Assembly: GCA_963764725.1 (NCBI GenBank)
Contig: CAVXTM010000007.1
Location: 1-64,000, forward strand
From: an uncultured Gammaproteobacteria bacterium
GTDB taxonomy: Bacteria > Pseudomonadota > Gammaproteobacteria > JACCXJ01
Direction of reading: 5' to 3'
Length of the DNA stretch: 64,000 bases
Below, one piece after another: positions 1-64,000 of this stretch. The notes below the pieces were generated by a model. That model was not told where the DNA came from. It did no database searches and saw nothing but the letters and a program-made list of their open reading frames with translations. Each line of letters opens with the position of its first letter. Within the stretch, counting starts at the first letter, position 1. A program made the translations under genes and the position numbers.

Positions 1-41
1 GCTTAGAAGGCTGATGCTCTATCCGGCTGAGCTACAGGCGC
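1..41 (-). tRNA. tRNA-Arg(TCT), 5' part only (cut by window start)
   Basis: Reverse complement reads GCGCCTGTAGCTCAGCCGGATAGAGCATCAGCCTTCTAAGC: acceptor 5' strand, D-arm and anticodon loop CTTCTAA. Confidence 0.9.
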
Positions 42-89
42 TTATCCCAAGACGGCCTTTCGCCCATGTAAACCCATGCGCGCCGAGGT

Positions 90-166
90 TGGTCGGGGCA
101 GAGGGATTTGAACCCCCGACTCCCTGCTCCCAAAGCAGGTGCGCTACCAGGCTGCGCTATGCCCCG
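90..166 (-). tRNA. tRNA-Pro(TGG)
   Basis: Reverse complement CGGGGCATAGCGCAGCCTGGTAGCGC...TTTGGGA...GGTTCAAATCC...CCCCGACCA; complete cloverleaf with CCA end. Confidence 0.97.
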
Positions 167-283
167 CTAGACAGATCCCGCGAAAGCGACGGCGATAATA
201 CGCACGGCCGGTGATCACGTCAATCCGCGTGCAAACCCATCCTTCGTAGCGGTACTGAAAATCGACCTATCGAGGGCAATGAA

Positions 284-1727
284 TTACATCCGCCGCCACC
301 GGGTTCCCGTGGCGTTATCCTCCAAAATTGCGCCACTCGATCGGCTAGGCAGTCCCGGATCCTATTCGATTCCGCCCGTTCTGGCGGTTTCGCGCCGCCG
401 CCCGTTGCTCTATCAGCCGCTCGATAGCCTCGTCGGCGAGTGCATCCTGCTTGGCCGCTTGGACTGCCGCGCCGGAGCTTTCCGCGATTGATGCCCCGGC
501 CCTAATTTCCAGCCTGGCGGCACGAAAATAATGCTCGGGATCCGAGCGCAAGAGCCCGATCACTCCGGCGAAATGACGCAACGCCGCCCCGGCATCGGCC
601 GCTCGAGCGGGGACCGTATCCCGGTACTTGTTGATGTCACGCACTACGTCGAATAAGACAGCTATGGCCTCGGGCGTATTAAAATCATCGTCCATGGCCC
701 CCTGAAAGCGTTCCTCGTAGGGATTGGCGGAGCGGTACTCTGCGGCCGGGAGATCGCGCAGCGCCAAGTACAGGCGGGTGAGCGCGGTACGGGCATGGTC
801 GAGGTTTTCTTCGGAGTAATTCAAGGGACTCCGATAATGGCTGGCTAAAAAAAAGTAACGCACCTCTTCCGGATGATACCTGGCCAAGACCTCGCGCACG
901 GTAAAGAAATTTCCGAGGGATTTCGACATTTTCTCCTCATCGACGCGTACGAAGCCGTTATGCATCCACACGTTGACGAAGGGCTGTCCGGTGGCGCCTT
1001 CCGACTGCGCGATTTCGTTTTCGTGGTGGGGAAACTGTAGATCCTGGCCGCCGCCGTGAATATCGAAATGCACGCCTAAACACTCGGTGGACATCGCCGA
1101 GCACTCGATATGCCAGCCCGGACGTCCCGGCCCCCAGGGCGATCCCCACGACGGTTCGCCGTCCTTGGCGCGCTTCCAAAGCACGAAATCCAGCGGATCG
1201 TCCTTGGCCTCATCCACTTCCACCCGCGCGCCGGCGTATAGATCCTCTACCCGCTTTCCGGAAAGGCGGCCGTAACTCTTAAAACTACTCACGTCATAGT
1301 AAATGTCGCCGTTGGCTGACTGGTAGGCGTGCCCACGCGCCAATAAGCGCTCGATCATCCGCAACATCCCGTCAATGTGTTGGGTCGCGCGCGGCTCGAC
1401 GTCGGGCTTGATGACGCCCAAGGCGGCTGCGTCCTCGTTCATGAATGCTATGAAGCGCGCAGTAACGGCATCGATCGGTTCATTCTGTTCGCGCGCGCGC
1501 TTGATGATCTTGTCATCGACATCGGTGATATTGCGCACGTAAGTCACTTCAAATCCGCGCGCGCGCAGGTATCGAACCACGGTATCAAACACCACCATGA
1601 CGCGCGCGTGGCCTAGATGGCAATAGTCGTAGACGGTCATCCCGCAGACGTACATACCGACCTTTCCCGAGACCAGGGGCCGGAATTCCTGTTTCCGGCC
1701 GGTAAGCGTGTTATAGATTACCAGCAC
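284..1727 (-). CDS. cysS: Cysteine--tRNA ligase; C-terminal frameshift(s), probably sequence error
   Basis: [42 protein letters not shown] and KMSKS motifs. The ORF stops at 345, but the canonical tail [14 protein letters not shown] continues in another frame to 284. Confidence 0.97.
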
Positions 1728-1736
1728 AGGATCTTC

Positions 1737-3146
1737 TTAACGCAGATGACTCTGAAACCTGGCGCGCAGCCGCTCCGGCCCGAGCAGTCCATAAAGTGCC
1801 GCCAACTCCGGCCCATCAACGCGCCCCGTCAGCGCCGCTCGCAGCGGCATAAATAAGCGTTTTCCGCTCTCTGCGATGTTCGCCTTGAGCGTGGCAATAA
1901 ACCTCTTAAAGTCGTCCGGATGGCGCGCCAAGGCTTCCGATGCGGCGCGAAAATACCCCGGCTTCGCATCAGCGATCACCTGGGACGCCGGTTGGGAGAG
2001 CTCGGCCGGACCTCGATAAATAATGTTGGCCCAGACAAGCGCATCCTCGGGCAGGAGTACATTCGCCCGGATCGCCTCGATAAAGATCTGTCGAGCCCCC
2101 CCGGAACAAGATCCCGCACCGGTTCTCCCACCCAGTTCCACAGTTCTTCCACGCCCATCCGGTGCAAGACCTCGCGCTGCCAAAAATCCAACTGCGCGGG
2201 GCTGAAGCGCGCCGACGCGCGGCCCAACCGGGATAAAGAGAAGCCGCCGATCAAGCCATCGGTGTCCAAATAACCAGGATCATCATAAGTGTGCCCGAGG
2301 CGCGCTAAAGCATTGTTGACGGCGTCCGGAAGATAACCGCGCTCCCGCAGCGCATGCACCGACAGGCTCCCGGCGCGTTTCGACAAGGGCTGGCCGGCCT
2401 CATCGAGGACCAAGGCGATGTGGCCATAACGTGGTCTGCGGAGTGCGATGGGCCTCGAGGATCAGGATCTGCCGCGGCGTATTGCTTAGGTGATCCTCAC
2501 CGCGTACGACATCGGTAATGCCCATCAAGGTGTCATCGATGGCGTTGCAAAAAAAGAACGCGGCGCTGCCGTCGGATCGCCGGATCACGAAATCGCCGAT
2601 GTCGTCCGTGTGGAAAGATTGAGGACCCCTCACCGAGTCGTCGAATTCGATCGTTGTGCCCGCCGGCACCCGAAAGCGCAACGAGGGCTGCTGACCTTGC
2701 GCCCTAAACCGCGCAACGGCCTCCGCAGTCAAGCGGGCGCAGGTGCCGGGGTAGCGGGGTGCCCGGCCCGCGGCGAGCTGGGTCTTGCGCGCGAGCGCAA
2801 GCTTGTCCGGCGAGCAAAAACAGGGGTAGGCCAGACCCTGCTCTTGGAGCTGCTGGTAGTATTGTGCATAGAGGGTCGTGCGTTCCGACTGCCGATAAGG
2901 CCCCCGCTCCCCTTCGCTGCCAAAACCCTCATCCCACTGTAAACCCAGCCAGATCAGATCTTCCAGCAGGGTATCGAGGGCGGAATCATCCTCGCGCGTC
3001 CGATCGGTGTCCTCGATGCGCAGGAGAAAGATGCCTTGTTCCTTGCGGGCGAAGAGCCAATTAAAGAGCGCCGTGCGCACGTTCCCTAAATGCAGTAGCC
3101 CGGTGGGGCTCGGCGCAAACCGCGTGGTGATCGTTTCCCCCATCAT
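1737..3146 (-). CDS. gltX: Glutamate--tRNA ligase, split over three frames by two indels
   Basis: RFAPSPTGLLHLGN, LRIEDTD, VRGEDHLSNT, PLSKR and GKRLFMPLRAALTG motifs across ORFs 2400-3146, 1976-2413 and 1737-2183; breaks near 2451 and at the C-run 2096-2102. Confidence 0.93.
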
Positions 3147-3221
3147 CGCGTGGGATGGTACCCGAAAAAAGGTATACTAACCAATGCCATCGACACGGCA
3201 TTTTCTTGGGACGGGAGGATC

Positions 3222-3956
3222 ATGGCCACGCTTTTCATTTCCGATTTACATCTCAGCCCGGAGCGGCCGGACAAGCTCGCGCTGTTTTACAAGCTTTTAA
3301 ACGGACCCGCTCTCGACGTTGACGCGCTCTATATCCTCGGCGACTTGTTCGAGGCGTGGATCGGAGACGACGACACGACCTCACCCCATCGAGAGATCGT
3401 GGAGGCGCTGGCGCGCTATGCCGCGACGGGAAAGCCGCTGTACCTGATGCACGGCAATCGAGACTTTCTCATGGGTCCGGAGTTCGAGGCCCGCAGCGGC
3501 GGGAGACTGCTCCCCGATCCCTCCCTCATCGACCTCTACGGAGAGAAAACCTTATTGATGCATGGAGATACCCTCTGTACGCAAGACACCGACTACCAAG
3601 CGTTCCGAAAACAGGTGCGCGATCCGCGTTGGATAGCGGGGTTTTTGCAAAAACCGCTCGCGGAACGGGCGGCCATTGCGAGTAACCTGCGGGAGGGCAG
3701 CCGCGCGGCGACCCGCCAGAAAGAAGCCGAGATCATGGATGTCGAGCCCGCAGCGGTTTCACAAACGATGATCGACCACGGGGTGCGCCAGCTGATCCAC
3801 GGCCACACCCACCGGCCGGCCATTCACCGCTTCGAGATGCAAGGCCAGAGTGCACGCCGCATCGTCCTCGGCGATTGGTACGGGGACGATTATGTGCTCC
3901 TTTATTCCGCAAACGAACCGCAATTGGTGACCGCGACGGCGTTGACGAACCCGTAA
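3222..3956 (+). CDS. lpxH: UDP-2,3-diacylglucosamine diphosphatase
   Basis: TLFISDLHL, LYILGDLFEAWIGDD, GNRDFL, HGD, IHGHTH and LGDW motifs; GGAGG ribosome-binding site before ATG 3222. Confidence 0.95.
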   Translation: MATLFISDLHLSPERPDKLALFYKLLNGPALDVDALYILGDLFEAWIGDDDTTSPHREIVEALARYAATGKPLYLMHGNRDFLMGPEFEARSGGRLLPDPSLIDLYGEKTLLMHGDTLCTQDTDYQAFRKQVRDPRWIAGFLQKPLAERAAIASNLREGSRAATRQKEAEIMDVEPAAVSQTMIDHGVRQLIHGHTHRPAIHRFEMQGQSARRIVLGDWYGDDYVLLYSANEPQLVTATALTNP

Positions 3957-4000
3957 CACGACAAGCTTTGGTTCCGGCAAGAAACACCTGACGGCACGGC

Positions 4001-4342
4001 ATGCGCGAACCCGAACAGATTGCCCGATCAGCGATCGACGATCTCCTCCGGGCCGCCAGCTGGCAGGTATGCGGCGTCGCGGACGCGAACATCCACGGCG
4101 CGTCCGGCGTGGCCATCCGCGAGTTCCCACTACCCGGCCACGGTTCTTGCCAATCGGCCAAGGATGGTCGGCCCCGGAGTTTCGAGCGAAGCGAGACGCG
4201 AGAGCGAAGAAACACAGCCACGCCGAGGAACATCGTGAGAATCGTGCGCGAGGAGTTCGGCAAGGGCAACGCGAGCCCCCAAGCGATCGCGCGATCGGGG
4301 ATATACGCGGCCGCAAACGTCGAGCGACTAGGCTTGCTCTGA
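4001..4342 (+). pseudogene. hsdR: Internally deleted remnant of a type I restriction R subunit
   Basis: PEQIARSAIDDLLRAASWQV...GVAIREFPL resembles an HsdR N-terminus; (HSHAE)xIVRIVREEFGKGN resembles the HsdR helicase region; about 110 codons versus about 900-1000 for a full subunit. Confidence 0.7.
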
Positions 4343-4370
4343 CAACCTTGCACATAAGGGAGACGCAGAG

Positions 4371-5831
4371 TTGGCGGATCCACAGACAGCTCAGATCAAC
4401 GGTTCCAGACTTGCCACCACATTCGCACTGCGGCCGCAGCAGTTCGCGTGGTTGCTGGGCGCGGGGGCGTCCGCTTCAGCGGGCATCCCCACTGGTTACA
4501 TGATGATCCGCGACTTCAAGGTGCACCTCTTTTGCCAGGAGACTAGGTTACCCCGTCGAGAGGTCGATGCCACAGATCCGCTTTGGGTTCAACGCGTTGA
4601 CGCGTTCTTCCGACAGCGGTCATTGCTGGCTCCGGCGGGCGATCCGTCCGAGTATGCAGCAGCGTTCGAAGCCGTTTACCCAACCGAGGAAGAACGGCAG
4701 CTTTACATCGAGGACGCGATCCGCAAGGGAACGCCCTCTTTCGCACATCGAGTACTCGCGTCCCTGATCTCGACAAAGCGTGTGCCATGCGTCTTCACAA
4801 CGAACTTCGATCCACTCGTCGAGATCGCAACTACCCAAACCGACCAGTTGCTAGATGCGAGCGAGCGCGCTCACCTGACCGTCGCGGCGCTTGACTCCGT
4901 GGAGCGTGCCAGCAGATGCCTTCGCCAGTCGAGCTGGCCGCTTGTTGCGAAGATCCATGGTGACTACAAGTCCGTACGGCTGAAGAACACCACGGATGAG
5001 CTTCAGCGGCAGGACGCGGACATGCGTGCGGTGCTCGTGGGGGCATGCCAGCGGTTCGGCTTGATCGTGGTCGGGTACAGCGGACGCGATGAGTCCGTCA
5101 TGCAGGCACTAGAAGACGTGTTGCAAACACCGGGCGCGTACCCGGCGGGTATCTACTGGGTCGGCAGCTCCGAAAAGGATCTGTTGCCTGCTGTTCGCCG
5201 ACTGTTTGCTAGAGCGACTGCTGCCAGCGTAGCAGTCGCGTTCGTTCAGTCGCAAGGGTTCGACGAACTTGCGGCAGACCTACTCAATCCGATCACATTG
5301 CCCGACGTGCTCCATAAGCACGTCTTTGAGCGACGCCCTCAGGAGCGGCTGCGCTCTGTGCGGCTACCGACTGTAGATGCGCGGAAGTTTCCGATCTTGC
5401 GATGCTCGGCGTTCCCGATTTCCCAGATGCCCACTGTCGCTCGGCGACTGACGCTATCCAAACCTGCATCCACCGTAAAGGTGAGGCAACTGCTCAAGGA
5501 AGCGGAGGTCCGCGCCGTGGTGGCCAGCACGGGCCGAGCTGTCGCCGCGTTTGGTCCAGACGAGCAGCTTGTGGCGGCGCTTTCGTCGCTAGGCGCTCGC
5601 GCCGACGGCACGATGTCTTTGAAGTCCGACGCCGAGAGCTGGGCGTTGGGGCTACTCTACGACGCACTGACAACGGCGTTGTGCCGTCATCGACCTCTGT
5701 ATGTGCGCATGCGGCGGTCCGGGCATTCTCTCCTGGTTGCGCAAGGTAAGCCCGACGAAAGCGAGGAACGAAAGCGACCGGGGCGCAGCTTGTGTTCTCG
5801 CGCTACATCTTCTGTTGCTACGACCCAATAA
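4371..5831 (+). CDS. Sir2-APAZ NADase (short-pAgo/SPARSA-type effector), C-terminally truncated
   Basis: FAWLLGAGASASAGIPT, VFTTNFD, AKIHGDY, GLIVVGYSGRDESVM, GIYW and FDE motifs, then FPILRCSAFP and ALTTALCRHRPL segments collinear with Sir2-APAZ proteins as I recall them; ends at 486 aa with a non-homologous tail. Confidence 0.8.
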   Translation: MADPQTAQINGSRLATTFALRPQQFAWLLGAGASASAGIPTGYMMIRDFKVHLFCQETRLPRREVDATDPLWVQRVDAFFRQRSLLAPAGDPSEYAAAFEAVYPTEEERQLYIEDAIRKGTPSFAHRVLASLISTKRVPCVFTTNFDPLVEIATTQTDQLLDASERAHLTVAALDSVERASRCLRQSSWPLVAKIHGDYKSVRLKNTTDELQRQDADMRAVLVGACQRFGLIVVGYSGRDESVMQALEDVLQTPGAYPAGIYWVGSSEKDLLPAVRRLFARATAASVAVAFVQSQGFDELAADLLNPITLPDVLHKHVFERRPQERLRSVRLPTVDARKFPILRCSAFPISQMPTVARRLTLSKPASTVKVRQLLKEAEVRAVVASTGRAVAAFGPDEQLVAALSSLGARADGTMSLKSDAESWALGLLYDALTTALCRHRPLYVRMRRSGHSLLVAQGKPDESEERKRPGRSLCSRATSSVATTQ

Positions 5832-6454
5832 GTGTTATCTGGTGGTTTAGGGCCTGCATCCTGCCAAAACCGCACCCAGGCGCGAATGGTGGCGTTTATT
5901 CGGCAAGGTTCTGTTGCTAGCGCCCAAGTGTCGAGGCCTGCATGAGCGAATAACCAGTCTCCAAGTCTCAAAATAGAATTTCTCGTCCGTATCCATTCCG
6001 CGTAGCAAGTCGTTCCGCGGAACGCGTCCTCGGGGCCGGGAAAATCCTGATATTGCATCTTTTCCTTGCGGGACATTCCGTGCAGTAACCCTTGGATGGG
6101 CGAGAGATCATGATTGCCCAATAGCGCGTGAACCATGCCTCCCTGAGAAAGCGCTTCCTGTTCCAGGCGCATGACCATATTCAACAGCAAGCGAGAGTCC
6201 TTGCAACCACCAACAAGATCGCCTAATAACACGAGGTGGCTATCCGCACCGGACCAGTGTCCATCCGCATTTATCAATCCTAATTTAAGGCACAGGGCCG
6301 CGCATGCCACTAAATCCCCGTGCAAGTCGCCAATGGCAACTATTTTGGGCGGGAGAGGATGATGCCAGCCGATAGAATCGCCTGCGAGCAAGGGGAACGT
6401 ATCGTCTGTATTTTGACGCAGCAAGGAGCGGAGCTCGGAGAGCATCGATTCCAT
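5687..6454 (-). CDS. Calcineurin-like (Shewanella-like) metallophosphoesterase; C-terminus apparently lost near 5785
   Basis: IVAIGDLHGD, LVLLGDLV, LLGNHD and FAHAG motifs; the later GPLW and GHT motifs are absent; the last ~35 codons are antisense to the Sir2 ORF. Confidence 0.7.
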   Translation of the reverse strand: MESMLSELRSLLRQNTDDTFPLLAGDSIGWHHPLPPKIVAIGDLHGDLVACAALCLKLGLINADGHWSGADSHLVLLGDLVGGCKDSRLLLNMVMRLEQEALSQGGMVHALLGNHDLSPIQGLLHGMSRKEKMQYQDFPGPEDAFRGTTCYAEWIRTRNSILRLGDWLFAHAGLDTWALATEPCRINATIRAWVRFWQDAGPKPPDNTYWVVATEDVAREHKLRPGRFRSSLSSGLPCATRRECPDRRMRTYRGR

Positions 6455-7104
6455 GGCTTGGTCAAAATCTCGCGCAAAAGACGATTGATAACATAGTGGT
6501 CTCTAGCCTGTTCAGTCTCACTATGGTCCGGATGTATGCGCCAAGCATGACGCGCTATATATCTAAGCTCGCGAGCAGAATTTCTGAGCCTAGCACTTCA
6601 GACGCATACCTACCAACAGCCTAATTTTTTAGTCTAGCCGTCGAATGTGAAGATTTAAAGACAGAGCGCTCTACGCCATTTACGATAACTGCAATAGCCT
6701 GCACACGAACGCCTACGCGAAGTGGTCACGACCCCGACTGAAGCGTCGGCCCGCCGCGCGCAGTGGAACTGGAGAAGCGCGATGGCTGGGCTCAGCATGC
6801 CGTAGCCCATGTCATGGATGCGAATGTTGTCACTCGCGGCCATCTACAAACATCGACTATCTCGCTGTGCTCACATGGAAGCTCTCGTAGAGATCGTCGT
6901 TTGCCCAGCCGGCCCATGGACGCGGACCTCGCCCCGGCGAGCTCGCCTCGGGTATGAGAAATGTTAACGCCGTGATTCAAAAAAAGCGTATCGATGGGCC
7001 AGTGGGATGTCACACACGATCGTCGAAACCTGTCAAGGACTTTGAAACGAGCACGACCTGGTAGCCATACTATTTGAGTGCGAGGGCGGCATACAGTCAA
7101 ATAT

Positions 7105-7210
7105 ATTTTGCCTGCGGGGTGTGGGCACCGCAGGCAACCCAAGGAGAGAGCGGCACTGCTCCGCTTCGGAAACCCCAATGCTAACGTGCCCCACAAGCGG
7201 CGGGTATTGG
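7105..7210 (-). repeat. Three-hairpin intergenic repeat, degenerate copy D
   Basis: Reverse complement contains the core TTAGCATTGGGGTTTCCGAAG and the stem TTGCCTGCGG/CCGCAGGCAA; aligns with copies at 41.7, 50.0 and 56.3 kb. Confidence 0.65.
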
Positions 7211-7240
7211 TAAACTATGTTCACCCTATTCTAAAAAAAA

Positions 7241-8623
7241 GGGTCTTCGTGAAAACGTGTGGGTAATATTGGTTTCATGATCACGCTGCAAGGCTTGCTC
7301 TGCAAGGGATTACGTCCGGTTGAAGGGACGGTAATTTCTGGCATGCTGTGGCGATGGCTACCCAACGCAAACGCTCTCGTCGTCTCACCGACACATACGC
7401 CTTTGACGGCTTTCGTCCACAAGCAACGGTACGCGGGGTCTTCGGGGAACCGAAGGTGCGCATCGTCACGGTTGTACGACGCTCAAAAAAACACGCTGTG
7501 GAGTCTGCGGTACGTTGCATCGCAGCTGGTACGACAAGAAGCTGCGGCAGGTTCGAGATCTCTCCTGCGGGGATACGCACGTGCGGCTGGAGTTGGAGGT
7601 CCGGCGTGTGGATTGCCGGCAGTGCGGCAAGGTGAAGCGCGAGCGTCTGGACTTTCTGGCCGACAACCCTTTCTACACCAAGCGCTTTGCTTTCTACGTC
7701 GGGCGGCGCTGGCGCACGAGCACCATCAAGGCGGTGGCCGATGAGTTGGATCTCGACTGGCAGACGGTCAAGGAGTTGGACAAGCAATACATGGGTGCGC
7801 AGCTTGCACGGGCTGGCCGGCCAGGACCTGCGGTTATCGGCATCGATGAGATCGCCATCCGCAAAGGTCACACCTATCGCATCGTGGTCAGCGATCTCCT
7901 CCGTGGCCGACCGATCTGGTTTGGCGGGACTGACCGCTCTCAGGCCAGCATGGACGAATTCTTCAAATGGCTGGGGCCGCGTAAAACCAAGGGGGTGCGC
8001 TTGGCTGTGATGGATATGTGGAAGCCGTTTCGCAACAGCACCAGAGAACAAGCGCCCCAGGCGGCCATCCTGTTCGACAAATTTCACGTGACGCGTCATC
8101 TGGGCGAAGCGCTCGATAAGGTCCGCAAGGGGGAGTACGCCCGACTCAGCGGCGAGAAACGTACCTACATCAAGGGCCAAAAATATACCCTGCTCTCCCG
8201 GCGGGAGAATCTGACCCTCGATGGTCGAGCTGCCTTGAAGAGGCTCCTCGCCGCCAACAAGCGGCTGAACACTGCTTATCTGCTCAAGGAATCTTTCGGC
8301 CAATTGTGGAGCTACGAGCGTGAAGCGTGGGCGCGACGTTTCTTCGAGAACTGGCGTAACGCGCTTAAATGGCAGCGTCTGAAACCGTACGAGAAATTCG
8401 CCGAGATGATCGAGCGCCATTGGGATGGGATCGCTGCTTATTGCAAACCAGAGAACAAGATCTCTCTCGGATTCGTCGAAGGACTCAACAACAAGATCCG
8501 CGTCATCCAGCGCCGCGCCTACGGACTCCGCGACGAGGATTACCTGCGCCTCAAGGTGCTTACCTGCATGCTGCCGGTACTGTGAAAACACCATTTTCTA
8601 CCCACTCACTTTCACGATGAGCC
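7241..8623 (+). mobile_element. ISL3-family insertion sequence, 1383 bp, with 8-bp target duplication
   Basis: Left IR GGGTCTTCGTGAAAACGTGTGGGTA versus right IR (rc) GGCTCATCGTGAAAGTGAGTGGGTA, 20/25 identical; AAAAAAAA at 7233-7240 and 8624-8631. Confidence 0.93.
7354..8585 (+). CDS. ISL3 transposase needing a -1 frameshift at A7 (7485-7491)
   Basis: IGIDE, VMDMW, FDKFHV and VEGLNNKIRVIQRRAYG motifs; a -1 shift joins RRSKK to TRCGVCG, restoring the first CxxC of the zinc finger. Confidence 0.9.
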
Positions 8624-8636
8624 AAAAAAAAGAGCG

Positions 8637-9911
8637 ATGACAATATTCAGCGTAGCCATCATCGGCACCGGCCCGGCGGGACTCGCGTGCGGCCATTTCT
8701 TGCATCATCGATTCGATGTAACGGTGTACGAAAAGAACGATTGTGCCGGCGGACATGCAAATTCCGTTACGGTGGAGCACAACGGAGAAACGGTTCGCTT
8801 CGATACCGCCTTCGTCGTGTTCAACAACGCCGCCTACCCGCTCTTCATGCGGCTGCTGAGCGAATTGAATGTACCGAGCATGTACTGTCCGATGAGCTTC
8901 AGCTTCCAGATCTATCCCGATGGCCTCCAGTATATGACCCGAGGCCTGACCTATTGCTTTTGCGATCTCGAAAACCTGCTGAGTTGGCGCTTTTTGAGGA
9001 TGCTTTTTGAAATGGTGAAGTTCCACCGCAATGCGCCGGAGGTGCTCAAGGACCGCAAATACCGTGACTACAGCATCGCCCGGTACGTACGGGAGAAAAA
9101 CTACAGTGAGGACTTCTTACATCGCTTCCTGATCCCGCTCATCGCGGTCACCTGGTCGCTACCGCCGGACAAGATGTTGGACTATCCGATAGTCACGCTG
9201 GTCGAGTTCCTGTATCACCACGGCGCGCTGCAAGGCCTTCTCGGCCGCAAACATTGGCGAACCGTTATCAACGGAAGCCGCTCTTACGTGGAGAAAATCA
9301 CAGCGCCCTTCAAAGATCGCATCCTCACGAATCGCGGCGCCGCGAGCGTCAGGCGCAAGAACGGGGCTGTCGAAGTCAGCGATAGCCACGGCGAGGTTAA
9401 GACCTTCGATCATGTCATCTTCGCTTGTCACGCCGACCAGGCGCTCGCGATGCTTGCGGATCCGACGCCGTTGGAACAGGAGCTACTGAGCAAGTTTAAA
9501 TATCATCGCAGCCGGGTGGTCGTGCATACCGACGCCTCGATGATGCCGGCCAAGCGGCGGCACTGGGCGGGTTGGAACTATTATGTTCACTACGATCGCG
9601 ACCGTAATCCACGGTCTTCGACAACCTATCACATGAACACCCTGCAAAAGGTCTCTCAGAAGACTGATTATTTTGTGACCTTCGGCGATATCGACCGAGT
9701 TGACGACACGAAAATCCTCGAAGAGCTGACCTACGAGCATCCTATCTTCGATCTACTCGCCATCAATGCCCAGCGGGAGTTGCATAAGCTCAACCAGAAT
9801 GGCATTAGCTATTTTTGCGGATCGTACTTCAAGTACGGCTTCCACGAGGACGCCTTCCGCGCGGGCGTCGAGGTGTGCCGGGCGCTCACTGGAGAGCCCA
9901 TCTGGGAGTGA
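8637..9911 (+). CDS. FAD-dependent oxidoreductase (COG2907-like, fatty-acid modification family)
   Basis: VAIIGTGPAGL, GGHA, DTAFVVFN..YP, ACHADQAL, YEHP and GSYFKYGFHED motifs. Confidence 0.85.
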   Translation: MTIFSVAIIGTGPAGLACGHFLHHRFDVTVYEKNDCAGGHANSVTVEHNGETVRFDTAFVVFNNAAYPLFMRLLSELNVPSMYCPMSFSFQIYPDGLQYMTRGLTYCFCDLENLLSWRFLRMLFEMVKFHRNAPEVLKDRKYRDYSIARYVREKNYSEDFLHRFLIPLIAVTWSLPPDKMLDYPIVTLVEFLYHHGALQGLLGRKHWRTVINGSRSYVEKITAPFKDRILTNRGAASVRRKNGAVEVSDSHGEVKTFDHVIFACHADQALAMLADPTPLEQELLSKFKYHRSRVVVHTDASMMPAKRRHWAGWNYYVHYDRDRNPRSSTTYHMNTLQKVSQKTDYFVTFGDIDRVDDTKILEELTYEHPIFDLLAINAQRELHKLNQNGISYFCGSYFKYGFHEDAFRAGVEVCRALTGEPIWE

Positions 9912-9971
9912 TACCACGCGCCGCTGGATGAGAAGTGCAACGTGGCGTTCGCAGCAGCCTTGAGCCGCGGC

Positions 9972-11636
9972 TCAGGCCGCCGACGCTTCGCGCTCGAGCT
10001 CGGACTCCTGGGCGATGAGATCTTCGTCCGCCAAAAGCTTGGTCAAACCCGGCACCGCGTGATCGAAGGTGAACATGTAATAGTGATACCCGAGTGTGAT
10101 GTAGTGCATGATGAACGGGATCTGATCCGGATATTCGCGCATGACCCGCCGGGAGAATTCGTGACTCGCTTTCTTGTAGTCTTCGGGGAACTGTTTATAA
10201 ATAATCTTTTGTTGTTGGTACTGACGCCACATTGTCCGCAGAGAAATTTTCCCGTTTACCCACTTCGAGACGAGGTTGCGCACACCGGAAGAGGTCAAGA
10301 AGAACAGTCGTTTCAAGCGGCCCGCCACGGTGGCCGGATGTGACATGCGGGAGAACATTTTGAGCGCGCGCTTAAAATACGCCTCCGGCTCATAGAGCGT
10401 CCGGATCACGCGCAGATGCCCCTCTAAGAGCTGCTTGCGGGGGATGCGCGTCACGATGTTCGTGTACCCTGATCCGAGCGTTCGTTCTTCGTCGCCCGTA
10501 AGCTCTTCGATCAAGCGGCCGGTTTGCTTCATGCGCGCGAAGAGAGGCGTCCCGGGCAGCGCCACGAGCGGGCCGATCATCGCGTTCGCTATGGAGGCAT
10601 CGGTAATAAAGTCGATCTGGCGGGCGAAGATATCATCAGTGTCGCTGTCGAACCCGACGATGAACGAGCCATAGGTCAACAGGCCCGCTTGCTGGATGCG
10701 CCACACGTGCTCGACCAAGGAACCCTTTAAATTTTGGAACTTACGCGTTTCCCTCAGGCTGTCCGCTGAGGGCGTTTCGATGCCCATGAATACCCAGATA
10801 AAATTCGCCTTGACCAGGAGATCCAGCAGCTCGGCGTCATCGGCAAGATTCACCGTTACCTCCGTCCCGTAGAAGAACGGATGGCCGCGCTCGGTATTCC
10901 ACTCGGCGAGCGCCGCCAGGAGTTTCTTGGCTTCCTTCTTGTTCCCGATGAAGTTATCGTCGACGACGAAAATCACGCCTCGGAACCCGGTGTCGTAGAT
11001 CGCGTCGAGTTCCTTCATCATCTGCGGCGGTGTCTTGGTTCTCGGCTTGCGCCCGAACATCACCGTGATGTCGCAGAATTCGCATAGATAAGGACAGCCC
11101 CGGGAGAACTGCACGGAATTCATCGCATAGTAGTCGAGGTTGAGCAAATCGAACCTCGGCACCGGCGTTTTTGTGACATCGGGCTTGTCGGGAGTGGTGT
11201 AGACGCTTTTATATGTGCCTCGTTCCAGGTCTTGGAGGAACTCGCGCCAGGTGATTTCGCCCTCGTTTAGAACCTGCACGTCGCAATGGGGGGCGCATTC
11301 CTCAGAACAGGCCGTCGGATAGGGGCCGCCGAATACGACAAGCTTCCCCGCGGCACGGGAGCGCGCCGCCGTTTCGAATAACGAGGACTTTTGGGTCAGC
11401 ATGGCCGAGAGACAGACGATATCGGCCCAGACTAGATCGCTTTCTTGCAGGGATTCGCAGTTCAAATCGATCAAACGAATCTGATAGTCCGCCGGCGTCA
11501 TTGCGGCGATCGTGATCAAGCCCAATGGCGGCATCGCCGCCTTTTTACCGATGAGCGGAAGGTAGTATTGCGAGCCCCAATAGGTGGGCGGAAACTGCGG
11601 GTAAACCATCAGGATATTCTTGTATTTATCGTTCAT
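9972..11636 (-). CDS. B12-binding radical SAM protein with DUF4070-like tail (HpnP-like family)
   Basis: PPLGLITIAA, GGPYPT, SRGCPYLCEFCD (CxxxCxxC), VDDNFIGN, FMGIET and FIVGFD motifs; GGAGG before ATG 11636. Confidence 0.88.
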   Translation of the reverse strand: MNDKYKNILMVYPQFPPTYWGSQYYLPLIGKKAAMPPLGLITIAAMTPADYQIRLIDLNCESLQESDLVWADIVCLSAMLTQKSSLFETAARSRAAGKLVVFGGPYPTACSEECAPHCDVQVLNEGEITWREFLQDLERGTYKSVYTTPDKPDVTKTPVPRFDLLNLDYYAMNSVQFSRGCPYLCEFCDITVMFGRKPRTKTPPQMMKELDAIYDTGFRGVIFVVDDNFIGNKKEAKKLLAALAEWNTERGHPFFYGTEVTVNLADDAELLDLLVKANFIWVFMGIETPSADSLRETRKFQNLKGSLVEHVWRIQQAGLLTYGSFIVGFDSDTDDIFARQIDFITDASIANAMIGPLVALPGTPLFARMKQTGRLIEELTGDEERTLGSGYTNIVTRIPRKQLLEGHLRVIRTLYEPEAYFKRALKMFSRMSHPATVAGRLKRLFFLTSSGVRNLVSKWVNGKISLRTMWRQYQQQKIIYKQFPEDYKKASHEFSRRVMREYPDQIPFIMHYITLGYHYYMFTFDHAVPGLTKLLADEDLIAQESELEREASAA

Positions 11637-11851
11637 AGATCCTCCTCGCGCTGTGACCCGCTGGGACAATCCCGGCTTACACGGCGAGTATAGGAAATTT
11701 GGCTCGCGAGCGCCAATGGTAGAGCCGTGCATCGCGACGCGCAGCCTAGCCTAACACTTCCGTCGCACGCGCGGGTTCCCGGTAGAATAGCGCATAATTG
11801 TGACCGGCCATGGCCTTGACTTCTTCATCCGCAACCTGGGAACCGAGTATC

Positions 11852-13297
11852 ATGCACTCCGACAACGCTGTATTTGTAGGCAAGGGTGAGACACCGCAAC
11901 AACTTCTGTTGCAGCTCGCGAACCGCCATGGATTGATCGCCGGCGCCACCGGCACCGGCAAGACCGTGTCGGTGAAGGTGCTCGCCGAGGGCTTGTCGAA
12001 CCACGGCGTGCCCGTCTTTTTAGCCGACGTCAAAGGCGATTTATCCGGGACCAGCCAGCCCGCCAGGGTTGACGCCAAACTAACCGAACGCGCCCGCACG
12101 GTGGGTCTTGGAGAGCTTACGCCCCAAGGTTTTCCCACGCTGTTCTGGGACATCGCGGGCGAACAAGGCCACCCGCTGCGGACCACCATCTCGGAGATGG
12201 GGCCGTTTTTGCTGACCAGGCTTCTGCAGCTCAACGGCGCCCAAGAGGGTGTTTTAAACATCGCTTTCAAACTCGCCGACGACCAAGGGCTGTTGTTACT
12301 CGACCTTAAGGACTTGCGTGCCATGCTGGATTTCGTTGGTGAGAACGCTTCCAGCCTGACGACGACTTACGGCACGGTCGGCAAGGCCTCGATTGGAGCT
12401 ATCCAGCGTGGCCTCCTAGTCCTGGAACAAGAAGGCGCGGATCGGCTTTTCGGCGAGCCGGCCCTGGATATTCACAATTTTATGCGCACGGATCCCGAGG
12501 GCCGCGGGTATGTGAGCTTATTACGCGCGGATTACCTGATGCGGCAACCCCGGTTGTACGCCACGTTCTTGTTGTGGTTGCTGTCGGAGCTTTTCGAGGA
12601 GCTTCCCGAGGTTGGTGATCTCGAGAAACCGAAGCTAGTATTCTTTTTTGACGAGGCCCATCTGCTGTTTAACGAGGCGCCCAAGGCCCTCATTGAGAAG
12701 GTCGAACAGGTCGTACGGCTCATTCGGTCTAAGGGGGTGGGGGTGTATTTCATCTCGCAAAGCCCCCTCGATGTCCCCGAAAGCGTCTTGGGGCAGTTGG
12801 GTAACCGCATTCAGCATGCGCTGCGCGCCTTCACCCCGCGCGATCAGAAGGCCGTGCGCGCGGCCGCGGAAACCTTCCGCGCCAATCCGGCGTTCGATGT
12901 CCGCGCCGCCATCACCGAGCTCGCGGTCGGCGAGGCCTTGGTCTCGTTCCTCGATGAGACCGGCGTCCCCGGCGTGGTGCAGCGCACGCGCATCCGCCCG
13001 CCCGCCTCCCGCATGGGACCCGCGAGCAGCGAAGAACGCTCCGCCAGCCTCCGGGCCAGCCCCCTCTATGGGCACTATGAACAAGTGGTCGATCGCGAAT
13101 CCGCCTATGAGCATCTCCAATCACGCGCAGACCGGCCATCCCCCGAACGTGCGTCGCCACGCCGTTCAGCAGAAAGGAGTAGGTCTACGCAAACCGCCGC
13201 CGATGCCTTGGTCAAAAGCGTGGCACGCAGCATCGGAGGCAGTCTCGGCCGGCAGATCGTGCGCGGCGTGCTGGGGTCAATCTTCAAAGGGCGATGA
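11852..13297 (+). CDS. DUF853 / YjgR-family HerA-like ATPase
   Basis: ANRHGLIAGATGTGKT, DVKGDLSG, FFFDEAHLLF, RSKGVGVYF and QLGNRIQHALRAFTP motifs. Confidence 0.92.
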   Translation: MHSDNAVFVGKGETPQQLLLQLANRHGLIAGATGTGKTVSVKVLAEGLSNHGVPVFLADVKGDLSGTSQPARVDAKLTERARTVGLGELTPQGFPTLFWDIAGEQGHPLRTTISEMGPFLLTRLLQLNGAQEGVLNIAFKLADDQGLLLLDLKDLRAMLDFVGENASSLTTTYGTVGKASIGAIQRGLLVLEQEGADRLFGEPALDIHNFMRTDPEGRGYVSLLRADYLMRQPRLYATFLLWLLSELFEELPEVGDLEKPKLVFFFDEAHLLFNEAPKALIEKVEQVVRLIRSKGVGVYFISQSPLDVPESVLGQLGNRIQHALRAFTPRDQKAVRAAAETFRANPAFDVRAAITELAVGEALVSFLDETGVPGVVQRTRIRPPASRMGPASSEERSASLRASPLYGHYEQVVDRESAYEHLQSRADRPSPERASPRRSAERSRSTQTAADALVKSVARSIGGSLGRQIVRGVLGSIFKGR

Positions 13298-13627
13298 TGC
13301 GCACCATCGAAATTCCCGCCGCCTTGCTATCCGTTGGCGTCACCTCGCGCTCGAACAGCATCCAAACGGTCAGCGGACTGCCCTGGCGTGGGTCGTATGC
13401 TGCTGTCGGCTACCAGCGGGCGTAAAGACCCACGGAGCCCGTCATTGACAATAGAGGGAACAGCCTGATCGGTTCTACTCCCACCGCCGTAACGGCACCA
13501 CGGCGCACATGGCGAGTCTCATCTGGGTCCGTCGGTAAAGGGGAGGTTGGGACGAGGCGAGCACGTCCCAGCACGCGCGGGCAGGGACAGGACATCACCC
13601 GCCGGCCCTACCCATCGGTCACGCCGT

Positions 13628-14065
13628 TCACGCCATGAGCTTGTTGCGGATCGCGGCGAGGGCCTGGGCGAGCCCGTCGGTCTGTGTCCCACCGCCCTGT
13701 GTCGCCGCACCCTCGGGCAACTTGCCGTCGGGCGTGAGCAGATCGATGATCTGGGGCAGGAGGGCTGCCAAGCCCTGACTGGCCTTCTGGTTGGTGACGC
13801 CCGCCGATTGGGCTACTTGTTGGATGCGGTCCTCACCCAGGGCTTGGCGCACCTGCTCCGCGGAGGCCGCGCGGTTCGCGCCGGTGCTGATCCAGGACGA
13901 GACGACATCGTCCAAGCCCTTCTCCCGAAGCGTCTTCACCAAACCCGCAAGGCCCCCTGTTTGCGGGTTATTGAGCAAGGCGATGGCGGCATCGACGACC
14001 TTGCCGGCCACCGGACCGGTCACCGCCCCGCCCAGGAAAGCGAATAACGTTTTCCAGATGCTCAT
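13628..14065 (-). CDS. YidB / DUF937 family protein
   Basis: GGLAGLV...GLDDVVSSWISTGAN and LPQIIDLLTPDG motifs. Confidence 0.85.
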   Translation of the reverse strand: MSIWKTLFAFLGGAVTGPVAGKVVDAAIALLNNPQTGGLAGLVKTLREKGLDDVVSSWISTGANRAASAEQVRQALGEDRIQQVAQSAGVTNQKASQGLAALLPQIIDLLTPDGKLPEGAATQGGGTQTDGLAQALAAIRNKLMA

Positions 14066-14077
14066 AGCGTCCCCTCC

Positions 14078-14695
14078 TCATGTAATCGCTGTAGGTGTGT
14101 GCTTCTCGACCAGACCATCCCGGGTCAGCGGTAACGTCTGACCCTCGATAATCCCCGATCGTTCAGACCTGCGGAACATTCGCTCACCCGTAACCCGCTG
14201 ACGGCCTGGATACTCTTGGCGCGCCCGCACCACGTAGCCGAGCAACGCACCACCGGCCGTGGACAGCGTCAGTAAACCCACCGTCACGAACTGGCTCACC
14301 AACATGATGCCACCCAGGCCCAAGAGCGCCGCGAAACCCAGACCGACCTTGAAGCTCGCCCCGGCCTGTACGCGGCGAATGGTCTTGAGGGTCTCGCGGT
14401 GGGTCTGTGCTATCAGCTTGCTCTTGTCTTTTTCCGCTTGTACACGGACCTTTTCCCGCTCTCGGGCAAAATCGTCCTTCACACGAGCGACGGCGTGGTG
14501 CCTGGTACCGTTGGCGATCGCCGTGAACCAAAGCGCGGCGAATATACCGATCACCAATGCGAACACGGCGAACACACCCCAATGTTCCTCGAGCCGCGCC
14601 TGGAAGGCCGCAATCGCCATGACGACGGCAGCGGCCTGGGCCAGCAGGATCCCCACCAGGTATTTGAGAACCGTGATCAGGCTGAAGCGTTCCAC
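14078..14695 (-). CDS. Hypothetical membrane protein (2 TM, coiled region, 2 TM)
   Basis: Hydrophobic segments flank a charged helical stretch; co-oriented with neighbours. Confidence 0.7.
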   Translation of the reverse strand: MERFSLITVLKYLVGILLAQAAAVVMAIAAFQARLEEHWGVFAVFALVIGIFAALWFTAIANGTRHHAVARVKDDFAREREKVRVQAEKDKSKLIAQTHRETLKTIRRVQAGASFKVGLGFAALLGLGGIMLVSQFVTVGLLTLSTAGGALLGYVVRARQEYPGRQRVTGERMFRRSERSGIIEGQTLPLTRDGLVEKHTPTAIT

Positions 14696-14758
14696 CGCGA
14701 CGCTACCCGTCTAAGCAATCAGCAGGGCCCCAATCGAGAAACACCGGTTGTCCCCGCC

Positions 14759-15331
14759 TCAGGTAGAAGCCTCCGGCGCGCGCTGCTCCTGCGTTCTGAT
14801 GTACCACACGCCACCGGCCGCGAATGCGATGGCTAGGAGAAGGATGATCCATAGATAGGCGGTAACATACATAGCCACTAAGAGGCTGACGCCGAGGAAC
14901 CCCCCCACGATGTAGAAGCGCCAGTTGACGTAGACCCCTTGAAGAAAAAACGCGAACGCCAGCAGCAGGAAGACGACGAAACCTACCGACTCGAAACTCA
15001 GACGACCCACACCCAAGAGCATGTACGTCAACTGCACGGCCACCCACAACCCGATCCAATGGAATAGCTGCCTGCGCAGGAGCAGACTCCACTTCTCTCG
15101 GTCCGCCCGCACCCGCTGCCACTGCGCCAAGAGGGTGATGGCCCCGAAAACCGGGATCATGATCGCCCAATAGAGACGGCTGGTCTGCGGGGAAACGTTA
15201 GTGAGGGCGATACCGATATAGGACAGTCCGATCAACGCCCCGATGACCACGGCATCATTGGCGAACGGGAAGATATCGAGTTTGTCCTTGATGGTGGTGA
15301 GCTTACCGGAGATCATCTCATTGAGTGCCAT
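14759..15331 (-). CDS. Hypothetical multi-pass membrane protein
   Basis: About six hydrophobic helices from MALNEMISG onward; start chosen at ATG 15331. Confidence 0.7.
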   Translation of the reverse strand: MALNEMISGKLTTIKDKLDIFPFANDAVVIGALIGLSYIGIALTNVSPQTSRLYWAIMIPVFGAITLLAQWQRVRADREKWSLLLRRQLFHWIGLWVAVQLTYMLLGVGRLSFESVGFVVFLLLAFAFFLQGVYVNWRFYIVGGFLGVSLLVAMYVTAYLWIILLLAIAFAAGGVWYIRTQEQRAPEAST

Positions 15332-15667
15332 GATGGAATGCCCTCGCCGTAATCGGTATGTCGAGGTCCGACGTCGGAACGCACACCTTAAGCTTCGGAT
15401 GATCGGGGCGAATCCCAGCAAGGTGCAGCGAAGCGGACACGAATGCCGGCATTCGTTTCTCAACCCCCGCCCACGGCGTCACGGTTCTCGCTCCCCCTGC
15501 AGGAAGCGCAGCGTGTCGGTCCCACTGAACTTTGAATATACGGAACTCAACGCCGCAAAGCAACCCCCTGGCGCTGAACCAATACACAACGACGCCCGGA
15601 CACGGCGTCGTTGCTGGCGACCTTCACGAGGATTGAGGTCAGCGATCCAGCGATGCGCTTTGTCGCC

Positions 15668-16354
15668 TCATTCCTTTAGATCTATGACCAAGCTGCCGTC
15701 TTCCACGCGAATATTATCTATACCCGCTGCGAAATGCTTCCAGAATCCCTGCTCACCACCATATTCCTTCACCAGATCGATGTTCTTCATACCTCCGAGC
15801 CAAGCATTGGGCAGCGGAACACCCATGATGCTGATGCCTCGTATGAGGACCTCGGGATTGCCGTGCTCGTACATCAATCCGAGCCCGGCTTTGACCCTAA
15901 TCAACTGACCGCCCAAGACCGGAAAGTCCTCATCGACGGGCATCAGAAGCTTGGCGCTCACCAGGTCATCCGATAAATCGATCGCCAGTTTCCTAGCGAG
16001 ATCGGTATTCTTCGCTAGAAGGGCATTAAGTTCTTTCTCAGTAAAGGCGATCCGCCTGCTGGCACCCTCTTCGCTGTAAGCTTCGGGTTCCAGCGCACCG
16101 TTAGGTCCCACGTGGCCGCTACCGCGCGAGGCTTCAAGGGACTCCAGCTTCTCGATCTTGCCATCGAGAACGGCCTCTTCTTTGGCATTCAGCGTGATTG
16201 GCTGGAACTCCCTAGCGAAGATGTTCGCCTTCACCGCCCAGACGGTGAGAATGGCCGTAACGACAACCGCGCCCAACATGAGTGCCAGGACCGGGAGACA
16301 GCCAAAGCGATACTCTCGGATCGGTTTGGCGGCAATCTGCTCATTGGGGTCCAT
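15668..16354 (-). CDS. Conserved hypothetical protein with N-terminal membrane anchor
   Basis: Single TM followed by a soluble domain (EKELNALLAKNTDLARKLAIDLS, GVPLPNAWLGG); AGGA before ATG. Confidence 0.75.
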   Translation of the reverse strand: MDPNEQIAAKPIREYRFGCLPVLALMLGAVVVTAILTVWAVKANIFAREFQPITLNAKEEAVLDGKIEKLESLEASRGSGHVGPNGALEPEAYSEEGASRRIAFTEKELNALLAKNTDLARKLAIDLSDDLVSAKLLMPVDEDFPVLGGQLIRVKAGLGLMYEHGNPEVLIRGISIMGVPLPNAWLGGMKNIDLVKEYGGEQGFWKHFAAGIDNIRVEDGSLVIDLKE

Positions 16355-16381
16355 GCGGTCCTGTCCGCCGAATAGCAGGCT

Positions 16382-16600
16382 CTACACAAGACGGTGGGTG
16401 AGCGCCATTCTCTCAAGCCAATAAGCGCTCCGCACCCAGTGCGTCTTCAAGCTCGGCGAGAAGCTGCTTTTCATTGGCACTCCAGCCTTCTCCGCGACCG
16501 CCATCGCCCATTGTTTGTACTCCGATGCATCTTGCGGGTTTCCTTTCGAGGCCAGCAGCTTGGCCACCGCACGACAGTCCTCAAGCGCCTGTGCTCGCAT
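16382..16600 (-). pseudogene. Fragment of a conserved hypothetical helical protein
   Basis: ALEDCRAVAKLL...EYKQWAMAVAEK, then the protein-like text jumps frame (SANEKQLLAELEDALG); no N-terminal part. Confidence 0.4.
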
Positions 16601-16639
16601 CTTCTCGGCTGAGTCGATGCCCTTCTCCCCTACTTACTC

Positions 16640-16912
16640 TTACTTGGCGAGGGCCTTCCTAATGTAGCCGACGATGATCATCAAAACGGCACCGCCAATT
16701 CCGGAACCCGCCACGTTACCCAGCAATCCGGAACTCGCCGCCCCGCCCAACAGGGCGCCGATTATCTGGCCGCCCAAACCTCCGCCTAGGAGCCCTGCTA
16801 TAGTGTTGCCGAGCACGCCGAGGCTGAGGTTTTTGAGGAGTGCTCCCGCAATGTTGCCACCGACACCGCCCGTGATCAAACTGACAATCCAGCTAACGAG
16901 TTGGTTTTCCAT
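16640..16912 (-). CDS. Small glycine-rich membrane protein
   Basis: Three GxxxG-rich hydrophobic helices; GGAGG before ATG 16912. Confidence 0.8.
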   Translation of the reverse strand: MENQLVSWIVSLITGGVGGNIAGALLKNLSLGVLGNTIAGLLGGGLGGQIIGALLGGAASSGLLGNVAGSGIGGAVLMIIVGYIRKALAK

Positions 16913-17004
16913 CGTTCCTCCTGTCGTCTCTATCAAGCTAGAACACAAGGCCGCGTATCGTCAGGCCTGCGCTCGCGCTAGAACAACAACGTTATACTTC
17001 AGTC

Positions 17005-17433
17005 TTAGAGGGGGATCCTGACCTTCTGTCCCGGGAAGATCAGATTTGGATCCTTGATGACCTCGCGATTGGCCTCGAAGATTTTAGGATAAGCGTTGGC
17101 ATCGCCATAGTAGTGCTTTGCGATCTTTGAAAGCGTATCGCCCTTTTGAATGACATAGTACTCGACCTTAACGGTCGCGACTGGTACCGCCAGGCCCTCT
17201 ATCTTTACTTCACCGACCCCCTGAACGTTTCCCGCCATCAAAACCGCCTTCTGCATGGCTTCTGCGGATTCGGCGGTCCCGGACAATACCGCTGTACCAT
17301 CCTTGTAGTCGACCTTCAAGTCCTTGATCCCGGGGTTATTGGCTTTGATGTGCTCCTCAATCTTCTGCGACGCATCATCTTCTTTGCCGAATAGTTTGTG
17401 ACCGATATCGCGAACAAAATCGAAAAGTCCCAT
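17005..17433 (-). CDS. BON+LysM protein (Kbp/YgaU family)
   Basis: MGLFDFV..IG.KLF, AVLMAGNVQGV and LysM GDTLSKIAKHYYG...IFEAN...IFPGQ. Confidence 0.92.
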   Translation of the reverse strand: MGLFDFVRDIGHKLFGKEDDASQKIEEHIKANNPGIKDLKVDYKDGTAVLSGTAESAEAMQKAVLMAGNVQGVGEVKIEGLAVPVATVKVEYYVIQKGDTLSKIAKHYYGDANAYPKIFEANREVIKDPNLIFPGQKVRIPL

Positions 17434-17506
17434 ATGCCCTCCTGTCGTGAAAAGCTCTGGTTTTCGGATAGCCGCACGCCGCGGTCCTGCCCCATTTATT
17501 CTAGTA

Positions 17507-17723
17507 GGTAGAGGAACTATAAACCATCTCTCTCGTGAGTCAACGCGGCAGAACCGGGACCTATCAGGCAGGGCTGCCGCCGGAGATGGCCCTGTCGGTG
17601 AGCGGATCGAGGGTCGGTACCGTGCGTTGGACCAGCACCTCCAATGTGGCGTGTATCGGCGCGCTAACTCGGCGAAAGCAAAGGCGCTCTCCCTCGATGG
17701 CGTACACGCCGTCGAGAAACAGC
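17507..17723 (-). mobile_element. IS91/ISCR remnant: oriIS-like end plus short transposase fragment
   Basis: Reverse complement ends GATGGTTTATAGTTCCTCTACC, close to the ISCR oriIS motif, and begins with codons for LFLDGVYA, the segment following the HUH motif. Confidence 0.6.
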
Positions 17724-17736
17724 CTGGCCGCCTTGG

Positions 17737-19467
17737 TCAGGACAACGGAACCGCGTGCTCGACGATCAGCTGCGGGCTGCGAGACCCCTGGTATTCATTG
17801 ATCGCCAGCCGGTATGCGAGCCTCACGCGCCGCGCCTCCAGGGGCCAGTCCGCATCCAAGGCGTTGAAAGCGATGCCTGCGACGGAATGCGTGCTGCGAT
17901 CAGGCCGCAGGACGAACTTGAGGTGCCGGTCCGCGACCACTCGCGGGGCTTGCAGATCGAATTCACCGTCGAACAGCGGCTCGGGAAAGCCTTGGCCCCA
18001 GGGACCGGCGCGGTGCAAGACTTCGGCCATTTCCAATCCTAAATCGGTTGCACCCAACTCGCCATCGGTATAGACCACATCGCGTAGCGTTTCCGGCGAC
18101 ATTCGCCGCTCGACCTCCAGGTCGAAAGCGCGCGCGAACGCCGCTAAGTCTGCGCGCCGCAACACCATTCCCGCCGCCATGGCGTGCCCGCCGAACTTGC
18201 TGATAAGGCCCGGGTGCGCCGCGGCCACGGCATCGAGCGTGTCACGGACATGGACGCCCGCGACGGAGCGCGCCGAACCCTTGATTTCACCTCCCGAGGC
18301 CAAGGCGAAAGCGATCACGGGACGATTAATGCGTTCGCGGATGCGGCCGGCCACGATCCCCACCACCCCTTGGTGCCAGTCCTCGTCGAACAGGCAAACG
18401 CCATAGGCCGTTGCATTGATTTCCCGAGATCCAAGGCCTGCCAGCGATCCGATCGCCTCTTCATGCATCTTGGCCTCGATGTCGCGCCGCTCGCGGTTGA
18501 GCCCGTCGAGCCGCGAGGCCAGTTCCTTGGCCGTGCCTTCGTCCTCGGCGAGGAGGCACTCGATCCCAAGCGACATATCCGCCAAACGGCCCGCGGCATT
18601 GAGCCGCGGCGCAACCGCAAAGCCGAGATCACGCGCGGACAGCCGCCCTATATCGCGGCCCGCGGCCGACACCAAGGCACGGATCCCGGGGACACAGCGC
18701 CCGGCCCGGATCCGCGTCAACCCTTGGGCCACCAGAATGCGGTTGTTGTGATCGAGCGGGACCACATCGGCCACGGTGCCGAGCGCGACGAGGTCCAGGA
18801 ACGAGGCGAGGTTCGGTTCCGGCATTCCCTTGCCGCCGAACCAATTCGAGGCGCGTAGATGAGCGCGTAACGCCGTCAGCACGTAAAACATGACGCCGAC
18901 ACCGCACAGGACCTTGCTCGGGAAAAGATCCCCGGGCCGATTGGGGTTGACGATCGCATCCGCTTCAGGCAGCGCGGGCCCCGGCAGATGATGGTCCGTG
19001 ATCACGACCCGCACACCCGCGCGCCGGGCCGCGGCGACGCCGTCGATGCTGGAGATGCCGTTATCGACGGTAACGAGAACCTGGGGCCGGCACGGGAGAG
19101 TGATGGCCACGATCTCGGGCGTGAGACCATAGCCATACTCGAAGCGGTTGGGGACGACATAATGCACATCCGCCGCCCCCAATGCCCGTAACCCGCGCAC
19201 GGCGAGCGCACAGCCGGTGGCGCCATCGGCATCGAAATCGCCGACCACGACGATACGCTCGGCGCGTTCAAGCGCCCCGGCGAGCACCTCCACGGCTTCG
19301 GTCATGCCGCCCAACTCACGGTAGGGAAGTAGGCGGGCGAGCGAATAGTCCAATTCCTCGGAAGAGCGCACGCCGCGCCCGAGGTAAATACGCTGCAACA
19401 CGGGCCGCAGGCCCCCCATAAGGCCGTCCGTCGCCGGGATGACGCGTCTGACAATCCGCTTTTCCAT
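17737..19467 (-). CDS. recJ: ssDNA-specific exonuclease RecJ
   Basis: GDFDADG, PNRF.YGYGL, TVDNG, TDHH, GTVADV, PRLNAAGR, GSARS and GGHAMAAG motifs. Confidence 0.97.
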   Translation of the reverse strand: MEKRIVRRVIPATDGLMGGLRPVLQRIYLGRGVRSSEELDYSLARLLPYRELGGMTEAVEVLAGALERAERIVVVGDFDADGATGCALAVRGLRALGAADVHYVVPNRFEYGYGLTPEIVAITLPCRPQVLVTVDNGISSIDGVAAARRAGVRVVITDHHLPGPALPEADAIVNPNRPGDLFPSKVLCGVGVMFYVLTALRAHLRASNWFGGKGMPEPNLASFLDLVALGTVADVVPLDHNNRILVAQGLTRIRAGRCVPGIRALVSAAGRDIGRLSARDLGFAVAPRLNAAGRLADMSLGIECLLAEDEGTAKELASRLDGLNRERRDIEAKMHEEAIGSLAGLGSREINATAYGVCLFDEDWHQGVVGIVAGRIRERINRPVIAFALASGGEIKGSARSVAGVHVRDTLDAVAAAHPGLISKFGGHAMAAGMVLRRADLAAFARAFDLEVERRMSPETLRDVVYTDGELGATDLGLEMAEVLHRAGPWGQGFPEPLFDGEFDLQAPRVVADRHLKFVLRPDRSTHSVAGIAFNALDADWPLEARRVRLAYRLAINEYQGSRSPQLIVEHAVPLS

Positions 19468-19699
19468 CGTTTCGAAAGCTTACGGTGTAAAATATGCTTC
19501 GAGCGCTGTAGCGCAGTGCGGCGCTCTGCGAGCCCCTATACAAGCAGCTTGGGTTGTGCTCTATTAATCGCTGGATCGGATACCAGCGAACACGGGCGAC
19601 GTCAACCGTGATGCGCTTGTAAATTTTTAGGTCATTTTATAGCAGTTCGTGGGAGGGGACCCATTTAGTATGAGATATGCACCAGGAAGGGTAATTCCT

Positions 19700-20302
19700 A
19701 TGAACTCAAGTAGCATAGACAGCACTCCATCGGAAGCGAAATGCGCGGCGTTGCTCTGTGAAGCCGCCAAGAGTCAGTTGGTGGTAATCGATATCCAGGC
19801 GAAACTCGGCGCTACGATTCCGGTGAAGGTCCTTAATCGCGTGATCGACAATACCGTTTTGCTGTTGGAGGCTGCCAAAACACTCGGGATCCCCGTGCTC
19901 GCCAGCGAGCAATACCCGAAAGGTCTAGGCCCCTTGGAGCCCAGGATCATCGAACACCTTCCGAGCGACGTGCAACGCTTCGAGAAAACCTCGTTCTCAT
20001 GCGTGCAAGCCAACGGTTTTCTCGACGCCGTCACGAATGCCGCTCGGCCACAGGTGGTGCTCGCGGGGATGGAGGCGCACGTTTGCATACTGCAGACGGC
20101 GGTTGACCTCAGCGCCGAGGGTTTCGACGTGTTCGTTGCCGAGGATGCACTGTGCTCGCGTAAGCTGGAAAATTACCAGAATGCCCTATCGCGCATGCAA
20201 CAATCCGGCGTAGCCGTGCTCAGCGCCGAGTCCGTGGTGTTCGAGTGGCTGCGCGACGCGCGACACCAGCATTTCAAAGCCATCGCGAAACTTTTGCGTT
20301 GA
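19700..20302 (+). CDS. Isochorismatase-family hydrolase
   Basis: VVIDIQ, SEQYPKGLG, EKTSFSC and GMEAHVCILQT motifs. Confidence 0.9.
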   Translation: MNSSSIDSTPSEAKCAALLCEAAKSQLVVIDIQAKLGATIPVKVLNRVIDNTVLLLEAAKTLGIPVLASEQYPKGLGPLEPRIIEHLPSDVQRFEKTSFSCVQANGFLDAVTNAARPQVVLAGMEAHVCILQTAVDLSAEGFDVFVAEDALCSRKLENYQNALSRMQQSGVAVLSAESVVFEWLRDARHQHFKAIAKLLR

Positions 20303-20394
20303 CGGGGTTAAATCCGCGCGGCGCGCGCATGAACCAGGGCGACAACGCGAACGGTCGCTCGCGATCGCATCCTTAGTTCACTACACCCGCCACT

Positions 20395-21099
20395 GTGCAT
20401 ACGGCGCTTAAGCCACCGCTTATCGAGCTACGTGATCTCACCAAGACTTATCACGAAGGCGGCTCCGAGCGCGTAGTCCTCCAAGGCGTGAACGCCGTCT
20501 TCGCCCAAGGGCTGTTCTTGGCCGTGACCGGGCGGAGCGGTTCGGGGAAATCGACGCTGCTTAATCTCATCAGTGGCATCGACCTCCCGACGGCAGGCGG
20601 AGTCCGGTTCGATCAGATTTGGTTGCACGCGCTCGATGATACGCAGCGCACGCTGTTTCGGCGTCGCTATATTGGATTCGTATTTCAGTTCTATAATCTT
20701 ATACCGACGCTTACGGTCGAAGAGAACCTGCTGTTACCCCTCGAGCTCAATGGGATCACGGGCCACAAGGCCCAGACCAAGGCCATGGAGTTTCTGGAAA
20801 GGCTGAACCTCGATGGGCGAGGGTCGAGCTTTCCTGATCGCCTCTCGGGCGGGGAACAGCAACGGGTCGCCATCGCCAGGGCCTTGATACACGATCCCGC
20901 CGTGATCCTGGCCGACGAGCCGACCGGTAATCTCGATCTCGAGACCGGGCGTTCCGTACTCAACCTGCTGCAACAAACGGTTCGAGAGGCCGGGAAGACC
21001 TTAATTATGGTCACGCACAGCCAAGAAATGGTGGCTGTCGCCGACCGCGTCTATCGTCTAGGGCAGGGACGGCTGACGGCATCGACATCAGCATCGTGA
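20395..21099 (+). CDS. ABC transporter ATP-binding protein (LolD/MacB type)
   Basis: [23 protein letters not shown] and [11 protein letters not shown] motifs. Confidence 0.95.
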
Positions 21100-23651
21100 C
21101 CTCGATATTATGGCGCGCGGGCTTACGTTTTTTGATCCGCAGCCCTTGGCAGCTCGGTCTCGCTGTGGTCGGAATCGCTTTAGGAGTGGCGGTCGTGGTC
21201 GCCATCGACATCGCTCGTACCAGCGCCGATCGCGCTTTCACGCTTTCCACCCAAGCCGTCGTCGGGAAGGCTACCCATCGCATCATCGGCGGACCTAGAG
21301 GTCTCGAGGAATCTCTTTTTACTCGATTAAAGATCAGCGCTGCAATCCGGCAAGCGGCGCCGGTATTGGAGGATCACGTGTCGCTCGCGGATTATCCGGG
21401 CGAGACGATGCAACTGCTGGGCATCGATCCGTTTTCGGAACTGAGCTTTCGTGCGCTACGGCCTGCCGATGAGAATACGGCCTCCGCGGCCGGCCTGGTC
21501 AAATTTCTTACCCAAACCGCGAGCGTGCTCATTAACCGCGCGTGCGGAACGCGCCTTGGTATCCAAATTGGAGATCACTTGGATATAACCTTGGGCACAG
21601 TGGCGTATCGGCTCAGGGTGGTCGGCTGGCTCACCGAAATCGGCGATTTAGACCAGGGGTCCTATGACGACCTGCTGGTTACCGACATTACCACGGCACA
21701 AGAGCTCTTTGGCATGGCGGGACGCCTAAGCCATATCGATCTCATCCTCGCCGGGCCGCGAACCCAGGCCGTTCTCGCGCGTATCCAGCGCTTGCTGCCT
21801 CCCGGCGCGGCCGTGATTTCCGCCCGGACCCGCGATCAGGCAGTTGCGCGAATGACACGCGCGTTTCAAGCGAACCTCCTCGCCTTGGGTCTCTTAGCCG
21901 TCATGGTCGGCGGTTTTGTGGTGTTTAACACGATGCGCTTTCTGGTCGTGCAGCAACGGGACCTGATAGGGACATTGCGAACGCTTGGGGTCAGGCGGGG
22001 GGAGGTGTTCGGATGGATTCTCGCGGAAGCGACTCTTTTGGGAACCGCTGGAACGGTCTTGGGGCTGGCCTTGGGCATAGGGATGACTGACGCGCTCGTC
22101 AAATTAATGACGAGAACGATCAATGACGTCTACTATGTGTTAGCGGTAAGGCAGTTTTCTCTCGCGACCGAAACTGTCCTGAAAGGCGTTGCCCTGGGCA
22201 TTGGAACGACGCTTATCGCGGCCGTGCTCCCCGCGTACGAGGCAACCGCGATGTTACCGAGGCTTTCCTTAGCACGCTCTCACCTGGAGATCCGAAGCCG
22301 CCGCAAAGTCGCCATCGCGGGCTGGGTTGGGATCTCGATTGCGGCTTTCGGCGCGATATCATTAGGGATCCGGAGTGGGGGCTTAGTGACGGCGTTCACG
22401 GCCTTGTTTGGCATCGTTTTTGGGAGCGCGCTGCTCACGCCAGTCCTGATGGTAGGCATCATCCATGGCGTTGGAAAACTATTGTCGCCTAGCGTCGGCA
22501 TGCTTCTGCGCATGGCGTTGCGCTCGGTCACCGCCGGGCTCAGCCGCACCGCCGTCGCCGTTGCTGCCTTGATGCTCGCAATTGCCACCACCGTGGGGAT
22601 GGGATTAATGATCAGCGATTTTCGCTTGTCGGTTTCCGATTGGCTCACTAATTTGCTGGGGGCGGATCTGTATGTCTTTATCCCCGGTCCCACGGTCAGG
22701 GCGCCTGTGTCGGCCTTAAGCCCGGAGTTGGTTCAAGGCATCAGGTCCGCGCCCGGCGTCGCGTCGGTGTCTACCACTCGCCGTATCTTTATCGAAGAAC
22801 CCGGGGAGATCACGGAACTGGTCGCTTATGAGTTGAGCTCAAAATCGCGCGCGGGGTTTCGTCTCCAGCGCGGAGATCCTGAGCATATCTGGAGGGTTTT
22901 CGACCGAGAGGACGTGGTATTGGTTTCCGAGGCTTATGCCTACCGTCATGGTTTATCGCTGGGCGATGCGATCCGATTGCGGACCGACCGGGGCCAACGG
23001 AACTTTACGCTCGCGGGTGTCTATTATCACTATGGATCCGATCAGGGACTCGTCGCGATGAGCAGACCTATCTTCGACCGTTACTGGCACGACAAAGGTG
23101 TATCTAGCGTAGGGGTCTATGCCGCACCCGGTGTCGATCAGGGGCGACTCAAAGCGCGGATCAGAGCCTTATCGGGGCCCTCGCAGATGGTCGCGGTGAA
23201 ATCAAACCGGGCTTTATTCGTGAACTCATTACGCATATTTGACCGCACGTTTGTCATCACCGAGGTTCTACAGGTGCTTGCCGGCTGCGTCGCCTTCGTT
23301 GGCATTTTTAGCGCCTTGATGGCGATGCAACTGGAGCGGGCGCACGAGCGAGGCGTGCTTCGCGCCTGCGGGGTGACGCCCAGGCAGATCGGAAGGCTCG
23401 TCATCTTGGAAACGGTCTTTATGGGTCTCATCGCCGGTATCATTGCTCTACCGGTCGGCATGATCATTGCCGTGGTGCTCGAGATGGTGGTGATTCCGCG
23501 TTCCTTCGGTTGGGTCATGACGGTACACATTGTCCCCTCGATTCTGCTTCAGGGAATGTTGATCGGTGTATTGGCGGCCGCGCTCGCGGCCCTCTATCCC
23601 GCCTGGAGAACCACGCGCGGCACGGTGGCCGATCTCAGCCGGCATGAGTGA
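21096..23651 (+). CDS. FtsX/MacB-type ABC permease, duplicated architecture
   Basis: Two repeats of TM, periplasmic domain and three TM; LRTLGV and LRACGV motifs; overlaps the ATPase stop. Confidence 0.9.
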   Translation: MTSILWRAGLRFLIRSPWQLGLAVVGIALGVAVVVAIDIARTSADRAFTLSTQAVVGKATHRIIGGPRGLEESLFTRLKISAAIRQAAPVLEDHVSLADYPGETMQLLGIDPFSELSFRALRPADENTASAAGLVKFLTQTASVLINRACGTRLGIQIGDHLDITLGTVAYRLRVVGWLTEIGDLDQGSYDDLLVTDITTAQELFGMAGRLSHIDLILAGPRTQAVLARIQRLLPPGAAVISARTRDQAVARMTRAFQANLLALGLLAVMVGGFVVFNTMRFLVVQQRDLIGTLRTLGVRRGEVFGWILAEATLLGTAGTVLGLALGIGMTDALVKLMTRTINDVYYVLAVRQFSLATETVLKGVALGIGTTLIAAVLPAYEATAMLPRLSLARSHLEIRSRRKVAIAGWVGISIAAFGAISLGIRSGGLVTAFTALFGIVFGSALLTPVLMVGIIHGVGKLLSPSVGMLLRMALRSVTAGLSRTAVAVAALMLAIATTVGMGLMISDFRLSVSDWLTNLLGADLYVFIPGPTVRAPVSALSPELVQGIRSAPGVASVSTTRRIFIEEPGEITELVAYELSSKSRAGFRLQRGDPEHIWRVFDREDVVLVSEAYAYRHGLSLGDAIRLRTDRGQRNFTLAGVYYHYGSDQGLVAMSRPIFDRYWHDKGVSSVGVYAAPGVDQGRLKARIRALSGPSQMVAVKSNRALFVNSLRIFDRTFVITEVLQVLAGCVAFVGIFSALMAMQLERAHERGVLRACGVTPRQIGRLVILETVFMGLIAGIIALPVGMIIAVVLEMVVIPRSFGWVMTVHIVPSILLQGMLIGVLAAALAALYPAWRTTRGTVADLSRHE

Positions 23652-23822
23652 GCAGTGATCCTCATGTCGCCAAGCGGCAGATCCCTGCAATAACGCTCCT
23701 TGGACATCCCACCGACCACGTCCCTTTGGAATCGATTTGAGGGCTATCTATATTCTTGGCGGGGTTACTAACGTGGCGCGACGCTGCTATCCGATTACCC
23801 TGGCTTGGTGCGAACGAAGCTC

Positions 23823-24542
23823 ATGCTGATCCCGCTCAGAGACGATCGCCACCTTCAAGCTCGCCCGCTCGTCACCTACACACTCATCGGCGTATGTAGT
23901 CTCCTATTCTTGCTGCAGCAATCATTAGAAGAGGTCGAGTCTCAGCGGCTAATTTATAGTTTCGGTATCATACCCGCGCTGCTGCTTGAACATGCGCGGC
24001 TGGCGCCCGGGCTGGTGTTCGTATCCCCCGAAGCGACGTTGTTTACATCCATGTTTTTGCACGCCGGATGGTTTCATCTCATTGGGAACATGCTTTACCT
24101 GTGGATATTCGGCGACGACGTGGAAGACTCGATGGGCCGCTTTCGCTATCTAGTTTTCTACTTGCTTTGTGGCCTCGCCGGAGCACTGAGCCATGTCGCG
24201 GCGCATCCGACGTCGGGGATACCGGTGGTCGGCGCAAGCGGGGCGGTATCCGGCGTGCTCGGCGCCTACCTGCTCTTGTATCCGCACGCGCGAATTTTAG
24301 TGCTGCTGCCGGGTCGGTTCCGCCGCCTAGTCCGATTACCCGCCTTTTTAGTGCTGGGTTTTTGGATTGTGTTTCAGTTGCTTAATACAGCGTTCGCCGG
24401 CGCCCAAGAAGGCGGAGTCGCATGGTACGCCCATATCGGCGGTTTCGTGACGGGAATGGCGCTCGTTCCACTATTTAAGCACCGAAAAGTCGGTCTGTTA
24501 CAACCTGCCCATGGTTCTCGCCGTTGGCTGAGGAAACTATGA
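23823..24542 (+). CDS. Rhomboid intramembrane serine protease
   Basis: SMFLHAGWFHLIGNM, GASGAV and AHIGG motifs. Confidence 0.95.
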   Translation: MLIPLRDDRHLQARPLVTYTLIGVCSLLFLLQQSLEEVESQRLIYSFGIIPALLLEHARLAPGLVFVSPEATLFTSMFLHAGWFHLIGNMLYLWIFGDDVEDSMGRFRYLVFYLLCGLAGALSHVAAHPTSGIPVVGASGAVSGVLGAYLLLYPHARILVLLPGRFRRLVRLPAFLVLGFWIVFQLLNTAFAGAQEGGVAWYAHIGGFVTGMALVPLFKHRKVGLLQPAHGSRRWLRKL

Positions 24543-24721
24543 CGGAATATTTGAAACGGGGAAACCCGCCTCATCTAACGTGGAACGTGCGCGATGGCAT
24601 GGATTTTTCATTCTCCTTGGCGCGGTGACTTTTTCATGGCGGGTATCGTCACCACGAGATTGAGCCGCGATCGGCCTCCGGATCCAATGGAATTCAACTG
24701 GTGACCTAGCGAGTATAGCGA

Positions 24722-26332
24722 ATGGTACGTGTCCCCGTTTTCAGCACGGTCGAATTAAAACGGTTAGTGCGGATCGACCACATTAGTTATTTATATAGAT
24801 CCGCGATAGCGGAAATTGGCGTCGGAACGCTGTTAGCAATCGTTGCGTTCTGCTCGTTTTGGGGCAGCAACACCCAGGGGATAGCGGCTTTTTGGACTGG
24901 CGCCCTGGTGTGCATTTACGCACTCCGCATTGCGCTAAGCGGTCTTTACCAACGATCGTTCACACGCGATAAAAATGAAGCGCTGTGGTTGACCGCAATT
25001 CTTTCAAGCATCGCAATAACCGGTATCGCATGGGGAGTATTCGATGTAATGATCTCCACCTACGATACTGGATATCGCCCGACCTTGATCTTGCTATGCA
25101 CAGGATGTATCGCCATGGCTATGCTTGCCATCTACTCGGGCGCATCGGATGCTGTTTATGCGTATGCAATACCAGCACTGGCGCCAACCATCGCCTACCA
25201 TATTTTCCAAGTGAAAGCAGATAATCTGGCGGTGGCCGTAGTATTGGTAATCTACACAGCGACACTGCTTATCGCTTCGCGCCGCTTGACTGAGACGCTA
25301 TTTGCATACTGGCGAGCCCGCGAAGAAGGCAGGCTTTTGCTCGATGACGTCGATAACCGCAAAGAGCAAGTAAGCACACTAAGCATCGCGCTAAAGACCC
25401 ATGCGGAAAAACAAGAACGCACGGCTTCGGAATTGCAGCGGACAACGGCTGTCTTGGAGTCATCGGAGCTAAGAGCCAGGGCCTTAGCCGGTACCTTGGT
25501 CCGCGTCTCAACCAAATGCTCCGTCACGGGTTTGCTGAATATCCGCCATTTCACGGAAATCCTCGCTACGGAATGGCCGCGCCTGATGCGTGACAAGAAA
25601 CCGCTCTCCTTGATCATGTTCGATTTTGATGATGGCGAACGGAATCGGGACTTTTACCGATCGACCCAAGGCGCTAAGTGCCTGCGGCGAATAGCCAATA
25701 TCATACGAAACTTCTCTCGACGGGCGGGCGACGTAGCAGCTCGTCACGATGGCACACGATTCAGTATCCTGCTGCCGGGAGCCGACACGGCAAGTGCAAG
25801 CCGTATCGCGGAGAGTTTGCGGCGCGAGGTGGAAACGCAAAAGGTGATTCATGCCGCTTTAGATCCGGGAGCGATCGTAACGATCCATACCGGCGTCGCG
25901 ACAGTGATCCCATCGCGGTCCCGAAACCCGAACGACTTGATTGAGTACGTCGATACCGCGCTCTATGAAGCCAGGTTTCAGGGTGGCAATCGGGTTGTAT
26001 GTTATCGAGCTTTACAAAACCTTATGCTGGAACGCTGGGACAACCGTACAGACGGACGACCGTCCGAAGAAGGTGTCGTCAAGAAACTCGCGCTTCGCGG
26101 CTACCAAGGTCACACGAATAGATATGAGCCCGATTCCAAGATTTCGGATCATTGTCCCGATATCGATTCGGTCCACGCGGTCGTGCGTGGTCGACTTCGT
26201 ATCACGCTTGACGGTCAATCCATGGTACTATGCCCTGGCGACTGCTTGTTTTTCCCGCCTGGCGCAACTTGTAGCGCCGAGGTTGCAAGTAACGAAGCCG
26301 TCTATCTATTGGAGGCGGTAAAGGCTCAATAA
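24722..26332 (+). CDS. Membrane protein with degenerate GGDEF domain and C-terminal cupin
   Basis: About six TM helices, coiled linker, GGDEF-fold motifs (TGLLN, LSLIMFDFD, ALYEAR..GGNRV) with RHDGTRF at the active site, then cupin VVRGRLRITLDG...LCPGDCLFFP. Confidence 0.8.
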   Translation: MVRVPVFSTVELKRLVRIDHISYLYRSAIAEIGVGTLLAIVAFCSFWGSNTQGIAAFWTGALVCIYALRIALSGLYQRSFTRDKNEALWLTAILSSIAITGIAWGVFDVMISTYDTGYRPTLILLCTGCIAMAMLAIYSGASDAVYAYAIPALAPTIAYHIFQVKADNLAVAVVLVIYTATLLIASRRLTETLFAYWRAREEGRLLLDDVDNRKEQVSTLSIALKTHAEKQERTASELQRTTAVLESSELRARALAGTLVRVSTKCSVTGLLNIRHFTEILATEWPRLMRDKKPLSLIMFDFDDGERNRDFYRSTQGAKCLRRIANIIRNFSRRAGDVAARHDGTRFSILLPGADTASASRIAESLRREVETQKVIHAALDPGAIVTIHTGVATVIPSRSRNPNDLIEYVDTALYEARFQGGNRVVCYRALQNLMLERWDNRTDGRPSEEGVVKKLALRGYQGHTNRYEPDSKISDHCPDIDSVHAVVRGRLRITLDGQSMVLCPGDCLFFPPGATCSAEVASNEAVYLLEAVKAQ

Positions 26333-26578
26333 CCCCCTCATCAACTTCGATTACGCCAGCGGGCAGGAAATCCCGTGGAACGCCCAAAGGGAAGGCCTAC
26401 GTTTCTCTCTCATTTACAACCGCACCGCCACGGTTCTCGCGTTCTTACCGCGAGGAGCAAATCTAAAAGCATCCAACCGCCCATTGTTAAAGGTCCAAAA
26501 ATCAGCGCCGATAGGATGCTGATGCTCGCCCCTGGACGCCATATTGGTCCCTATCTTATTCCTGGCAGGTGTACCTAA

Positions 26579-27532
26579 ATGACAGGGTCAACCGGAAAAA
26601 TCATAGCGCGCGCTGCCACCAATTACGAGGAATTGGCCGAAGCGGTGAACGGCCTTTTTACTGAATGCGACAGCGAAACCGATCAGGCACTCAACCGCGT
26701 GGAGCATTATCTGCAACAAAAAGTACGCAGCGTCCTGGACGGTGAATATCCATTAGATAGCTTACCTCTGATGCCGGCGACGGTAAGCGCACTTCTTCCC
26801 AAGCTCAACGAAGTGCCATTTACCGTCGACCGTGTTTATCCCTTCGCCATGCAAGACCCCGCGGTGGCGGCGGAAATTATTCGTTTTGCGAATGAGGGCT
26901 CGCGCAAGAGCTCCGCGCAACCGATTTCCAATCTCAATCAAGCATTAGAAGAACTTGCACCGGACACGCTAAGATCGGTATTAACAAAGGTAATGCTTCG
27001 GCCCACTATTCCAATTAAACCGATATTTGTTCAACTGATTGGCAAACCTCTGTGGGACCATGCACGTGATTGTGCGCAAGCATGTGCCGAGTTGGCATAC
27101 GAAAACCAAGTGGATGCGAATGATGCGGCCTTTATCGGACTAACCCACGACGTTGGCAAGTTGGTAATATTTAAGCTTCTATGCGTTGCGTTCCGGGCCA
27201 CCGGTTCGTCCGTTTCTCCGCGCGCCGCGGTGGTTAATCAAATCGTACGGCAATATGCGTTTAAACTGTCGCGATTTGTTGCAGAATATTGGAATTTTCC
27301 TCAGGTATATGTGCAGGCACTTGAAGATCAGGCGTCCGCCAGCGCTGCGGGTGAGATGTCGTCACTCGGACGCACTTTATACTACGGCAATCTCCTTGCC
27401 GAAGCCTATGCGGTGCTTCAGAAATACCGCTATTCCGGTCCCGACCTGGAGCAAGCGCTGCAACAGCTCGGAATGTCCTTATCTCGCGTTTACGATATAT
27501 TTCCCGCCACACCGCGACTCGCATACCGATAG
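26579..27532 (+). CDS. HDOD domain protein
   Basis: LPLMP, QDPAVAAEIIRFAN, LWDH, GLTHDVGKL and WNFP motifs. Confidence 0.88.
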   Translation: MTGSTGKIIARAATNYEELAEAVNGLFTECDSETDQALNRVEHYLQQKVRSVLDGEYPLDSLPLMPATVSALLPKLNEVPFTVDRVYPFAMQDPAVAAEIIRFANEGSRKSSAQPISNLNQALEELAPDTLRSVLTKVMLRPTIPIKPIFVQLIGKPLWDHARDCAQACAELAYENQVDANDAAFIGLTHDVGKLVIFKLLCVAFRATGSSVSPRAAVVNQIVRQYAFKLSRFVAEYWNFPQVYVQALEDQASASAAGEMSSLGRTLYYGNLLAEAYAVLQKYRYSGPDLEQALQQLGMSLSRVYDIFPATPRLAYR

Positions 27533-27599
27533 CTCCCGCGCGACTACCTAATATGACGTTTGGCGAGGGATGCCGCGAGAATCGGTGACGGAAGCTGAT

Positions 27600-28442
27600 T
27601 TAGTTTCGCAGATTGGCCTGCAGCTCAGCGCAATCTCTTACTGACCACTGAGTGCTAAACTTCTCTTTTAGCTGCTGCCGAATTGAGGGGTTCTCGCTCA
27701 CCATGGCATCGACCCAGTGCTGTTTTACAACTTTGTGGCGCGGGCGAACGCTTGGGTCAAATCCTTTTTTCCGCAGCTCTGACCGCCGTATCTCCAGCGA
27801 TCCTTCGCTGCTGTACAACCCGAGGGAGATTATCCTCTTCGAAGTCGAGTCTCTTAACAGCATATAATCTTCCACCCCTTTGCTCTTAAGATCTTCAAGA
27901 ATGGCGCGAGCGAGGCTTTCGGGCTCAGCTGGCTCTATGAATATCCAGTATCTCCTAGCAGTGATCTTCTCGTCCTGCCTAGTCCAGTTACGCGCGTTGA
28001 AATGACCAAGCCACGATGTCGCCTCGCTCGCCGCCCGTTCATCCACAAACGGCCCGACCGTAAAGCAGAAATCATGCGGTTGACCGAGCGCAGGATCCGC
28101 AGCGCGCGCGGCCTTCGATGTAGAATCGGTCTTCGCTTTTTCTTGCTCATCCGCGAGCGCCGTGACTGACGCCGTTGGCTCGGACGTACTGCTCGCTTGT
28201 CCGATGTGTGATGCTCTCGCCGTTTCGTCCCTACGCTCGGGATCCTCGCCCACGGCTGGACCAGTGCGCCCGCGAGGCGTTTGCGGCAGATCGAGTTCAC
28301 GCAATAGTTTCAGGCTTTCCACCTGTTGCGGGATGGGCTGATCATGCGTTGCTCTTTTCAAAGAGTCGCGCAGCAGCGCGTTATATTCCCAGCCAAAGTA
28401 CAGAAAGTTGGCGGTCAGGAGTACGAATACAAACCATTTCAT
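27600..28442 (-). CDS. SPOR domain protein
   Basis: MKWFVFVLLTAN signal anchor, CFTVGPF and ISLGLYS; standard position after coaX. Confidence 0.8.
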   Translation of the reverse strand: MKWFVFVLLTANFLYFGWEYNALLRDSLKRATHDQPIPQQVESLKLLRELDLPQTPRGRTGPAVGEDPERRDETARASHIGQASSTSEPTASVTALADEQEKAKTDSTSKAARAADPALGQPHDFCFTVGPFVDERAASEATSWLGHFNARNWTRQDEKITARRYWIFIEPAEPESLARAILEDLKSKGVEDYMLLRDSTSKRIISLGLYSSEGSLEIRRSELRKKGFDPSVRPRHKVVKQHWVDAMVSENPSIRQQLKEKFSTQWSVRDCAELQANLRN

Positions 28443-29179
28443 GGCTGAGAACGCCGGCCCCAAATTAGCAAGCCTTGGAGTACGAGGTTTGGAATTACGA
28501 CGAACCGATCCGATAACAGAGGTGTGATAAATCGAGCGTCGCCCCCGGTAATAATACACTGAGCGTCACGGAATCGCCGCTTGATCTCGTTAGCGACGCG
28601 GTCTATACACGCAGCGATCGCGTGAGCTGTTCCGGCCACCACTCCGTCTTGGGTGTTGTGTGCCAGGAGCGCCGCACCCCCGGCGCGCGTCTCCTCGATT
28701 GCGTAGGTGTGTGCGGCCAAAGCGCGCCGCATGATCGACAGCCCGGGTAGAACGAGTCCTCCGATGTGCTGACCGACCGGCGACAAACCGTCAACTGTCA
28801 CCGCCGTTCCACAATCCACTAGGCACGCCGGCGATGCATGGCGATGCCAAACCGCGATCAAGCCTAACCAGCGATCCACACCAAGCTGCGTAGGTTCGTC
28901 GTAACCGTTCCTCACACCGCACGCCGCCACGCTAACCGTTGCAAATTCCGGGGCGACGCGCCATCTCTCCACGGCCCATCGAGCCAGTCGCTCGGCGATA
29001 CCTTCACCGGCAACATTCGAGACGAGTAGCCGATGTGGATTCGGAAGTTTTGCCCACTCGCAATCGACTAGCCCGTTGAACGCGCTACTTGTATCGGCGC
29101 TTCCCTGGGCCAGCGTAAATCCATTCTTCCAGAACTCCCATTTGATGCGACTATTGCCAACGTCAACGACTAGCATCAA
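28439..29179 (-). CDS. coaX: Type III pantothenate kinase
   Basis: VDVGNSRIKW, LGVDRW, VDCGTAVTVD and TGGDA motifs. Confidence 0.95.
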   Translation of the reverse strand: MMLVVDVGNSRIKWEFWKNGFTLAQGSADTSSAFNGLVDCEWAKLPNPHRLLVSNVAGEGIAERLARWAVERWRVAPEFATVSVAACGVRNGYDEPTQLGVDRWLGLIAVWHRHASPACLVDCGTAVTVDGLSPVGQHIGGLVLPGLSIMRRALAAHTYAIEETRAGGAALLAHNTQDGVVAGTAHAIAACIDRVANEIKRRFRDAQCIITGGDARFITPLLSDRFVVIPNLVLQGLLIWGRRSQP

Positions 29180-30180
29180 TCGGCCGGTCTCAAACTTAAA
29201 GCACCTGCTTCAAAACGGTAAGTCGAATCCTCCACTTTCAGGGACAATGCCCCACTCGGGTCGATGCCAAAGGCGCGGCCGATCAGGCGCGCCCCGCCGC
29301 AGGATAATTGTACTTTTTGCCCATAAACGACGTCATACCGTCGAGATTCATCGTAAAACGGAGCAAATCCGAAGCGTTCGAAGATCGTGAACGCCGTATG
29401 AAGTTCGTGCAGCAGGGCCGTGGCAAGGGCATTTCGTGAAACGGCGCGCCCCAGCGCTGTCTGTATATCTGTATAAGGTTGTTCTATTTCGCGTAGTCTC
29501 CGTTGAGGAAACGCCACGTTGATACCGATCCCGGCCACGGCCGTGTGCTTCTTATGCGGCCCGACCCTGGTTTCAACGAGAATGCCGCCCAGCTTGCGGT
29601 TTTTCCACCAGATGTCATTCGGCCATTTTATCCCGACATCATCGATTCCCAGGTTTCTCAGAACGCGCACTGCGACGGTGGCCGTCGTCAACCCAAGCGA
29701 CAACAGGAGCTCGGGAGCGACCCGGAGATCCCAGGCGACGGACATACATAACCCGCTTCCAAGGGGAGCGGTCCACGCTTTCCCGCGCCGCCCTCGACCG
29801 GCGCGCTGGAACTCGGCCAGGCACACATGCCGGTGAGCATCTTCTCGGCCCGCTCTTTCTATAAGCGCCTGGTTAGTGGAATCGATCGAGAACGCTAGAT
29901 CGATGCGATGAGGGGCAGAACCAGATCGTTCTAGGGGTCTCACTATCCGATCCGCCTCGAGAAGCTCGATGGGGTGCTTTAATCTCAACCCGTCATCGCC
30001 CACAACCTCAAGTTCCACACCGTAAGAACCAAGCAAGGGGGCGAGTGTTCCTAATGGAGGTGTTTCACCGCCGAACGCTGAAGCCACACTGGCGGTGGAA
30101 TAGATATTTCCGTCCGCGAGAAGCTTTAAAAGCTGCTCATCCCGCGCCGGTTTAGGTAATAACGCCGATTCGGATGGCAC
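29176..30180 (-). CDS. birA: Biotin--[acetyl-CoA carboxylase] ligase
   Basis: DSTN, AEFQRAGRGRRG, KWPND, KLGGILVE and GIGIN motifs. Confidence 0.95.
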   Translation of the reverse strand: MPSESALLPKPARDEQLLKLLADGNIYSTASVASAFGGETPPLGTLAPLLGSYGVELEVVGDDGLRLKHPIELLEADRIVRPLERSGSAPHRIDLAFSIDSTNQALIERAGREDAHRHVCLAEFQRAGRGRRGKAWTAPLGSGLCMSVAWDLRVAPELLLSLGLTTATVAVRVLRNLGIDDVGIKWPNDIWWKNRKLGGILVETRVGPHKKHTAVAGIGINVAFPQRRLREIEQPYTDIQTALGRAVSRNALATALLHELHTAFTIFERFGFAPFYDESRRYDVVYGQKVQLSCGGARLIGRAFGIDPSGALSLKVEDSTYRFEAGALSLRPAD

Positions 30181-30216
30181 GGCAATGCTCTTAGATCGTC
30201 CCAGTCTAGGCGAATA

Positions 30217-31050
30217 TTATTCGCTATGACGCGCCACCGGACGGGAGGGATCTGAGCACCATTCGCTCCAGGAGCCCGCATAAAGCCGGCTCATCTCCAG
30301 CCCGGCGTGCTTGATCGCCAGGAGATTATGGCAGGCCGTCACACCGGAACCGCAATATACGGAGACCCGCTGTGGAGGCGTCTCTTTGAACAGCGTTGTG
30401 AATTGTAGGTGCAAGTCGTCCGCGGAGAGAAATAGACCTTCGGCATCGAGGTTGTCTTTCCACCAGCGATTTATCGCTCCGGGGATGTGGCCCGCCACGC
30501 GATCTATGGGCTCATGGTCTCCGCGATAGCGGGCGGGATCACGCGAATCCAGCAACAAGGATGCGCCGGCGAGCTCGTCGATCGTATGCAAGAGATGACG
30601 CTGAGGTGCGCCGTGAAAACCGCCCGCGGTGTTGGATTGTTCACCGGCGGTGACCGGAAAGTCCAGGGCGATCCATTGCTGCCACCCCCCGTCGAGGACG
30701 GCAACCTTGTCGTGTCCCATATAGCGGAGTAACCACCACAACCGCGCTGCGATGGAACCACCGGCGTCGTCGTAGGCCACGACCTGCGTGCTGTCTTCGA
30801 TACCCAGGTGCCCAAATAGCGTTTCCAGCGCTTGCGGGCTTGGCAAAGGATGCCGCCCGTGGTCCATCAAAGGAGGACCGCTCAAGTCGTGTTCGAGATC
30901 GGCGTACACCGCGCCCCAAATATGACTCCCACGATAGGCTATCCGCCCCGCCAGCTCGTTCGTCAGATCAAACCGGCAATCAACGATAACCCACCTGGCC
31001 GCATCGAGATGCTCCTTTAAGCGGTCACGATTAATGATCGTCTCGAACAT
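30217..31050 (-). CDS. Two-domain sulfurtransferase (rhodanese / SseA type)
   Basis: GRHPLP, ARLWW, LDGG, GHIPGA, CGSGVTAC and YAGSWSEW motifs. Confidence 0.93.
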   Translation of the reverse strand: MFETIINRDRLKEHLDAARWVIVDCRFDLTNELAGRIAYRGSHIWGAVYADLEHDLSGPPLMDHGRHPLPSPQALETLFGHLGIEDSTQVVAYDDAGGSIAARLWWLLRYMGHDKVAVLDGGWQQWIALDFPVTAGEQSNTAGGFHGAPQRHLLHTIDELAGASLLLDSRDPARYRGDHEPIDRVAGHIPGAINRWWKDNLDAEGLFLSADDLHLQFTTLFKETPPQRVSVYCGSGVTACHNLLAIKHAGLEMSRLYAGSWSEWCSDPSRPVARHSE

Positions 31051-31273
31051 AAGGCAAATCCTGCATCGACCCTCTGGCATCGGGATCCCACAAAAAGACC
31101 GTCGCGCGCAAGATGGAATCCCGCACACGCTTGAGCAGGAGAACAACCGAGATTCTATACGAAAATAGGTCGGATACGCATAGAGATCCCCCGCAAAACT
31201 TCTCGCGAGCAATCGCGCGGCCTGGTTAGCGGCCGCCCTCTTGTTGATTCAATCGTGAGAGCTTATGAATAAC

Positions 31274-32365
31274 CTAGGATTTACGGTCAAGCGGGGATGG
31301 ATCGCTGAGCTGGCCCGCCACGCTATGGCCTGCAAGGTGCCGGAAGAAAGCGGAACGCTCGCTCGGAGTTAGCTCCGCGATAGCCGTGACTCGTTGGTAG
31401 AACTTTCGGAAGTCCTGCTTCACATTGTCAAAAAGCCGTTTGAATGCCCGGGTGTGCTCCCGATAGGTAACGATCGAGGAGAGCTTGGCATTGTTTAGGT
31501 CCCGCGCCATCCACGCATCGTAGCCCGAATACCCCCCCCATTGGTCGCGTACCGCTTGGTACCGCTCGCGAAAATCTGTAAAAATGCCTTGTTTCGCGGC
31601 GCGCATCTCCGCTGAAATCAATCGCGATGCGTAGAGGTTTTGCAAGCGCCTCGCCGTATCGAGCACCAGCGCGACGAAAGCATCTTCGTGGCGCTTCGCT
31701 AAATCAAAATCTTTGAGTTTTTCATGCTGTTTGGTTTGCATCAGCCATTGCCGGACGCCTTGCGTGGCCACCGTCGTCGCAAAGGCTTCGTTGAAGGCGC
31801 TATCGCCGGGAACATAAACCGTTTGATGCGCCATTTCATGCAAGATAACCTCGCCGATCCGCGTGTCGCTCCAGCTTAGCATGGTGCTATAGACCGGATC
31901 TCGAAACCAGCCGAGCGTAGAGTAAGCCGTGACCCCGCCCACAAAAACGTCGTTGCCGGCCTTCGATAATCCCGCCGCCGCGCTATGAGCTCGGTTCTCG
32001 GAGAAGTAGCCGTGATAGCTCAAACAGCCTGCGAACGGGAAACACCAGTTCAAGGGGCTGAGTGAAAACTCCGGAGTTGCGAATACGTTCCATGCAACCG
32101 CCCTCCGATCGAGATCCACGAAGGTAAGATAGCTGCCATTGTCAGTGAGGCCGAGCTTGTCGATCGCAAAGCTGCGCAGATCCAGAATCAGCTGCAGTTT
32201 ATGTCTGATTGGCGCGGAGGTTTGCGGTTCGGCGATAACGGAACTGATCGGTTTCCTTTTTAATAGCAGAGCAGCTTGCCCCGTCACCGACTGGACGTAA
32301 TAGCTCAAGTTCGCCCACGGGCAGTACAAAAGGAGCGATAAAACCAAAGGCGTGATCCAGTACAT
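31274..32365 (-). CDS. Putative zinc aminopeptidase (start uncertain, up to 32443)
   Basis: WCFPFAGC, AYSTLGWF.DP, HEMAH, FNEAFA and LNNA motifs. Confidence 0.85.
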   Translation of the reverse strand: MYWITPLVLSLLLYCPWANLSYYVQSVTGQAALLLKRKPISSVIAEPQTSAPIRHKLQLILDLRSFAIDKLGLTDNGSYLTFVDLDRRAVAWNVFATPEFSLSPLNWCFPFAGCLSYHGYFSENRAHSAAAGLSKAGNDVFVGGVTAYSTLGWFRDPVYSTMLSWSDTRIGEVILHEMAHQTVYVPGDSAFNEAFATTVATQGVRQWLMQTKQHEKLKDFDLAKRHEDAFVALVLDTARRLQNLYASRLISAEMRAAKQGIFTDFRERYQAVRDQWGGYSGYDAWMARDLNNAKLSSIVTYREHTRAFKRLFDNVKQDFRKFYQRVTAIAELTPSERSAFFRHLAGHSVAGQLSDPSPLDRKS

Positions 32366-32787
32366 GGCCCCTGCACGCACGTCAGCACATTCTGCTACCA
32401 ACCGTTGTATCATCGCATTCCTTCTCGTAAAACTTCGCTGCAATCGCAGGGAAACATACCCGTTCTATGGCGATTCCCGCGAGCCCGGAGCCCGGCGTAA
32501 CAAATTAGCCGAAGATTCAGTATGCCAAGACCATGCCGAAATAAAAAGTTCGGCAGTGGAATTTTTTAGATCAGGGTAGCGATAGTAGAGTGCGGGACAC
32601 GCGTTTGGATTATGATCCCGTAAGACTGCTGGCGTAAAGTCATAGGTCGTAAGCTTCGAGGCAGACGACGCACGGCCTGTTGGGTGCAGGACGGTTATAA
32701 TAAAGTCAGCAAGGAATGCGGCATCGCTTACCGGTATAAGCTATGTTATCCGAGTTACACGCAATAATTTTTTAGTCAGGGATCGTT

Positions 32788-34620
<1,833 letters not shown>

Positions 34621-34630
34621 GAGCGGTAGG

Positions 34631-36007
34631 GTGGCCGAGCCGACGAAGTCTATGCAATATCGCGTTCTTCTCGTAGACGACGATCGGGACATGATCTCGC
34701 TGCTGTCCTCGTGGCTGAAGGATGCGGGTTTCGAGGTCGATCCCGTGCTGTCCGGAAGCGAGGCGATGGCTCGCATCGACGTTATTCGTCCTCACCTGGT
34801 GATCACCGATCTCGTGATGCAGGGTATGGATGGCATGACCTTGCTGTCCAAGATCCACCGCCAGGACCCGCTGATGCCGGTGATCATGCTGAGCGGCAAG
34901 GCGCAAATCGCCGATGCCGTTAAAGCCATGCACCTCGGGATCGCGGAGTTTCTAATCAAACCTATCGCCAAGGAAGAGCTCGTGGCCCGCGTACGGTATA
35001 CGCTAAGGCTCGCGGCTGGCGAATCGGACTCCGGATCGAATTTCGGCAAGGAAATAATATATCGCAGCGAGAAGATCAGCCAGCTCCTGGAACAAGCGAA
35101 GCTCCTCGCCGCGACCGACGTCACGATCTTGATCACCGGCGCCACGGGCACCGGCAAGGAAGCGCTGGCCAAGGCCATTCACGAGGGCGGTGCGCGCAAG
35201 GATCAGCCCTTTGTCGCGATCAACTGTGCCGCTATTCCCGAACAACTTCTCGAGTCGGAGTTATTTGGACACGAGAAGGGTGCGTTTACGGGCGCGCAAA
35301 CGAAACATGAGGGGCTCTTCCAAGCGGCAAACAAAGGCACGATGTTTCTGGACGAAGTCGGCGACATGCCTTTGGGCTTACAAGTGAAGCTGTTGCGCGT
35401 GTTACAGGATTTTGCGGTGCGCCCCGTGGGATCGGTCCGCGGGATCCCCGTCAACGTTCGCGTGATCTCCGCGACCAACACGGATCTGGAACAAGGGGTC
35501 AAGTCCAGCCGGTTTCGGGAGGACCTGTATTACCGGCTGAACGTGGTGCCGCTACACCTACCCCCCTTAGCAGAACGCCGCGAAGACATTCAGCCGCTCT
35601 TAAATCACTTCTTGAAACGTTTAAGCCAGCGCGACAATAAGAAACGGAAGCGCTTTGCACCGGAGGCGGTTGAATATTTAGCCTCGGCTCCGTGGCCCGG
35701 AAACATTCGGCAACTCATAAATGTCGTTGAATTATGCTGCGCCCTCACGAATACCGATATTATCCCGCTGGCCATGGCGCAAAGGGCGCTGCGGGACCAG
35801 CCCGCTCATGTTCAGACGTTAAAGGACGCCAAAGAGGATTTCGAGCGCAGTTATCTCGTGAGCGTCTTGCGGGTCACGAACGGCCACGTTTCTCACGCGG
35901 CGCGGCTCGCCGGACGCAATCGAACGGAATTCTACAAGCTGCTTAAACAACATCATATCGAACCGGAAGAGTTTAGAACTTCGCGGCAAGCCTCAGAGGA
36001 AGATTAG
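34631..36007 (+). CDS. glrR: Sigma-54-dependent response regulator, GlrR/QseF-like
   Basis: REC domain, GATGTGKE, GAFTGA, FLDEVG and the GlrR-type tail AGRNRTEFYKLL. Confidence 0.8.
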   Translation: MAEPTKSMQYRVLLVDDDRDMISLLSSWLKDAGFEVDPVLSGSEAMARIDVIRPHLVITDLVMQGMDGMTLLSKIHRQDPLMPVIMLSGKAQIADAVKAMHLGIAEFLIKPIAKEELVARVRYTLRLAAGESDSGSNFGKEIIYRSEKISQLLEQAKLLAATDVTILITGATGTGKEALAKAIHEGGARKDQPFVAINCAAIPEQLLESELFGHEKGAFTGAQTKHEGLFQAANKGTMFLDEVGDMPLGLQVKLLRVLQDFAVRPVGSVRGIPVNVRVISATNTDLEQGVKSSRFREDLYYRLNVVPLHLPPLAERREDIQPLLNHFLKRLSQRDNKKRKRFAPEAVEYLASAPWPGNIRQLINVVELCCALTNTDIIPLAMAQRALRDQPAHVQTLKDAKEDFERSYLVSVLRVTNGHVSHAARLAGRNRTEFYKLLKQHHIEPEEFRTSRQASEED

Positions 36008-36035
36008 GGTTCAGATCTTGCGATAAATAATACCC

Positions 36036-36335
36036 ATGGCAATCAGAATTGTTCGCGTAGACCCGGAGCTGAAAGATCTTATTCCGGGCTTTTTGAATAA
36101 TAGGCGGCAGGATGCATTGACGATTCGCGCAGCCTTAGCGCAAGAGGATATGGAAACGGTGCAGATCTTGGGTCATAGCATTAGAGGTTGCGCGGGCGGG
36201 TATGGTTTCAATGCCCTGAGTGAGCTTGGCGGGATTTTAGAACGAGGCGCGCAGAACCGGGACAGCGAAGCAATAACGAACGCCGTGGACGAGTTGCAGG
36301 CCTACCTGGAACAGATCGAGATTATCTACGACTAA
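36036..36335 (+). CDS. Stand-alone Hpt phosphotransfer protein
   Basis: GHSIRGCAGGYG Hpt motif; 99 aa helical protein. Confidence 0.88.
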   Translation: MAIRIVRVDPELKDLIPGFLNNRRQDALTIRAALAQEDMETVQILGHSIRGCAGGYGFNALSELGGILERGAQNRDSEAITNAVDELQAYLEQIEIIYD

Positions 36336-36344
36336 TCCCGTAGA

Positions 36345-39008
36345 GTGGGGCGTTACCGCGTGAAAGAGGTACGGCACCCGTCGCGGCCGTTGATATATAC
36401 CGTAAGCGCGATCTTCGGCGCGGCGTTTTCTTTACTGCTGGTGATGTTAGCGTGGCAGAATGCGCTCGAGGCCGAAAGAAAGGAATTTGCCTTTGACTCG
36501 ATACTGCTAAGGGATACAGTCAAACTGAGCGCTTCGGTCGCTCATAACTCTCTTGACAATCTCGCCGCGCTTGTGGAGGGGCTGGACGCCTCTGTGATAG
36601 CCACATTACCCGCCTTTCTTAAGTCGCTGCTCGCGCGTCATCCATTCATCGAATCAATTTCTTTTCATAGGAGCGGCGTTCCACTAAATCACCTCTCGAA
36701 AGATATGGCGTTGAGACCGGATGCGGTCGGGGATCCTTCGCCCGCGGGCCCCGCTATCTTGTGGGGTAGCGGCGGCGACTTATACATTGGTCGAAGCCCC
36801 GTGAAGGAAGCGCTCTACAACGATCAGATTCTCTCTGACCCGCGTTTTGCGGATGCCCTGCGCGCGGCGGTCGACACCGGTATGGTGGTCCCCGGCCCTC
36901 CGGCTTCGGCCACTGAGGGTATTCGTCCCTATACGCTCATCAAAGCGATCGGCACCGGTCCGGCGCAGGACGCCGGCGTGAACCAACGATCGAATTCGGT
37001 GCCCACCGCATTTGTGGCTATCCTCTTGAATCCCGGCCATTTATTCAGCGAGTCCTTATTACGGGGCGATGTTTCGGTAAGATTGTATACGGAATCTCAG
37101 GGGGTCACGGGACGGCAACTCGTATTCCTGCAGCGCGCCGCCGTGGCGCCGGAAAACGCGAATTTTTCCATCAGCGCGTTCAAGCAAGAAACGCTTGCGC
37201 AGTTTCCCTATTATTCGATGAAGCTGGTCGTGGAAAGGCAGGTGCTTTGGAGGGAGATCGACAAGGGATTGATCGCTACCGCCATCGTCCTGGGAATCGG
37301 TGTGACGACATTAATCGTAGCCCTCGCCCGGGCGAGGGAAATACAGGCGTGGGAATTAAGCCGGCGGAATCAGGAAATCGAGCAGCAGGTCAGCTTGCAA
37401 ACCAAAGAGCTTGCCGTTACCCGTGATGCGGCCATCAAGGCATCCACGGTGAAAACCGAGTTTCTGGCAAGCATGAGCCATGAGATCCGGACGCCGCTGA
37501 ACGCGATTGTAGGCATGGGCGAGTTGCTCCGCGAAACGCCGCTGACGCGCGTGCAAAAACGCTACGTCGGTGTCTTCAAAAAGGCCGGAGAAGCACTGCT
37601 GGCGCTGGTAAATGACATACTGGACCTCTCGAAGATCGAAGCCGAGCAGTTGGTTCTCGAGAAAATCCCATTCAATTTACGAACTTTAATCGAAGAAACA
37701 GCCGATATTCACGCGTTGAGAGCCGACGAGAAGAATGTCGAGTTGCTCTGTCACATCGGCACGGATGTCCCGACCCATGTAAGGGGCGACGCGGCGCGGC
37801 TTCGCCAGATCCTGTTAAACCTTGTCGGGAATGCGATCAAATTCACCCATAAGGGCGAGGTAGTAGTCAAGGTCTCGTCCAATCCCGACATAAGCGATCC
37901 CTGTCGGCTTTTGTTCTCGATAGAGGATACCGGGATCGGTATTCCCGCGGATAAAATCGCCACCATCTTCGATAGCTTTTCCCAAGCTGATTCATCCACG
38001 ACCCGACATTACGGAGGAACGGGGCTCGGCCTCACGATTTCCAAGCGCTTGGTGGAGCTAATGGGTGGGTGGATACGTGCGGAGAGTGTCGAAGGGAAAG
38101 GTAGCGTTTTATCATTCGCGATCAGTCTGGGATCCGCCCCGGAACCTCAGGCTCGAATAGCTACGGATGTATCCTTTAATCTTAAGGACGTTCGGGTGCT
38201 CATCATCGATGATAATTCGACTAATCGACTGATCTTGCGCGAAGTACTGAGCGCTCAAGGCGCATTGGTGAGCGAGGCCCGCGGTGGCGCGGAGGGCATC
38301 CAGGTATTCCGGGAGGCGAGGCGCATGGGACAAGATTACGCTGTCGTCATTACCGATTGTCACATGCCGGAGGTCGATGGTTTTGCGGTGGTTGAGGCGT
38401 TGCGTACCGCGGGTGGATCGTGCAAAACGATACTAATGGTATCCTCGTCGCAACTTTCCAGTGATATGAGCACAGCCCGTGCGCTCGGGATCGGCGCCTA
38501 CTTGATCAAGCCGGTAAAGTCCGTGGAGCTGATCAAAGCGATCAACGTCGCCATGCTAAAAACCTTAGACGAAACGCAAGACCACATCGTCACGACGCCG
38601 CTACCCGAACGGCGCGCGGAAAATTTACCTATCTTATTGGTCGAAGACACGCCCGATAACCGGCTGCTGATCAAAGCTTATCTGCGGAAAACGCCTTACA
38701 CAATCGAGGAGGCCGAAAATGGGAGCGTGGCGCTGCAGAAGTTCAAGACCCACGCCTATGGTCTGGTATTGATGGATATCCAGATGCCGGTGATGGACGG
38801 CCACCAGGCAACGCGCGCCATGCGCGAATGGGAAACGGAACAGGGCCGCGATCCGACCCCGATTATCGCCCTGACGGCTCATGCCGTAAAGCAGGAAATG
38901 GATAAGAGTGTCGCCGCAGGATGCACGGAGCATTTAATCAAACCGATTAAGAAGGAAACGTTGTTGCAAATTGTCCAGAAATATTTGCCGGTGTCACCAG
39001 CGAGCTAG
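36345..39008 (+). CDS. Hybrid sensor histidine kinase (periplasmic sensor, HisKA/HATPase, two REC domains)
   Basis: MSHEIRTPLN, NLVGNAIKFT, DTGIGI and GGTGLGL boxes; two receivers (ITDCHMP, LMDIQMP). Confidence 0.95.
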   Translation: MGRYRVKEVRHPSRPLIYTVSAIFGAAFSLLLVMLAWQNALEAERKEFAFDSILLRDTVKLSASVAHNSLDNLAALVEGLDASVIATLPAFLKSLLARHPFIESISFHRSGVPLNHLSKDMALRPDAVGDPSPAGPAILWGSGGDLYIGRSPVKEALYNDQILSDPRFADALRAAVDTGMVVPGPPASATEGIRPYTLIKAIGTGPAQDAGVNQRSNSVPTAFVAILLNPGHLFSESLLRGDVSVRLYTESQGVTGRQLVFLQRAAVAPENANFSISAFKQETLAQFPYYSMKLVVERQVLWREIDKGLIATAIVLGIGVTTLIVALARAREIQAWELSRRNQEIEQQVSLQTKELAVTRDAAIKASTVKTEFLASMSHEIRTPLNAIVGMGELLRETPLTRVQKRYVGVFKKAGEALLALVNDILDLSKIEAEQLVLEKIPFNLRTLIEETADIHALRADEKNVELLCHIGTDVPTHVRGDAARLRQILLNLVGNAIKFTHKGEVVVKVSSNPDISDPCRLLFSIEDTGIGIPADKIATIFDSFSQADSSTTRHYGGTGLGLTISKRLVELMGGWIRAESVEGKGSVLSFAISLGSAPEPQARIATDVSFNLKDVRVLIIDDNSTNRLILREVLSAQGALVSEARGGAEGIQVFREARRMGQDYAVVITDCHMPEVDGFAVVEALRTAGGSCKTILMVSSSQLSSDMSTARALGIGAYLIKPVKSVELIKAINVAMLKTLDETQDHIVTTPLPERRAENLPILLVEDTPDNRLLIKAYLRKTPYTIEEAENGSVALQKFKTHAYGLVLMDIQMPVMDGHQATRAMREWETEQGRDPTPIIALTAHAVKQEMDKSVAAGCTEHLIKPIKKETLLQIVQKYLPVSPAS

Positions 39009-39023
39009 AACCCGCGGGTATCG

Positions 39024-39647
39024 TTAAGAAACATTCTGCGCCGCGACCATGAAATAAAGCATAGGGATCGAAAACATAGTATTGAAGCGGCTCGCCAACA
39101 TCGCCGTGCGCGCTGCCGCTTTTTTCTCCTCGTCGGACGCCTCGACCATGCCCAGGACCTTTTGCTGGTTAGGCCAGATGATCATCCACACATTGTAGGC
39201 CATGATGAGGCCCATCCACATGCCGATCCCGATGTAGGTGTCCCGGCCACCGGTGCCGATGCCGAGGATAAGGGCGTTCACGATATAACCGTTCATGATC
39301 GCTACCAGGAGCCCGGTCACGACCGTCGACAACGCGGCCCACCGGAACCAGAACAACGCGGTTGGCGCGATGACCTTGCTGATGGCGGGTTTGTGCTCAT
39401 CGGGGATCTTGGGCATGGACGGGATCTGCACGAAATTGAAGTACCACAGGAGCCCGATCCACATCACGCCGGAGACCACATGCAGCCACCGGAACAAGAA
39501 AGCAAACCAGAGCTGCGACGTCTCGACGGCGCCGACAGCGAGGGCTAAAACCGTGACCAGGACGGCCCCAAAGATAAGCGCTCGTTCGAGTTTATCTAAA
39601 CCGACTTTGGCCAGCGTATCGAAGATTTTTACCATAATAGCGTTCAT
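39024..39647 (-). CDS. Urate hydroxylase PuuD-family membrane protein (no cytochrome c domain)
   Basis: RWLHV..GVMWIGLLWYFN, FRWAA, NVWMIIWPNQ and SRFNT motifs. Confidence 0.85.
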   Translation of the reverse strand: MNAIMVKIFDTLAKVGLDKLERALIFGAVLVTVLALAVGAVETSQLWFAFLFRWLHVVSGVMWIGLLWYFNFVQIPSMPKIPDEHKPAISKVIAPTALFWFRWAALSTVVTGLLVAIMNGYIVNALILGIGTGGRDTYIGIGMWMGLIMAYNVWMIIWPNQQKVLGMVEASDEEKKAAARTAMLASRFNTMFSIPMLYFMVAAQNVS

Positions 39648-39929
39648 GACTCAGACTCCCCTTTTATTCTTCCAAACCCACGGATCCACACTACGTCAAG
39701 AAGGAGCGGATATCAATAACGATCTATGCCCCGAGAAAATCCAGTGTGAGCTTATGAGTAAATCTATCCAAACATATTTGAAATGTCGGGTACACCTCCG
39801 AAGTCCCTCTCCTTCCCCGACAGGCACCGACTTGTGCAAGCCGCGCATGGTTTACAAAATAGACCGGGGCGCATGGTTTAGCAAATTCTTCTCCCTGTCC
39901 GTGCCATTGGCTGGGAGGGTCGATTGTTG

Positions 39930-40890
39930 CGCTGGTTTCGCTCATTGAGTACATCGCCAGAAGATGAAAGCTATAGCGTACTTCGCCACAGGAACTCGTG
40001 CAATCATGGTGCATGCCGATCGGTTCCTCGGCCAGCAATGTCTGAGACATAGAGCAGATGGCCTTTCCACTTGATTTCGCCATTATGTCGCACGGCCTTC
40101 GAGACCGGTCGACCTGCGAGTCGCGGCATACGCCACTGGCGGCAGCTTGCGTGGGATAACTCCTGGGCGAGGCCGTGTACCGTTCGACGAGGTGTTCGCC
40201 GTGCCGAGCGCTTCATGGCTACGCTCTGCGTTGTACTCGCTGACAAACGCGTTAAAGCGTTGCTGCTGGGCTTCGAGCGTCGCTGCAGGAGGCGCCACCG
40301 CGGCTTCTTTCAACGTGCCGATGCATGCGCTCATGTCGGCCATTAACGCGATCCGGCCGGCCAGGTTCCAATGCGCTCAGGGACGGATACCCAGCCGAGA
40401 TGCGCACCAGGCCGACAGCCGACTCAACCCACCCACGCGCCAGCGAGGCAAAGGGGGCGCCGTTGTGCGGTCCGTATAGCTTCCGGGGCAATCCGTACTC
40501 GCGCGAAACGACCCATTCGAGACCAAGGCTGGACCTCGGCCCACGTCGGTCGTGCCAGACGCTCGGCACTGCAAGAGGTAACGGCTGAAGTTGTCCGTCA
40601 TCGTCAGCGGGTAACAAGCGCGACGGCCGATCGCCCAGGCACAGAAATCGCCTTTGAAGTCCGCGGCTCGCAAAGGAGCATTGGCGCCGTCGCAGTCGGA
40701 GCAAGCGGCTCGCTGTGAGGCGCCACCCGCCGACGGCGGCGGACGCGGACCCACCAGACGCCGCCCGCTTCAGAATCTCACCCGCCGTGCTGTCGGCGGG
40801 CGCAAGCCACCGCGGGATCTGATCACGGCGCAACCCATCCATCACCTTCTTCGGCCCAAAACGTTGATGCCGCAGTTTGTACTGAGGGAG
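39930..40890 (-). pseudogene. Degraded IS481-family transposase
   Basis: FGPKK, ADFKG, CYPLTMTDNFSRYLL, EYGLP, NGAPFAS, NGRHERMHR, YNAERSHEAL and IKWKG are scattered over several frames; no HTH N-terminus. Confidence 0.85.
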
Positions 40891-41025
40891 AAGGGATTTC
40901 CAGATTTGTCGAAATCGGGCTGTGTAACATTGGCTGAGTGAAAATCTACTGCACATCCAGCAGCATTTGAGTGTCACGGGCATCGCTAGCGCATGATCGA
41001 ACGCCCCGCGTATACACTATAATCC

Positions 41026-41691
41026 ATGGACCCGATGGACCAAGGCATACGCTACCCGCCGAACCGGGTTCGTGACGCCTTGCATCGCGTGCTGTTCGGT
41101 CTCGTCGCGGCGCCGGGTCCCAGCTTTCAGGACTGGGTCTTACGCCATTTCTTCGAGCGTCTCTACCGGCGACCCAACCCCTGGTCTTACGAGGGTTCAG
41201 CGTATCAAAACCACAAATGCGGCCAGGCGCTCGCGCGGATCCCGCAGAACGCTTACGGGCGGGTGTTAGAGGTCGGGTGCGGGGAAGGGGCGTTCTCCGA
41301 GCGACTCCTCGCGGAGCGCGACGTGCGTGAGTTTATCGGCGTGGACATCTCCACGCGCGCGATCGACCGGGCAAAGAGCCGCTGTTCCCGGTACGAAAAC
41401 GCGCGCTTCCACGCGGACAACATCTTCTCGGCGCGTCTCCCGGCTAGGTTTGACCTGATCGTCGTCTGCGAGGTCCTCTACTACCTCGGCGGATCGGCGC
41501 CGGATCTCGCGGCGTTGCTCATCCCGATGCTGTCTCCCCGCGGCCGCTTGCTCTTGGTGCATCTTTGGCCCGAGGCCGAACAGTTGCACCGCGCTTTCCT
41601 TGCGAGTGGCGATCTGAGCGTGCTCGATGAGCTCGTCGATCGGCACAGCGTGCGGCCGTTCTGTGCTTCTCTACTGGGGAGGAACCCTTGA
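41026..41691 (+). CDS. Class I SAM methyltransferase, NodS-like
   Basis: LY..PNPW.Y..S.Y, LEVGCGEG, GVDIS and FDLIVVCEVLYYL motifs. Confidence 0.8.
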   Translation: MDPMDQGIRYPPNRVRDALHRVLFGLVAAPGPSFQDWVLRHFFERLYRRPNPWSYEGSAYQNHKCGQALARIPQNAYGRVLEVGCGEGAFSERLLAERDVREFIGVDISTRAIDRAKSRCSRYENARFHADNIFSARLPARFDLIVVCEVLYYLGGSAPDLAALLIPMLSPRGRLLLVHLWPEAEQLHRAFLASGDLSVLDELVDRHSVRPFCASLLGRNP

Positions 41692-41694
41692 AAT

Positions 41695-41812
41695 CTATTT
41701 CCCCGGCCTTGCCGCGGGCACCTTAGCGATGGGGTTTCCAAAGGGGAGAGGCGCACCTCTCCCCTTTGGTCGCCCCAGCAGGTTTATACCCCGTGGTGGC
41801 GAATTTAAGTTT
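41695..41812 (+). repeat. Three-hairpin intergenic repeat, copy A
   Basis: CTTGCCGCGGGCACCTTAGCGATGGGGTTTCCAAAGGGGAGAGGCGCACCTCTCCCCTTTGGTCGCCCC...ATACCCCGTGGTGGCGAA. Confidence 0.9.
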
Positions 41813-41830
41813 ACCCAAGCGCGATCGCGT

Positions 41831-42718
41831 TCAGTTTACCGCCTCCGCGGGCTTCGCCGCGGCGCCTTTCCTGATGGTGGCCACGGTAATGACAAGGATG
41901 CTCAGGAGCATTGCCCCGATACCGATTATTTTGATTGCGGGAAACTCTTCGCCAAACACACCGTAACCGGCCAACAAGGTCACCGGACGTTGGGTAATGA
42001 TCACCAAGGGCACACTGACCGAGACATCACCGTGCGCCAAGGCGATCTGCATGAAGATAAAGCCGATGAGGCTGAATACGACGATGAATAGAACAGGCCA
42101 GAGAGTGATAAACGCGCTGAGACTTTCCCACGACGTGATCGAAAAATAGCCGAGCTGCGAGGCGATCAGATTGGTATTCACCTTGAGAAAGATCTCCACG
42201 TTTCCGAAAGCGATCCCGGCGCAAGTGGCGAAATAGATTTCATGGATCGGGCGTTCGTCCCGCAACGCCCCCGCCACCAGAGCGATGATCGCGATCAATG
42301 ACAGCCCGGTGACGACACCTAGTGGAAATAGGTAGGTTTCGTGGCCTGTCGATGGATCGCTGACAAAAAGCAGGATGGCCGTACCCAAGATCGCAGTGAT
42401 CACACCGATCCATTGCTCCCGGGAGAGAATCTCCTGCAGGAACAGATAACCGAGGATCAAGGTAAAGACATAGGCAAAGTTCAGGAGCGGGTAGACCAGG
42501 GTGATATCCGCCAACGACTGGATCTCGATGATGATCAGGTTGGCAATTGCCCCCGCCAGCCAACCCGCGAGCCAGAACTTGTTGCGGATCGCGGCCCGAG
42601 CCTTTTGTTTCCAGCTCGCGCGCTGCGGCAGCTCACGTTGGAGCGCATACTTGCAAAGCACGGCGCTTGCCCCGTACAGGACGCAACAAAAGATCACGAT
42701 CGCTCCGTATAGAAACAT
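41831..42718 (-). CDS. EamA/DMT-family transporter
   Basis: About ten TM helices in two repeats; LFLQE.LS and VFGEEF motifs. Confidence 0.85.
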   Translation of the reverse strand: MFLYGAIVIFCCVLYGASAVLCKYALQRELPQRASWKQKARAAIRNKFWLAGWLAGAIANLIIIEIQSLADITLVYPLLNFAYVFTLILGYLFLQEILSREQWIGVITAILGTAILLFVSDPSTGHETYLFPLGVVTGLSLIAIIALVAGALRDERPIHEIYFATCAGIAFGNVEIFLKVNTNLIASQLGYFSITSWESLSAFITLWPVLFIVVFSLIGFIFMQIALAHGDVSVSVPLVIITQRPVTLLAGYGVFGEEFPAIKIIGIGAMLLSILVITVATIRKGAAAKPAEAVN

Positions 42719-42835
42719 TTATACTTCCGTTCCTTTGAGTCCGCGCGGACTGCGCAAGTGCTTAGCGGTTCGATGATGACACCAATCCGCGCCGATTGTA
42801 ACCCCGTAGGATAAAATCAGCGCTCAAGTGAGGCT

Positions 42836-45424
42836 GTGATGAAAAACGCTGCGGCCGCTGGCGTCGATACGACCGCCTTGGCCTACCAGGTCGGGAAGAA
42901 GCTCGCCGTGCACATCGGCGCGCTGGTGAGCCTGGCAATCGTCACGCTTGCCCTCTGGGTCTTGTATCACACCCTGCACGAGATCCGTCTCCGTGACGTC
43001 ATCAATAGTTTCAACGATCTCCCGGCTGCATCGATCCTCTTAGCGTTCCTGATCACCGCGGTCAGCTACCTCGTCGTCACCGGCTACGACGTCCTCGCAT
43101 TGCACCACCTTCAAAGGCCCTTACCGTACTGGCGCACAGCGCTCGCCTCGTTCCTCGCCTCGGCGTTTGGCAATAACGTTGGGTTCACCATGCTCACCGG
43201 CGGCTCGATAAGGTATCGGATCTATTCGCAAGCGGGGCTCTCGGCGATCGAGATCGCCGGCGTCACCACCATGTGCTCCCTGACCACCGTGATGGGGATG
43301 GTCTTTATCTTCGCGGTGTCGCTGCTGTTTGCGAGCGGGGACGTCAGCGACACCGCGCTTCAACTCCCGCCGGGCGTGCGCCGCTACGTGGGCTTTTCCA
43401 TCATGGCCGTGATAGTGGGGTACTTGATCGTGTCCGCCCTACGCCCGATCACTTTCACCACCGACAATTGGTCGCTGCGGCTCCCGACCGCCAAGACCGC
43501 CTTGGCGCAAGGCGGGCTGGCGACGCTCGACCTGCTGCTTGTCGGCACCCTGATTTATACCCTGCTGCCAACGCATGCGGGAACCGACTTTATTAGCTTT
43601 TTAGGCATCTTCGCGCTCGCCATGATGGCCGGTAGCATGAGCAACGTCCCGGGCGGCATCGGGGTGTTCGAGACCGTACTGCTGCTCGGTCTTCCCGAGA
43701 TCCCGCCCGCCGCGCTGCTAGGTTCCGTGCTCTTGTTCCGATGCGTATATTACCTCTCGCCCTTGAGCCTTGCGGCCATCCTGTTCGCCGCCTACGAGCT
43801 GGTCGTGCGGCGCGCCCGCATTCTTCGCATCCGCGGCGCCGCCACCGATTGGCTGGCGGAGATTGGTCCTCAGATCATGAGCGTAATTATCGTTTTCGCC
43901 GGCATCGTCCTGCTTTTTTCGGGCGCCATACCCACCTACGGCGAGCGCCTACGGATCCTGCATGACTCCGTGCCGCTTGGCATTGTCGAGATCGCCCATC
44001 TCGTCGCTAGCGCGGCGGGGATTGGGCTCATTATCCTCGCGCGCGGTATTTCCCGGCGCTTATCCAGGGCCTATGGTCTCTCGGCGCTACTACTCGGGCT
44101 CGGGATCCCAGCCGTCCTGCTTAAGGGCTTGGACTACCAGGAAGCCGTCATTCTCGCTACTGTCCTCATCGTGCTGCTACCCACGCGCAGGGAGTTTCAC
44201 CGTCACTCTTCTCTGTTTAGCCAGGGGTTTACCGTGGAATGGGTCTCCGCGCTAACGGCGATCCTAGCGGTCACGGTTTGGCTCGGGCTCTTCAATTTTA
44301 AGCATCTGATCTACTCGCACGAGCTTTGGTGGCAATTCGCCTACGATGCCGATCTGCCGCGCTTCCTGCGCGCTATGTTCCTCGTCTTCGGGATCACGAG
44401 CGGCGTCATGCTTTTTAACCTACTCCGCCCGGACCCGGTACCCGAGCCTCTACATGATCTCGACAAAGTCCGGCGTATCGTGCGAACAGACCCCGATACG
44501 CGGGCGAACATCGCCCTTCTCGGCGACAAGCGCTTGCTTTTCAGCCACTCAGGAAATGCCTTCATCATGTACCAGGTCCAAGGCAAGAGCTGGGTCGCCT
44601 TGGGGGACCCCGTAGGCGCGCCGGACGAGCGGTCGCAGTTGCTCTGGACCTACCGCGAGCTATGTGACCGCTACGGCGGCTGGGCCGTGTTTTACTTGGT
44701 GGATGCCGCCAACCTTTCCCTGTACGTCGACCTCGGACTCTCGCTCCTCAAGCTCGGGGATGAGGCTCGAGTGCGCTTGGATGAATTTTCACCCCTCAAC
44801 GTCGCCAGCGCCCAATTGCGTGAGATACACCGCGAGCTTCGCGAGCAAGGCATGCGTTTCGACATGGTGCGCTCCGCCGATGTCGCCCCGCTGCTCCCGG
44901 AGCTAAGAGAGGTCTCCGAGGCCTGGCTTCACGAAAAGCAAGCCCGTGAACAGGGCTTCTCTAAGGGATACTTCGACGAGAGTTACATTGGCCGGCTGCC
45001 CATCGCCGTGGTCCGCGCTGGGCAGCGCATCGTCGCCTTTGCTATCTTGTGGGCCAGCCGCAACAAAGAGGAACTGGCGCTTGACCTCATGCGTTACCAT
45101 CCCGATGCCCCGGCCGGGGTCATCGATTATCTCTTAGTCGAGCTCATGCTCGGCGGCAAGGCGCAAGCTTATCGCTGGTTCAACCTCGGGATCGCCCCGC
45201 TCTCAAACTTCGACGCACACCCCCTCGCGCCCCTTTGGCAACGTGTCGGTAAGCTCATGTACCGGCAGAGCGAGCACTTCCAGAACATCGAAAGCCTGCG
45301 CCGTTACGAAGAGAACTTCAAACCCGTATGGCGCCCAAAATACCTGGCCTCGCCGGGGGGCCTGAATCTGCCGAGGATCCTCCGGGACATCGGGCGCTTG
45401 ATCGCGGACGGTCAAAGGGTGTAG
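42836..45424 (+). CDS. mprF: Bifunctional aminoacyl-phosphatidylglycerol flippase/synthase
   Basis: GYD, GGSIRYRIYS and PGGIGVFE (flippase); ALLGDK, ALGDPVG, DLMR, FNLGIAPL and F.PVWRPKYL (synthase). Confidence 0.93.
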   Translation: MMKNAAAAGVDTTALAYQVGKKLAVHIGALVSLAIVTLALWVLYHTLHEIRLRDVINSFNDLPAASILLAFLITAVSYLVVTGYDVLALHHLQRPLPYWRTALASFLASAFGNNVGFTMLTGGSIRYRIYSQAGLSAIEIAGVTTMCSLTTVMGMVFIFAVSLLFASGDVSDTALQLPPGVRRYVGFSIMAVIVGYLIVSALRPITFTTDNWSLRLPTAKTALAQGGLATLDLLLVGTLIYTLLPTHAGTDFISFLGIFALAMMAGSMSNVPGGIGVFETVLLLGLPEIPPAALLGSVLLFRCVYYLSPLSLAAILFAAYELVVRRARILRIRGAATDWLAEIGPQIMSVIIVFAGIVLLFSGAIPTYGERLRILHDSVPLGIVEIAHLVASAAGIGLIILARGISRRLSRAYGLSALLLGLGIPAVLLKGLDYQEAVILATVLIVLLPTRREFHRHSSLFSQGFTVEWVSALTAILAVTVWLGLFNFKHLIYSHELWWQFAYDADLPRFLRAMFLVFGITSGVMLFNLLRPDPVPEPLHDLDKVRRIVRTDPDTRANIALLGDKRLLFSHSGNAFIMYQVQGKSWVALGDPVGAPDERSQLLWTYRELCDRYGGWAVFYLVDAANLSLYVDLGLSLLKLGDEARVRLDEFSPLNVASAQLREIHRELREQGMRFDMVRSADVAPLLPELREVSEAWLHEKQAREQGFSKGYFDESYIGRLPIAVVRAGQRIVAFAILWASRNKEELALDLMRYHPDAPAGVIDYLLVELMLGGKAQAYRWFNLGIAPLSNFDAHPLAPLWQRVGKLMYRQSEHFQNIESLRRYEENFKPVWRPKYLASPGGLNLPRILRDIGRLIADGQRV

Positions 45425-45442
45425 CCGGATGCTAGACCAGGC

Positions 45443-46571
45443 ATGAAAAACTACAAGATTGCGTTGGTGAGTGACTGGTACTATCCGCGGGTGGGCGGTA
45501 TCGAGTACGCGATCGACGCGCTGGGCCGCGGGCTTGTCACGCTTGGTCACGAGGTACACATTATCGCGCGGCTTTACGGCCGCGCCTCGGCGAGCGAGAC
45601 CAGCAATGGCCTACCGATCGTAAGGCTGGAGAGTTGCCCGCTATCGGAGTATCTCTTGTCTCCGCGGGGATATAGATCCCTGCGAGATATCTTGCGCGCA
45701 GGGGATTTCGATATCATTCATAGCCACGGCCTCGACTCGCCGATGGCGATGGTGTCTCTCACTATCGCCGCCAAGCTCGGGATCCCGAGCATTATCACCA
45801 GCCATTCGCTGCTGGGAGAGTCGCTTTCACAACGCGCCCTCTCATCGGGCGCAAAGGTTGTTCTCCGGCCTGCACAAGCGATCATCGCCGTAAGCTCTCC
45901 CGTCGAGCGCCAGGCACGGGCGATGTTCAGGGGTGCGGTCTTTCGCATCCCGAACGGTATCGATACGAACTCGCCCAACGGAGCGCTGCAACCCATCGCC
46001 CTGCCCCAAGGCCATGGGCCGGTCGTCGCCACAGTGGCGCGCATGAATAAACGCAAAGGCGTGCAGGATCTCATCACCGTCGCCACGATGTTAGTACCAA
46101 AAGCACCCGGATCTCCTGTTCCTTATGGTCGGCGATGGACCCCTGCGACTGCGGCTCGAACAAGGGATCCAGGCGTCAGGGCTCGGCCGGCATTTCCTGT
46201 TTACCGGTGGCGTTTCCCGCGCGACCGTGTTACACCTTCTGGGCCAGTCCGATGTCTTCGTCTCGCCTTCGCCGCGCGAGGCCTTCGGGATCTGCGTGCT
46301 CGAGGCGTTTCTGAAAAAGGTCCCGGTCGTGGCCCGCGGAAACACCGGGGTTTCAGACATCATTAGCCACCAGCAGACGGGCTTCCTTGCGGACGACGTG
46401 GCCGGCATTGCACACTATATTGATACGCTCATCCAGGACCCGGAACTGCGTTCGGCCGTCGCTCGCCGGGCTCACGAAGAGCTCGACAAATACCAGTGGA
46501 ACACGGTCGCCAGGCAGGTTGAGCAGGTTTATGCGCATGCCACTCGTGAAACGGGCCGTTATTTCGGTTGA
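45443..46571 (+). CDS. GT4 glycosyltransferase, PIG-A/archaeal GlcNAc-PI transferase-like; one frameshift
   Basis: KIALVSDWYYPRVGG, IIHSH, ITSHSL, IPNGID, KG, VGDGP and EAFGICVLEA. Removing one A from the run at ~46099-46102 joins ORFs 45443 and 46125. Confidence 0.85.
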
Positions 46572-47320
46572 TGTAGAGCAAGACTGTCCGCCATTCCTCG
46601 ATTCGATGCGCGGGGTCGAGGAGGGCTTGCCGCGGCTGTGCGCGATGTTCGCGGCCGAAAGCGTATCGGCAACGTTCTTTTCCACCGGCCGGATCGCCGA
46701 GCTATATCCGGAACGCATCAGGGATATCTGCGCCGGAGGCCATGAGCTGGGCGGTCACGGTTATTCACACCGGCGTTTCGATCACATGGAGAATGCAGAG
46801 GCAAGGACCGATCTGGCAAAGACGCGACAGGCGCTCGAGCCGTTCAATTCTCAGTTAACTTCCTTCCGTGCGCCCAATCTGCGACTGCCGGCACGCTATG
46901 TGTCTCTCCTCGGCGCCCACGGCTTCCATGTCGATTCATCGCTGGCCGCTTACAAACCCCCTTTCGCGCGCACAACCGTGGTCGCAAACGGCATCACACG
47001 CGTTCCTGTGTCCGTGACCTCCTCCGTACTGCGGCTGCCGCTACCACTCGTCAAGGCCGTGCTCGGGCGGGTGCGCGACCCGGTGCTGTTCGTGCACCCC
47101 TGGGAGTTCGTCGATATGTCGCGAGACGGGGATCCGCCTCGATTGCCGCTTCAATACGGGCGAGCCGGCGCTCGCAAACCTAAGTGCGATCATTCGCTGG
47201 CTCAAAGAGACCGGCTACCGATTCCTGACCTTAAGCGAGTTTGCCTCTCAGAGCCACGCGGGATGGATCAGAAGGGTAAGATACGCGAGCGTATCGCCGA
47301 GGCGCCGGCTTAAAGCGTAA
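46537..47320 (+). CDS. NodB-type polysaccharide deacetylase; one frameshift near 47130
   Basis: SVDVEQDCPP, ATFF, GHELGGHGYSH, SFRAP, DSS and HPWEF motifs; the tail IRLDCRFNTG...GYRFLTL lies in the next frame. Confidence 0.85.
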
Positions 47321-48003
47321 CCACGGCTCGCCAGCATCGCCTGGCACCGTTTGCGTTCCACTTGGCGCATATATTCGTGCTCATAAAGCAGCACCCGCGG
47401 CTGCCCGCTTTCAAAGTCTATCTGCCGGAGGATTTCGTGGTCGTGACCTTCGGTATCGATGCAGAGAACATCGACGCGGGTAACGGCATGTTTCCGCAGT
47501 AAGGAGCTCAAGGTCACGCAGTGCACGATCTCCTCGACAACGTAGCGGTCGAGGTCGGGGATCGCCCAGCGGTGGGACAGCAGTACCTCGCGATGAAAGC
47601 TCCCCAAGCCCGCGCACCACTGAGGTAAATACTCACAATCCTCCCGGATGCGAAACAACGCCCGTTGCTCTTCGCGGTGCGAAATAGCGGCGTTCTCAAA
47701 GATGAGATTCGGGTGAGCGCGATAATTTTCTTGGAGCCTTGCGAAATAACACCGCACCGGCTCGACCAATAGCCCCGGCCAGCGGTAACGCCGCACGTAG
47801 TGGTAGAGGGGATCGTAGATCACGCCGTCGTTGGCCCCGATCTGGATAAAAAACAAGTCCGGTATGGTAGCGGCGCAGTGGTCCATCACCTTGCGCAAGG
47901 TCGGCCACGGCGGCAATCGGCATAAGAGGTCGAATAGCTTGACGAGACCCAAGCGAAGCTTGAGCCGGGTGTCGAGCGGTGGCACGCTCAGGGCGGGCGG
48001 CAT
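47248..48003 (-). CDS. FkbM-family methyltransferase
   Basis: FIQIGANDG, LLVEP, ENAAIS and IDTEGHD motifs. Confidence 0.88.
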   Translation of the reverse strand: MPPALSVPPLDTRLKLRLGLVKLFDLLCRLPPWPTLRKVMDHCAATIPDLFFIQIGANDGVIYDPLYHYVRRYRWPGLLVEPVRCYFARLQENYRAHPNLIFENAAISHREEQRALFRIREDCEYLPQWCAGLGSFHREVLLSHRWAIPDLDRYVVEEIVHCVTLSSLLRKHAVTRVDVLCIDTEGHDHEILRQIDFESGQPRVLLYEHEYMRQVERKRCQAMLASRGYALSRRLGDTLAYLTLLIHPAWL

Positions 48004-48006
48004 GCG

Positions 48007-48672
48007 CTAAGCACGCGCAAGCAAGCTACGGTAGACCAGCAGCGTCCTTTGCCCGGCCGTCCACAGCGTCGCTAAGGCGAGAAGATAAATCACTTCGACC
48101 AAGAGGCCTGAGAGGAGACCAATGACCAGCAAGATCACCCGCTCCGGCCGAGTGACTAACCCTTCCGCGCATGCTATCCCCAAGATTTCCGCACGCGCCC
48201 GGACATAACTCGTCATCATCCCGCCGAACATCGCGATGAATACCGCCGCCGCGGCAAATCCGCGGCCTTCCTCCGCGAAGCGGTAGGCGATCGCTGCGAA
48301 CATGCTCGCTTCCCCAACGCGATCGAGGAGCGAATCGAGAAACCCGCCCAGTTCCGTCACTCGACCTGTGATCCGCGCGAGCATACCGTCGACCATATCG
48401 AACGAGCCGGCGCCCCAGAAAAGCAGACCGGCGGCCACTGGGTATCCAAGCAAGAATACCCAGCTCGCGACAATGGCCACCAGGCAACTGACGAGCGTCA
48501 CTTGGTTCGGCGACACGCCACAGCGGGCTAATCCGCGGGCGACCGCATCCGCCAAGGCGAGCACCCCGCGCTTCGGATAGCCGCCTATCAGAATAGCGAG
48601 CCGCCATCTTTTTGTGAGCGCCGAGATCATGGTTTCAGGCCAAACGTAATCGCAGGTGACAACTTCCTTCAC
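48007..48672 (-). CDS. CDP-alcohol phosphatidyltransferase, phosphatidylinositol-phosphate synthase type
   Basis: SPNQVT and DxxDGxxAR...GxxLDxxxDR, plus SYVRARAE and RPER typical of PIP/AIP synthases; immediately downstream of ino1. Confidence 0.85.
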   Translation of the reverse strand: MKEVVTCDYVWPETMISALTKRWRLAILIGGYPKRGVLALADAVARGLARCGVSPNQVTLVSCLVAIVASWVFLLGYPVAAGLLFWGAGSFDMVDGMLARITGRVTELGGFLDSLLDRVGEASMFAAIAYRFAEEGRGFAAAAVFIAMFGGMMTSYVRARAEILGIACAEGLVTRPERVILLVIGLLSGLLVEVIYLLALATLWTAGQRTLLVYRSLLARA

Positions 48673-48698
48673 GCTAGCGTGAAGGGCCGGCGGGATGC

Positions 48699-49859
48699 CT
48701 ATGCGATGGCCGCCGGGACCTCCCGCCGAGTCTGATCGGCAAGCTCATGGGGATCTCGAAAACCGCCTTTGATGAAGGCTTCCGTCATCCTAAAGGCCTC
48801 ATCGTCCTGAACCTGAAACGGCGGATGTTTGTAAAAAAAAGCCGAGGGCGCGTGCAACACCCCAGATTGACCTCGCTCCAGCGCCAGTTTGGCGCAACGA
48901 ATGGCGTCGATGGCGACCCCCGCAGAGTTCGGCGAGTCTTCCACCGACAGCCTTAACTCGATATTTACTGGGACATCCCCGAAGATCCGACCTTCCATGC
49001 GAACGAAACACACTTTGTTGTCTTTCTGCCACGGGACGAAGTCACTCGGGCCGATATGGATGTTCTCCTCGGACAATCTCTCCCCCGCGACCGATTGGAC
49101 CGCTTCGGTTTTGGAGCGTTTTTTCGATTTCACCCTTGCACGGTTCAGCATATTGAGGAAATCCGTATTACCGCCGGTATTGAGCTGGTAGGTGCGCTCC
49201 AGCTTCACGCCGCGTTTACGGAAGAGATCCGTGAGCACGCGGTGGGTAATGGTTGCCCCCAACTGGGATTTGATATCGTCGCCGATGAGCGGCAGCCGGG
49301 CTTCGTGAAAGCGGCGCGCCCATACCGGATCACTGGCGATGAAAACAGGAATATTATTGACCAAGGCCAAGCCCGCCTTCAAGGCGCAACCGGCATAAAA
49401 GCGTGTCGCGTCCTCGGAACCGACCGGCAGGTAATTGACCAGTATCTCGGCGCCTGACTCCGACAATGCGCGCACCACGTCTTCTTCGCTCGGCTCGGGC
49501 GCAAATGCGGTGACGAAGCTATGCCGCTCATCGTAATCGTGCATGTGCTCGGAAACCCCATCGAGCACACGGCCCATGCGCACCGTGACACCGGCTCTGG
49601 CGATGTCCCGATGAAACACCTGGGTACAGTTCGGCGGCGCAAAGATCGCTTGCGCGAGATCCTGGCCCACTTTACGCTTATCGATGTCGAAGGCCGCGAC
49701 AACCTCGAGATCCCGCGGGAGGTACCCGCCGATGTCCCAGTGCATTAAGCCGACGGCCTCCTCCGGATTTTTCTCCGCATAGTAATGAATACCCTGGATC
49801 AGCGAAGAGGCGCAATTTCCAATGCCCACCACTGCCAGCTTGACCTTTTTGTTGTTCAT
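48699..49859 (-). CDS. ino1: myo-Inositol-3-phosphate synthase
   Basis: GIGNCASSL, NYLPVGS, GDDIKSQ.GAT, QLNTGGNTDFLNM and EDSPNSAG motifs. Confidence 0.96.
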   Translation of the reverse strand: MNNKKVKLAVVGIGNCASSLIQGIHYYAEKNPEEAVGLMHWDIGGYLPRDLEVVAAFDIDKRKVGQDLAQAIFAPPNCTQVFHRDIARAGVTVRMGRVLDGVSEHMHDYDERHSFVTAFAPEPSEEDVVRALSESGAEILVNYLPVGSEDATRFYAGCALKAGLALVNNIPVFIASDPVWARRFHEARLPLIGDDIKSQLGATITHRVLTDLFRKRGVKLERTYQLNTGGNTDFLNMLNRARVKSKKRSKTEAVQSVAGERLSEENIHIGPSDFVPWQKDNKVCFVRMEGRIFGDVPVNIELRLSVEDSPNSAGVAIDAIRCAKLALERGQSGVLHAPSAFFYKHPPFQVQDDEAFRMTEAFIKGGFRDPHELADQTRREVPAAIA

Positions 49860-49954
49860 TATTCGTTACCCTTATAGCCATACTCAGCGCTAAACAAAGT
49901 GCGTCGATGGTGACTTTAGGCGCCCTTCGGGGGTAAAGCAAGCGTGCAGAAATC

Positions 49955-50068
49955 AATATACTGCGCGGGCAGGGTATTAACCCCGCCCTTGACCAAAGGG
50001 GAGAGTCGCGCTTCCCCTTCGGAAACCCCATCGCTAAGGTACCCGCGGCAAGACTGCGGGGTATGCGT
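49955..50068 (-). repeat. Three-hairpin intergenic repeat, copy C
   Basis: Reverse complement ATACCCCGCAGTCTTGCCGCGGGTACCTTAGCGATGGGGTTTCCGAAGGGGAAGCGCGACTCTCCCCTTTGGTCAAGGGCGGGGTTAATACCCTGCCC. Confidence 0.88.
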
Positions 50069-50110
50069 TTCATAAGAGCGTGGGACTCTGCGACGCACTA
50101 TGCAGTCAAA

Positions 50111-52246
50111 TCATGCGGCTCCTGGTTCTTTGCCGAGGGCCACCCCGGAGCGGCGCTCCTCTAGCATACGCTTGACGTAGTGCGCGGTTTCGGCCGCGGC
50201 GCGCTCCGGGCGCTTGCCATGGGCGTGGATACCGCAAACCGCGGTAGTGCAGGAATGATCGAGCCCTGGGTCCCACCGCGGGCGGCCCGCCGCATCGCGG
50301 CCATAGGTCAAGTAGGCGGAAAGTGTATCGAGACCGGTTCCGGGACGCTCCCCGATAAAATGCACGATCACGTCCGCACCGATCAAGGCGCCGATATGGT
50401 ATCCGGCCCGCACCCGCCCATCGGTCACGACGATATCGATATCGCCTAGGCGGCAATCGGCCAGGGCGTGCCTAAAGGCAGGCAGGACGGCGCGCAGGTT
50501 TTCGTTGACCGCGTTGGCATTGAGCCCATCGGAAATCACGACTTGCACCTGCGGCTTGCGAGACGGATAGAGGGAGCGCACGGCCGCGCTATCAACGCTC
50601 CGGATGCGTTCACCGGCGGCCGGATGGGCGATGTAATCGTCCCGATTTTCGGCCGCGGATCGCACCCGAAGACGGCGCGGACACACATCACCGACCACGG
50701 CATCTGCCAAGCTGGCGTAAAGCGCGTTACGGGCGTGGGTGTAGATCCCATCCAGCCGTGCCTGAACCTCGGGCGGCGCGGCATACGCTCCGGCATAGCC
50801 GTATCCGAGATCGAAGCCCTTTTGTTGCATTGCCGCAAGCCGCTTGCGTCCTTCCTCGCACAGCAATTCCCTGGCTCGGGTGTCGCCGCCGGCCTTGCGG
50901 TAGGACGCATACAGATCGACCGTAGCCTCGGCCGGCGGCCGGACAGCACCGGCCGCTGACATGACACCGAGATCGGTCAAACGCTTCCGCATCTCGGTCG
51001 TAATGCGGCCGCCGCATAACTCTCTCAAGCGCGGGTGTTGCCGGAATGACGTGGTCATATAACCCAGCATCGGATCCGCATTCCCGGCCACCGCCATCAG
51101 GTAGGCAGGGGCGGCCTCGGCGACGATGGACTGCGTCAGGCTGTGCAATTCTGCCGGGGCGACCCCCATGTGAAAAGTCGAGCAGACATCGAGGCCCATC
51201 GTCAACCCGTGGAGCTTCGCCATGACCGTGTCCTCGAGGCAGGTCCGGCGGAGCTGATCAGGGCTGCTAAAAACCTCGGGACCGATAAATCCGGCCACGT
51301 CGTTCACGATCATCCATGCGGGTCGATCCGGAAAACGCTTGCGTGACGCCTGTCCGATGGCCCTGGCGACGCCGTAGGTACGGGCTTCCAAAGTCACCAT
51401 GTCGACGCCTTCGGCGGCGCCGTTGGTAACCTCCGATCCCTGACCCGTCTCGAAATACAGGCCATCGAACCCGAACGCGAGATCGGCGATCCCACCGACA
51501 TCCAGCCCGACCATGCCGAGCAAGGCCTTGGACGTTCCCGCGAGGCTCTGAAACCCCACATCCACGCGAGTCCGCCGGCGCGCCTCGGTCTGCTTCACGA
51601 TATCGGAGAGCACGCAGTAGCGCGTCGGCAACTCCAGCCGATCCACCACGTTTTGCAGCAGACGTTCCAAGCGCACGATGGTCTCGACATCATCGCTCGC
51701 CGGGTTCAATCCTATGATCACATCGCCGCAGCCGTAGCACAGTCCTTCGAGGATAGAGAACAAGATCTCTTCTTCGTCATCGCCCGGGCTGTTGGGCTGG
51801 ATGCGCGCGCCGAAATGCTCCGACGCCCCGAGGGCGACGCCCTCTGCGGGCCCCGTAGCGGGCAGAGGATTAAACAAGCGCTTGGCGATATGAGAAAGGT
51901 CGGCATTGTCCATCAGCTTGACGACCGCCGCGATCATCTCGCTGCTCAAGCGCGCGCCATACTCACGGGCCCAGCGCGGCCCCGCGGGCGCCAATAAGCT
52001 ATCCTTAACCTGATTGAGCGTGAGACGTGCAATGTCACTGGGAACGGGCTTCAAGGTCCGCAACAGCGATTCGCTGAGGGCATCCTCGACCAGCACGGTC
52101 GCGGCCAGCGTCCGCAGCTTGACGGCGCCAAGTACCCGGCGAGCTTCCGAGCGTACGGCGTTATCACGGGTTCCGCCGACCAAAAGATCCCCTTCCTTGA
52201 AGTCATTCGCGAGGACGAAGAGTTTTTGCAGCGTTTGGCGATCCAC
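50111..52246 (-). CDS. Ethanolamine ammonia-lyase, fused large and small subunits (EutB-EutC)
   Basis: EutB motifs RIQPN, GDVIIGLNP, YFETGQGS, EARTYG and GFIGPE; EutC motifs VISDGLN, GRV and IGERPG...LSAYLTY, all in one 711-aa frame. Confidence 0.85.
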   Translation of the reverse strand: MDRQTLQKLFVLANDFKEGDLLVGGTRDNAVRSEARRVLGAVKLRTLAATVLVEDALSESLLRTLKPVPSDIARLTLNQVKDSLLAPAGPRWAREYGARLSSEMIAAVVKLMDNADLSHIAKRLFNPLPATGPAEGVALGASEHFGARIQPNSPGDDEEEILFSILEGLCYGCGDVIIGLNPASDDVETIVRLERLLQNVVDRLELPTRYCVLSDIVKQTEARRRTRVDVGFQSLAGTSKALLGMVGLDVGGIADLAFGFDGLYFETGQGSEVTNGAAEGVDMVTLEARTYGVARAIGQASRKRFPDRPAWMIVNDVAGFIGPEVFSSPDQLRRTCLEDTVMAKLHGLTMGLDVCSTFHMGVAPAELHSLTQSIVAEAAPAYLMAVAGNADPMLGYMTTSFRQHPRLRELCGGRITTEMRKRLTDLGVMSAAGAVRPPAEATVDLYASYRKAGGDTRARELLCEEGRKRLAAMQQKGFDLGYGYAGAYAAPPEVQARLDGIYTHARNALYASLADAVVGDVCPRRLRVRSAAENRDDYIAHPAAGERIRSVDSAAVRSLYPSRKPQVQVVISDGLNANAVNENLRAVLPAFRHALADCRLGDIDIVVTDGRVRAGYHIGALIGADVIVHFIGERPGTGLDTLSAYLTYGRDAAGRPRWDPGLDHSCTTAVCGIHAHGKRPERAAAETAHYVKRMLEERRSGVALGKEPGAA

Positions 52247-52258
52247 GTGCGGCGGCGA

Positions 52259-52480
52259 TCACTCCCGATCTCGGTGCACGCTGCCGGGAGGAAAGGCCGG
52301 AACGCATACCGCCATGTATTCGGCCCCCCGGGCGTGCTGTACTGGACCCACTCCCCAGCCCGGGGCGATCACGGCCTGCCCGCCGCTGACCTCGATGACG
52401 CTGCTTTTTGTCGTAACCCACAGGCTGCCCCGTAGCACCACGGTGTATTCATCGACTTCGGGTGTTTGGCCCGGCGACGA
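52259..52480 (-). pseudogene. Cupin-domain protein fragment
   Basis: GQTPEVDEYTVVLRG...GQAVI...GAEYMAVCVPAF.P..VHRD; N-terminus missing and internal frame disturbance. Confidence 0.55.
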
Positions 52481-52576
52481 TTGGAAAGACAGAAAATCGT
52501 GCGTCAACCGGCGCGAGCGCGCCGTGCCGCGCCGCAACGCACGGATAAAGGCGCATCAATTTTTTCGGACAACCGA

Positions 52577-52852
52577 TCAGAACCGTTTGGGTCTCCTGGG
52601 GCGATCATCGGTTTTCGGTCTGGCCACATTGACCGTGATATTCCTTCCACTAAGCATCGACCCATTGAGCTCTTTAATGGCTTTCTCAGCTTCGGCCTGG
52701 ATGGGCATCTCGACGAACGCGAAGCCCTTGGACTGGCTGCTGAATTTGTCCGTGATGATCTTAGCTGACTCGACTTGGCCGAATGCGGCAAACGCATTGC
52801 GCAGTTCATCGTCCGTGACCCGATACGACAAGTTACCGACATAAATATTCAT
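52577..52852 (-). CDS. RRM RNA-binding protein
   Basis: RNP2 IYVGNL and RNP1 KGFAFVEM. Confidence 0.95.
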   Translation of the reverse strand: MNIYVGNLSYRVTDDELRNAFAAFGQVESAKIITDKFSSQSKGFAFVEMPIQAEAEKAIKELNGSMLSGRNITVNVARPKTDDRPRRPKRF

Positions 52853-53213
52853 AATCTATTCATCCCCGAAAATGCGCTATTGACTTAGGAACGCCAGAGC
52901 TCAACCAATAGCACAAAATTTGAGCACTGACTCTCAATGCACTGATGAGTACCGTGTGCTTGGCACTCGGTACATCCAAAACTGTCGGCGTGTCTAACGG
53001 GTCCACGAGATACGCAGCGAAAATCGCTGAACGGGCGAGGTCGTTTGAAGTGTCAGAAAGCCGTAATCACTAAGCGGGCATCGTCGTTTCAAGGGGCATA
53101 CCTTCCGCTTCGCTCGATAGCCACCTTGAGAGCGTAGTATAGCGTTTTTTTTACCGTGGTAGATAGGGATCACTGATGCCTGAAAAGTGCGTGTTCCGGC
53201 GGATCACAACGTA

Positions 53214-53675
53214 TCAAGGGAGCCCTTGGGTTCTGCGCAACTCCTTGGCGATCACACGCGCGAGATTCTTGTTCCGCGCATCGCGTAGCGCAAGCTCCGC
53301 GCCCGTCCTGACCATGGCCATGGTCAGGCTGCCGGCCAGTAATAGCAGCAGCATCGCGATCCCCCAAGCGAGAAAATACGAGAGCCTCAAGGCGTCCGGG
53401 GCGCGCGACTCCCTCGCGGGCGCCTCGTCCGAGGCCGCCGTGTACGAGGCCAGCACCCGATCCAGATGCGATCCAGATTCAACCGCTTTCGCCAGGACCT
53501 CGATACGGTGGGGCATGCGGTAAAGATTCCACGCTTCGATGACCACCTTAAGTCCTATCCACAGACCCGCAATCACTAGCACGACACCCAATAGCCGCAC
53601 AAAGATGTCGATGTATTGAGTTGTCGCTGAGGCGAATCGTGACTCCTCGGGCAGCTCCTGCGGAGTGTATGACAT
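53214..53675 (-). CDS. Hypothetical two-TM membrane protein
   Basis: Two hydrophobic helices around a soluble loop. Confidence 0.65.
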   Translation of the reverse strand: MSYTPQELPEESRFASATTQYIDIFVRLLGVVLVIAGLWIGLKVVIEAWNLYRMPHRIEVLAKAVESGSHLDRVLASYTAASDEAPARESRAPDALRLSYFLAWGIAMLLLLLAGSLTMAMVRTGAELALRDARNKNLARVIAKELRRTQGLP

Positions 53676-53815
53676 CGCGAGTTTAGAGGGTCGGACTGGC
53701 CAGATTTTATCGGCTTCTACTCGCACGGCTGCGCTAGTATGTTATTCACGTTCGGTCTAACCGCCCGTATCGAGAAGGAGATCGTCGCAATGCGGCATGA
53801 TCTATCAAGATCTCA

Positions 53816-53890
53816 GCGCCGTCAATTGGGCATTCGGCGCGTCCCCGCAAAAGCCGGTACCCTCGGATAGCGAGATCACCGGCAACGGGG
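53816..53890 (+). promoter_or_regulatory. Two tandem stem-loops in the egtB leader
   Basis: GCGCCG/CGGCGC stem, then nested CCCCG/CGGGG, GCCGGT/ACCGGC and CTCG/CGAG stems. Confidence 0.35.
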
Positions 53891-53957
53891 TCACAAAGGG
53901 ATAAGGTTTAATTTGGCATTCCCCCCGGCCTGTGTTCCAATTGAAGGGAGGTCCAGC

Positions 53958-55265
53958 ATGGAGGTCGCAATGGTATCTATTGCCGGAACCCGGCGGATAG
54001 CGCCGGGGGATGCTGAGGAGCCGCTGGCGTTTGCGCCGCGCTACGTTGCAGTGCGGCGCGCAACCGAAGAGTTGTGCCGGCCGCTTGCGACGGAAGATTA
54101 CGGGCTGCAGGCCATGGCGGATGCAAGCCCACCGAAGTGGCATCTGGCGCATACCACCTGGTTTTTCGAAACCTTCCTGCTAAAACCGTTTCTGCACGCT
54201 TATTCGGTTTTCCATCCGCGGTTTGAATATCTCTTCAACTCCTACTATCAAACGATCGGCGCGCAGTTTCCACGCACAGAGCGCGGTTTGTTATCCCGCC
54301 CCACGGTGGCAGAGGTCTATCGCTATCGCGCCCATGTGGACGCGGCCATGGCAGCGTTGCTGACGGAAGCAAGTGCAGACGATTTCGCCGAGGTCGCACG
54401 CCGCACGACACTCGGCTGTCATCACGAACAACAGCATCAGGAGTTGTTGCTCACCGACATCAAGTACAACTTCTCACTCAATCCGCTGCGCCCGGCCTAT
54501 CGCGCTGATTTGCCCGAAGCCCATAAACCGGGGCCCGCGCCATTGATTTGGATCGATTACCAGGGCGGTGTGCACGAGGTCGGCCACGCCGGTGCGGACT
54601 TCGCCTTCGATAACGAGCTGCCGCGGCACAGCGTGTATCTCCGGCCTTATGCGCTCGCTGCGCGGCTCGTCACCTGCGGAGAATACCTCGAATTCATCGC
54701 AGCCGGCGGTTACCGCCGCCCCGATCTCTGGCTCGCCGATGGTTGGCGCACGGCATGCGAGCGCGGTTGGCAGGCGCCGCTTTACTGGGAGCAGATCGAC
54801 GGGCGCTGGTGGCAGTTCACGCTTGCGGGAATGCGGTCGGTGAACGAGAACGAGCCGCTTTGTCATGTAAGCTTTTACGAAGCCGATGCCTACGCACGCT
54901 TTCTCGGCAAGCGTTTGCCGAGCGAGCAAGAGTGGGAAGTCGCCACCGGCGGATTACCGATTGCAGGCAACTTGCGCGACAGCGGTTATCTGCACCCGGT
55001 GCCGGCCGCGCCGGGCGCGTTGCCGCTGCAACGCTTTGGCGATGCATGGGAGTGGACGCAAAGCGCATATGCGCCGTATCCCGGCTATCGGCCGCCCGCA
55101 GGTGCGCTCGGCGAATATAACGGCAAGTTTATGGTGAACCAGATAGTGTTGCGCGGCGGCTCCTGCGCAACACCCGCGGATCACCTGCGCGCCACCTATC
55201 GCAACTTCTTCTATCCCGCGGATCGCTGGCAGTTCTCCGGCATACGCTTAGCGGAGGACAGATGA
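53958..55265 (+). CDS. egtB: Ergothioneine biosynthesis sulfoxide synthase
   Basis: DASPPKWHLAHTTWFFE, FNSYY, HEQQHQEL, GEYNGKFM and RWQFSG motifs. Confidence 0.95.
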   Translation: MEVAMVSIAGTRRIAPGDAEEPLAFAPRYVAVRRATEELCRPLATEDYGLQAMADASPPKWHLAHTTWFFETFLLKPFLHAYSVFHPRFEYLFNSYYQTIGAQFPRTERGLLSRPTVAEVYRYRAHVDAAMAALLTEASADDFAEVARRTTLGCHHEQQHQELLLTDIKYNFSLNPLRPAYRADLPEAHKPGPAPLIWIDYQGGVHEVGHAGADFAFDNELPRHSVYLRPYALAARLVTCGEYLEFIAAGGYRRPDLWLADGWRTACERGWQAPLYWEQIDGRWWQFTLAGMRSVNENEPLCHVSFYEADAYARFLGKRLPSEQEWEVATGGLPIAGNLRDSGYLHPVPAAPGALPLQRFGDAWEWTQSAYAPYPGYRPPAGALGEYNGKFMVNQIVLRGGSCATPADHLRATYRNFFYPADRWQFSGIRLAEDR

Positions 55266-56227
55266 AAATACAACCGGTACTTATCCACGGCGAGGCGCCG
55301 GAGAGTTCCGATTTTCGGTACAACGTGTTGCGCGGTTTGAGCGCACAACCGAAACACATTCCACCGAAGTTTTTTTACGATCGCCGTGGCTCGGCGCTTT
55401 TCGAGGATATCTGCCGTTTACCGGAGTATTACCTGACGCGCATCGAAACGGCCATTCTAAGTCGCTGCGCCCGCGAAATCGCGAAGCTTACCGGTCCCGA
55501 CAGCGTGCTAATCGAGCTTGGCAGCGGCGCAAGCCGCAAGGTGCGTCTGCTGCTAGAAACGCTGCGGCCGTCGGTTTACCTTGCGGTGGACATCTCGCGG
55601 GAATTCCTGCTCGATTCCACGCGCCGGCTTGCACGCGATTATCCATGGCTCGAAGTGCATGCTGCCTGCGCCGATTTGTGCACGCCGTTTTCGGTTACGG
55701 GCCTGCCGCAAGTGGGACGACGGCTTGCGTTCTATCCGGGATCGAGTATTGGCAACTTCGATCCGGACGAGGCACGCGCTTTACTGAGCGGCCTATGCCC
55801 GCTGCTCGGCCGCGACGGCGCGCTGGTGATTGGCGTGGATTCGAAGAAAGACCCGTCGATTCTGCACGCCGCTTACAACGACAGTGCCGGTATTACCGCA
55901 ATGTTCAATCTCAATCTGCTAGTGCGTCTGCGGCGCGAGTTACTCGCCGACGTTGATAGTGCAGCATTTGCGCACGCTGCGTTCTACAACCAAGCAGCCG
56001 GCCGCATCGAGATGCATCTGGTGAGTCTCCAAGCGCAACGCATTCGCGTTGACGGGGTGTCTTTCACGTTTGCGGAAGGGGAAACCATTCACACCGAAAG
56101 CTCCTACAAATACACGCCCGCCGAGTTCCACGCGCTCGCCGACACCGCCGGTTACAAGGTTGAGCGCACCTGGACCGATCCGGACCAGATGTTCAGCGTG
56201 TACTACCTGCGCGTGGCGACCTATTGA
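55262..56227 (+). CDS. egtD: L-histidine N-alpha-trimethyltransferase
   Basis: PKFFYD.RGS.LFE.IC.LPEYY, ELGSG, GSSIGN, AYND, IEMHL and HTESSYKY motifs. Confidence 0.95.
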   Translation: MKIQPVLIHGEAPESSDFRYNVLRGLSAQPKHIPPKFFYDRRGSALFEDICRLPEYYLTRIETAILSRCAREIAKLTGPDSVLIELGSGASRKVRLLLETLRPSVYLAVDISREFLLDSTRRLARDYPWLEVHAACADLCTPFSVTGLPQVGRRLAFYPGSSIGNFDPDEARALLSGLCPLLGRDGALVIGVDSKKDPSILHAAYNDSAGITAMFNLNLLVRLRRELLADVDSAAFAHAAFYNQAAGRIEMHLVSLQAQRIRVDGVSFTFAEGETIHTESSYKYTPAEFHALADTAGYKVERTWTDPDQMFSVYYLRVATY

Positions 56228-56280
56228 CCACCCGTCTATTACAGGAGCAACAGGCGCGGGTGCTTGACATCATTCTCAAA

Positions 56281-56398
56281 TTTATTCCCGCGGTCTTGCC
56301 GCGGGATCCTTAGCCATGGGGTTTCCAAAGGGGAGAGGCGCAGCTCTCCCCTTTGGTCGCCCCACGGGGTTCATACCCCGTGGTGGCGAAATCAAATT
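56281..56398 (+). repeat. Three-hairpin intergenic repeat, copy B (best paired)
   Basis: Stems CCCGCGG/CCGCGGG, CCAAAGGGGAGAG/CTCTCCCCTTTGG and CCACGGGG/CCCCGTGG. Confidence 0.9.
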
Positions 56399-56419
56399 GA
56401 TTCTCCTTCGGCGGAGCGA

Positions 56420-57385
56420 TCATGGCCGGACGCGATCGAGCGCCTCGCGCCCGGCAAGCAACGCGGCGGCCAGTGAGAGCGGGACCAAGTGATAAACGGC
56501 GCGGTAGAGCAACAGCGCCGCCGTGAGAGATTCGGTCGAAATCAAGCTTTGAAAGCTCAGGAGCAAGATGCTCTCAAAGACGCCGAGCCCGCCCGGCACA
56601 TGGCTCACCATGCCCGCGAGCGTCGCGACCGAATAGACGGCGAGGAAGGCGATGAAGGGCACATCCGGTGCGTTCAATAGCACGTACAAGCACCCCCCGG
56701 CGAACACGATGTCCGCGAGGGTGAAGAACAACTGCGCCATCGCGATCCGCCCGCTCGGCAATCGAAACCGCCAACGGCCGATCGGCATCGGCGCGCGCCG
56801 GAAAAAGATCAGAACAGCCAAGGTCACGAACAGGGCTAATCCGGAGACGCCGAGGCCGTGCAATAGTCCAGGCGGAACCGGTAGAAAGCGGCCAATGAGA
56901 TCCGGGTGCAGGGTCAAAGCGGCCGCCCCCAGGACAAAGTTTCCGATCCCGTAGGCGACCATGCCAAAGAGGGTGACCTGGGCTACATCCAAGGTGCCGA
57001 GGCCGGCCGGGACATAGATACGGTAGCGCACCGAACCGCCCGAGACGATGTTGACGCCCACGGTATTGGCAATCGCGCAACCGCAGAAAGCCGCAAAGGC
57101 CACGGTGCGAAAGGCCACCGCCTGCCCGATGTAACGGAGCGCCGACCAGTCATAGCCGATGAGCACCGTGTAGCTCGCGGCCGTTAGTAAAAATGCGAGC
57201 CCCAATTGCCCGGGGGAAAGCTGCCGCACCTCGGCGAGCATGCGGTTGACATCCAGCTCTTGCAGAAGGTGATAGATTGCTGCGCTCGCGGCCAAAAACA
57301 GGGCGAGCGACAAGAGCGGCATGAGCACGCGCTGCCCGCGGTTCGGCGGCACCATCGCCCGCGCGATCTCATTGGCATCCGTCAT
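56420..57385 (-). CDS. Stand-alone MprF-type flippase domain (YbhN/UPF0104-like)
   Basis: GYD, GGSVRYRIY, HVPGGLGVFE and LLYRAVYHLVP motifs; no synthase domain. Confidence 0.85.
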   Translation of the reverse strand: MTDANEIARAMVPPNRGQRVLMPLLSLALFLAASAAIYHLLQELDVNRMLAEVRQLSPGQLGLAFLLTAASYTVLIGYDWSALRYIGQAVAFRTVAFAAFCGCAIANTVGVNIVSGGSVRYRIYVPAGLGTLDVAQVTLFGMVAYGIGNFVLGAAALTLHPDLIGRFLPVPPGLLHGLGVSGLALFVTLAVLIFFRRAPMPIGRWRFRLPSGRIAMAQLFFTLADIVFAGGCLYVLLNAPDVPFIAFLAVYSVATLAGMVSHVPGGLGVFESILLLSFQSLISTESLTAALLLYRAVYHLVPLSLAAALLAGREALDRVRP

Positions 57386-57546
57386 TGGGCGTCCATACTT
57401 ACTCTTTCGACTTTGATCTGAGACAATCGGGTTGATGCGGACATTATACATTTGTGGATCGATGAACTAGACGCGGATGGTGCATCAGGTCGCTGGGAAG
57501 TTGCCGCTCTGGTAGCCACGATACTAGTTCACCGCGGAGGCATGAC

Positions 57547-58996
57547 ATGGGCGAATCGAAATCAAGGCTGCGGCAGCTGTGGAAGACCTTCGAATGCGAG
57601 GAAGCCAAGATGGTGGTAGTGCCGTTCGGCCCCGACCGGATCCGGATCGCACCCCCGAGCGCGCCAGCCTGGGAAGCGCTTGCAGCGGTCTTGCGGCACC
57701 ATCACTACGACATCCGCACCACCGACGCCGACAGCTTCAACTGCCGCAATATCAAGGGTACTAACCAGAAGAGCCTCCACTCCTACGGCATTGCGCTCGA
57801 CATCAACTGCAACACCAACCCGTATCTGCGGACCCCCGACAAGCGGAAAGTGCGCTTCTCCAACCAGGCGACTCAGGCCGAGCGCGGCGAGGACGTGCGG
57901 CTCGGCACCGCTGACACCGACATGACGCCAGAGCTGATCGCCGACGCGCTCGCGATCAGGACCAAGGGTGGCCAGCAGGTCCTCGAATGGGGCGGCTCGT
58001 GGGAGTCGGTCAAGGACTCGATGCATTTCGAGATCGGCGTGTCGCCCGAGGAGCTCACCACCGGTATCGACACGGCGACCGTCGCCGGCTGGGATGAGCC
58101 TGAATCCGGCCAGACCCCGGGGATGTCGACGGTGCCGGTGCCGCCACCCGCGGCGGCGGGCAGTGGCGACCCGCATGTGGTCATCGCCCGAGACGGCCTG
58201 AAGCTCCGCGGGGGAACCGGCACCGAATTCCCGGCCATCCGCACCCTCCCGACCGACACGAAGGTAAATGTACTCGCCCGCGAGGGGCAATGGGCACTCG
58301 TGGATCTCCAGGGCGACGGCCGCGCCGACGGCTTCGTGCACCTCGGTTTCCTACGCCCCGTGACCACCGATGGTGCCGGGGTTGCGTTGCCGCGCGCCCA
58401 TGGCCGGCCGCCGCGATGTCCTCGGTCTCGTTACGGTCGATGAGGTCGCGCAGATGTTCCCCCCAGCAACAAAGCGATCGAAGATCGAGGCCAACCTCCC
58501 GTTCGTGCTCTCCGGGCTCCGCGCCCGTGTGATCACCGACCGGCCGATGGTCCTGATGGCGCTCGCTACCATCCGCGCCGAGACCGAGGGCTTCGTCCCG
58601 ATCAGCGAAGGTATCAGCCGCTTCAACACGCGGACCACGCCCTTCGACCTCTACGATGCCGGAACTGAAAAAGCTCGCGACCTCGGCAACACGCGGCCAG
58701 GCGACGGGCCTGCCTTCAAGGGGCGCGGCTACATCCAGCTCACGGGAAGGTTCAACTACACCCGTATCGGCCTACAGGTTTCCGCCGATCTCGTCGGAGA
58801 CCCCGAACTCGCCAACAATCCGGCGACTGCCGGCCTGATCCTCGCGCAGTTCCTCAAGAACAAGGAAACCGCGATCCGCGCCGCGCTGGCGAGTGACGAC
58901 CTCAGGCAGGCGCGTAAGCTCGTCAACGGTGGGAGCCACGGATTCGACCACTTCAAGGATACCTACGATCGAGGGTTGAGGGTGCTGCCGGCCTGA
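57547..58996 (+). CDS. Peptidoglycan hydrolase: M15 peptidase + SH3 + GH19 (two ORFs, probably one frameshifted gene)
   Basis: SLHSYGIALD...WGG.W...DSMHFE (M15); GLKLRGGTG...W..V....DGFVH (SH3b); IRAET, FKGRGYIQLTGRFNY and VNGG (GH19); frame change near 58390. Confidence 0.8.
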
Positions 58997-59029
58997 CGAA
59001 CTCGTAAGGCCGCCGCGTGAAAAACGCGG

Positions 59030-59464
59030 TTAGTGCTCCATCCTTTCCCAGTCCCTGACTTTGCCGGGGACGATGCGGAACAGGGGGTGCGGGCGGGGCC
59101 GCTCGAGCGCCCGATAGCTGCGGTACCGCTCGGGCGCGCGCTGGCGCAGCTTCGATTTGAGGTGGCGCCATTCGTAGAGGAGTTGGCCGCGCGTCTCCGC
59201 GAGCTTGCTGGCGGACGGTCGCCGCCCGATCTTGCTCGTGTCGAAGCAATAGCCGCGTTTCTTCGCCTCGCGGGCGATCCCGGCGAGGAACGCGGCGATC
59301 GCCGCGAGCGGCTCCGGATGCGACCGGAAACGCTCGATCTGCGGGTGATACCGGTAGCCGCGCGTTGCCCCCTGCAACACCTTCTGGGCGAGCAGAGCCT
59401 CGCGCCACGCCGCAACCAGGCCCTTTGCGTCGAGGTAGCAGGGATGGACCGTCCAGAGTCGCAT
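59030..59464 (-). CDS. Pyrimidine dimer DNA glycosylase / endonuclease V family protein
   Basis: MRLWTVHP.YLD.KGLVA.WRE.LLAQ...HPQ..RF...EA..RGY.FD and YEW.HL motifs. Confidence 0.85.
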   Translation of the reverse strand: MRLWTVHPCYLDAKGLVAAWREALLAQKVLQGATRGYRYHPQIERFRSHPEPLAAIAAFLAGIAREAKKRGYCFDTSKIGRRPSASKLAETRGQLLYEWRHLKSKLRQRAPERYRSYRALERPRPHPLFRIVPGKVRDWERMEH

Positions 59465-59577
59465 GGCGCAAGAACAATAATGAACCGTTGGCGGCTACAA
59501 TACCGCGACCTGACGAAACGGAATAGGCGTCTACGAAAGCGTGCGGTTCGACGCACCACCCTCATCGAGACCCTTGC

Positions 59578-60480
59578 ATGCGATTGCGATCCGTCTTGGC
59601 GGGCTCCGCCCTCGCCCTCGGCACCCTGCTTAGCAGCGGTTGCGCGCGCCTGATATTTGGAATCGCCAATAGCGGCTTGCCGCCGCCGGAAGCCACTGTG
59701 GCGTTCGCACCGGACCTGGGCCTGTCGCTGGACCTGTACCGGCCTCAGGGTCTTGGCGCACGCACCGCGCCGGTGGTGGTGTTCTTCTACGGTGGCGCCT
59801 GGCAACGCGGCGAGCGCGATCAATTCCGTTTCGTCGGCCGGCGACTGGCGCAACAGGGCATCCTCGCGATCGTCGCCGATTACCGCACCTACCCGCGGGC
59901 GATGTTTCCGGACTTTGTCGACGATGCCGCCCGCGCGGTGGCGTGGACCTATGCGCACGCACGCGATTTCGGTGGGGACCCGCGACGCCTGTTCCTGGCG
60001 GGGTATTCGGCAGGCGCGCAGATCGCCGCCCTGCTCGGCACGGACCAGCGCTACCTCCAACCGTACGGCCTGAAGCCGCGCCATCTGTCTGGTGTGATCG
60101 GCCTGGCGGGACCCTACGACTTCGCCATCACCGGACAGTACACCAAGGTGTTCGGTCCGCCCGCGCAATGGCCGCAGGCACAGGCGATCAACTTCATCGA
60201 CGGATCCGAACCCGGGTTTCTGTTGATTCACGGTGAGCACGACCGGGTGGTCGAGGCACGCGACAGCGTCGAACTGGCCCAAAAACTCCGGCAGCACGAT
60301 GTCGGCGCCGAGCTCGTCATCCTGCCCGGTGCCGGCCACGCCGCACCGCTGCTGGGCCTGTACGACCCTCAACGTTGGCCGCAAGTGCTACCGGCGATCC
60401 TGGATTTCGTGCGCGAAGGTGCGGACGCAACGGCTTCGGCTTCGCAGCCACGATCACCACAGCAGCCGCAACCATTGTGA
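59578..60480 (+). CDS. Alpha/beta hydrolase (esterase), exported or lipoprotein
   Basis: LDLY.P, FYGGAW, GYSAG, GPYDF, HGEHD and GH motifs; N-terminal signal ending LSSGC. Confidence 0.9.
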   Translation: MRLRSVLAGSALALGTLLSSGCARLIFGIANSGLPPPEATVAFAPDLGLSLDLYRPQGLGARTAPVVVFFYGGAWQRGERDQFRFVGRRLAQQGILAIVADYRTYPRAMFPDFVDDAARAVAWTYAHARDFGGDPRRLFLAGYSAGAQIAALLGTDQRYLQPYGLKPRHLSGVIGLAGPYDFAITGQYTKVFGPPAQWPQAQAINFIDGSEPGFLLIHGEHDRVVEARDSVELAQKLRQHDVGAELVILPGAGHAAPLLGLYDPQRWPQVLPAILDFVREGADATASASQPRSPQQPQPL

Positions 60481-60517
60481 CGTCCGCCAGCACCTTGAGC
60501 TTGACCGCACAGGGCTC

Positions 60518-60835
60518 CTAACCTCTCAAACCCTGCACGTAGGCGGCGGTAACAGGGTCGCGCGGCGCTTCGAACACCTGCTGCGTCTCGCCGAACTCAA
60601 TCAGCCGTCCCACACCGTCCGTAACCCAGAACACACCGCAGTGGTCGGCGATGCGCTGGGCCTGAGCGAGGTTATGGGTCACGATGACCACCGTGTAGCA
60701 GCCGCGGAACCCGGCGATGAGGTCTTCGACTACGCCGCTGGAGACGGGATCCAACGCCGAGCAAGGCTCGTCCATAAGCAGCACCTGCGGTTTGAGCGCG
60801 ATGGCGCGCGATGCACAAGCGCTGACGCTGCAACG
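60518..60835 (-). pseudogene. pstB: C-terminal remnant of phosphate ABC ATPase
   Basis: [27 protein letters not shown] and VIVTHNLAQAQRIAD...YVQG; Walker A half absent. Confidence 0.8.
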
Positions 60836-60879
60836 TCCCTCCTTGCGGGTAAACCGGCCCATATTCGGCGAAGGGTGGC

Positions 60880-61254
60880 TCATTCCAGCCTCTCCGTGCC
60901 AAGGTCCTCGCCCGAGCGCACGCGCGCCGCCAGGAAGTCCACCGGAAAGCTGATCCGGCAGCACCCCAAGTCAATGGCCTCGTGCCGGAGGGTCTTGAGC
61001 CGCAATTGCAAGCCGTGAGCTATCCGGTAGCAGACCCGCTGGCCCTTGCGGATGCCTTCGATCACACCGGCCTCGCGCAGAATCCGCAGATGGTGGGACA
61101 CGTGCGGCTGCTGCTTGCCGATCTCCTCGACCAGATCGCTTACGCACTTTTCGCGCACCAGCAGGGACTCCAGGATCCGCAGCCGCGTCTCGTCCGCCAG
61201 GGCCCGCAGGACATTGGCGCATTCCCGCTCGCTGATATCCGTTTTGAGCGCCAT
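60880..61254 (-). CDS. ArsR/SmtB-family repressor with C-terminal Cys-Cys
   Basis: RALADETRLRIL, CVSDL, QPHVSHHLRILREAG and LGCC motifs. Confidence 0.9.
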   Translation of the reverse strand: MALKTDISERECANVLRALADETRLRILESLLVREKCVSDLVEEIGKQQPHVSHHLRILREAGVIEGIRKGQRVCYRIAHGLQLRLKTLRHEAIDLGCCRISFPVDFLAARVRSGEDLGTERLE

Positions 61255-62441
61255 CAGCAGCAACTCCCACCGGGCCCGCAGGCGACCACTTCGCCCGCGA
61301 TGGGCTCGCCGGCCCGATTGATGACGGCGAAATGCGGGGTGTATGGCCCGGATTCCAGCACGTCCAGGGTTTTCGAGCAAATCTCCAGGGGCATGCCTCG
61401 CCGGTAGGTATGGTGGTCGTCGTCGTCCGCCTCTACGAACGGACCGGTGAAGATGGCGAAGTCGCCCTTCCAAACGCACGGCGCCGCCGCCGGGGGAATC
61501 GAGATCAGTCGCTCATCGGTGACGCTCAAGGAGACGGGCGTCTCGGACAGGAGGAGCAGCCGCTCGAACGGTGACGTCTTTAGCAATTGGGTCACACGCG
61601 CAGACACTGCCTGCGGCACCCCGCGGCGGTATGCATTCCCGAGCTCGTCTACCGCCCGGCTGAACGGCCCCAGCAGCGTGGCGTACCGCGCCCCGTGGAA
61701 CTCGCCGGTCTCGGATAGCTTGAAGCCGGCGAGCGTCAGGGAGAAGAAATGAATGCCGTCAATGAACCGCCATGGGGAGAACTTGATCTGGTGTACTCCC
61801 AGGAACCCGGCGTCCACCAGGCCTCCTAGATAATCGGCCGAATGCAGCGCGCCCGAGAGACAGTCGCCCCACTTCTGGGTGTCATGGACCAGGTAGTTCG
61901 GCACCCGCTGATCGGCCACGATATCCGAAATCGTGAAGCGCCCGCCCGGGCGGATCACGCGGTACATCTCGCGGAAGACCCTGGCCTTGTCCGGCGCCAG
62001 GTTGATCACGCAGTTCGAGATGACCAGGTCCACAGAGCCGTCCGCGGTCGGCAGGGCTTCGGCTTGCCCTTTTCGGAATTCGGTGTTAGGCGCTGCATAG
62101 CCGAGGTTGGCCGCCACGAGCGGCGCACTACGCCTGGCCAACGCCAGCATCTCATCGGTCATATCCACGCCGATCACCCGGCCGGAAGGTCCCACCAGCC
62201 GCGCGGCCTCGAAACAGTCAATGCCGCCGCCGGAGCCGATGTCCAGGACGGTCTCGCCCGGCCGCACCGTTGCCAGACCGGCCGGCGCGCCGCAGCCATA
62301 GGAAGCCCCGAGCACCTCCTTGGGCATGAATCGGCCTAGGTCCTCGAAGTTGTAGCTGGTCGGGCAGCACATCTGCTCCCCGGTCGCCAGCGCTCTGGCG
62401 TATCGCTCGCTCACCTGCCGTGTGATGGTCTCGTCCGCCAT
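61254..62441 (-). CDS. arsM: Arsenite methyltransferase-like protein with C-terminal extension
   Basis: CCP, SYGCG, LDIGSGGGID, GVDMT, ISNCVINL, WGDCLSGA and terminal CC. Confidence 0.8.
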   Translation of the reverse strand: MADETITRQVSERYARALATGEQMCCPTSYNFEDLGRFMPKEVLGASYGCGAPAGLATVRPGETVLDIGSGGGIDCFEAARLVGPSGRVIGVDMTDEMLALARRSAPLVAANLGYAAPNTEFRKGQAEALPTADGSVDLVISNCVINLAPDKARVFREMYRVIRPGGRFTISDIVADQRVPNYLVHDTQKWGDCLSGALHSADYLGGLVDAGFLGVHQIKFSPWRFIDGIHFFSLTLAGFKLSETGEFHGARYATLLGPFSRAVDELGNAYRRGVPQAVSARVTQLLKTSPFERLLLLSETPVSLSVTDERLISIPPAAAPCVWKGDFAIFTGPFVEADDDDHHTYRRGMPLEICSKTLDVLESGPYTPHFAVINRAGEPIAGEVVACGPGGSCC

Positions 62442-62471
62442 AGCACCTCGGCTCAAAAATCGGGTTATACG

Positions 62472-62493
62472 TATATCAAGATAACTACATATA
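62472..62493. promoter_or_regulatory. Probable ArsR operator
   Basis: AT-rich imperfect palindrome TATATCAAG-ATAA-CTACATATA about 30 bp upstream of the arsM start. Confidence 0.5.
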
Positions 62494-62814
62494 TCAGCCG
62501 CAGCCTGGGTCGGTCAATACGGTGGGCCTCAATCCCAAGGCCACACCGTTTAGCCCACCGAGTCGGCGGGGATCAGGCGCGTCGAGCCGCCCTCGAGGGT
62601 GCGAGCGATGAGCGGGGGACTCGACGTTCCGCCTTGCGACGATCGTTACAACCGTAACCGAATCGGTTTCATTTGTAAGCAAATACTGCGGTTTTGAAAT
62701 CCTCCGGTAAGGCAGTCTCCCTACGCTAGCTCCAAGCATACGGCCATCGGACGCCGAGCAAGCGAGCCCGTTGCGAAGCATTCCATTGAAGTAAGCCGAC
62801 TGAGGAGAACCCAA

Positions 62815-63009
62815 ATGAACGCATTGACTTCAGAACCGACGAAAGAATTACTCAGGTTACTTAATAATCGCTATGGCGATGGGACCGTGTACCTGCCGAG
62901 CGGCGAATCGGCGGCGCTCTATTATTCATGCATTGAGCATGGTTATATCAGCGAGGACGGATTCATTACCCGGCAAGGCCGCGAACTGGCGACGCATTAC
63001 TTTTCCTGA
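62815..63009 (+). CDS. Small hypothetical protein
   Basis: GAGGAG ribosome-binding site; 64 aa ending in the winged-helix-like GYISEDGFITRQG. Confidence 0.6.
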   Translation: MNALTSEPTKELLRLLNNRYGDGTVYLPSGESAALYYSCIEHGYISEDGFITRQGRELATHYFS

Positions 63010-63139
63010 ACGGGGCGCGAGTCGAGGCGGACAAGTTATCGACGTATTCTCGATATTTCCCTGGGCGGACTATTGGTTGCATCCCCTCATTTGCTAAGAT
63101 GCGCTTTGCCGGGAGCGCCCCCGCGCCGTTGGAGTGAGT

Positions 63140-64000
63140 ATGGATTCTCTCCGCCTAGTTGCTGCAACCCTTATCGTGAGCTTGTGGCTCGTGGCCTGCG
63201 GAGAAGACCGTACCGCGCCTCAGCCCACCGTGCTGCGATTCGGCTACGACAACTGGCCCGGGTATTACCCGGCCCTCATTGCCGCGGAGGAAGGATTTTT
63301 CGCCGAACAAGGCGTACGCGTTGAGTGTACCAAACACGACAATAGCGACGCGTTGTTAGCAGACTTCGCGGCCGGCCGCTACGATGCGGTCGGTATTTCG
63401 CTTGGCGACATTGTTAATCTTTACCTCGTGATTCCCGACATCCGAGTTATTTTAGTCACCAACATCTCGGATGGGGGCGATGCCGTGCTTGTCCGTGCCG
63501 ACATTCAATCGATCGAGCAGTTGAAAGGCAAGAACTTCGGCGTAAATCTGGGCAGCTTTGCGGAGTTGTTCGTGGTCACCGTGCTCGAGATACACGGTCT
63601 CTCACCGGCGGATCTCCGCCTCATTGATACCGATGCGGCGGAAATTCCGGCGAAATTGAAGAGCGGTGAGCTAGACGCGGGCCACACCTGGGAACCCTTC
63701 GTGAGTGAGGGACAAGCGGACGGCGCGCGCGTGCTATTTACCAGCACCGCGACCCCCGGCCTCATCCAAGACGTGGTCGCCGTGCGCGGGGAGGTAGCTC
63801 GCCGATACCCGAACGCGCTCCGGGCCTTCATCAAGGGTTGGTTTAAGGCCGTGGATCACTGGAAGGCGCACCCGGCTCGGGGAAATGCCGTGGCCGCAAT
63901 GGTTCTCAACGTGGAGCCGACAACGATCTCTCTGCAGGGCATGCGGTTAACGACTCTCGCGGACAACCTCGCGCTGTTCAGGCCAGGCGAGACGACGGCC
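63140..64000 (+). CDS. ABC substrate-binding lipoprotein (SsuA/THI5/NitT type), runs off window
   Basis: Not in the ORF track (no stop). Reads MDSLRLVAATLIVSLWLVAC (lipobox), WPGYYP..IA.EEGFF, SDGGDA, LKGK and TWEPF. Confidence 0.88.
   Translation, partial: MDSLRLVAATLIVSLWLVACGEDRTAPQPTVLRFGYDNWPGYYPALIAAEEGFFAEQGVRVECTKHDNSDALLADFAAGRYDAVGISLGDIVNLYLVIPDIRVILVTNISDGGDAVLVRADIQSIEQLKGKNFGVNLGSFAELFVVTVLEIHGLSPADLRLIDTDAAEIPAKLKSGELDAGHTWEPFVSEGQADGARVLFTSTATPGLIQDVVAVRGEVARRYPNALRAFIKGWFKAVDHWKAHPARGNAVAAMVLNVEPTTISLQGMRLTTLADNLALFRPGETTA

Follow-up and report, generated by a model that had tools for sequence, protein, structure and literature searches.

The question raised by this locus is whether a gammaproteobacterium carries the genes for a phosphatidylinositol (PI) lipid with a head group like the core of GPI. 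The window, meaning the whole stretch of DNA that was analysed, is 64,000 nt of contig CAVXTM010000007.1 (assembly GCA_963764725.1), and the gene cluster occupies positions 41026..49859. The host is a cave-dwelling gammaproteobacterium, and its genome is labelled G000. We give a probability of about 0.6 to the reading that the cluster directs the synthesis of a GPI-core-like aminoglycophospholipid on diacylglycerol, based on gene identities, synteny, co-occurrence and phylogeny.

Content and conservation of the cluster

An earlier note on this DNA listed eight clustered genes, and the ORF list, Pfam and NCBIfam place all of them as given in Table 1. Their spacing is operon-like: mprF ends 18 nt upstream of the GT4 gene, the GT4 and deacetylase ORFs overlap by 41 nt, and the gaps are 3 nt between FkbM and PIPS and 26 nt between PIPS and ino1. 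Two ergothioneine genes, egtB and egtD, are located 4 kb away from the cluster.

Table 1. Genes of the cluster, with positions in the window and the profile matches that identify them.
Gene product	Position	Strand	Evidence
NodS-like SAM methyltransferase	41026–41691	+	PF05401 63.4 bits, cut-off 24 (Pfam)
EamA/DMT transporter	41831–42718	-	PF00892 39 bits (Pfam)
Full-length MprF	42836–45424	+	NF033480 845.5 bits, cut-off 600 (NCBIfam)
GT4 glycosyltransferase, two frames (45443–46366 and 46125–46571)	45443–46571	+	Pfam matches to both halves
CE4 (NodB-fold) deacetylase	46531–47313	+	PF01522 59.2 bits (Pfam)
FkbM methyltransferase	47248–48003	-	PF05050 58 bits (Pfam)
PIP-synthase-type CDP-alcohol phosphatidyltransferase (PIPS)	48007–48672	-	NF040950, NF045883, catalytic motif
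Ino1, myo-inositol-1-phosphate synthase	48699–49859	-	PF01658 124.1 bits, cut-off 27 (Pfam)

The cluster is kept in 8/8 congeneric genomes at approximately 87–96% nucleotide identity, and parts of it were found again in three more distant genomes (L021, L055 and G043). The gene set is thus conserved together, and this recurrence shows that the clustering is not due to chance. Among 300 genomes sampled from the class (301 for Ino1), GT4 occurs in 2/300, PIPS in 5/300 and Ino1 in 20/301, and both of the genomes with GT4 also carry PIPS and Ino1. Four other bacterial genomes contain GT4 together with the deacetylase; all four have Ino1 and three have a clear PIPS orthologue. The proposed co-occurrence of the GT4–deacetylase pair with ino1 and PIP synthase is therefore found, with the reservation that genomes bearing GT4 are few and some possibly belong to related lineages, so that about four lineages underlie the counts. 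The rare distribution of GT4 is matched by the NodS-like methyltransferase and EamA, each of which is present in 2/300 genomes of the class sample, namely the two that have GT4. Neither these two proteins nor GT4, PIPS or Ino1 were found in the same-family genomes G009 and G011 (97% complete).

The two halves of the cluster are bridged by the FkbM gene. In G000 it is the last gene of the ino1–PIPS–FkbM operon, and in a third MAG (G043) it is also contiguous with ino1–PIPS; in two other MAGs (L021 and L055) it belongs to a GT4–deacetylase–FkbM operon located apart from ino1 and PIPS. The best NCBIfam models for PIPS are archaetidylinositol-phosphate synthase (NF040950, 134.6 bits, cut-off 180) and then PIP synthase (NF045883, 124.6 bits, cut-off 170). 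Its catalytic motif DX2DGX2AR...GX3DX3D is present, its relatives are bacterial and approximately 206 residues long, and its true start probably lies some 15 codons into the ORF.

The GT4–deacetylase pair and its archaeal counterpart

Outside the genus, the named relatives of GT4 are from Methanomethylovorans, Methanolobus and Methanosarcina (43–49% identity, E 1e-93 to 1e-108). We recovered 80 loci, mainly from Methanosarcinaceae, Hydrothermarchaeota, Methanoperedens and Thermococci, and in the GT4 tree the starred clade (100/99) unites 20 archaeal and 7 bacterial rows. Judged by its sequence, GT4 is a member of a family that was at one time suggested to be the archaeal PIG-A. It carries the motif CM1ar, as defined in PMC2446393, which is found in 16/16 members of the GT4 family tested and in 0/7 other GT4-like ORFs of G000. 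The EX7E residues E279 and E287 are invariant. The PIG-A signature itself is weak: gammaproteobacterial GT4s match just 3/10 strict motifs, and PF08288 is borderline. This GT4 is the only protein of G000 to match PF08288, at 26.4 bits, or 27.7 when neighbours are included, where the cut-off is 27, and sub-cut-off matches occur in 6/14 control genomes, E. coli included. The closest PDB matches are BshA and PimA and therefore do not discriminate between acceptors; BshA is also the best NCBIfam match, far under its equivalog cut-off. We regard GT4 as a candidate UDP-GlcNAc:PI GlcNAc transferase.

The deacetylase contains the invariant motifs D.E.DCPP, HE.G.HG..H, SFRAP, HPWE and R.DC..TG..AL, and its N-terminus has no signal peptide. 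It adjoins GT4 in 9/9 bacterial and 38/42 archaeal loci of the core family. It is a cytoplasmic candidate for GlcNAc-PI de-N-acetylase.

The pair has a close counterpart in archaea. An adjacent GT4 and deacetylase, 41–54% identical to those of the cluster, are found throughout the Methanosarcinaceae, in operons where the order is an MprF-type flippase, then GT4, then deacetylase. The stand-alone LPG_synthase_TM gene overlaps the start of GT4 in 44/44 archaeal loci (at least 40% identity); four Methanosarcina loci have the flippase and GT4 with no deacetylase alongside. Deltaproteobacterial operons also carry a lipid-flippase-type membrane protein with the pair. The parallel drawn in the earlier note with HexSDF of Clostridioides difficile therefore goes further than proposed, because the orthologous archaeal pair is itself preceded by an MprF-type flippase gene. 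Inositol lipids are widespread in archaea. It follows that the presence of MIPS and an AIP-synthase-like gene in 5/5 archaeal genomes checked says little about the triad, and neither ino1 nor AIP synthase was found within 10 kb of it in the archaeal loci. The complete triad is present in a Methanosarcina barkeri MAG (locus L038), and this species reportedly produces an ether lipid whose head group is that of the GPI core (PMC2446393). The GT4–deacetylase pair was most likely acquired from archaea, whose own operon would make glucosaminyl archaetidylinositol; a literature search found no paper linking the archaeal triad genes to this lipid.

The MprF protein consists of a flippase TM domain and an aminoacyl-PG synthase domain; G000 encodes four full-length paralogues, this one included. 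Its gene occupies the position of the stand-alone flippase gene in the archaeal operons, and no homology between the two was detected at E≤0.01. Because the adjacency of mprF and GT4 is confined to this genus and there are four paralogues, the suggestion that MprF may flip or aminoacylate the lipid of the cluster is an analogy by position. EamA has orthologues in G041, G042 and G043 (46–59% identity), and eamA also adjoins mprF in G010/G043. The NodS-like methyltransferase has orthologues in G041, G042 and G043 (47–56% identity) and just 22 relatives at E≤1e-20 among 5.8 billion proteins; it is a candidate for N-methylation of the freed glucosamine amine.

A proposed pathway and alternative readings

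In the proposed pathway, Ino1 would produce inositol-1-phosphate, which the PIP-synthase-type transferase would join to CDP-diacylglycerol. The product would be converted to PI by a phosphatase from outside the cluster: as the earlier note stated, no PIP phosphatase is found inside it, and a single PgpA-family gene elsewhere in the genome (C16:120528-120938) is a candidate. The soluble GT4 would then transfer GlcNAc from UDP-GlcNAc onto the inositol of PI, and the cytoplasmic CE4 deacetylase would expose the amine to give GlcN-PI. The FkbM-type and NodS-like methyltransferases may methylate the head group (O- and/or N-), and the flippase domain of MprF and/or EamA would carry the lipid to the outer leaflet. 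We infer every chemical step, the acceptor, the methylation sites and the flippase. Of the earlier proposal that PI becomes GlcNAc-PI and then GlcN-PI, conservation, co-occurrence and the archaeal PIG-A-like GT4 argue in favour, while PI as the acceptor is a matter of inference.

The acceptor is where the readings diverge. Triads built on the same plan have different acceptors, PG for GpgSDF and a glycolipid for HexSDF, as described in PMC12713373, so that architecture alone leaves the acceptor unfixed. The cluster could consist of independent modules, in which the product of Ino1 and PIPS (with FkbM) is PI or an inositol lipid bearing methyl groups, GT4 and the deacetylase make GlcN-PG or an amino-sugar glycolipid, and MprF makes and flips aminoacyl-PG. 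MprF does score as a regular bifunctional MprF in NCBIfam, the archaeal triads are unlinked to ino1 or AIP synthase, and L021 and L055 have the pair away from ino1 and PIPS. We nevertheless consider this arrangement unlikely, since GT4 reaches just 39 of the 480 bits required by the GpgS equivalog (NF053787), the deacetylase belongs to PF01522, unlike the COG3233-type GpgD, and FkbM is attached to either half in different genomes. Furthermore, Ino1 (4/4) and PIPS (3/4) are far more frequent in the other bacterial genomes with the pair than in the class, and the nearest relatives of the pair belong to the archaeal family in which a GlcN-inositol lipid is known.

A soluble product is improbable. 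Here GT4 and the deacetylase would act on inositol phosphate in the manner of MshA/MshB, giving glucosaminyl-inositol that would go into a mycothiol-like thiol or a compatible solute. MshA is indeed a GT4 with inositol-1-phosphate and UDP-GlcNAc as its substrates (PMC7278568), the best NCBIfam model for the Ino1 of the cluster is the mycothiol-type INO1 (TIGR03450, 436.5 bits, cut-off 638), and egtB and egtD are nearby. Against this, the GT4 reaches 60 bits with the MshA model, which requires 462, and no gene of G000 exceeds the MshC cut-off (the top score, 304.9 of 485 bits, belongs to the housekeeping cysS) or matches BshC. A PIP synthase gene stands between ino1 and FkbM, and the archaeal and deltaproteobacterial operons hold a lipid-flippase-type membrane protein. 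Still less probable is that the pair builds and partly deacetylates an exopolysaccharide- or PNAG-like surface glycan, the inositol link being coincidental. The best NCBIfam model for the deacetylase is an XrtA-system polysaccharide deacetylase (70.5 of 276 bits required) and the halves of GT4 weakly match EPS glycosyltransferase models, but all these matches are far under their cut-offs. No polymerase, export or chain-length gene is present, the deacetylase lacks a signal peptide, and the two genes persist as a unit in both domains alongside a flippase-type gene and co-occur with ino1 and PIPS.

A further question is whether the genes are still intact in G000, and either answer is compatible with the GPI-core-like pathway as the best explanation for the genus. 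The frameshifts suspected earlier in GT4 and the deacetylase exist, as 1-bp insertions private to G000. One at 46103 breaks GT4 into two frames, one at 47122 garbles the final ~50 residues of the deacetylase, and a third at 47280 alters approximately the last 10 codons of FkbM. All three are missing from 5/5 congeneric genomes aligned and likewise from contigs of four runs that belong to four studies; GT4 is unbroken in the congeners L002 and L004, intact congeneric copies are 375–387 residues long, and the congeneric deacetylase gene stops near 47251. The insertions may be either genuine or assembly errors, and the pathway may therefore be dead in G000 and intact in its congeners. We rate the chances as slightly under even that they are real and that GT4 and the deacetylase are pseudogenes, leaving this strain to make just PI (and aminoacyl-PG). 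Their privacy to G000 favours such a relic, as does the fact that they are not homopolymer-length changes and all lie inside 1.2 kb, while mprF, a histidine kinase, eutBC and ino1 (~8.5 kb) are free of frame-breaking indels private to G000 in these alignments. However, a search for the source reads did not find them, the highest share of the stretch's words in any run being 0.32, a local assembly or polishing fault would give the same picture, and the remainder of GT4 and the deacetylase is stop-free and ~90% identical to the intact copies.

Comparison with known systems

The proposed route, in which PI is converted to GlcNAc-PI and GlcN-PI on the cytoplasmic side and then flipped, matches the first two steps of eukaryotic GPI synthesis, and GT4 resembles PIG-A in its EX7E residues, CM1ar motif and borderline PF08288. 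The second half of the PIG-A/PIG-L parallel does not hold at the level of homology, because the deacetylase has the CE4/NodB fold rather than the LmbE/PIG-L fold. The cluster also has no known accessory subunits, adds methyltransferases, and contains nothing pointing to mannosylation or protein anchoring. The lipid would differ from the glucosaminyl archaetidylinositol of M. barkeri in having a diacylglycerol rather than an archaeol backbone; relative to the archaeal system, a bacterial full-length MprF replaces the stand-alone flippase in position, and FkbM, the NodS-like methyltransferase and EamA have been added on the bacterial side.

Among bacterial systems, GpgSDF of Pseudomonas aeruginosa makes GlcN-PG using a GT4 that adds GlcNAc to a phospholipid head group and a cytoplasmic deacetylase, with an MprF-type (UPF0104) flippase gene in the operon, according to PMC12713373; it differs in its PG acceptor, its COG3233 deacetylase GpgD and its lack of a tie to inositol genes. 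HexSDF, which makes aminohexosyl-hexosyl-diradylglycerol (PMC10128005), is likened to the cluster by gene logic, from its description: the three-part logic and the presumed cationic amino-sugar lipid lowering surface charge are shared, whereas the acceptor is a glycolipid and the host Gram-positive. MshA/MshB and BshA/BshB likewise use a GT4 with UDP-GlcNAc and then a deacetylase on its product, but the products are soluble, their deacetylases are LmbE-type, unlike that of the cluster, G000 has no MshC or BshC, and the equivalog scores are far under cut-off. The rhizobial NodB/NodS system likewise combines a CE4 deacetylase, which exposes the amine of GlcN, with a NodS-type SAM methyltransferase; the cluster proteins fall below both equivalogs (NodS NF041650, 67 of 300 bits; NodB, 40 of 240 bits), and the substrate there is a chitooligosaccharide rather than a lipid head group, on which N-methylation would take place here.

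If the proposed pathway is correct, anionic PI would become a zwitterionic or cationic lipid, a change in charge that we liken to the effect of Lys-PG, GlcN-PG and the C. difficile aminoglycolipid.

Gene content, conservation and reading frames of the cluster

All eight genes listed by the earlier note were recovered by analysis of ORFs and by Pfam and NCBIfam searches, as set out in the table. Their spacing is operon-like: mprF and the glycosyltransferase (GT4) gene are 18 nt apart, FkbM and the PIP-synthase-type CDP-alcohol transferase (PIPS) 3 nt, and PIPS and ino1 26 nt, while the GT4 and deacetylase genes overlap. The G+C content of the cluster (0.59–0.62) is similar to that of its flanks.

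Features of the cluster and related features (positions refer to the window unless preceded by a contig, C1, C11 or C16, of the same genome, G000)
Feature	Position	Strand	Matches and remarks
NodS-like SAM methyltransferase	41026–41691	+	PF05401, 63.4 bits (cut-off 24)
EamA/DMT transporter	41831–42718	-	Pfam
MprF, full-length	42836–45424	+	NF033480, 845.5 bits (cut-off 600); PF09924, 274.8 bits; PF03706, 43 bits
GT4 glycosyltransferase, over two frames	45443–46571	+	PF13439, 95.6 bits; PF00534, 83.5 bits
CE4 deacetylase	46531–47313	+	PF01522
FkbM-family methyltransferase	47248–48003	-	Pfam
CDP-alcohol phosphatidyltransferase (PIPS)	48007–48672	-	NCBIfam, catalytic motif
Ino1	48699–49859	-	PF01658, 124.1 bits (cut-off 27)
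MprF paralogue, full-length	C11:130348–132867
MprF paralogue, full-length	C1:75224–77767
MprF paralogue, full-length	C16:361340–363835
FkbM-family paralogue	C11:335766–336431		45% identical to cluster copy
Stand-alone LPG_synthase_TM gene	56420–57451
Segment of ~1.2 kb	39720–40979
243-aa ORF within this segment	40252–40983	-	no Pfam or NCBIfam match
Fused EutB and EutC, 711 aa	50111–52246	-
Ergothioneine genes egtB and egtD	53913–56227	+	egtB, FGE-sulfatase and DinB_2; egtD, Methyltransf_33, 360 bits
Intergenic repeat of ~120 bp	41686–41816; 49991–50052; 56278–56398

In a DNA search of 40 relatives, the cluster was found in all eight same-genus genomes at approximately 87–96% nucleotide identity, and the gene set is thus kept together in other genomes. 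The same search gave only partial matches in the sister genus g2 (~63–80% identity, the long ones over mprF), where GT4 and ino1 were unmatched. Two genomes of the same family (G009 and G011, 97% complete) lack GT4, PIPS, Ino1, the NodS-like methyltransferase and EamA. Several of the genomes used are flagged as unpublished, namely G001, G005 and G008 (conservation and intact frames), G010/G043, G041/G159 and G042; G003, G004 and G006 are not.

The segment at 39720–40979 is present in G000 and is skipped in alignments to three congeneric loci (L011, L013 and L014). The two subunits of ethanolamine ammonia-lyase, EutB (large) and EutC (small), are fused into one ORF, and egtB and egtD form an overlapping pair. 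The ~120-bp repeat has an internal palindrome, is REP/MITE-like and, in query positions 705–752, matches in either orientation; there are many copies in G000 (contigs C10, C11, C16 and C18), and it occurs in every congener at 84–93% identity.

The frameshifts suspected in GT4 and the deacetylase are present. Alignment with five congeners revealed three 1-base insertions private to G000: at 46103 in the middle of GT4, at 47122 in the deacetylase right behind the conserved HPWEFVDMS, and at 47280 near the end of FkbM, within its final ~10 codons. No homopolymer is lengthened by these insertions, and GT4 is a single ORF in the congeners (375 aa in L002 and 387 aa in L004). In contigs of four sequencing runs from four studies, the inserted bases are absent wherever a gap is called. 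The base at 47280 is missing in 91.6 of 91.6, 130.1 of 130.1, 52.3 of 52.3 and 521 of 571.6 of the depth; the gap at 47122 or 47124 has full depth in all four runs; and the gap at 46103 or 46097 accounts for 23 of 52.9, 773.2 of 773.2 and 22.1 of 46.7, with X5 giving no depth. Even the best run contains only 0.32 of the words of the stretch, so that the four runs represent related populations and not its source. No private frame-breaking indel was found in mprF, the histidine kinase, the fused eutBC or ino1 in a comparison of ~22 kb with three or four congeners. Three insertions within 1.2 kb look less like uniformly distributed sequencing noise than like true gene decay or a local fault of the assembly. 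Two key genes, GT4 and the deacetylase, are broken in the assembly of this genome. The cysS gene was rejected as a sign of assembly error: the reported stop sits upstream of the gene start, and cysS is intact.

Relatives of the GT4–deacetylase pair and of the flippase

GT4 relatives were sought in 5.8 billion proteins. The closest beyond the genus are unnamed metagenome proteins (51–58% identity); named relatives come from Methanomethylovorans hollandica (49%) and Methanolobus vulcani (48%), and many Methanosarcina GT4s follow at 43–47% (E 1e-93 to 1e-108). A family-alignment scan of 185,579 species genomes gave 92 confirmed stretches, from which 80 loci were kept. The archaeal loci are in Methanosarcinaceae, Methanococcoides and Hydrothermarchaeota, with Methanoperedens at 33–36% identity, and Thermococci, Sulfolobales, Thermoproteota and Nitrososphaerota at 28–33%. 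Bacterial loci are few: the cave MAGs of the genus (Chromatiales/Gammaproteobacteria), three further gammaproteobacterial MAGs (L017, L021 and L055), and one MAG each from a deltaproteobacterium (L020), Myxococcales (L068) and Gemmatimonadales (L079).

With the Thermococci, Sulfolobales and Nitrososphaerota rows as root, a tree of 39 GT4 sequences contains a starred core clade (100/99) of 20 archaeal and seven bacterial rows, which is internally unresolved. Its archaea are Methanosarcinaceae, Hydrothermarchaeota and unclassified Methanobacteriota MAGs, and its bacteria fall into three groups: the genus with L017 (98/97), L021 with L055, and L020. Methanoperedens falls outside the core clade, and so does the long-branched Myxococcales/Gemmatimonadales pair. 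A topology that unites the bacterial rows of the core passes the AU test (p-AU 0.286), so there may have been one transfer or several. With the root as chosen, archaea occupy the deeper branches, making an archaeal origin of the pair the simpler reading, and a transfer of a membrane-lipid head-group module from archaea to bacteria is likely. Only the GT4–deacetylase pair looks transferred. The best NCBIfam model for PIPS is archaeal; a recent archaeal origin of this gene was nevertheless rejected, because its relatives are bacterial. Within the outgroup, GT4s of Sulfolobales MAGs (L081 and L090) nest among the Thermococci rows with starred support, which hints at a transfer between archaeal phyla.

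Among loci with at least 40% GT4 identity, the deacetylase gene lies 3′ of GT4, mostly overlapping, in 9/9 bacterial loci with downstream sequence present, and in 38 of the 42 archaeal loci; in L059, 460 nt lie between it and the best-matching part of GT4. Archaeal and bacterial deacetylases are 46–54% identical. The catalytic motifs D.E.DCPP, HE.G.HG..H, SFRAP, HPWE and a C-terminal R.DC..TG..AL are invariant. The protein lacks a signal peptide. It matches PF01522 (CE4) only, and not the LmbE fold (PF02585), so that it would be an analogue rather than a homologue of the PIG-L/LmbE de-N-acetylase. Four Methanosarcina loci from two subclades (L019, L024, L043 and L057) retain the flippase and GT4 with no adjoining deacetylase, and L043 has a small CMD-family ORF after GT4 in its place; these organisms may make an N-acetylated lipid, or the deacetylase may be elsewhere in the genome.

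In the Methanosarcina loci, a stand-alone LPG_synthase_TM protein of 325–361 aa, corresponding to the flippase half of MprF, is encoded directly upstream of GT4, its end overlapping the GT4 start by ~21 nt. An LPG_synthase_TM gene precedes GT4 in all 44 core-family archaeal loci and in the deltaproteobacterial L020. The archaeal unit is thus a triad of flippase, GT4 and deacetylase, also held by the Methanosarcina barkeri MAG L038. The same triad logic is seen in GpgSDF, which makes GlcN-PG in Pseudomonas aeruginosa (PMC12713373), and in HexSDF of Clostridioides difficile (PMC10128005), the latter likened by architecture and not by sequence. That a glycosyltransferase, a deacetylase and an MprF-type flippase are encoded together, as the earlier note had it, holds for the mprF–GT4–deacetylase order of the window.

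Here a bacterial full-length MprF, with both a TM and a C-terminal synthase domain, occupies the position of the archaeal stand-alone flippase, to which it is not homologous at E ≤ 0.01, and the adjacency of MprF and GT4 is confined to this genus. Co-transfer of the archaeal flippase was rejected, G000 having no homologue at E ≤ 0.01. The stand-alone LPG_synthase_TM gene in the window resembles the MprF TM domain (35% identity) and not the archaeal gene. G000 contains four full-length MprF paralogues, of which the three elsewhere share 59, 50 and 38% identity with the one in the cluster; together with the stand-alone gene, this is an unusually rich lipid aminoacylation/flippase set for a 4.2-Mb genome. 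A lysyl-PG-synthase homologue is described beside both Bacteroidetes inositol-lipid clusters (PMC9246714), indicating that MprF-like genes recur beside inositol genes.

Inositol genes and the GT4 acceptor

The two GT4 profiles fall one on each half of the protein, consistent with a GT-B fold, and both glutamates of the EX7E motif (E279 and E287) are invariant across alignment A1. The intact GT4 scores below every curated equivalog cut-off: BshA 106 against 274 bits, MshA (TIGR03449) 60.3 against 462.5, and GpgS (NF053787) 39.2 against 480, by the C-domain alone. For the PIGA profile PF08288 (cut-off 27 bits), this GT4 is the sole match in G000, at 26.4 bits (27.7 when neighbours are included). 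Of 19 family members, 17 match it at E ≤ 0.01; this signature is weak because the profile also gives sub-cut-off matches in 6/14 control genomes. The CM1ar motif is found in all 16 family members scored versus none of seven other GT4-like ORFs of G000; Oswal et al. (2008) report it in all archaeal and eukaryotic PIG-A and call it the most robust motif (PMC2446393, Table 4). Of the ten strict motifs, the gammaproteobacterial copies match three or four and the M. barkeri copy (L038) eight. The GT4s of M. barkeri and M. acetivorans have been proposed as archaeal PIG-A (PMC2446393). GT4 is a candidate transferase that would use UDP-GlcNAc to add GlcNAc to the inositol of phosphatidylinositol (PI). 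A PDB search with the GT4 profile gave BshA (5d00) and PimA (2gej) as best matches and no PIG-A chain at E ≤ 1e-10, and therefore does not discriminate the acceptor; the ESM Atlas returned generic GT4 and BshA clusters only.

In a class sample of 300 genomes from 271 genera, GT4 occurs in two (G000 and G159), PIPS in five and Ino1 in 20 (of 301), and both GT4 genomes have PIPS and Ino1. The scarcity of PIPS agrees with the description of inositol phospholipids as rare in bacteria (PMC9246714). Ino1 is present in all four other bacterial genomes with GT4 and deacetylase (58–75% identity), and a clear PIPS orthologue in three (47–59%); PIPS was not found in the fourth, a fragmented deltaproteobacterial MAG. 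The expected co-occurrence is thus largely borne out, and the Myxococcales genome, with GT4 and no deacetylase, has neither Ino1 nor PIPS. MIPS, the counterpart of Ino1, and a gene like archaetidylinositol-phosphate (AIP) synthase are present in each of five archaeal genomes checked, which says little because inositol lipids are common in archaea. We consider PI the likely acceptor of GT4, judging from these features and from the FkbM arrangement and the M. barkeri lipid described below.

The best NCBIfam models for PIPS are both below cut-off (AIP synthase NF040950, 134.6 against 180 bits; PIP synthase NF045883, 124.6 against 170); the gene adjoins ino1 and carries the catalytic motif DX2DGX2AR...GX3DX3D (PMC9246714) at residues 92–117. 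Ino1 falls short of the mycothiol-specific TIGR03450 (436.5 against 638 bits). As the earlier note remarked, there is no PIP phosphatase within the cluster; that of Bacteroides is a PgpA-family protein (PMC9246714), and a single PgpA gene lies elsewhere in G000. In L021 and L055 GT4, deacetylase and FkbM form an operon among housekeeping genes, and genome G043 has an uninterrupted ino1, PIPS and FkbM run like that of the window: FkbM forms a bridge between the halves of the set. G000 has a second FkbM-family gene.

In the class sample of 300 genomes, the NodS-like methyltransferase is confined to the two genomes that have GT4, and so is EamA. Both have orthologues in G041, G042 and G043, where the methyltransferase lies apart from the rest of the set (beside lexA and an ABC-3 permease in G041 and G042). 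The family of this methyltransferase is very small, with 22 proteins at E ≤ 1e-20. The description as NodS-like stands at the level of PF05401, and fails at that of the NodS equivalog NF041650 (67.3 against 300 bits); that the enzyme would N-methylate the amine freed by the deacetylase, after NodB/NodS, is an attractive analogy, no more. A methyltransferase ~3 kb upstream of GT4 in eight Methanosarcina loci was rejected as a counterpart, being a weak NodS-like match (28–38% identity) of generic UbiE type.

The proposed lipid and its alternatives

The proposed GlcN-PI pathway is strengthened by the archaeal triad, the phyletic profiles and the FkbM bridge, and tempered by the broken frames in G000. 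The most far-reaching reading, held tentatively at a probability of roughly 0.45, is that a lineage of cave and soil Gammaproteobacteria would make a methylated GlcN-PI (the core conserved in eukaryotic GPI anchors) by means of an archaea-derived pair, and that the orthologous Methanosarcinales operon would be the glucosaminyl archaetidylinositol pathway, with its UPF0104 protein as a flippase dedicated to GlcN-inositol lipids. An ether phospholipid with a GPI-anchor head group is reported from M. barkeri (PMC2446393).

The main competitor is a set of independent modules, making GlcN-PG or a glycolipid, PI, and aminoacyl-PG; we think this unlikely, while acknowledging that the acceptor cannot be read from the architecture of the triad. 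Much less probable is a soluble route of the MshA/MshB type that would yield GlcN-inositol, since it leaves the PIP synthase and the flippase unexplained and G000 lacks MshC (the best TIGR03447 match, 304.9 against 485.1 bits, is cysS), with BshC unmatched as well; a mycothiol- or bacillithiol-like reading was rejected on these absences and on the low MshA score. Least probable of all, and very improbable, is a surface glycan made by GT4 and deacetylase, for which it may be said that the matches are sub-threshold only.

To our knowledge, and in agreement with a search of the open-access literature, no GlcN-PI lipid has been described in bacteria; the literature searched likewise reports no genes for glucosaminyl archaetidylinositol. 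If the GlcN-PI reading is true, the lipid would join GlcN-PG and the C. difficile aminoglycolipid as the third type of amino-sugar phospholipid that masks charge in bacteria, and the archaeal operon would supply candidates for the genes by which methanogens make glucosaminyl archaetidylinositol. The cluster would then represent, in two domains of life, a compact and genetically tractable prokaryotic counterpart of GPI steps 1–2 and flipping, and thus a simple model of the first GPI steps, with a candidate flippase included.
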